Source: an uncultured Spirochaetales bacterium (GTDB lineage Bacteria > Spirochaetota > Spirochaetia > CAZPZF01). Taken from it: 10,019 nucleotides of DNA. Positions 1 through 10,019 of this stretch are shown piece after piece (position 1 is the stretch's first letter; every line of letters begins with the position of its first letter). The stretch is taken from contig CAZPZF010000121.1 in NCBI GenBank assembly GCA_964590705.1, positions 1 through 10,019 on the forward strand, given 5' to 3'. The position numbers and the translations under genes were made by a program. The notes under the pieces are model-generated. The model was not told the origin of the DNA. It saw only the letters and a program-made list of their open reading frames with translations, and did not search any database.

Positions 1-1168
1 CCTGGGAGCGTCGAATCTCATCATCGGCGCGGGTCCCACCCTCTACTTCATCGGTTGCGCCGTCTTTCCCCTCGTTTCCGGGCTGCTCACCGACGGACGG
101 GGAAACAAGAAACGGGCCGTCATCCTGACCCACCTTTTTCCCGCGGTGACTACGATCCTTCTGGGACTCTTCCTCAATCTCTTCGGAACAGGAGGGGAAC
201 CAGAAACGGGGCGCGTCGTCATTCCCCTCTTTCTGACCGGCTACGCAGTCTTTTCCATGGGAATCGGCATGCTGCTCCCAGTCTGGCAGAACTACCTCGT
301 CACGATCTTCTCTCCGCAGTCGAGCGTTCCGGCCCTTGCGGTCATGATGATCGCCCAGAGCGGCTCGAAGCTCGGAAGCAGTCTCATCATCCAGGAATTC
401 GTGAAACGGTATGGTTTCGCGGTGGCTCCGACCTCGGTCTTCTTCGTCATCGTAGGCACTCTCTTCACCGTCGGCAGCCTCTGTTTCGTCATCACCCGCG
501 AGCGCGGAACGGAACCAGGTGAGCGGGGAGAACCGCGCCGGCCGCCTCTCGAAGCGCTCCGGACCGTTTTCCGGAACAGGAACTTCCTCCTCTTCCTGGG
601 AAACGAGTTCGAGTCGAGCGCGGTGACCGGCATCCTCGCCTTCTACGCCACATACGCCACAGGGTATCATGCCGTCGCCCCGGATGTGGGAGCGGGGCTC
701 TTCGTCGCCCTCAACCACGCCGGCGCCATCGTCACCAATATCGCGCTCGGCTGGTTCGGATTCCTCTCCCTAAAGGGCAAATGCGTCCTCTCCAAAGCGC
801 TCACCCTCGCAGCGGTCGCCATCCTGGTGATCGGAAGCTCGACAGCTCCGTTCCTCGTCGTTAGTCTCCTCTTGGGAACGGCGCGCGCCGTACGCTGGCT
901 CATCTACGCCCCGGCCGTTAAACAGATATCGGGGAGCAAGGATGCCACCGTTTTCTTCTCCGTAGCCCCCATCCTGACCCTGCCGCTTAGCGCGGGGATC
1001 CCCCTCCTGGGAGGGAAGATTCTCGACAGTCTTTCGAATCTGGGGGCGGGCGCCTACAGGATCGTCTTCTGCTGCATGGCCTTCTTCGTCGTTCTCGCGT
1101 TGATCTCGAACCTCCTGACCGATTTCGGCGGCCAGAGCGGTCAGCGGGAAGAACCCGCTTCGCCGTAG
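1..1168 (+). CDS. MFS-type transporter, 5'-truncated by the window edge (reading frame opens at position 2)
   Basis: The frame starting at position 2 is open from the window edge to the stop at 1166-1168. The translation is multi-pass hydrophobic and contains a cytoplasmic loop 'GLLTDGRGNKKRAVIL' matching the MFS motif A (G-x-L-a-D-r-x-G-r-k). Third codon positions are G/C-rich like the other genes. The 146 start in the ORF track is a GTG inside a longer open frame, so the real start lies upstream of the window. Confidence 0.8.
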   Translation, partial: LGASNLIIGAGPTLYFIGCAVFPLVSGLLTDGRGNKKRAVILTHLFPAVTTILLGLFLNLFGTGGEPETGRVVIPLFLTGYAVFSMGIGMLLPVWQNYLVTIFSPQSSVPALAVMMIAQSGSKLGSSLIIQEFVKRYGFAVAPTSVFFVIVGTLFTVGSLCFVITRERGTEPGERGEPRRPPLEALRTVFRNRNFLLFLGNEFESSAVTGILAFYATYATGYHAVAPDVGAGLFVALNHAGAIVTNIALGWFGFLSLKGKCVLSKALTLAAVAILVIGSSTAPFLVVSLLLGTARAVRWLIYAPAVKQISGSKDATVFFSVAPILTLPLSAGIPLLGGKILDSLSNLGAGAYRIVFCCMAFFVVLALISNLLTDFGGQSGQREEPASP

Positions 1169-1190
1169 CCCGGGGATACCCGCACGAGGC

Positions 1191-3185
1191 TCAGTCCGCG
1201 TATTCGGAAAGCGGGGTCGTAGACACCGGCTTCCTGAAAAGGGAGAAGAGGATCCCTAGAATGACGCAGTTGATCACGGACGCCGCGGCGAACAGGTTCC
1301 ACCGGGGATTCCCCGAAGCCACGCTTCCGACGTACGAAAAGAGCTTCAGGCTGATCGTATAGGCCTCATCGTTGTCAAGAAAGAGGAGCGGGGCCATGAA
1401 TCCGTTCCACGCCGAGAGAAACGCCATCATCATCGAGGTGGCTATGGCGGGCATGCAGATCGGGAGGAGGATCCTCGTCATGTACCGCACTCCACCCATT
1501 CCCTCCAGCAGCGCGGTCTCCTCTATGGAACGCGGCACCCCGTCCAGGAAGGCCTTCATGGTGAAGAGGCTGAAGACCACCGTCTGGTTCAGGTAGATGC
1601 AGACGAGTGGAACATATGTGCCGATCAAGCCCATGCCGCGGAAGATCCCGTAGAGGGGGACGAGGGAGTGCATGCCGCCGAGCATTCCCAGCGCTTGGAC
1701 AAAGGTGAGGAAGCCGTACACGAAGCGGTCGCTCTTTCCCGAAAGCCAGACCGCGGTCGGGAAGGTAAAGAGGGGGATGAGCAGGGCGGTCGCTCCCGCG
1801 ACGATCGTGGTATTCAGGAAATAGCGGAATATCGATTCCTGGGTGATCAGCCTGATGAAATTCTTTCCCGTGAGGAATCGGGGGATCAGCCTGTCCACAT
1901 AGCAGGCGCTGACGCCTGAGAAGCTCATCCACAGGAGCATGAAGATGATGAGGAGGGTCGATACGCAGAGGAGCAACGCGGTCGTCCAGTGGGAAAAAGC
2001 GTAGACCCCGCGCCTGATCGCACCGGGTTCCGGCGGTCGGCGGAACAGGAAGGCCCCCGCCGCGAGAACCGACAGGATGACCGCCGGATGGAATCCCTGA
2101 AAAAAACCGTTCCGCGATACAGCGACAACCATGAGGATGAGCTCTCCCGCGGCAGCGGGCGCCAGCGCTTTGGGCAGGAACGCGGTGACTGTGTACGCAG
2201 CTGCCCACAAAGGTCCGAAGCGCCCTCCGAGGAAGAGGTGAAAGACCGCGCAGAGGAGGGAAAGCATGCGGGACGGTTCCATGGGAAAAGGCCTGCGCCT
2301 GCCGCCCGATTTCCGCCTTCTGATGAGGAGCCACACCGACATGGCCGCGAGGATCCCGATCGAGAGGATCACCGAGTAGGCAGAGACGGCGCCGAAATCT
2401 TCCTCGCCGAAGAAAAGATCGTAGAGATAGATACCCGCGGTTGTCGTGGCCCCCAGGATGGACCGTTCCGTGATCCCGGAGACCAGGGGAGGCCCACCCG
2501 CGGTGAAGATGTGCAGCAAGGTGAATTCCTTGAGCCCCTTGATGAAGGTAAGGACGCCCATCGCTAGAAGCGTCTCCTTGACCGCGGGGGAGAATATCAC
2601 CGTGACGATATCGCCCCACCTCGCGCCGTCTAGCCGCGCCGCGTCGATCGTTTCCGCGCGCACCTTTCTGATGGCGCCCAGGATGACGAAAGCCGTGAGG
2701 GGAACGGTCATCCAGAGGCTCACCCAGAGAGCGGAGAGGAAGCTCCCGGCCGGGTCGGTCATGAGATTGATCTCGGCCCCTGTGAGCCGGGACAGGAGCG
2801 ATCTGCCGCCGTTTCCATGGATCAGCGCCCTCCAGAGGGGAGCCGCGATGTAGACCGGGATTCCCCACGGAACGAGAAGCACCCCGTAGAGAAGGGACGA
2901 CCCCCTGCCGGGCCTGGCGAGAGCGGCCGCGCACAAAAAACCCATCGCGAGGGACAGCGCGGTGTTCGCCGCGGCCCACAGGGCGGTCACCGACACGCTG
3001 TAGAGGAAACCCCGGTCAGAGAGGAGATCGCGGTAGTTGTCCAGGCCAGCACAGCTCCTCTCATCGTACGTATCGTGGAAAAAGGAGCCGTACACGGCGC
3101 TCGCGAAGGGTGCGATCCCGACCAGGAGGATCAGCAGAAGGAGGGGGATGATGAGGGTATCGGGTTTCGAAATGGATCGGCGCAT
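1191..3185 (-). CDS. Fused two-domain ABC transporter permease: a MalF/UgpA-like half plus a MalG/UgpE-like half in one 664-aa polypeptide
   Basis: ATG at 3185-3183. The protein has at least 12 predicted hydrophobic spans. It carries two separate 'EAA' permease signature loops: 'ETIDAARLDGARWGDIVTVIFSPAVKETLLAMG' in the N-terminal half and 'IEETALLEGMGGVRYMTRILLPICMPAIATS' in the C-terminal half. The two halves are joined by a basic linker (RRRKSGGRRRP). This is the last gene of the minus-strand sugar operon. Confidence 0.88.
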   Translation of the reverse strand: MRRSISKPDTLIIPLLLLILLVGIAPFASAVYGSFFHDTYDERSCAGLDNYRDLLSDRGFLYSVSVTALWAAANTALSLAMGFLCAAALARPGRGSSLLYGVLLVPWGIPVYIAAPLWRALIHGNGGRSLLSRLTGAEINLMTDPAGSFLSALWVSLWMTVPLTAFVILGAIRKVRAETIDAARLDGARWGDIVTVIFSPAVKETLLAMGVLTFIKGLKEFTLLHIFTAGGPPLVSGITERSILGATTTAGIYLYDLFFGEEDFGAVSAYSVILSIGILAAMSVWLLIRRRKSGGRRRPFPMEPSRMLSLLCAVFHLFLGGRFGPLWAAAYTVTAFLPKALAPAAAGELILMVVAVSRNGFFQGFHPAVILSVLAAGAFLFRRPPEPGAIRRGVYAFSHWTTALLLCVSTLLIIFMLLWMSFSGVSACYVDRLIPRFLTGKNFIRLITQESIFRYFLNTTIVAGATALLIPLFTFPTAVWLSGKSDRFVYGFLTFVQALGMLGGMHSLVPLYGIFRGMGLIGTYVPLVCIYLNQTVVFSLFTMKAFLDGVPRSIEETALLEGMGGVRYMTRILLPICMPAIATSMMMAFLSAWNGFMAPLLFLDNDEAYTISLKLFSYVGSVASGNPRWNLFAAASVINCVILGILFSLFRKPVSTTPLSEYAD

Positions 3186-3195
3186 TTGTTATAAC

Positions 3196-3221
3196 AGCTT
3201 CCCGGGTTCTCCCGGGAAGCT
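3196..3221 (-). promoter_or_regulatory. Perfect 11-bp inverted repeat (AGCTTCCCGGG-ttct-CCCGGGAAGCT) forming a stable stem-loop between the lipoprotein stop and the permease start. It could act as an intra-operon attenuator or mRNA-stability element.
   Basis: Read directly from the sequence: 3196-3206 is the exact reverse complement of 3211-3221, separated by a 4-nt loop. It sits in the 49-bp gap between the stop codon at 3235-3237 and the start at 3185. On the operon (minus) strand it is followed by UGUUAUAACAAAUG rather than a U-tract, so it is not a canonical intrinsic terminator. Confidence 0.5.
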
Positions 3222-3234
3222 TTAACCTCTCTTT

Positions 3235-4665
3235 CTAGAAGCGGAGGATGATCTTCGCGACTTGCCGGACCGCCTTGATCCCGTCGGGAACGAGTTTCGC
3301 GTCCTTGTCCCAGACGAGGATGAGTGGCCAGGCGTCCGCGGGTAGTTCCGCGTCTCCCTGGAACATGGCGAGGATCACGTCCTCGTTGTCGTGAAGCTGC
3401 CGGGAATCGAGCTTCACCGTGAATCCGTCAGCGGCCACAACTTCCACGGTGTAGCCCTTCTCGGCGGCCGCGGCGTCGTAGGAGAGGATCGACCTGTCCA
3501 TCTGCTTGTGGGGCATGTACTGAGGGTCGTCTGCGTAGGCAAGGAGCAGGTACAGGGGAATGCCGGTGTAGGAGAGGACCTCGTTGGTCTTCCTGTTGAG
3601 GTACTGCACCGTACGGGGATGGCAGCTCACGCCGCTCTGCACGGTCTGGCGGTCGAGAACCGCGGAGATCCGGCCCTCGATCCCTAGGGAGAATTCCCGA
3701 TAGGGTTCGCCCATGATCGCGATCCGTTTCACCATCCTGACCGAACTGTGGCCCTGGATATTCGGAATCGACGGGCCGACCTTTACAGTCCTGATATACC
3801 CCGGATCGAGCGGGAGGTATTCACCGTCCATCCTGAAGGCGAGGATCCAGACGCCGTCGGCCCTGTCCACGAAATCGCCGGCGCTGAAACTCATCTCGTA
3901 GCCGTCCATGGCCGCGAAGGTGATGGTCGAGTCTTTTCCGAGCTGCACGAAGCTCGACAGGAATGGGTAGAGTTCCACGCCACCGTAGGCGTTGGTGTAG
4001 GTGGTTCCCGCCGAGGTGGTGAAACTCCCCTTGCCCTCGAGGTAGTACACGGAGGACTCCAGGTCCTCGAGCGTGAAACTCTTCTTTTCGCCGTTGACAA
4101 CGATCTCGAGGGTGAAGACCTCGGACTGCGAGGTATCGGCGCCGAGCCCCAGCTCGATGGATACGACGTCGCGCACCCACAAAGTTCCGGGAACCGTGCC
4201 GACGATGTTCGGGGTCGTGGTCACGCCGGCCTCGTTGTCGCTGAGGTACAGGGCATCGGGGTCGTACTCGGCGGTGTTGAAGGTCACCGTGTACCCGTCC
4301 CTTCCGGTCACGGTGATGTCGTACCCCTTCTCCCACAGGGCGGAGTCGAAGAGGAACGGATGCTTGGCGTCCTCGCCGTCGGCCATGGCTGCGAGGTACC
4401 AGAGAGGCATACCCTTGAAGAGCACCCGCTCGCCCTTGCGCTCGAGGGTTATCTCCCGGTAATGGCTCGCGTGCTTCTGCGCCTCAACGAAATAGGCGGC
4501 GTCGACCGTCTCCTCGCGCACGCCGCTGATGACGATCTCCCAATCGCCCGCGCCGGAAGCGCCGGGCCCCGTGGCGCATGAGGAGAAGAGGGCAGCGCTC
4601 CCGGCGAGAAGGATCCCGAGGAGAATGGCTGCAATAGATGGAACCACCGAACGACGAGTTGTCAT
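3235..4665 (-). CDS. Lipoprotein (477 aa) made of three tandem ~130-aa repeats. Probable accessory or substrate-binding component of the ABC importer; otherwise hypothetical.
   Basis: I placed the start at the internal ATG 4665-4663, which is preceded by AAAGGAG with an 8-nt spacer. The track's upstream GTG at 4983 would add 106 residues with no ribosome-binding site. The N-terminus 'MTTRRSVVPSIAAILLGILLAGSAALFSSC' is a signal peptide with a lipobox-like L-F-S-S-C. Each of three internal repeats shows G-[MVI]-PL-[WY]-x-LL, then DGY-x-[VM]-[TS]-F, then D-[AV]-x-[LI]-LA-x(4-8)-G-x-[LP], then a [VI]-[KR]-x-[VI]-x-x-I tail. Confidence 0.8.
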   Translation of the reverse strand: MTTRRSVVPSIAAILLGILLAGSAALFSSCATGPGASGAGDWEIVISGVREETVDAAYFVEAQKHASHYREITLERKGERVLFKGMPLWYLAAMADGEDAKHPFLFDSALWEKGYDITVTGRDGYTVTFNTAEYDPDALYLSDNEAGVTTTPNIVGTVPGTLWVRDVVSIELGLGADTSQSEVFTLEIVVNGEKKSFTLEDLESSVYYLEGKGSFTTSAGTTYTNAYGGVELYPFLSSFVQLGKDSTITFAAMDGYEMSFSAGDFVDRADGVWILAFRMDGEYLPLDPGYIRTVKVGPSIPNIQGHSSVRMVKRIAIMGEPYREFSLGIEGRISAVLDRQTVQSGVSCHPRTVQYLNRKTNEVLSYTGIPLYLLLAYADDPQYMPHKQMDRSILSYDAAAAEKGYTVEVVAADGFTVKLDSRQLHDNEDVILAMFQGDAELPADAWPLILVWDKDAKLVPDGIKAVRQVAKIILRF

Positions 4666-4781
4666 AAAACGCTCCTTTTCATCATACGAATCCCGGATGC
4701 CCGCGGCGCGATCCGCATGGGACCCGGTCACAGATCCGGCGTCGGGGTGAACCCCACGCTCGTTGCCCGCGCCGGCCGCTC

Positions 4782-6269
4782 TCACATATTGGCGTCTATC
4801 ACCGCCTGACCCTGCCGTAGGGTTTCCTCGACGGTCAGCTGCCCCTCGAGGGCGAACCGGAGAAGTTTCCACATGGTGTTCTTGAAAACGGCGTATCCCC
4901 GTTCCGGGGGAATGGGCGTGCCCGTATCCGCGCTGTACCGGAGGACGGGATAATAGGGATTCCGCGCCTTGACGATCTCCCACGCCCGCTCGTCGGCCGG
5001 CAGCTTCGCCATTTCCGCCGTGAAGCGCTGCTGAACCCCTATTCCGCAGAGATACTGAATGAGGCGGCGGGCGAGCACCGGGTTGCGCGTCTTCCGCGGA
5101 ATGGCGAAGGCCTTGAAATCGAGGACCGGAGAAACGGGAAGACCGGTACGGTCGTTCATCGGATAGGGGGAGCCGGAAAAGGGAATGCCCAGCTCCAGGA
5201 AATCGGGGATGCTGTAGGAACCGGAGAGGATCATCGCCACGTTGCCGGCGACGAACTCGGCGATCATCGCGTCCCGCTCCATCTCGGCCAGGTATCCCAG
5301 GGATTTGAGGCGGAGGAGGTATCGGATGGCCTCCCGTGTCGGGCTGTCATCTATGCGGACCGACCCGTCTGCCTCCAGGAACGGGATCTTCCCAAAGGAG
5401 ACCTGAAACGGAACGAGCCAGTAGGCGGAATAGACGTTCCAGCTCATGGGCACGACCCCGGTTCCGGCTATCCGCGCCGCGATCCTCTCCATGTCAGACA
5501 AGGTCCACGAGGACGCGGCGGGTTCCCGCACAAGCCTCGGATTGGAGAAGAGGAGCTGGGAATCGAAATAGAAAGGAACAGCCCAGACCTTGCCCCCGGC
5601 GCTGAACGAGAAAAGCCCCTTGGAGGTGATCGTTTCAGGAACGAAGGAGTCCACGTTCTGGATCGCCTTGGCCTCGACGAGGGCGGGGATGTAATCCGAT
5701 TGGACCATGATCACGTCGGGCGGTGTGCCTCCCCCGCGGAGCACGGAGAGGAGCTTGGAGTCGGTCTTGGGAACCTCGGTCACCTTGACCCTGATGCCAT
5801 GCAGTTCCGCGAAGCGGGCGATCTCCCGTTTCAGGAGGGGGACCCCTTCCCAGCTCACCCAGACCTCGACATCGGCGGCCGGCGCCTCCTCGCCGTATAC
5901 CCGGATCGTCTTGACGCCGGCGATCCGCCAACCGTCTCCCTCCAGGTCGAATTCCGTGCCTCGGGGAACAAGATACCAGCGGGAGAACCGATCGACCAGA
6001 TCGTCCCCCGCCAGGGTCCGCGATCCCGTTCCGGAGACCTCGACCCGGTACACTGAAATGAAGAGGGGAAGTAACTCATCCGCGGAGATCCCCCGGACCA
6101 ACGAACCGCCGACCGGCACGAGGTAGAGGAGATCGGCGATATCGTTATGGGAGATCGCCGCGCGGGGAGTTCCGTTGACAATGAGATCCAGGGCAGGCAG
6201 GGGAAAAGCGCAAAAAGCAACGAGGATAAAAGATAGAATGGCCCTGCGGCTTCCGATGGGGAATTTCAC
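4782..6269 (-). CDS. ABC transporter extracellular solute-binding protein, family 1 (MalE-like carbohydrate binding), with an extra ~120-aa N-terminal module
   Basis: The C-terminal ~380 aa show typical family-1 solute-binding-protein features: after the N-terminal module come 'EVWVSWEGVPLLKREIARFAE', 'GKVWAVPFYFDSQLL' and 'VAGNVAMILSGSY'. I placed the start at GTG 6269-6267, preceded by GGAAAGGAAGAGG and giving a clean signal peptide 'MKFPIGSRRAILSFILVAFCAFPLPA'. The track's 6377 start is a TTG, has no ribosome-binding site, and gives 36 hydrophilic residues before the signal peptide. Confidence 0.82.
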   Translation of the reverse strand: MKFPIGSRRAILSFILVAFCAFPLPALDLIVNGTPRAAISHNDIADLLYLVPVGGSLVRGISADELLPLFISVYRVEVSGTGSRTLAGDDLVDRFSRWYLVPRGTEFDLEGDGWRIAGVKTIRVYGEEAPAADVEVWVSWEGVPLLKREIARFAELHGIRVKVTEVPKTDSKLLSVLRGGGTPPDVIMVQSDYIPALVEAKAIQNVDSFVPETITSKGLFSFSAGGKVWAVPFYFDSQLLFSNPRLVREPAASSWTLSDMERIAARIAGTGVVPMSWNVYSAYWLVPFQVSFGKIPFLEADGSVRIDDSPTREAIRYLLRLKSLGYLAEMERDAMIAEFVAGNVAMILSGSYSIPDFLELGIPFSGSPYPMNDRTGLPVSPVLDFKAFAIPRKTRNPVLARRLIQYLCGIGVQQRFTAEMAKLPADERAWEIVKARNPYYPVLRYSADTGTPIPPERGYAVFKNTMWKLLRFALEGQLTVEETLRQGQAVIDANM

Positions 6270-6363
6270 GATCCTCTTCCTTTCCAAATACGGGGGGCTC
6301 AGCCGTTTCCCGCTGAACCGTTTCGGTCCTGTTCCATAGCGTGGCGCCGTAGGATACAGGACT

Positions 6364-6393
6364 CGGAAGTATCTCAATGACGAACGGAAGTAT
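6364..6393 (-). promoter_or_regulatory. Two direct repeats CGGAAGTAT(n)TCAAT spaced 21 bp (two helical turns) apart; candidate regulator-binding sites upstream of the transporter operon
   Basis: Read directly: CGGAAGTAT occurs at 6364-6372 and at 6385-6393, each followed within 1-3 nt by TCAAT. The second copy overlaps the putative -10 of the minus-strand promoter. Confidence 0.35.
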
Positions 6394-6417
6394 GCATCAA
6401 TAACGCTGTCTGGTCAA
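6389..6417 (-). promoter_or_regulatory. Candidate sigma70-type promoter for the sugar-uptake operon: -35 TTGACC, 17-nt spacer, -10 CATACT (read on the minus strand)
   Basis: The reverse complement of 6412-6417 is TTGACC and the reverse complement of 6389-6394 is CATACT, with exactly 17 nt between them. This would put the transcription start near 6381 and give a ~110-nt leader before GTG 6269. The -10 is a weak match (4/6). Confidence 0.3.
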
Positions 6418-6441
6418 GGGAAGGGATGTGCGAGCCTTCCC
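6418..6441 (-). other. Stem-loop GGGAAGG-(10 nt)-CCTTCCC lying 24 bp downstream of the hydrolase stop codon; possible partial terminator or processing site
   Basis: A 7-bp GC-rich inverted repeat is read directly from the sequence. It is not followed by a U-tract on the minus strand, so terminator function is doubtful. Confidence 0.3.
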
Positions 6442-6464
6442 GTCCGCGTTGGCCCCGCTGAATT

Positions 6465-7742
6465 CTACGCGGGCCGGCTTTCCAGGCATGGAGCGCCCGT
6501 GTCCCTCCCGAGAATCTCCGCGGCCCTGCTGAAAACATGGTCAAAGGCCTCATCGACTCCCGGGCCGCAGGGGCCGTTCAGGGGAAACGGTTGTTCGTGG
6601 CTGTACGGAAAGGGAAAGTCCGATACCTCCACCCTGCCCGGGGGGCAGAAGCGGCCGAGGGTTTCGACGACTCCCGCGCCCGGCATCACCTCGTCTCCGG
6701 CTAGGGCGACAGCCCCCAACCGCGGGCCGAGTTCCCGAAACCGCGCGTTTCTGACCGCGGAGCCCTCGCGCAGGTCCAGCATGCTCCCGATGCACTGTCC
6801 AAGGCGCTGGAAACCTCCGGCGATCCGTTGGAGAAGGGATCCGGTCTCCTCCTTTGCGGTAGTCCGGCGTGCAACCGTCAATTCGCTGTCCATAAACTCG
6901 AGGAGGGCACGCTCCGCACCGCTGTCCATGATGTAACGGGAGACAGGGCGCATCAGATCCATCGTCGAACCTCCGCAGAAGAGGAAGCCCCGCGAGTGCG
7001 CGAATCGGTTCCCCGGATCCGCCATGAGGAGGATTTCGGCGAGGAGCGCTCCGATCGAGTATCCGAAAAAATCGAAGCTGCAGTCCCAGGGAAAAACCTG
7101 ATGCGCGCCGCCGGCAATCTGGTCCGTGAGGCTGATGATATCACGATAGGTTTGCAACCCGGAGAGGAGGAACCTGCCCGGGAACTCGTGGAGCCGGCTG
7201 CTGAGCGCGGCATTGATGAACGACACTTCCGTGATCCCCGGATACCGCTCCTTGCGCAGGGACGCGAGTCGCATCAGGATCCGCCTATCCGTCCAGCTTC
7301 GGGGGACCCGGTCCATATGGAAAGCGATCGGAAAGAGGATGACTCCCTTGCCCGTACGCCTGCACAGGGCCGCGGCCCAGGGGAGATACTTATCCCAACT
7401 CTTCTCGTTCAAGCCGTGGAGGAGGAAAATCGCTCCCCTCGGCTTCGGATCGCTCGCGGGAAGAACGATGTAATAGGGAAATCGGGTGTTCTCATCCGCG
7501 TCCTGAAGGGAGAACCCGTGCACATCAAGGGTGCTGTCCAGCCCGTCTTGTCGGGCGCGCTCCTGTCCGCTCCACGTCATGGGGAGAGGCGATTCGAAAT
7601 CGGAACGGAACGCCAGCTTCTTGATCGAGACATCCGAGCGGGCGTCATCCACCCCTCTCGAAGCGGCGGTACCGCTCTTCAGGGATTCGAACAGGCGTGA
7701 AAGGGAAGAGAGCGATTCGGCGTACGTTTCTTTTGGATGCAT
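6465..7742 (-). CDS. Alpha/beta-fold hydrolase (serine esterase/lipase-like), predicted cytoplasmic
   Basis: The nucleophile elbow G-Y-S-I-G sits in 'FDFFGYSIGALLAEILL'. Upstream is a block 'GAIFLLHGLNEKSW' typical of alpha/beta hydrolases, and a candidate catalytic His lies in 'FPFPYSHEQPF'. There is no signal peptide. I placed the start at ATG 7742-7740; the track's 7796 start is a TTG. AGGAG lies 13 nt upstream of the ATG. Confidence 0.78.
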   Translation of the reverse strand: MHPKETYAESLSSLSRLFESLKSGTAASRGVDDARSDVSIKKLAFRSDFESPLPMTWSGQERARQDGLDSTLDVHGFSLQDADENTRFPYYIVLPASDPKPRGAIFLLHGLNEKSWDKYLPWAAALCRRTGKGVILFPIAFHMDRVPRSWTDRRILMRLASLRKERYPGITEVSFINAALSSRLHEFPGRFLLSGLQTYRDIISLTDQIAGGAHQVFPWDCSFDFFGYSIGALLAEILLMADPGNRFAHSRGFLFCGGSTMDLMRPVSRYIMDSGAERALLEFMDSELTVARRTTAKEETGSLLQRIAGGFQRLGQCIGSMLDLREGSAVRNARFRELGPRLGAVALAGDEVMPGAGVVETLGRFCPPGRVEVSDFPFPYSHEQPFPLNGPCGPGVDEAFDHVFSRAAEILGRDTGAPCLESRPA

Positions 7743-7837
7743 ATCTTCGGTGCGACTCCTAGCTGTTGATCGTCGATCTTCATAAAGACAGACCAACCGG
7801 AGGCGCTTTCGGTTGCACGGTCTGCGTCGAATTCCCC

Positions 7838-7866
7838 TTGACAGATCCCACTAGTTGTTCTATTAT
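7838..7866 (+). promoter_or_regulatory. Sigma70-type promoter for the GntR operon: -35 TTGACA (7838-7843), 17-nt spacer, -10 TATTAT (7861-7866)
   Basis: The -35 is an exact consensus hexamer and the -10 is 5/6, with optimal 17-bp spacing. It sits in the only AT-rich island of the window, ~40 bp upstream of the GntR ATG. Confidence 0.6.
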
Positions 7867-7873
7867 TTTATTG

Positions 7874-7895
7874 TACTAATACTTTAATACATTAG
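7874..7895 (+). promoter_or_regulatory. Tandem TAATAC motifs (CTAATAC / TTAATAC, 8-bp register) bracketed by a short CTAAT...ATTAG inverted repeat, at about +1 to +20 of the GntR promoter; candidate autoregulatory GntR operator
   Basis: Read directly from the sequence. The position overlapping the transcription start fits repressor binding. It lies in the divergent region shared with the hydrolase gene. The symmetry is only weakly palindromic. Confidence 0.3.
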
Positions 7896-7903
7896 GACAA
7901 GCC

Positions 7904-8326
7904 ATGACCGCAGTGAAAAACAAGGAAGAGAATCTCTCGTTTACCCTCGATCCGAAGAGCGGAGTTCCGTACTACAAGCAGATAATGGTTCAGATCGAGA
8001 TGGCGATCGCGGACGGGAGGCTTGTAAGCGGAGATCAGCTTCCCACGGTCAGGAGCCTGGCGGTCGATCTCCGGATCAACCCCAATACCGTTGCCCGGGC
8101 GTACAGTTCCCTCGAGATCAGGGGAATCGTGAACACACAGCAGGGCACCGGAACCTTCATCAGCGACAAGAAAGTGTCCATGACCGACATCGAGCGAGAG
8201 AGGATCCTCACGGAGCTGACGGCCGAGTTTCTCGCAAAGGTCCAATCATACGGATTCACCAAGGACGACATAATAGCGTTCCTGGGCGAGCTGGGAACCC
8301 AGGACCAAGGAGGTGAGAGGAGATGA
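7904..8326 (+). CDS. GntR-family transcriptional regulator, short YtrA-like subfamily (140 aa)
   Basis: ATG at 7904 with AGGA 6 nt upstream. The N-terminal winged HTH 'VPYYKQIMVQIEMAIADGRLVSGDQLPTVRSLAVDLRINPNTVARAYSSLEIRGIVNTQQGTGTFI' matches the GntR signature. The C-terminal ~50 aa form only two short helices, the YtrA-type architecture that usually accompanies ABC transporter genes. Confidence 0.9.
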   Translation: MTAVKNKEENLSFTLDPKSGVPYYKQIMVQIEMAIADGRLVSGDQLPTVRSLAVDLRINPNTVARAYSSLEIRGIVNTQQGTGTFISDKKVSMTDIERERILTELTAEFLAKVQSYGFTKDDIIAFLGELGTQDQGGERR

Positions 8327-9486
8327 ACCCATTCACACAAAAGGCAGCGACATTCGCGAGAATTAAGAACGTGCAAAAAAAGAGCCTGGAGCGGGACTTT
8401 TCGTACAATCCGTTCGCGTTTCTCATCCTCGCATTATTTCTCGGGACCGGTGTCCTTCTCCAATACCGATTTTTAAACGATTTCGACTGGGGAAAAACCG
8501 CCTTCACCGCCGTCGGAACCATCGCGGGCGTCATCGTCATCGCCGCTATCCCTCTCTGGGTAACGGTCCTGACAATGATAGCGCTGGGCTGGCTTTCCAT
8601 GTTCGTCTGGCTGGGAAGCGGGTACTGGATCCTATTTCTCTTCATCAGCTTCGGGCTCTTCCTTTCACCCTCGTGCCAGCTCATCTTCCAGTGGGACAAG
8701 GCTGTGATCCTCAGGGTGGGGCGCTTTCATCGGATAAAAGGCCCGGGACTCTTCCTCCTCATGCCCATGGTCGACCGGATCGCCGCGTTCATCGACACGA
8801 GGATCCGGGCAACCGATTTCAGCGCGGAGAAAACGCTGACCCGGGACACGGTTCCGGTTCATGTGGACGCCCTGGCTTTCTGGATGATCTGGAACGCCAA
8901 GCAAGCGGTTCTCGAGGTCGAGAACTATCTGGAGGCGGTGGTCCTGTCCGCGCAGACGGCGCTCCGCGATTCGATAGGCAAGCACGATCTCGCAGATCTT
9001 CTCTCGGAGCGGGAACGGCTCTGCGCGGAGATCCAGAGCGCCCTCGACGCTAAGACCAATCCGTGGGGTATCACGATCCTCTCCATCGAATTCACCGACA
9101 TCATCATCCCGCAGGCTCTCGAGGACGCGATGAGCAAGCGGGCACAGGCGGAACGGGAGAAGCAGTCCCGTGTGATCCTCGGCACCGCGGAGGTCGAGAT
9201 AGCAAGAAAATTCGCGGAGGCAGCCGAAAGCTACCGCGATAACCCGACGGCCCTCCACCTGCGCGCCATGAATATGGTGTACGAGGGGATACGGCAGAAA
9301 GGCTCCATGATCATCCTCCCCTCCTCCGCACTCGACACGATGAACCTCGGCGGCGCCATGGGAACCGCCGCGTTCGCGAAGGGACTGGAGAGGGAAGGGA
9401 ACCCGGCCGACGGGCCTCAGGCCGGAGACGGCACCGGGCATGGCGGGGAAAACGGTCAGGCTGAAACCGACGAAATCGGACGATAA
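8323..9486 (+). CDS. SPFH/Band-7 (stomatin/prohibitin-like) domain membrane protein with an N-terminal polytopic membrane region (~3-4 hydrophobic spans)
   Basis: ATG at 8323 overlaps the GntR TGA (ATGA), with a strong ribosome-binding site AAGGAGGTGA upstream. Residues ~30-115 are hydrophobic spans. The SPFH core runs from 'WDKAVILRVGRFHRIKGPGLFLLMPMVDRIAAFIDTRIRATDF' to 'ILGTAEVEIARKFAEAAESY'. The C-terminal tail is Gly/acidic-rich. Confidence 0.85.
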   Translation: MNPFTQKAATFARIKNVQKKSLERDFSYNPFAFLILALFLGTGVLLQYRFLNDFDWGKTAFTAVGTIAGVIVIAAIPLWVTVLTMIALGWLSMFVWLGSGYWILFLFISFGLFLSPSCQLIFQWDKAVILRVGRFHRIKGPGLFLLMPMVDRIAAFIDTRIRATDFSAEKTLTRDTVPVHVDALAFWMIWNAKQAVLEVENYLEAVVLSAQTALRDSIGKHDLADLLSERERLCAEIQSALDAKTNPWGITILSIEFTDIIIPQALEDAMSKRAQAEREKQSRVILGTAEVEIARKFAEAAESYRDNPTALHLRAMNMVYEGIRQKGSMIILPSSALDTMNLGGAMGTAAFAKGLEREGNPADGPQAGDGTGHGGENGQAETDEIGR

Positions 9487-9503
9487 GCAGGGGGAGAAAA
9501 CCA

Positions 9504-10019
9504 ATGGTACGGATAGAAAACGTCAGAAGAGACTACGTCATGGGCGATGTCGCGGTCCAAGCCCTGAAAGGGATCAGCCTTACGGTCAACAAGGGGGATT
9601 TCCTGGCCATCGCTGGACCCTCCGGTTCGGGAAAAACGACACTCCTCAACATCATCGGCTGCATAGACCGGGCGGACGGCGGAACCATCCGGATAGACGG
9701 GGAAGATGTGGGAAAGAAGACAAAGGACGAGCTTGCCCTCTTCAGGAGAAGGCAGCTCGGCTTCATCTTCCAGACCTTCAACCTCATCCCCGTCCTGACC
9801 GCGTACGAGAACGTTGCCTTCGCCCTTTCGATCCTCAACATCCCGGCGGAGGAGGAGCGGCGGAGGACTATGGCCATCCTCGACGAGGTTGGGCTTTCCG
9901 GTATGGAGAACCGCCGGCCGAACCGACTCTCCGGCGGGCAGCAGCAGCGGGTCGCCATCGCCCGGGCCCTGGTGAAGGAGCCCCTCATCGTCCTCGCCGA
10001 CGAACCCACGGCAAACCTC
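9504..10019 (+). CDS. ABC transporter ATP-binding protein, MacB/LolD/FtsE-like, 3'-truncated by the window edge
   Basis: ATG at 9504 with GGGGAG 7 nt upstream. Walker A is 'GPSGSGKTT', the Q-loop 'FIFQ', the ABC signature 'LSGGQQQRVAIARAL' and Walker B 'IVLADEPT'. The frame is open to the window end. The antisense ORF 9533-10009 in the track is an artefact. Confidence 0.92.
   Translation, partial: MVRIENVRRDYVMGDVAVQALKGISLTVNKGDFLAIAGPSGSGKTTLLNIIGCIDRADGGTIRIDGEDVGKKTKDELALFRRRQLGFIFQTFNLIPVLTAYENVAFALSILNIPAEEERRRTMAILDEVGLSGMENRRPNRLSGGQQQRVAIARALVKEPLIVLADEPTANL

Follow-up and report, generated by a model that had tools for sequence, protein, structure and literature searches.

The window analysed here, a 10,019-nucleotide stretch of DNA from an uncultured Spirochaetales bacterium (contig CAZPZF010000121.1), carries four minus-strand open reading frames between positions 1191 and 7742 (Table 1). 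An ORF check found them at the coordinates given in the initial annotation, which had called the genes and described their domains correctly. The gaps between them, from the hydrolase gene to the permease gene, measure 195, 116, and 49 nt. The four genes had been read as a single operon and the stretch 6270-6464 as a plain junction, whereas this 195-nt gap contains two features previously missed, first a promoter-like site and then a Moco/Tuco riboswitch, which separate the hydrolase gene from the binding-protein gene. The region comprises two units, namely a DUF6051 hydrolase gene that is a lineage-specific neighbour, and a self-contained riboswitch operon consisting of the promoter, the riboswitch, and the genes for a solute-binding protein, a tri-domain lipoprotein, and a fused permease. 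The operon, at first sight one for sugar uptake, is a cassette of three transporter genes that is conserved among spirochaetes: 71 Spirochaetota species loci retain the gene order binding protein, lipoprotein, fused permease, contig ends permitting, and every locus covering the permease gene retains the fusion.

Table 1. Features of the analysed window, in order of position.
Feature	Position (nt)	Strand	Details
MFS gene	146..1168	+	Convergent to permease gene
Fused ABC permease gene	1191..3185	-	664 aa; Pfam BPD_transp_1 in two stretches
Lipoprotein gene	3235..4665	-	476 aa; three sulfite-oxidase-fold (Moco/pterin-binding fold) domains
Lipoprotein domain D3	3238-3699	-	
Lipoprotein domain D2	3706-4122	-	Most conserved of the three domains
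Lipoprotein domain D1	4138-4548	-	
Periplasmic solute-binding protein gene	4782..6269	-	495 aa; GTG start; Pfam SBP_bac_8 2.2e-20, SBP_bac_1 6.7e-16
Binding-protein N-domain	5874-6200		Residues ~24-132
Moco/Tuco riboswitch aptamer, P3-less variant	6261..6380	-	Rfam RF01055, cmscan
Putative sigma-70-like promoter	6389..6417	-	-35 TTGACC (6417-6412), 17-nt spacer, -10 CATACT (6394-6389)
DUF6051 alpha/beta-hydrolase gene	6465..7742	-	425 aa; Pfam DUF6051 E 9.8e-103; adjacent, outside cassette and riboswitch-controlled unit

Only in the contig of the window (L001) and in an 84%-identical relative (L081) does the hydrolase precede the cassette; it is absent at all 71 species-level loci and in four further contexts, and DUF6051 was not found among 106 immediate-neighbour ORFs of the cassette. 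The protein has the nucleophile motif GYSIG, and no hydrophobic signal segment was found in its sequence. DUF6051 does not belong to the carbohydrate esterases; it is a family of alpha/beta-hydrolases, uncharacterised and without a link to such enzymes (PMC11878206).

In a consensus scan, the promoter-like site matches at 9 of 12 positions, and ~8 nt separate its end from the riboswitch aptamer. L081 has the same two hexamers, despite diverged, indel-bearing DNA just after the hydrolase stop codon. The aptamer was matched over the full-length RF01055 model with 72.8 bits (E 1.9e-16; gathering score, 36), and the match contains the GTG start of the binding protein (6269), a start that agrees with the JGI call. 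The Shine-Dalgarno region is itself the 3′ strand of riboswitch helix P1 (GGAAG), while P3 is missing: model positions ~60-75 are deleted in the alignment of the window, and the helix is absent from this and 13 other aligned RF01055 matches. Of 15 testable loci, 14 have a match above the gathering score ahead of the binding-protein gene, as do L004 and L052. Among the 60 species loci that include DNA upstream of this gene, 55 have a riboswitch profile match 0-11 nt ahead of the start codon. Helices P1, P2, and P4 show covariation. The riboswitch was not found in the most divergent subfamily (five Sphaerochaetaceae-type loci), though the cassette is present there.

P3-less Moco-motif RNAs have been tied to tungsten-cofactor metabolism, and a platform with the ribosome-binding site (RBS) in P1, as here, has been described (Regulski et al. 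2008, PMC2408646). By analogy, the platform looks like a translational OFF switch: cofactor binding, by stabilising the P1 helix that holds the RBS, should prevent translation of the binding protein in the manner of E. coli moaA. Regulation by a Moco/Tuco riboswitch points to Mo/W-cofactor supply rather than sugar use. The leaders of known Moco-motif operons (E. coli moaABCDE; modABC, tupABC) belong to the same RF01055 family and likewise combine a 5′-leader position, an RBS in P1, a translational OFF platform, and control of genes for Mo/W-cofactor supply; the P3-less subclass is common to the RNA of the cassette and that of tungsten-using bacteria. In contrast to those operons, the genes downstream are not moa, mod, tup, or wtp but encode a MalE/MalFG-type importer and a SUOX-fold lipoprotein. 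No report of Spirochaetota as hosts of Moco-motif RNA was found in the literature searched.

The binding protein and permease form the extracytoplasmic and membrane parts of a MalE/MalFG (CUT1) type ABC importer. The binding protein was rightly described as extended, and it is of MalE type with the extension at the N-terminus: the two Pfam matches span only residues ~180-460, PDB MalE proteins align from residue ~134, and the AlphaFold model (pLDDT 92.6, pTM 0.89) has a separate beta-rich N-domain (residues 27-128 in the model) ahead of a MalE-fold core (residues ~134-495). T. maritima MalE1/MalE2 match at 1e-21, and Foldseek aligns the model with maltodextrin-binding proteins at TM up to 0.87. 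On inspection, the N-termini of 35 homologues showed a signal peptide but no conserved lipobox Cys. The N-domain resembles the SUOX repeats of the lipoprotein weakly (hhalign probability 64% in one run, 9% in another). For the permease, two BPD_transp_1 halves bear out the proposed MalF/MalG fusion. The N half (residues ~1-290) is MalF/SugA-like, the C half (~400-664) MalG/SugB-like, and the linker between them (~300-400) is hydrophobic by hydropathy and poorly conserved. NCBIfam matches are GlcU, GlcT, MalG, and MalF, and PDB matches are SugB (3.8e-16), MalF (1.2e-10), SugA, and MalG. An EAA-type loop, AETIDAARLDGA, was read by eye in the N half; that of the C half, EETALLEGMGG, was the sole loop reported by the pattern scan.

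No ATPase gene lies between the permease gene and the convergent MFS gene, so the cassette is indeed without its own. The window takes in only the 5′ portion (9504 to end, + strand) of a gene for a short ABC ATPase, which has 243 aa in the full contig; the gene belongs to a divergent GntR-Band7 operon, and its product has only 34% identity to the MalK probe. At five related loci, a gene for a MalK/UgpC-type ATPase lies next to the cassette in divergent orientation, and these cassette-adjacent ATPases share 51-57% identity with the E. coli MalK probe; among ORFs of ten loci, including the L055 neighbour, UgpC was the best NCBIfam match (2.4e-149). The supply of an ATPase in trans, as suggested by the initial annotation, is therefore plausible.

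CUT1 importers (MalEFGK2; LpqY-SugABC; UgpBAEC) carry organic solutes, unlike the ModA/TupA/WtpA oxyanion systems. They share with the cassette the MalE-fold binding protein, MalF/SugA-like and MalG/SugB-like transmembrane domains with EAA loops, and an ATPase frequently encoded elsewhere (MsmK/UgpC-type sharing). The cassette departs from them in that a variable hydrophobic linker joins the permeases in a single chain, the binding protein has an additional N-terminal domain and no lipid anchor, a third extracytoplasmic component (the lipoprotein) is obligatory, and control is exerted by a cofactor riboswitch rather than a sugar regulator, with sugar-catabolic genes not linked.

The lipoprotein has a signal peptide and a lipobox whose Cys is conserved. 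It comprises three domains of one and the same fold, which in sulfite oxidases holds molybdopterin and in PruR small pterins. The triple repeat noted earlier is invisible to BLAST self-comparison and is confirmed by profile-profile comparison (D1-D3, 99.5%; D2-D3, 94.6%; D1-D2, 92.2% probability). D2 matches Pfam Oxidored_molyb, the Moco-binding domain, as do sulfite-oxidase-family molybdoenzymes (SorA, chicken SO, YedY/MsrP), and partly retains their C-terminal signature G-x-S-V-K-(W/M); no sequence match to Moco domains was found for D1 and D3. Unlike these enzymes, the lipoprotein lacks the Mo-ligand Cys at the canonical loop (TTSAGT in D2 occupies the place of CAGNRR, with Ser for Cys), has no dimerisation or haem domain, and is exported as a Sec-lipoprotein, whereas their maturation is Tat-dependent or cytoplasmic. 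The signal peptide has no conserved twin-arginine motif, which rules out cytoplasmic cofactor loading.

PruR (PDB 7KOS, 7KOM, 7KP2, 7RKB), a periplasmic SUOX fold of ~140 aa that is degenerate as an enzyme and without the Mo-ligand Cys, resembles the lipoprotein in these respects. D2 retains the D/N-x-Y motif through which PruR and SUOX proteins contact pterin (PMC11194511 for the motif), but the PW motif is missing, and in sequence alignment D2 has Met in place of the stacking Trp, for which neither D1 nor D3 shows an evident counterpart, so pterin binding by the lipoprotein is not assured. PruR further differs in being a single soluble domain rather than three, in its partner (a DcpA-type cyclic-di-GMP enzyme rather than an ABC importer), and in its occurrence in Proteobacteria rather than Spirochaetota.

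On the strength of these features, we tentatively propose that the importer serves Mo/W-cofactor supply and is repressed at high cofactor levels, its most likely substrate being a molybdopterin-type compound. The use of tungsten enzymes, seen in the aldehyde:ferredoxin oxidoreductase genes near the cassette in four loci and in an adjacent cofactor-independent aldehyde dehydrogenase with its own Moco riboswitch in two, also speaks for this reading. A cell short of Mo/W cofactor would make the system and import something that replenishes it, possibly Moco/Tuco (free or released from proteins), molybdopterin without metal, or one of its precursors, for example cyclic pyranopterin monophosphate. 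The membrane-tethered lipoprotein would trap the pterin extracellularly, the soluble binding protein, perhaps docked on the lipoprotein through its N-domain, would hand it to the fused permease, and a MalK/UgpC-type ATPase encoded elsewhere would power uptake. Against the proposal weigh the Ser at the Mo-ligand position and the missing stacking Trp, the lack of sequence matches between D1 or D3 and Moco domains, the weak resemblance of the N-domain to the SUOX repeats, the subfamily that has the cassette without the riboswitch, and the fact that Moco is labile and its environmental availability uncertain. In its favour, free Moco is captured by apo-SUOX-fold proteins in the classical nit-1 assay. 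To our knowledge, no riboswitch-controlled salvage transporter for Moco or Tuco has been described. An OFF riboswitch for the finished cofactor also precedes the uptake systems ThiBPQ/ThiT (thiamine), BtuFCD (B12), RibU, QueT, and FolT, which differ from the cassette in that its substrate is one we infer. Importers of the cofactor itself are found under TPP, B12, FMN, preQ1, and THF riboswitches (PMC3766115).

The main rival, possible though doubtful, is a new type of tungstate/molybdate ABC importer in which a MalE-like protein has been re-tooled for an oxyanion, the SUOX-fold lipoprotein serves to concentrate or store the metal, and the riboswitch represses at sufficient cofactor, as for modABC/tupABC. 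Transporters known under Moco-riboswitch control are all for molybdate or tungstate, none for pterins (PMC2408646; PMC3766115), and the P3-less RNA class goes with tungsten users (PMC2408646). In four loci, tungsten-type aldehyde:ferredoxin oxidoreductase (AOR) genes lie ≤10 kb from the cassette, which is counted as a sign of tungsten-enzyme use; the permease also has weak ModB matches (2.2e-11), and Lys and Arg are numerous among the invariant residues of the binding protein. Against these points stand the MalE likeness of that protein, with the ModA-type family SBP_bac_11 reaching only E 0.0064 (below threshold), a permease of MalF/MalG heterodimer type rather than ModB/TupB homodimer type, and MalK/UgpC-type ATPases wherever one is adjacent. 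Moreover, we know of no role for SUOX-fold domains in free-oxyanion binding.

It is unlikely that the cassette is a cofactor-sparing backup importing an ordinary organic nutrient (a sugar or phospho-compound) needed only when W/Mo enzymes idle, with the lipoprotein as a degenerate binding or scaffold module, in parallel with B12 riboswitches over B12-independent isozymes. A CUT1-family transporter would suit this role, and two loci carry, beside the cassette, a cofactor-independent aldehyde dehydrogenase under its own, second Moco riboswitch, so backup logic exists in these organisms; but three Moco/pterin-binding folds in a strictly co-inherited lipoprotein are left unexplained, and no consistently linked catabolic genes were seen among the neighbouring genes of related loci. 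Even less probable is a genuine periplasmic sulfite-oxidase-family Mo/W enzyme whose substrate or product the transporter serves. The invariant Cys-His pair in D3 and the database name "molybdopterin-dependent oxidoreductase" speak for it, whereas the signal peptide type, the D2 Ser, a D3 Cys away from the Mo-ligand position, and an OFF-switch-like platform, under which synthesis of the protein would be confined to times when its own cofactor is lacking, argue against it. The import of esterified oligosaccharides followed by cytoplasmic de-esterification, as first proposed, is scarcely credible, since the co-directional genes, CUT1-type parts, and retained nucleophile motif (PMC11878206) are outweighed by the contrary synteny and regulation set out above, and no glycoside hydrolases, other CAZymes, or further sugar-catabolic families are among the 25 commonest families neighbouring the cassette.

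If the proposed import of a molybdopterin-type compound is true, the cassette may be the first bacterial system known to scavenge the Mo/W cofactor or its building blocks.

The window, a metagenomic contig that JGI also lists in a 10,502-bp version, carries four long minus-strand ORFs arranged head to tail with gaps of 195, 116, and 49 nt, followed by a convergent MFS gene. The initial annotation had described these ORFs as a single operon importing an esterified oligosaccharide, with the hydrolase at its head. Much of its reading of the individual genes stands: the four ORFs are present and co-directional, the binding protein is extended at its N terminus, the lipoprotein consists of three repeats (D1, D2, and D3), the permease fuses MalF- and MalG-like halves, and an ATPase gene of matching type is absent from the window. 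A terminator scan of the window returned four sites against 6.0 expected by chance, all intragenic and none in the three gaps, and thus says nothing about operon structure.

Homologues of the lipoprotein fall into >150 clusters, practically all of which come from Spirochaetota MAGs and are annotated as 'molybdopterin-dependent oxidoreductase' or hypothetical proteins. Gene maps of five independent contigs and 71 species-representative genome loci, compared using the window's proteins as probes, display the order binding protein, lipoprotein, and fused permease in 71/71 loci as far as contig ends allow, often with only a few bases between genes, and the lipoprotein is partnered by the binding protein and permease throughout. 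The DUF6051 hydrolase adjoins these genes only in the window's contig and in L081, a close relative whose binding protein is 84% identical; it is found in none of the 71 species loci and among none of 106 immediate-neighbour ORFs. What is conserved is thus a cassette of three genes, and the hydrolase, which had been assigned to the importer, is a lineage-specific neighbour. DUF6051 is an uncharacterised, mostly Bacteroidota family of alpha/beta-hydrolases that retain the triad and have a double cap; in the literature its links are to genes for LytTR, PadR, and acyl-CoA ligase rather than to esters of carbohydrates (PMC11878206). A phmmer search of the hydrolase against the PDB gave only chance matches, all to antibody heavy chains. 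The hydrolase faces a divergent GntR-Band7 operon, and the divergent GntR-DUF6051 pair is also kept in L081. Complete or near-complete genomes with the cassette include Candidatus Marispirochaeta associata JC231 (JWTM01) and those of the MAG contigs CAXXHO010000005.1, CAXXVZ010000005.1, and CAXXYH010000004.1. Two cassette loci lie in genomes binned outside Spirochaetota, namely L058 (MWEM01000043.1, 'Thermotogae bacterium') and L076 (JAFGWC010000078.1, 'Bacteroidales bacterium'), reflecting either mis-binning or horizontal transfer outside the phylum.

Coordinates of the cassette, its control elements, and related features in the window and in compared genome loci (L-numbers)
Feature	Locus	Position	Strand	Remarks
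MFS gene, convergent, after permease	window	146..1168	+	
Fused permease	window	3185..1191	-	664 aa; two BPD_transp_1 halves
Permease linker	window	2000-2300	-	residues ~300-400
Lipoprotein	window	4665..3235	-	476 aa; three repeats
Lipoprotein repeat D3	window	3238-3699	-	
Solute-binding protein	window	6269..4782	-	495 aa; MalE-type
Riboswitch RF01055	window	6380..6261	-	full-length match, model positions 1-135
Promoter-like site TTGACC-17-CATACT	window	upstream of aptamer	-	consensus match; conserved in one close relative (L081)
DUF6051 hydrolase	window	7742..6465	-	425 aa; Pfam E 9.8e-103
Promoter-like site TTGACA-17-TATTAT	window	7838-7866	+	11/12; heads divergent operon
Small GntR-family regulator	window	7904-8326	+	divergent operon
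SPFH/Band-7 membrane protein	window	8323-9486	+	divergent operon
Short ABC ATPase	window	9504-10019	+	243 aa, running off window; divergent GntR-Band7 operon
Riboswitch copy with insertion	L028	730-884		
Second Moco-motif riboswitch	L004	13454-13598	+	49.8 bits
Second Moco-motif riboswitch	L052	15114-14991	-	64.4 bits
AOR family gene	L023	19346-21079		
AOR family gene	L039	5446-7074		
AOR family gene	L032	4385-5995		
AOR family gene	L078	7212-8759		

The gap between the hydrolase and the binding protein (6270-6464), formerly placed within one transcription unit, holds a promoter-like site and a molybdenum/tungsten cofactor (Moco/Tuco) riboswitch, which scores 72.8 bits (E 1.9e-16) with the Rfam model RF01055, whose gathering score is 36. 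Aligned with L081, this gap is divergent straight after the hydrolase stop codon and near-identical from the promoter-like site onwards. Transcription from the promoter-like site is predicted to begin near window 6382. The -10 hexamer is followed ~8 nt later by the aptamer, whose end falls within the region of the GTG start codon, and the 3' strand of its P1 stem (GGAAG in the window; GGAAG or GGAGG in general) doubles as the Shine-Dalgarno sequence. Since the same platform, with the ribosome-binding site in P1, occurs at E. coli moaA (PMC2408646), the leader would most simply be read as a translational OFF switch.

RF01055 exceeds its gathering score before the binding-protein gene in 14 of the 15 testable loci, as well as in L004 and L052, with scores of 39.6-77.8 bits among the related loci. 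A profile built from these matches detected the RNA in 55 of the 60 species loci whose sequence includes upstream DNA, and a candidate start codon lies 0-11 nt past the tail motif in the 54 matches where that motif could be located. The five loci lacking the riboswitch (L073, L074, L076, L079, and L080) constitute the most divergent, Sphaerochaetaceae-type subfamily, in which the lipoprotein is 33-36% identical. RNAalifold analysis of 14 sequences revealed double changes that preserve pairing at 10 of 19 predicted pairs (in P1, P2, P4, and P5), from a MAFFT alignment that recovers the Rfam structure only in part. As a single-sequence fold, the leader is not unusually stable (z -1.45), so the case for a riboswitch rests on the Rfam model and the comparative data. 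On these data, the cassette probably belongs to the Moco/Tuco regulon.

The P3 stem is absent from this RNA: none of the 14 aligned sequences, the window's among them, contains model positions ~60-75, and a crude spacing test found short spacing in 46 of 49 matches. The long spacings of L058, L060, and L078 may represent insertions or a P3 stem, and the copy in L028, with an insertion of ~34 nt following the P4 hairpin, nevertheless reaches 44.9 bits. According to Regulski et al. (2008), P3 is the mark of the Moco-specific class, and RNAs without it correlate near-perfectly with Tuco metabolism (PMC2408646). The window's RNA is thus a member of RF01055 belonging to the P3-less, tungsten-cofactor-associated class.

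In four species loci, a gene of the aldehyde:ferredoxin oxidoreductase (AOR) family (AFOR_N/AFOR_C) is found less than 10 kb from the cassette; AORs typically contain tungsten and are the archetypal tungsten enzymes. In L004 and L052, a second Moco-motif riboswitch precedes an NAD-type aldehyde dehydrogenase gene (PF00171) adjoining the cassette, whose product could serve as a cofactor-independent backup for a tungsten AOR, switched off when the cofactor is available. Otherwise, the cassette flanks are heterogeneous, including patatin, amidohydrolases, aldehyde dehydrogenase, and MetNIQ. The surveys of neighbouring genes took in 106 ORFs directly adjoining the cassette and 140 ORFs from ten loci of 21 kb, the NCBIfam surveys being swamped by redundant models. 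Among the 25 commonest neighbour families, beyond which single occurrences are possible, there is no enrichment of CAZymes, sugar regulators, moa/moe, or mod/tup genes, and the commonest families include neither glycoside hydrolases nor sugar regulators. In the five loci of the riboswitch-less subfamily, the ORF that follows convergently shares 31 nt with the end of the permease ORF; six dihydropyrimidinase/hydantoinase-like amidohydrolases among the immediate neighbours are probably these overlapping ORFs.

The products of the cassette are the periplasmic and membrane components of an ABC importer of CUT1 type, together with a lipoprotein of triple sulfite oxidase (SUOX) fold. In the permease, the N-terminal half resembles MalF/SugA and the C-terminal half MalG/SugB, giving two different transmembrane domains in one polypeptide, each with an EAA-type loop recognisable by eye (a pattern scan caught only that of the C-terminal half). 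A BLASTP self-comparison of the permease detected no internal repeats, its best matches are CUT1 members, and ModB matches more weakly. Fused permeases of the Fe(III), thiamine, or AEP type were ruled out as a model for the fusion, because both halves match CUT1 members best. Across loci, the permease measures 575-664 aa in called genes and ~580-710 codons as an open frame. The linker joining the halves is hydrophobic, differs in length between loci, and shows little conservation; it may add extra membrane helices.

With respect to energisation, the short ABC ATPase cut off by the window's right edge shares only 34% identity with an E. coli MalK sequence, which was used solely as a probe. In L046, L047, L049, L055, and L077, which probably form one clade, a MalK/UgpC-type ATPase gene (~380 aa) is the cassette's divergent neighbour, located directly upstream of the riboswitch on the opposite strand so that the riboswitch lies between. 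These ATPases share 51-57% identity with the same E. coli MalK probe, and UgpC was the best NCBIfam match (2.4e-149) among the ORFs of ten loci, one of the ten being the L055 neighbour. The divergent ATPase is likely to energise the cassette in these loci, an arrangement that fits an ATPase supplied in trans from elsewhere in the others.

The binding protein matches MalE-type proteins, such as T. maritima MalE1 (phmmer 1.2e-21), only from residue ~134 onwards. Its AlphaFold model (pLDDT 92.6, pTM 0.89) comprises a core of the MalE-fold cluster-D type, superimposing on maltodextrin-binding proteins with Foldseek TM scores of 0.83-0.87, and an extra beta-rich N-domain at residues 27-128. An SBP_bac_11 match (E 0.0064) falls below the family cut-off, and the window lacks the combination of a ModA/TupA/WtpA-type binding protein with a single homodimeric permease. 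Pfam detected nothing credible in the N-domain. Its order of secondary-structure elements resembles that of D2, and hhalign against the lipoprotein repeats yielded probabilities of 64% and 9% from two different alignments, both in a shared register spanning ~50 residues, so that a SUOX-like N-domain is possible. In both the window and its homologues, the signal peptide appears cleavable and a conserved lipobox Cys is absent; tethering via the lipid-anchored lipoprotein partner is conceivable.

The lipoprotein repeats, not visible in a BLASTP self-comparison, are clear by profile-profile comparison (D1-D3 99.5%, D2-D3 94.6%, D1-D2 92.2%). The AlphaFold model has a pLDDT of 82 and a low pTM, which reflects a flexible domain arrangement, and fold searches with it returned only sulfite-oxidase-fold matches, including sulfite oxidase and sulfite dehydrogenase at 2e-7 and PruR with a TM score of 0.73. 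The protein therefore has the Moco-binding fold of SUOX. Pfam gave nothing credible for D1 and D3, and the PDB matches of a D3 profile (Nup62 coiled coil, antifreeze proteins) were chance matches. D3 possesses Cys-His (SCH) and P-H-K-Q motifs plus two Asp, invariant in 20 full-length homologues, with the Cys and first His nearly so across a domain alignment of 31 sequences; this set, without counterpart in D1 or D2 and away from the canonical Mo-ligand position, may form a metal or ligand site.

Whether the lipoprotein could be a conventional molybdoenzyme depends on its ligand loop and its export. D2 has a long beta-hairpin with the invariant tip TTSAGT, whereas the hairpins of D1 and D3 are short; at this tip, sulfite oxidases would carry their Mo-ligand loop, CAGNRR, an equivalence based on that motif and the secondary structure of the model. 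The Mo-coordinating Cys is missing there. In 20 homologues, the signal peptides contain the lipobox Cys and no conserved twin-arginine motif, which implies export in an unfolded state and precludes cofactor loading in the cytoplasm, be it as a cytoplasmic enzyme or ahead of Tat export. The lipoprotein thus lacks the defining features of SUOX enzymes and is very unlikely to be a conventional molybdoenzyme.

A closer parallel is PruR, a periplasmic, non-enzymatic SUOX-fold protein that sandwiches small pterins between Tyr and Trp residues, helped by an Asn hydrogen bond (PMC11194511, PMC13259868); its contact residues are N102, Y104, and W160, plus the PW70 motif (PMC11194511). Both are small, periplasmic, truncated SUOX folds without the Mo-ligand Cys. 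In the weak sequence alignments (E 0.03-1.5) that underlie residue equivalences to PruR and SUOX, the N-D-Y of PruR aligns with an invariant D-G-Y of D2, the DG(Y/F) motif also occurring in D1 and D3, and the position of the pterin Trp is an invariant Met in D2 (SVKM versus SVKW). The lipoprotein contains no PW motif. It may work like PruR but is not a member of its family, having three domains, no PW/Trp motifs, and different partners: PruR forms a two-gene operon with a DcpA-type sensor, whereas the cassette lipoprotein is paired with a binding protein and a permease.

Under this regulation, the cassette would be expressed when the cofactor is scarce and would import something that restores it. 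A molybdopterin-type substrate, that is Moco/Tuco, molybdopterin (MPT), or cyclic pyranopterin monophosphate (cPMP), is favoured, tentatively and at somewhat short of an even chance, because CUT1-type transporters carry organic solutes and the binding protein does not resemble ModA, TupA, or WtpA, because the strictly co-inherited lipoprotein is made of a fold that binds this pterin, and because apo-SUOX proteins capture free Moco, as in the nit-1 assay. A further argument is precedent, since riboswitches for other cofactors govern the importers that salvage them. Importers under such control have been described for thiamine, B12, riboflavin, queuosine precursors, and folate; the only ones found so far for the Mo/W cofactor are transporters of metal oxyanions (PMC3766115). 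With a little less assurance, we suggest that the cassette could be the first system known in bacteria to be devoted to the uptake, as salvage, of a molybdopterin-type cofactor or precursor. Tethered, the three apo-SUOX domains would act as a trap and pass the pterin to the MalE-like binding protein and then to the fused permease, and the tungsten-cofactor riboswitch would provide feedback control of uptake.

The main rival, a new tungstate/molybdate importer, matches every precedent of transporters controlled by Moco riboswitches (PMC2408646, PMC3766115) but leaves the lipoprotein unexplained, and we regard it as unlikely, albeit a serious contender. It is improbable that the cassette imports a nutrient sparing the cofactor, and riboswitch regulation argues against an ordinary sugar as substrate. 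A lipoprotein that is a real periplasmic Mo/W enzyme is highly improbable given its missing Cys and lack of cytoplasmic loading. The esterified-sugar operon, whose hydrolase is not conserved and whose commonest neighbour families show no sugar-related enrichment, deserves hardly any credence.

Compared with known CUT1 importers, the cassette differs in its fused permease, the extra N-domain of its binding protein, and its obligatory third component. No description of the cassette itself, of bacterial Moco uptake, or of Moco riboswitches in spirochaetes was found in the searchable literature, and finding RF01055 here widens the range of hosts reported for the Moco-motif RNA. The annotations 'maltose-binding protein', 'glycerol-3-phosphate transporter', and 'molybdopterin-dependent oxidoreductase' for cassette genes are probably misleading. 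The cassette would represent a riboswitch-controlled cofactor-supply importer, functionally new if a pterin substrate is confirmed. Should the substrate instead be tungstate or molybdate, it would constitute a fourth, structurally unrelated class of Mo/W importer, and SUOX-fold domains would gain a non-enzymatic extracytoplasmic role beyond PruR signalling. The union of a sugar-type importer, a triple-fold lipoprotein, and a P3-less riboswitch across Spirochaetota offers a clonable candidate for the scavenging of Moco/Tuco or pterin precursors; if pterin salvage holds true, microbes in anaerobic communities would share Mo/W cofactors with one another, as they do B12 and thiamine.

Follow-up and report, generated by a model that had tools for sequence, protein, structure and literature searches.

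The described proteins closest to the lipoprotein studied here share the sulfite oxidase (SUOX) fold, for which pterins alone have been demonstrated as ligands, namely Moco in the enzymes and neopterin or monapterin in PruR (PMC11194511). PruR binds pterins in the periplasm of Agrobacterium, Vibrio, and Klebsiella (PDB entries 7kos, 7kp2, 7kom, and 7rkb), and its pocket comprises N102, Y104, and W160 together with a Pro-Trp motif (PMC11194511). This one-domain protein of Proteobacteria is partnered by the c-di-GMP enzyme DcpA and has a signalling role, whereas the lipoprotein has three domains, belongs to a family of Spirochaetota and Thermotogota, and is accompanied by a solute-binding protein and a permease, with a Moco/Tuco riboswitch in control. 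The sequence similarity between the two is marginal: the whole-family profile of the lipoprotein matched 7kom alone among the PDB sequences (E 0.79), and the profile of its first repeat retrieved nothing relevant. Sulfite oxidase, SorA, and YedY (MsrP) have the same fold and the same motif order (D-G-Y ... LA-x-x-x-[DN]G-x-x-LP ... G-x-x-S-V-[KR]), but the lipoprotein is triplicated and has no Cys ligand, long hairpin, dimerisation domain, Tat signal, or redox partner.

Tungstate and molybdate uptake is represented in the literature surveyed by three systems, namely Mod, Tup, and Wtp. WtpABC, TupABC, and ModABC are controlled by a Moco riboswitch or by ModE, and many mod, tup, and moa operons are known to stand under a Moco/Tuco riboswitch (PMC2408646), as does the operon of this study. 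None of these systems as described has a SUOX-fold component, and the operon differs from them in its MalE-like binding protein with an extra N-terminal domain, its fused MalFG-like permease, and the lack of an ATPase gene and of a TOBE domain. Regarding architecture, the relay of haem offers a parallel: NEAT-domain proteins (IsdA/B/C/H and BslK) feed the IsdEF ABC importer. By analogy of architecture only, both arrangements may be viewed as a small ligand-binding domain in one to many copies, carried by lipoproteins or SLH-anchored surface proteins, whose gene adjoins or precedes those of the binding protein and permease that take up a scarce cofactor or metal; fold and ligand are unrelated, and inter-domain transfer forms no part of the comparison.

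Triplication, fold, and export of the lipoprotein

The window, i.e., the whole stretch of DNA analysed (10,019 nucleotides), encodes the lipoprotein with the following features:

3235..4665, minus strand: gene of the triple mini-SUOX lipoprotein, 476 amino acids plus stop
4576..4665, minus strand: signal peptide and lipobox LFSSC with Cys30, as read from the sequence
4132..4548, minus strand: repeat 1 (R1, residues 40-178), the least conserved copy (hhalign to R3)
3694..4131, minus strand: repeat 2 (R2, residues 179-324), the copy matched by Pfam Oxidored_molyb (Pfam and alignment)
3238..3693, minus strand: repeat 3 (R3, residues 325-476) (hhalign and conservation)

The original prediction had proposed three tandem repeats in this protein. 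No repeats were detected in a BLASTP self-comparison, and profiles were therefore needed to see the triplication. Using hhalign on repeat sub-alignments taken from 51 lipoprotein homologues, R1 was aligned with R3 at a probability of 99.5% (E 1.1e-22), R2 with R3 at 93.7% (E 1.9e-7), and R1 with R2 at 88% (E 3e-6). The triplication is real and visible at the profile level only. The motifs listed in the prediction were also present and conserved; for example, the DGY/DGF motif (D123-G124-Y125 in R1, D254-G255-Y256 in R2, and D413-G414-F415 in R3) was kept in each case by 48-51 of the 51 sequences. Residues invariant in R2 comprise TTSAG, located in a shortened hairpin, DGY, R292, H306, S308, and M311, and those invariant in R3 comprise C348-H349, Y366, G368, P370, D379, P385-H386-x-Q388, W452, and K464.

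A Moco-domain-like fold had likewise been suspected, with a search of each repeat against PF00174 (Oxidored_molyb) proposed as the check. R2 (residues 214-324) scored 35.8 bits (cut-off 24, E 7.9e-9), confirming the assignment, whereas R1 and R3 alone gave no match in the Pfam search; both are homologous to R2 at the profile level (hhalign). The domains of the lipoprotein have the SUOX/YedY-type fold, and no other Pfam domains besides Oxidored_molyb were found in the protein. Each represents a truncated version of approximately 135 amino acids that lacks the Cys hairpin and is Sec-exported, as in proteins of the PruR type. In a sequence-level alignment including 7kom, the pocket Tyr of PruR corresponded to the Tyr of D-G-Y in R1 and R2 and to F or Y in R3, its Asn was replaced by Asp, the position equated with W160 was the invariant Met311 in R2, and the Pro-Trp motif was absent.

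The hairpin of 22 residues carrying C185 in sulfite oxidase is reduced in R2 to a short turn with the invariant TTSAG, and G220 of R2 aligns with G207 of sulfite oxidase. The mature protein contains one Cys, C348 within 'VSCH', as had been noted from the sequence; the suggested correspondence to the Moco-ligating Cys was not supported. In the R1/R3 and R2/sulfite oxidase alignments, C348-H349 marks the end of helix 1, ahead of strand 3, and does not fall on the tip of the hairpin between strands 3 and 4. G345 is replaced by Cys in 12 of the 51 members, yielding CXXCH together with C348-H349. The haem c in R3 that this motif raised was not adopted, as a single Cys is the rule among the members and a C-x-x-H spacing occurs in some.

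Periplasmic Moco enzymes require the Tat pathway, their cofactor being inserted in the cytoplasm. A lipobox was identified in 34 of the 51 family members, the remainder featuring ordinary Sec-type signal peptides, and a twin-arginine-like motif occurred in one of the 51, the protein of the window alone. Export of the family follows the Sec/lipoprotein route, with no conserved Tat motif. Furthermore, neither a dimerisation domain nor an electron-transfer partner (haem b5, cytochrome c, or YedZ/MsrQ) was found in the protein or its neighbours. Because the Cys hairpin is truncated and a conserved Tat motif, a dimerisation domain, and a redox partner are absent, the lipoprotein is probably non-catalytic, in agreement with the prediction.

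These results bear on the possibility that the lipoprotein is a periplasmic molybdo- or tungsto-enzyme of the YedY/MsrP or SorA kind, with Moco in R2 and haem or a metal centre in R3, whose expression would be tied to cofactor supply by the riboswitch. Such a role would agree with the PF00174 score over the cut-off, with the name 'molybdopterin-dependent oxidoreductase' under which the family is listed in public databases, with the invariant C348-H349 and the CXXCH of 12 members, and with the known occurrence of Moco riboswitches ahead of Moco-enzyme genes (PMC2408646). It is nevertheless very improbable given the truncated hairpin devoid of Cys, the Sec/lipoprotein signals in 50 of the 51 members as opposed to the Tat need of such enzymes, the lack of a dimerisation domain and of a YedZ-type or cytochrome partner, and the association, in every case, with a binding protein plus permease.

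A conserved operon under a Moco/Tuco riboswitch

The lipoprotein gene is flanked by the genes of a solute-binding protein and a permease, the three together being referred to as the triad, and the operon is preceded by a riboswitch:

1191..3185, minus strand: fused double permease, 664 amino acids, two BPD_transp_1 halves (Pfam)
4782..6269, minus strand: solute-binding protein, 495 amino acids, GTG start, signal peptide (Pfam SBP_bac_8 and SBP_bac_1)
5886..6191, minus strand: extra N-terminal domain of the binding protein (residues 27-128), beta-rich and conserved in the family (alignment)
6261..6380, minus strand: Moco/Tuco riboswitch aptamer, RF01055, variant without the P3 hairpin (Rfam match)
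6389..6417, minus strand: sigma-70-like promoter candidate, TTGACC, spacer of 17 nt, CATACT (consensus scan)

The aptamer of the window matched RF01055 over the full length of the model (1-135) with 72.8 bits (gathering score 36, E 2.1e-15), and scores between 36 and 66 bits were obtained for six other loci. Of the 63 loci having upstream DNA, 62 were found by means of a purpose-built covariance model to carry the riboswitch ahead of the binding-protein gene. Covariation is strong: 91% of the cells in the alignment were paired, double changes occurred at 15 of 25 pairs, and 236 double-change cells were counted as compared with 69 +/- 8 in shuffles and 37-61 in slid controls. All copies are devoid of P3, the respective model positions being deleted in the Rfam alignments, and a linker of 12-14 nt takes its place in 69 of 71 copies. 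The P3-less variant was described to track tungsten-cofactor use, which represents a correlation and not a measurement (Regulski et al. 2008, PMC2408646). The Shine-Dalgarno sequence of the binding-protein gene in the window, 6 nt ahead of the GTG start at 6269, coincides in part with the 3' strand of P1 (GGAAAGGAAG), an arrangement that would suit an OFF switch. The promoter candidate agrees with the consensus at 9 of 12 positions, which alone is not significant; its location fits a transcription start ahead of the aptamer. In two triad loci, a second copy of the riboswitch was found ahead of an NAD-type aldehyde dehydrogenase gene, which fits a cofactor-sparing regulon.

The neighbourhood survey proposed in the original prediction revealed that the unit of riboswitch, MalE-like binding protein, triple-domain lipoprotein, and fused permease is kept in approximately 80 loci of Spirochaetota and Thermotogota. 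The order of binding-protein, lipoprotein, and permease genes is retained, with the permease gene directly downstream of the lipoprotein gene. Binding protein and permease invariably adjoin the lipoprotein, and the flanks beyond them differ between loci. Clustering of the flank ORFs of these loci yielded lineage-specific synteny alone; neither an ATPase nor moa/moe/mod or W/Mo enzyme genes were conserved beside the triad, and the same applies to glycoside hydrolases, sugar regulators, and sugar catabolism genes. In the window, the genes for DUF6051, MFS-like, GntR, and SPFH proteins likewise showed no conservation with the triad, and no GGDEF/EAL partner of the lipoprotein was present in the neighbourhoods. 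The source organisms are uncultured, except for Ca. Marispirochaeta associata.

The core of the binding protein (residues 130-495) belongs to the MalE family, with Thermotoga MalE as the closest PDB profile (E ~1e-33), and a probability of 99.2% for E. coli MalE (hhalign). The structure model of the binding protein reached pLDDT 92. Several positions of the MalE ligand site (E141, D236, W467, and R471) are kept and invariant, and such sugar-site positions are more in keeping with an organic ligand than with a bare oxyanion. No match was obtained with the NCBIfam models of WtpA, TupA, and ModA, the hhalign comparison with WtpA resulted in a probability of 0.9%, i.e., no similarity, and SBP_bac_11 gave weak matches in 11 of 50 family members. 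The N-terminal domain, for which no Pfam match was found in the 50 members, shows a secondary-structure order like that of the lipoprotein repeats; the hhalign comparison to the repeats, made to see whether it may be a fourth mini-SUOX copy, was not significant (best value 28.6%). The permease consists of a MalF/GlcT-like half followed by a MalG/GlcU-like half, its matches to ModB and WtpB being far under the cut-offs. In public annotation, the partner binding proteins are termed 'maltose-binding protein'.

As proposed originally, the lipoprotein would be embedded in an ABC sugar-uptake operon. The MalE- and MalFG-like proteins agree with this, but not the Moco/Tuco riboswitch, nor the ties of a sister family to tungstate transporters described below. 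An ordinary carbohydrate importer of the CUT1 type, with the lipoprotein as a carbohydrate-binding accessory and an incidental riboswitch match, would account for the closeness to Thermotoga MalE, for the MalF/MalG- and GlcT/GlcU-like permease halves, and for the missing ATPase gene, as in many CUT1 systems, and domain relatives in surface proteins with SLH, CARDB, and Big_2 domains are compatible with it. It is hard to reconcile with a riboswitch that is full length, reaches twice the gathering score, covaries, and precedes nearly all of the loci, with the absence of conserved glycoside hydrolases and sugar regulators beside the triad, and with the tungstate-transporter linkage of the sister family; we consider this explanation highly unlikely.

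Linkage of an Anaerolineae sister family to tungstate transporters

A sister family in Anaerolineae shares the domains corresponding to R2 (E 7.5e-21) and R3 (E 1.9e-33), and R1 matched an Anaerolineae domain of the 'HPKKG' type (E 2.6e-14, all hhalign). In every one of the 57 metagenome loci whose downstream DNA was long enough (57/57), the sister-family gene lies directly upstream of wtpA and wtpB in a common operon. The adjacent WtpA proteins scored 287-312 bits on TIGR03730 (cut-off 242.75) and are followed by a WtpB-like permease. One locus is located inside a moaA-moaC-moaE / wtp / tup cluster, and one fusion protein joins a mini-SUOX domain to a tungstate-binding protein of the TupA kind. 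No riboswitch was detected by Rfam in three Anaerolineae loci, so the evidence from the riboswitch and that from the wtp linkage originate from different lineages.

Large surface proteins that contain SLH, CARDB, and Big_2 domains were also found to harbour relatives of the domain.

Proposed role of the lipoprotein

As the operon stands under a Moco/Tuco riboswitch, the most likely role of the lipoprotein is that of a helper in tungsten/molybdenum uptake, of a kind not described before. More specifically, we see about an even chance that it works without a cofactor outside the cytoplasm, as the capture protein of a tungsten/molybdenum importer. Its three truncated, PruR-like SUOX domains would form a binding protein that is free of cofactor, Sec-exported, and lipid-anchored, and that would act as an accessory in a four-part unit of Tuco/Moco riboswitch, MalE-fold binding protein, lipoprotein, and fused permease. 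The importer would be powered by an ATPase encoded elsewhere, and the unit would serve the tungsten/molybdenum economy of the cell. When the pterin cofactor is plentiful, its binding to the aptamer would allow P1 to form and hide the ribosome-binding site, turning the operon off, and when the cofactor is short, the operon would be made. The lipoprotein would then capture scarce tungsten or molybdenum in the periplasm, most probably as tungstate or molybdate, and hand it to the binding protein for import. Against an oxyanion as ligand, neither the binding protein nor the permease encoded in the triad resembles its Wtp, Tup, or Mod counterpart, and the restriction of the known SUOX-fold ligands to pterins likewise counts against tungstate or molybdate.

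In the main rival, the triad imports a pterin cofactor (Moco, Tuco, metal-free molybdopterin, or cPMP) freed by other cells in anoxic habitats. PruR-like domains would bind the pyranopterin outside the cell and deliver it to the MalE-like binding protein, and the riboswitch would sense the imported molecule itself, comparable to the TPP, cobalamin, and THF riboswitches, which stand before their vitamin transporters. A MalE-like binding protein that keeps aromatic and acidic cleft positions and is unrelated to oxyanion binders speaks for such salvage, as do Sec export, by which the ligand must be acquired outside the cytoplasm, and the lack of adjoining moa, moe, and mod genes in the approximately 80 loci. 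On the other hand, the partners of the sister family, WtpA and TupA, are oxyanion binders, and moaA, moaC, and moaE lie adjacent in one or more of its genomes, rendering cofactor salvage unneeded in this family. In addition, the Pro-Trp motif of PruR is missing, R2 has Met at the position of the Trp in the VKW motif of sulfite oxidase, equated with W160 of PruR, free Moco is very labile, and a bacterial Moco importer was not retrieved by the literature search. Salvage is regarded as somewhat unlikely. Its more far-reaching form, in which mini-SUOX arrays in general would be hitherto unrecognised extracellular capture-and-relay modules for the pterin cofactor and the triad the first bacterial importer of Moco, Tuco, or molybdopterin, turned off by the same molecule via the riboswitch, is put forward tentatively and regarded as unlikely.

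Returning to the capture of tungsten or molybdenum, the results point to a fourth component beside the described uptake systems, cofactor-free, derived from SUOX, and acting outside the cytoplasm. Its gene accompanies wtpAB and tupA in Anaerolineae, and Spirochaetota and Thermotogota have it as part of another ABC importer that is controlled by a riboswitch of the tungsten-cofactor type. An oxyanion as the true ligand would imply a new trace-metal scavenging step, and a pterin cofactor would imply the first bacterial salvage route for Moco/Tuco. The literature searches gave no paper on the lipoprotein family or the triad, which is in line with the earlier view of an undescribed component. When the metabolism of anaerobic digesters and sediments is reconstructed, the public names of the lipoprotein and the binding protein are probably misleading.

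Organisms carrying the triad were observed in anaerobic digesters and sediments. Mini-SUOX arrays occurred as lipoproteins, as fusions to binding proteins, and as SLH-anchored surface proteins with 4-9 copies.

Fold, repeats and export of the lipoprotein

The lipoprotein gene is flanked on the same strand by a solute-binding protein gene upstream and a permease gene downstream. The features considered in this section are:

3235-4665, minus strand: lipoprotein ORF, 476 aa, with an N-terminal signal peptide and the lipobox LFSSC
3619-3633, minus strand: GVSCH, residues 345-349 of the third repeat, with C348-H349 invariant
4651-4662, minus strand: residues 2-5 (TTRR) of the signal peptide, part of a twin-arginine-like T-R-R-S-V-V

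No repeats were detected by comparing the lipoprotein with itself using BLASTP. An alignment of 51 family members was split into parts corresponding to R1 (residues 40-178), R2 (179-324) and R3 (325-476), and the parts were compared pairwise by hhalign. The comparison of R1 with R3 gave a probability of 99.5% (E 1.1e-22), followed by R2 with R3 (93.7%, E 1.9e-7) and R1 with R2 (88%, E 3e-6), bearing out at profile level the three tandem repeats of the original prediction. R2 and R3 were far more conserved than R1.

The proposed similarity to the sulfite oxidase (SUOX)/YedY domain was likewise confirmed, since Pfam Oxidored_molyb matched R2 with 35.8 bits (curated cut-off 24), and the confident AlphaFold model of the lipoprotein (pLDDT 88) was matched by Foldseek to chicken sulfite oxidase, SorA, nitrate reductase, YedY and PruR proteins. 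PruR is a periplasmic pterin binder with a truncated SUOX fold, non-catalytic and Sec-exported (PMC11194511). In the alignment of R2 to chicken sulfite oxidase, G220 corresponds to G207, indicating that the long hairpin bearing Cys185 in sulfite oxidase is replaced in R2 by a short turn with the invariant sequence TTSAG; the truncation is the same as in PruR, which also lacks the long hairpin. Cys348, previously considered as a counterpart of the Mo ligand, does not qualify as such, being located at the end of helix 1 of R3, away from the hairpin. Invariant within the family are C348-H349, H386 and Q388 of R3 as well as H306 of R2, which, judged by sequence conservation, look like a candidate metal or cofactor site. 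G345 is replaced by Cys in 12 of the 51 members, yielding the haem-c-like motif CXXCH.

Periplasmic Moco enzymes are loaded with their cofactor in the cytoplasm and exported by the Tat pathway. Among the 51 members, 34 possess a lipobox and the others ordinary signal peptides, making it very unlikely that the family carries Moco as a prosthetic group. The Tat-like motif occurs in the window protein only (1/51) and, being unconserved in the family, is probably due to chance. Given this export route and the truncated Cys hairpin, a true Moco enzyme is hardly credible, and the non-catalytic domain suggested earlier is favored.

Riboswitch and transporter genes of the triad

A conserved 'translation' 5' of the binding-protein starts, noticed in related loci during gene extraction, was regarded as the mark of a conserved RNA. 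The respective features of the window are:

6261-6380, minus strand: Moco/Tuco riboswitch aptamer (RF01055), matched by Rfam at full length with 72.8 bits (gathering score 36)
5886-6191, minus strand: conserved N-terminal beta-rich domain of the binding protein (residues 27-128; model pLDDT 92), preceding a MalE-like core

RF01055 was also matched by Rfam in six other loci, Thermotogaceae and Sphaerochaeta included. Of the 63 loci with upstream DNA, 62 were found to carry the riboswitch before the binding-protein gene when searched with a covariance model built from the Rfam matches in the window and related loci; none turned up in the remaining one (L065:6300-6560). Covariation was strong, with 236 double-change cells compared to 69 in shuffles and low values for slid controls. 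The P3 hairpin is absent from all copies, and by the analysis of Regulski et al. 2008 (PMC2408646), the distribution of this P3-less variant among organisms and genes follows tungsten-cofactor metabolism. The GTG at 6269 is where the binding-protein gene actually starts, and a promoter-like site is located just 5' of the riboswitch. As the Shine-Dalgarno sequence of this gene overlaps with the 3' strand of P1, the element is likely a translational OFF switch.

In two related loci (L002:13454-13598, plus strand; L046:12991-13114, minus strand), a second P3-less Moco/Tuco riboswitch directly precedes the gene for a ~545-aa NAD-type aldehyde dehydrogenase beside the triad, which may represent a cofactor-independent stand-in for tungsten aldehyde oxidoreductase under cofactor scarcity.

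Scanning one genome per species yielded 80 loci, mostly from Spirochaetota and several from Thermotogota. In practically every locus of sufficient length, the genes for the binding protein, the lipoprotein and the fused permease (664 aa in the window, with two BPD_transp_1 halves) are adjacent, so that the proposed survey of related genomes found this gene neighborhood to be conserved. No ATPase gene belongs to the unit in the window; an ATPase fragment with Walker A and LSGGQ motifs at its right end lies on the opposite strand, behind GntR and SPFH genes. Across the about 80 loci, the flanks vary, and no conserved ATPase, moa/moe/mod or sugar-catabolic gene was found beside the triad. Of the other window genes, those for the DUF6051, MFS-like, GntR and SPFH proteins do not belong to the triad, nor are they conserved with it elsewhere.

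The core of the binding protein (residues 130-495), publicly annotated as 'maltose-binding protein', is a MalE relative (PDB profile search, Thermotoga MalE, E about 1e-33; hhalign 99.2% to E. coli MalE). Compared to the latter, several ligand-site positions are kept and invariant (E141, D236, W467 and R471), and no similarity to WtpA was found. The N-terminal domain shows a secondary-structure order like that of the lipoprotein repeats; its profile similarity to them was not significant (best 28.6%). Nevertheless, a plain sugar importer is highly improbable in view of the Moco/Tuco riboswitch in all but one of the loci with upstream DNA and the lack of a conserved sugar-catabolic gene beside the triad, and the designation 'ABC sugar-uptake operon' had to be abandoned.

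Mini-SUOX proteins beside tungstate transporters

Homologues of the lipoprotein number more than 150, nearly all in uncultured Spirochaetota, and are publicly annotated as 'molybdopterin-dependent oxidoreductase', 'DMSO/TMAO reductase YedYZ catalytic subunit' or 'hypothetical'. The profile of the 51-member alignment matched 792 clusters among 1.8 billion representatives. Many matches are very large (1000-3100 aa) and contain the cut-down SUOX-type domain (mini-SUOX) in 4-9 copies (P0268, P0270, P0290, P0309 and others); those scanned also contain SLH, CARDB or Big_2 domains, marking these proteins as cell-surface arrays of the domain.

A large sister family comprises Anaerolineae lipoproteins of 480-660 aa, whose first two domains are counterparts of R2 (E 7.5e-21) and R3 (E 1.9e-33), further 'HPKKG'-type domains resembling R1 (E 2.6e-14). 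Its Cys-His pair C236-H237 is invariant, as are H193 and H267, taken by motif comparison as putative counterparts of H306 and H386; at the C348-H349 motif, Anaerolineae relatives show C-x4-C-H or a single C-H. In six out of six contexts, the gene is immediately followed by those for an SBP_bac_11 binding protein and a single permease. By NCBIfam, all three binding proteins scanned are WtpA, scoring 287-312 bits (cut-off 242.75); the only permease scanned is WtpB-like. A metagenome scan added 80 loci, and in all 57 with at least 1.1 kb downstream, a WtpA homologue and then WtpB follow. Regulators with a molybdate-type PBP_like domain are encoded nearby, and no riboswitch was found by Rfam in the three Anaerolineae loci examined. 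Moreover, also in the vicinity, a TupA-like tungstate-binding protein with a C-terminal mini-SUOX domain (L083:11521-12828 and L085:13577-14950) precedes a TupB-like permease. The next gene in L083 encodes an ATPase with TOBE domains, and the downstream genes in L085 have no clear Pfam assignments. In another locus, moaA, moaC and moaE lie directly upstream of the mini-SUOX gene:

L086:2360-12597: Anaerolineae supercluster of GntR/PBP_like regulator, ThiS-like (MoaD), moaA, moaC, moaE, mini-SUOX lipoprotein, wtpA, wtpB, TOBE protein, tupA, tupB and ATPase-TOBE

Two independent lines thus tie mini-SUOX proteins to tungsten/molybdenum supply, namely the cofactor-sensing riboswitch in Spirochaetota and Thermotogota and, in Anaerolineae, the strict co-occurrence in an operon with tungstate transporter genes. 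The triad would accordingly be an ABC importer related to W/Mo, equipped with an accessory protein of a new class. As the most economical reading, held with moderate confidence, the lipoprotein would capture a ligand without carrying a cofactor itself and feed it to this importer. The main rival is cofactor salvage: since the binding protein and permease of the triad are MalE/MalFG-like and not Wtp/Tup-like, and pterins are the sole proven ligands of the fold, the triad may import a pterin cofactor or precursor, which we consider possible, albeit rather unlikely. A full-text literature search turned up no paper on the lipoprotein family, on Wtp/Tup systems having a SUOX-fold partner or on MalE-type importers under the control of a Moco riboswitch, in agreement with the initial view that this is not a described system component.

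Other genes in the window

6465-7739, minus strand: DUF6051 protein gene (Pfam E 1e-102), with a weak thioesterase/alpha-beta-hydrolase signal, directly 5' of the riboswitch on the same strand
7904-10019, plus strand: GntR-family regulator (140 aa), SPFH/Band-7 membrane protein (387 aa) and ABC ATPase fragment
146-1168, plus strand: membrane ORF, 340 aa, MFS_1 match of 29.6 bits (Pfam cut-off 33.4)

The GntR-family regulator gene overlaps the SPFH/Band-7 start, and the ATPase fragment that follows runs off the window; this group forms a unit of its own and has no relation to the lipoprotein finding. The MFS_1 match of the 340-aa ORF is confined to the C-terminal portion of the profile, and the ORF may represent an MFS transporter gene that is truncated or has been assigned the wrong start.

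Follow-up and report, generated by a model that had tools for sequence, protein, structure and literature searches.

A gene encoding a short GntR regulator and a gene encoding a stomatin-type SPFH protein form an invariant unit near the end of the window, by which we mean the whole 10,019-nucleotide stretch of DNA that was analyzed, and the ABC transporter part that follows them is optional. With moderate confidence, we interpret the arrangement as an autorepressed YtrA-stomatin envelope-stress cassette that was extended in spirochaetes by a Lol-like exporter. The region would represent the head of one operon with a sigma-70-type promoter and a palindromic operator, and it is to this whole explanation, taken jointly, that our moderate confidence applies. 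The features are as follows.

7838-7866, + strand: predicted sigma-70-type promoter (-35 hexamer TTGACA at 7838-7843, 17-nt spacer, -10 hexamer TATTAT at 7861-7866)
7872-7891, no strand assigned: putative palindromic operator, TGTACTA-ATACTT-TAATACA (consensus TGTAYTA-N6-TARTACA)
7904-8326, + strand: GntR gene, 140 aa, read from the open reading frames
8323-9486, + strand: SPFH gene, 387 aa, stop codon TAA at 9484-9486
9504-10019, + strand: 5' part of the ABC ATPase gene, 172 of 243 codons, cut by the end of the window

Gene junctions, promoter and operator

Pfam and the junctions themselves confirmed what an earlier sequence-only reading had put forward on the identity of the three genes and their tight spacing. 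The GntR stop codon (TGA, 8324-8326) and the SPFH start codon (ATG, 8323-8325) share the letters ATGA in a 4-bp overlap, and 17 nt separate the SPFH stop (9484-9486) from the ATPase ATG (9504). Stoichiometric co-expression, which the same reading had deduced from these junctions, is not implied by a start/stop overlap. A Shine-Dalgarno-like AGGA (7894-7897) lies ahead of the GntR start, while the SPFH ATG is preceded by GGAGG at 9 nt and the ATPase ATG by GGGGGAG at 7 nt. We found no terminator-like site on the + strand between 7700 and 10019, and Rfam returned no structured RNA in the region, its sole match in the window lying elsewhere. An anti-phage defense system was considered and rejected: PADLOC gave no match for the GntR or SPFH protein, and the rest amounted to generic ABC/LolE-like similarity.

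Matching at 11 of 12 positions, TTGACA-17-TATTAT was the top hit of the region in a promoter scan, and it is held in an island of 30% G+C within a window of 61% G+C overall. TTGACA adjoining the operator was seen again in related loci. Since the operator begins 5 nt past the -10 hexamer, the predicted start of transcription would fall within it. The presumed target DNA of the GntR protein, carrying the palindrome, is TGTACTAATACTTTAATACA. The exact operator pattern was present in the window and in 52 of 163 fetched loci (53/164 sequences); of the 55 sites, 53 had half-sites 6 nt apart. It did not occur in 1.76 Mb of shuffled sequence. A site matching at least 12 of 14 half-site positions precedes GntR in 72/74 loci from genomes and 40/55 from metagenomes, compared with 0/74 and 2/55 shuffled controls. 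The palindrome is kept at the promoter in both clades, that of Spirochaetota and that of Acidobacteriota/Gemmatimonadota type. We presume that it serves as a putative GntR dimer site for autorepression, as in related systems.

The GntR-SPFH pair

The regulator carries a GntR domain (PF00392, E = 6e-16, residues 24-86) and no second Pfam domain, and consists of a winged helix-turn-helix followed by a short two-helix C-terminal part of about 50 aa. By Pfam, and at a total length of 140 aa, it is without an FCD, UTRA or aminotransferase effector domain. Its full-length matches are structures of short YtrA-type proteins (4r1h, 3by6, 3neu, 2du9/2ek5 and 6sbs), with residues 20-129 aligning to the 128-aa Lmo0741 (4r1h) and also to 2du9/2ek5 and 6sbs. 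The best NCBIfam families, Rv1152 and PmtR, both stayed under their cut-offs and were rejected as equivalogs (74.7 bits against 170 and 56.9 bits against 200, respectively). Judged by these similarities, the protein belongs to the YtrA subfamily, outside the Rv1152 and PmtR orthologous groups.

The second protein contains a Band_7 domain (PF01145, E = 6.5e-33). Searched against PDB with phmmer, it matched human stomatin (E = 3e-39), PH1511 (E = 1.6e-35) and QmcA (E = 1e-23), with HflC far weaker (E = 1.5e-08). The top Foldseek matches of its model were stomatins, in agreement with the phmmer families, and its homologues carry the NCBI name "slipin family protein". By sequence similarity it is thus a member of the stomatin/slipin branch. 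A basic N-terminal helix (residues 3-13) is followed by four predicted transmembrane helices (30-50, 56-75, 79-97 and 99-117), the SPFH domain (about 125-288), long coiled-coil helices (264-358) and a disordered acidic tail. Charge counts over 40 homologues were +3.6 / -1.0 / +3.4, and N-terminal motifs are conserved in their alignment. An N-in/C-in topology is predicted, which would place the SPFH domain in the cytoplasm. The four-helix bundle was modeled with pLDDT above 90 throughout (AF2, monomer), and we are confident from this model that the anchor is atypical, with four helices rather than one helix or a hairpin. When the N-terminal 122 aa were searched against 1.8 billion representatives, only 15 matches were returned, mostly fragments.

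Stomatin-NfeD operons, such as Pyrococcus PH1511/PH1510 and E. coli QmcA-YbbJ, encode proteins of a similar design, combining a membrane anchor with an SPFH domain and long coiled-coil helices. However, their anchor is one helix or a hairpin, and here GntR and ABC or other genes take the neighboring positions. No NfeD partner was found among the window genes or the sampled neighbors, in line with the sequence-only reading. The bundle is also unlike YbbJ: hhalign against the E. coli protein gave a probability of 0.2%, and we rejected the idea that the membrane part of an NfeD protein had been fused to the SPFH protein. The fold and coiled-coil architecture also resemble those of SPFH cages (HflK/C-FtsH; human stomatin with aquaporin-1 and UT-B), which suggests that the protein may form an oligomeric membrane cage able to hold a client. 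In contrast to those cages, the only protein universally co-encoded here is no membrane protein but a soluble repressor that binds DNA. A 2009 survey of prokaryotic SPFH operons listed no regulator partner (PMC2636767).

Locus counts rest on the best 80 loci per scan. Among the loci listed, every one of the 137 related loci with upstream sequence has GntR immediately ahead of the SPFH gene and on its strand (137/137), and the 4-bp overlap with the SPFH gene is found in 101/137. The order GntR, SPFH, ATPase and two permeases is present in 60 of the 73 close genomes listed, all from Spirochaetota, so the arrangement is conserved within this phylum and not sporadic. An upstream GntR in every listed locus together with a downstream exporter in 60/73 places the arrangement far beyond chance. 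The ABC part is far less constant. Among the listed loci, an ABC-2 transporter (DrrA-like ATPase and ABC2_membrane_3) replaces the type VII module in 3/73 (L005, L022 and L058), and an adjacent ABC system is absent from 10/73 close genomes and from 36/38 loci of the Acidobacteriota/Gemmatimonadota-type clade. By neighbor-joining ordering, L004, L005 and L006 are among the nearest relatives of the window; L004 and L006 miss the whole ABC part, so that the cassette can do without the exporter. What stays constant is the GntR-SPFH pair. Contrary to the proposal made from the sequence alone, the SPFH gene has not been inserted between a regulator and an ABC system of its own, and the defining pair is not SPFH-ABC. 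Cassette hosts were Spirochaetota, Acidobacteriota and Gemmatimonadota; a second homologue search with an Acidobacteriota-type SPFH protein added almost no further taxonomic names.

Similar modules are known in Bacillota, where B. subtilis ytrGABCDEF, S. aureus PmtR-PmtABCD and S. salivarius MbrR-MbrAB also have an effector-less short GntR as the first gene of an ABC exporter operon and a palindromic operator at its own promoter, and are linked to envelope or antimicrobial-peptide stress. They differ in that the fixed neighbor of the regulator here is a stomatin-type SPFH protein and not the ATPase, the ABC part being optional, and in that the present cassette belongs to the diderm Spirochaetota, Acidobacteriota and Gemmatimonadota. 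The YtrA_Sa operon of Sulfolobus acidocaldarius also has ytrA first and a membrane protein second, and is autorepressed via a semi-palindrome covering the transcription start (PMC6746942). However, it is archaeal, and nothing more specific than "putative membrane protein" is given for the partner.

The exporter of spirochaete operons

The ATPase contains an ABC_tran domain (PF00005, E = 9.5e-36). The best NCBIfam matches of the part in the window were DarD, FtsE, LolD and MacB, and those of a full-length copy LolD, MacB, DarD, DevA and FtsE, all below cut-off. These similarities place it in the LolD/MacB/FtsE group, i.e. in a type VII ABC system. The full-length copy is held by contig L003, which differs from the window at 1 of 1,697 bases and also contains the next gene, whose start overlaps the ATPase stop (ATGA). 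The first 203 aa of this product are visible and score 27.0 bits for MacB_PCD at a threshold of 27 bits. The FtsX/MacB-like permease predicted to lie beyond the window is thus present, and relatives hold full versions: complete permeases in L009, L015 and L165 have MacB_PCD and FtsX domains, and the operon permeases in relatives are two different proteins of 410-420 aa.

In the 60/73 listed spirochaete operons, the ATPase is LolD-like, the permeases are of FtsX type and stop/start overlaps with the SPFH gene are frequent. Most of these operons continue with a periplasmic LolA-like protein (TP_0789-like, PF17131) and a protein resembling Wzi, OprD/Occ and AlgE-type 18-strand outer-membrane barrels. 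PF17131 takes its name from a protein of Treponema pallidum. Sphaerochaeta pleomorpha Grapes, an isolate, has the same seven genes by independent gene calls, all co-directional and ending at SpiGrapes_2213. Relatives, the nearest being L009 (63% SPFH identity), suggest that the organism of the window probably encodes the LolA-like protein and the barrel as well. Given its two distinct permeases, its LolA-like protein and its barrel in the outer membrane, the transporter is, by sequence similarity, Lol-like, and neither FtsEX nor an adaptor-bearing MacAB-like system, whereas a MacB/FtsEX type had been proposed earlier. FtsEX proper was rejected on scores (FtsE, 207.8 against 264.85 bits; FtsX models, 26-44 against 225-255 bits) and on the two different permeases. 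Similarly, MacAB-TolC was rejected, as the ATPase is separate from the permeases and a LolA-like protein and a porin-like barrel stand in place of a MacA-type periplasmic adaptor.

Type VII ABC systems with a LolA-type carrier are known from E. coli (LolCDE-LolA) and from Borrelia (the BBJ23-29 cluster, PMC13078400). In common with these, the present cluster brings together a LolD-like ATPase, four-helix permeases that have a MacB-like periplasmic domain, a periplasmic protein similar to LolA and a barrel of the outer membrane. However, both LolCDE-LolA and BBJ23-29 are without a heading GntR-SPFH pair, the barrel found here is Wzi/OprD/Occ/AlgE-like, of the 18-strand type, and not Omp85, and no TPR chaperone gene is among the seven conserved operon genes. 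Could the ABC part nevertheless be the housekeeping LolCDE-LolA lipoprotein pathway, with the regulator and SPFH protein as incidental neighbors? The best NCBIfam matches of the permeases are indeed lolCE/LolE and that of the ATPase is LolD, with a LolA-like protein following. Yet the scores fall far under the equivalog cut-offs (lolCE, 96.6 and 152.9 against 362.45 bits; LolD, 215.2 against 307.75 bits), and LolCDE proper was therefore rejected, the present module not being orthologous to that of E. coli. Moreover, the carrier is PF17131 and not the canonical LolA family, the operon gene order is kept with overlapping stops and starts, and close relatives are without the whole ABC part; an essential pathway would hardly be dispensable or placed under a dedicated autorepressor. 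We consider this explanation highly improbable.

Proposed signal input and possible partners of the SPFH protein

By analogy with the systems above, we infer repression at the operator, induction by stress, an exported substrate and a step releasing the repressor. The core of the proposed cassette would be an old pair of an effector-less YtrA repressor and a four-helix stomatin. At rest, a repressor dimer would occupy TGTAYTA-N6-TARTACA at the transcription start and silence its own operon; membrane or envelope stress would free the operator and give a burst of SPFH scaffold. A spirochaete lineage would have appended the LolD-like ATPase, the two MacB_PCD/FtsX permeases, the LolA-like carrier and the 18-strand-type barrel. 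This exporter would pull a hydrophobic molecule out of the inner membrane and move it outward, and its place in one operon with the cassette means that scaffold and exporter would be co-induced.

The repressor may be released through capture by a membrane partner. In S. salivarius, the YtrA-type MbrR, an effector-less repressor, is released when the ABC ATPase MbrA sequesters it, and the Mbr regulon includes an SPFH protein, the flotillin MbrH (bioRxiv 10.64898/2026.02.18.706565). MbrH has a transcription unit of its own, and its conservation across streptococci is poor. PmtR of S. aureus reportedly binds its inducer directly, a point against capture as the release step. The Mbr system provides a published precedent for a YtrA regulon with ABC exporters and an SPFH protein, contrary to the sequence-only reading; our literature searches found no paper describing GntR or YtrA paired with SPFH, stomatin or Band 7.

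We compared co-variation of the genes by mirror-tree partial correlations over 44 seven-gene operons, with subsampling. GntR-SPFH reached 0.47 (subsample range 0.14-0.67), as high as the permease-permease positive control (0.50), whereas GntR-ATPase gave -0.22; the former exceeded the latter in 99.8% of subsamples. This is only suggestive of SPFH over the ATPase as the partner of GntR, as the co-variation could equally stem from shared history, the pair traveling as a cassette while ABC modules swap. For the release step taken alone, we favor capture by the SPFH protein over capture by the ATPase, with low confidence. The sole experimentally studied case, which sequesters on the ATPase and not on an SPFH protein, counts against it.

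A mechanism of the MbrRAB type would have the ATPase of a busy exporter capture the repressor, with the SPFH protein being merely a co-induced membrane-protection effector, like MbrH. Experiments support such logic for one YtrA-type repressor, and the authors of that study expect it to hold generally for YtrA-ABC pairs; a flotillin belongs to the Mbr regulon and the operon of the window includes an ABC ATPase. Nevertheless, we think it rather unlikely here: it is inapplicable to the many cassettes without an adjacent ABC system, unless a distant ATPase serves, the ATPase is LolD/MacB-like, and the GntR co-variation values argue weakly in the same direction.

Alternatively, the SPFH protein could serve the type VII transporter alone, as its scaffold or gate, its cage enclosing the exporter or clustering it in a microdomain, and the SPFH-ABC partnership would then be the reason for the operon. 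The two genes are adjacent, and often overlap, in 60/73 of the close genomes listed, the SPFH domain and the ATPase are both predicted to be cytoplasmic, and HflK/C-FtsH and human stomatin with aquaporin-1 and UT-B (PDB 9zd2; PMC12407830) offer precedents. Their partial correlation of 0.32 agrees with such a partnership, but its lower bound touches zero. Furthermore, SPFH proteins of the same subfamily, with the same regulator and operator, are also found next to an ABC-2 transporter, whose mechanism is different, or have no ABC system beside them, including in the closest genome relatives of the window and in 36/38 listed loci of the second clade. We regard this role as rather unlikely.

Finally, the four-helix stomatin might itself sense the state of the membrane, with its cytoplasmic face or conserved basic N-terminus binding the YtrA repressor. 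Binding, either at rest or conversely under stress, would determine how much repressor is free to occupy the operator. This would explain why GntR and SPFH are never parted across phyla and why the same operator is found in ABC-less cassettes. We see it as a speculative, rather doubtful option; if true, it would constitute an SPFH-based transcription switch.

For our preferred reading, that of an autorepressed YtrA-stomatin cassette with an appended exporter, the finding gives a regulatory context to the poorly understood Lol-like module of free-living spirochaetes, which resembles the Borrelia BBJ23-29 cluster and would be regulated rather than housekeeping. It also touches on two open questions, namely how YtrA-type repressors without a ligand pocket receive signals, and what the function and partners of bacterial stomatins are. 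With a pair kept across phyla (137/137 listed loci), a clear operator and a cultured host, Sphaerochaeta pleomorpha Grapes, both questions become directly testable.

The regulator, SPFH and ATPase genes in the window

The sequence-only reading placed a YtrA-type GntR regulator, an SPFH protein and an ABC ATPase in one operon, and the three gene identities, the ATGA overlap and the 17-nt gap were all borne out by the ORF table, the sequence and Pfam. The genes are co-directional, the GntR stop overlaps the SPFH start (ATGA at 8323-8326), the SPFH stop (9484-9486) lies 17 nt from the ATPase start, and each start is preceded by a purine-rich ribosome-binding site. A promoter scan assigned position 7838, where the region of interest begins, to the -35 hexamer of a TTGACA-17-TATTAT promoter (11/12 match) within a 30% G+C island (61% G+C in the window as a whole). 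No terminator-like site was found on the plus strand within the region. Gene calls and spacing are as first read, and that observation is therefore confirmed as written.

7894-7897, plus strand: GntR ribosome-binding site, AGGA
7904-8326, plus strand: YtrA-type GntR gene, 140 aa (ORF table and sequence; Pfam GntR)
9 nt 5' of 8323, plus strand: SPFH ribosome-binding site, GGAGG
8323-9486, plus strand: SPFH gene, 387 aa (ORF table and sequence; Pfam Band_7/SPFH)
7 nt 5' of 9504, plus strand: ATPase ribosome-binding site, GGGGGAG
9504 to window end, plus strand: 5' part of the ABC ATPase gene, 172 codons (Pfam ABC_tran)

The regulator belongs to the YtrA subfamily. Its winged helix-turn-helix is the sole domain recognised by Pfam, it matches short YtrA-type structures over nearly its full length (Lmo0741, 4r1h; 3by6; Lin1836; CGL2947, 2du9/2ek5; Sulfolobus YtrA, 6sbs) and it falls below the NCBIfam equivalog scores for Rv1152 and PmtR. 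NCBIfam ranked the ATPase with DarD, FtsE, LolD and MacB. An FtsX/MacB-type permease had been predicted just beyond the window, and this was found. The identical SPFH protein occurs on three public contigs, one of which (L003, differing from the window at 1/1697 overlapping bases) carries the complete 243-aa ATPase, whose stop overlaps (ATGA) a gene with its first 203 aa encoded and reaching the MacB_PCD threshold; the operon of the window organism is visible as far as this first permease.

The SPFH protein is a true stomatin/slipin, matching human stomatin (E 3e-39), Pyrococcus PH1511 (E 1.6e-35) and QmcA (E 1e-23), with HflK/C far weaker and Foldseek in agreement. An AF2 model built on 40 homologues has a basic N-terminal helix, four membrane helices (30-50, 56-75, 79-97 and 99-117; pLDDT >90) joined by loops of 1-5 residues, the SPFH domain, long helices (264-358) and a disordered tail. 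Charge counts over the alignment (+3.6 before helix 1, -1.0 in the first loop, +3.4 after helix 4) predict an N-in/C-in topology, which would put the SPFH part on the cytoplasmic side, where the repressor and ATPase are. No NfeD gene lies nearby among the window genes or inspected neighbourhoods, and the four-helix bundle was rejected as an NfeD relative, being unrelated to the NfeD protein YbbJ on comparison. In E. coli K-12 (L164, NC_000913.3 514401-522830), the SPFH-NfeD pair qmcA-ybbJ is divergent from the ABC exporter genes fetAB across a 145-bp gap, with the type VII ABC genes ybbAP-tesA 4 kb away; SPFH/ABC proximity thus exists in a model organism without a shared operon.

Two further features of the window were recorded. 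A DUF6051 protein gene (6465-7796, minus strand; E 1e-102) diverges from the GntR promoter region and is not a conserved neighbour of the cassette elsewhere among the loci inspected. A Moco/tungsten-cofactor riboswitch (RF01055; 6261-6380, minus strand; 72.8 bits, E 2e-16) lies directly 5' of a minus-strand operon (4782-6377, 3235-4983 and 1191-3185) encoding a solute-binding protein, an Oxidored_molyb-domain protein and a 664-aa double BPD_transp_1 permease, an arrangement suggestive of an ABC importer under riboswitch control whose molybdopterin-domain partner is unusual.

Conservation of the pair and variation downstream

Comparison loci (L numbers) came from two scans, each represented by its best 80 loci, mostly metagenome-assembled. 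The first used the SPFH protein as query with one genome per species; the second searched metagenomes with an Acidobacteriota-type member (L081) as seed. Titled records of scan 1 were mostly Spirochaetota (Sphaerochaeta, Oceanispirochaeta, Sediminispirochaeta, Salinispira, Alkalispirochaeta, Marispirochaeta, Pleomorphochaeta), with Gemmatimonadota (n = 1), Acidobacteriota (n = 1) and several labelled only "uncultured bacterium". Neighbourhoods were compared by calling ORFs and scoring them by phmmer against the window proteins. Across both scans, a GntR gene lies directly 5' of the SPFH gene on the same strand in all loci having upstream sequence (137/137), with the 4-bp overlap in 101 of them.

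Downstream genes are variable. Of the 73 scan-1 loci whose downstream sequence reaches 1.5 kb or more, 60 carry a LolD-like ATPase and MacB_PCD/FtsX permeases, 3 an ABC-2 version with a DrrA-like ATPase and two ABC2_membrane_3 proteins (L005, L022, L058), and 10 unrelated genes. The SPFH proteins of two ABC-less loci (L004, L006) and of the ABC-2 locus L005 rank among those nearest to the window SPFH protein (66-68% identity), and a neighbour-joining ordering groups them beside it. The second clade, from scan 2, again has the overlapping GntR-SPFH pair, and no ABC component was found within 3 kb downstream in 36 of the 38 loci with enough sequence. Half of its loci with at least 1.2 kb downstream (21/42; L092 7243-8868, L093 6075-7661 and 19 further loci of L084-L163) share a different co-directional gene about 100 nt after SPFH. 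Its product (about 540 aa) starts with a signal-like segment and matches DUF3352 only weakly; the gene is possibly a third member of the ABC-less cassette version. With GntR constant and the ABC absent from most second-clade loci, it is the regulator and SPFH that form the invariant unit; the earlier suggestion of an uncharacterised envelope module stands, but centred on regulator-SPFH and not on SPFH-ABC. The Lol-like ABC module is characteristic of the spirochaete clade and is sporadically lost or replaced there.

In spirochaetes the two permeases are followed by a secreted LolA_like/TP_0789-like protein of about 250 aa (PF17131, E ~1e-50), found in 42/53 loci by strict adjacency and in all but one once over-extended ORF starts were allowed. 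In the isolate Sphaerochaeta pleomorpha Grapes, independent gene calls show this same arrangement: GntR, Band_7, ABC_tran, two MacB_PCD/FtsX, PF17131 and the barrel SpiGrapes_2213, beyond which the following gene is transcribed in the opposite direction. This last family (about 380 aa; L011 15057-16226, L009 13536-14750, L165 9001-10080; also Oceanispirochaeta crateris EXM22_02365) is a Wzi/OprD/AlgE-like outer-membrane barrel in a confident structure model; Pfam has no model for it, and its detectable homologues number only 240. Some Sphaerochaeta-/Pleomorphochaeta-type operons (L015, L016, L018, L019, L021, L023, L036, L041, L042, L045-L047) have a third MacB_PCD/FtsX permease (for example L015 11123-12376), placed either between SPFH and ATPase or after the barrel gene. 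LolCDE, FtsEX and MacB proper were rejected as identities, permeases and ATPase scoring well under the equivalog cut-offs, and the system is therefore a Lol-like paralogue, not the canonical pathway. The closest described analogue is the Borrelia BBJ23-29 cluster, in which computational analysis placed a MacB-like ABC together with a LolA-like protein and a barrel of Omp85 type (PMC13078400).

A shared predicted operator

Aligned upstream regions have, with few exceptions, a palindrome that adjoins the promoter or falls within it.

7872-7891: predicted operator, TGTAYTA-N6-TARTACA, beginning 5 nt past the -10 hexamer, over the expected transcription start

The window and 52 loci contain the strict pattern TGTAYTA-N(4-10)-TARTACA (6-nt spacer in 53/55 sites), which was absent from 1.76 Mb of shuffled DNA. 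When mismatches were tolerated, a site agreeing at 12 or more of the 14 half-site positions preceded GntR in 72/74 genome loci and 40/55 metagenome loci, a score attained in 0/74 and 2/55 shuffles. Sphaerochaeta-type loci have the palindrome between -35 and -10, with TACAAT also serving as the -10. This layout is as expected for autorepression by a GntR dimer at the putative site. One locus (L032) has two exact copies of the palindrome, at 2174-2193 and 3513-3532, the additional copy lying just 5' of an extra FtsX-type permease gene adjoining the cassette, which suggests that the regulon can extend to further permease genes.

Relation to known systems and a possible release step

Operons joining a YtrA-type regulator to an ABC system are well known, as are those that pair stomatin with NfeD; Lol-like ABC systems that include a LolA-like protein are known, or have at any rate been described, and YtrA regulators are without an effector domain. 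Full-text literature searches returned no description of a YtrA repressor constantly paired with a stomatin-type SPFH protein. A 2009 survey of prokaryotic SPFH operons named no regulator partner (PMC2636767). The component systems being known and the pairing not found in the literature, the cassette is therefore a variant of known systems rather than a new category.

In the streptococcal Mbr system, the regulator MbrR is drawn off DNA by the ATPase of its partner ABC, and its regulon includes a flotillin, "unexpected" to its authors (bioRxiv 10.64898/2026.02.18.706565). Such ATPase capture cannot fully account for the present system, since an adjacent ABC is missing from many cassettes; SPFH is the sole protein always co-encoded with GntR. 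As an indirect test of partner, mirror-tree partial correlations over 44 complete seven-gene operons gave 0.47 for GntR-SPFH (0.14-0.67 in 1000 subsamples; label-permuted maximum 0.22), 0.32 for SPFH-ATPase (0.00-0.52), -0.22 for GntR-ATPase and 0.50 for the permease-permease positive control. This co-variation favours SPFH over the ATPase as the putative specific partner of the regulator, yet it would equally arise from two genes moving as one cassette while ABC modules are swapped. We consider it rather unlikely that the repressor is controlled through SPFH.

The loci combine a single promoter, a single conserved operator, close or overlapping genes, an invariant repressor-SPFH pair and a variable exporter. 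On the likeliest reading, the repressor would shut off its own operon until envelope or membrane stress relieves repression. The SPFH scaffold would then be produced, in spirochaetes together with the exporter, which may pull a hydrophobic molecule out of the inner membrane and pass it by way of the periplasmic carrier to the outer-membrane barrel.
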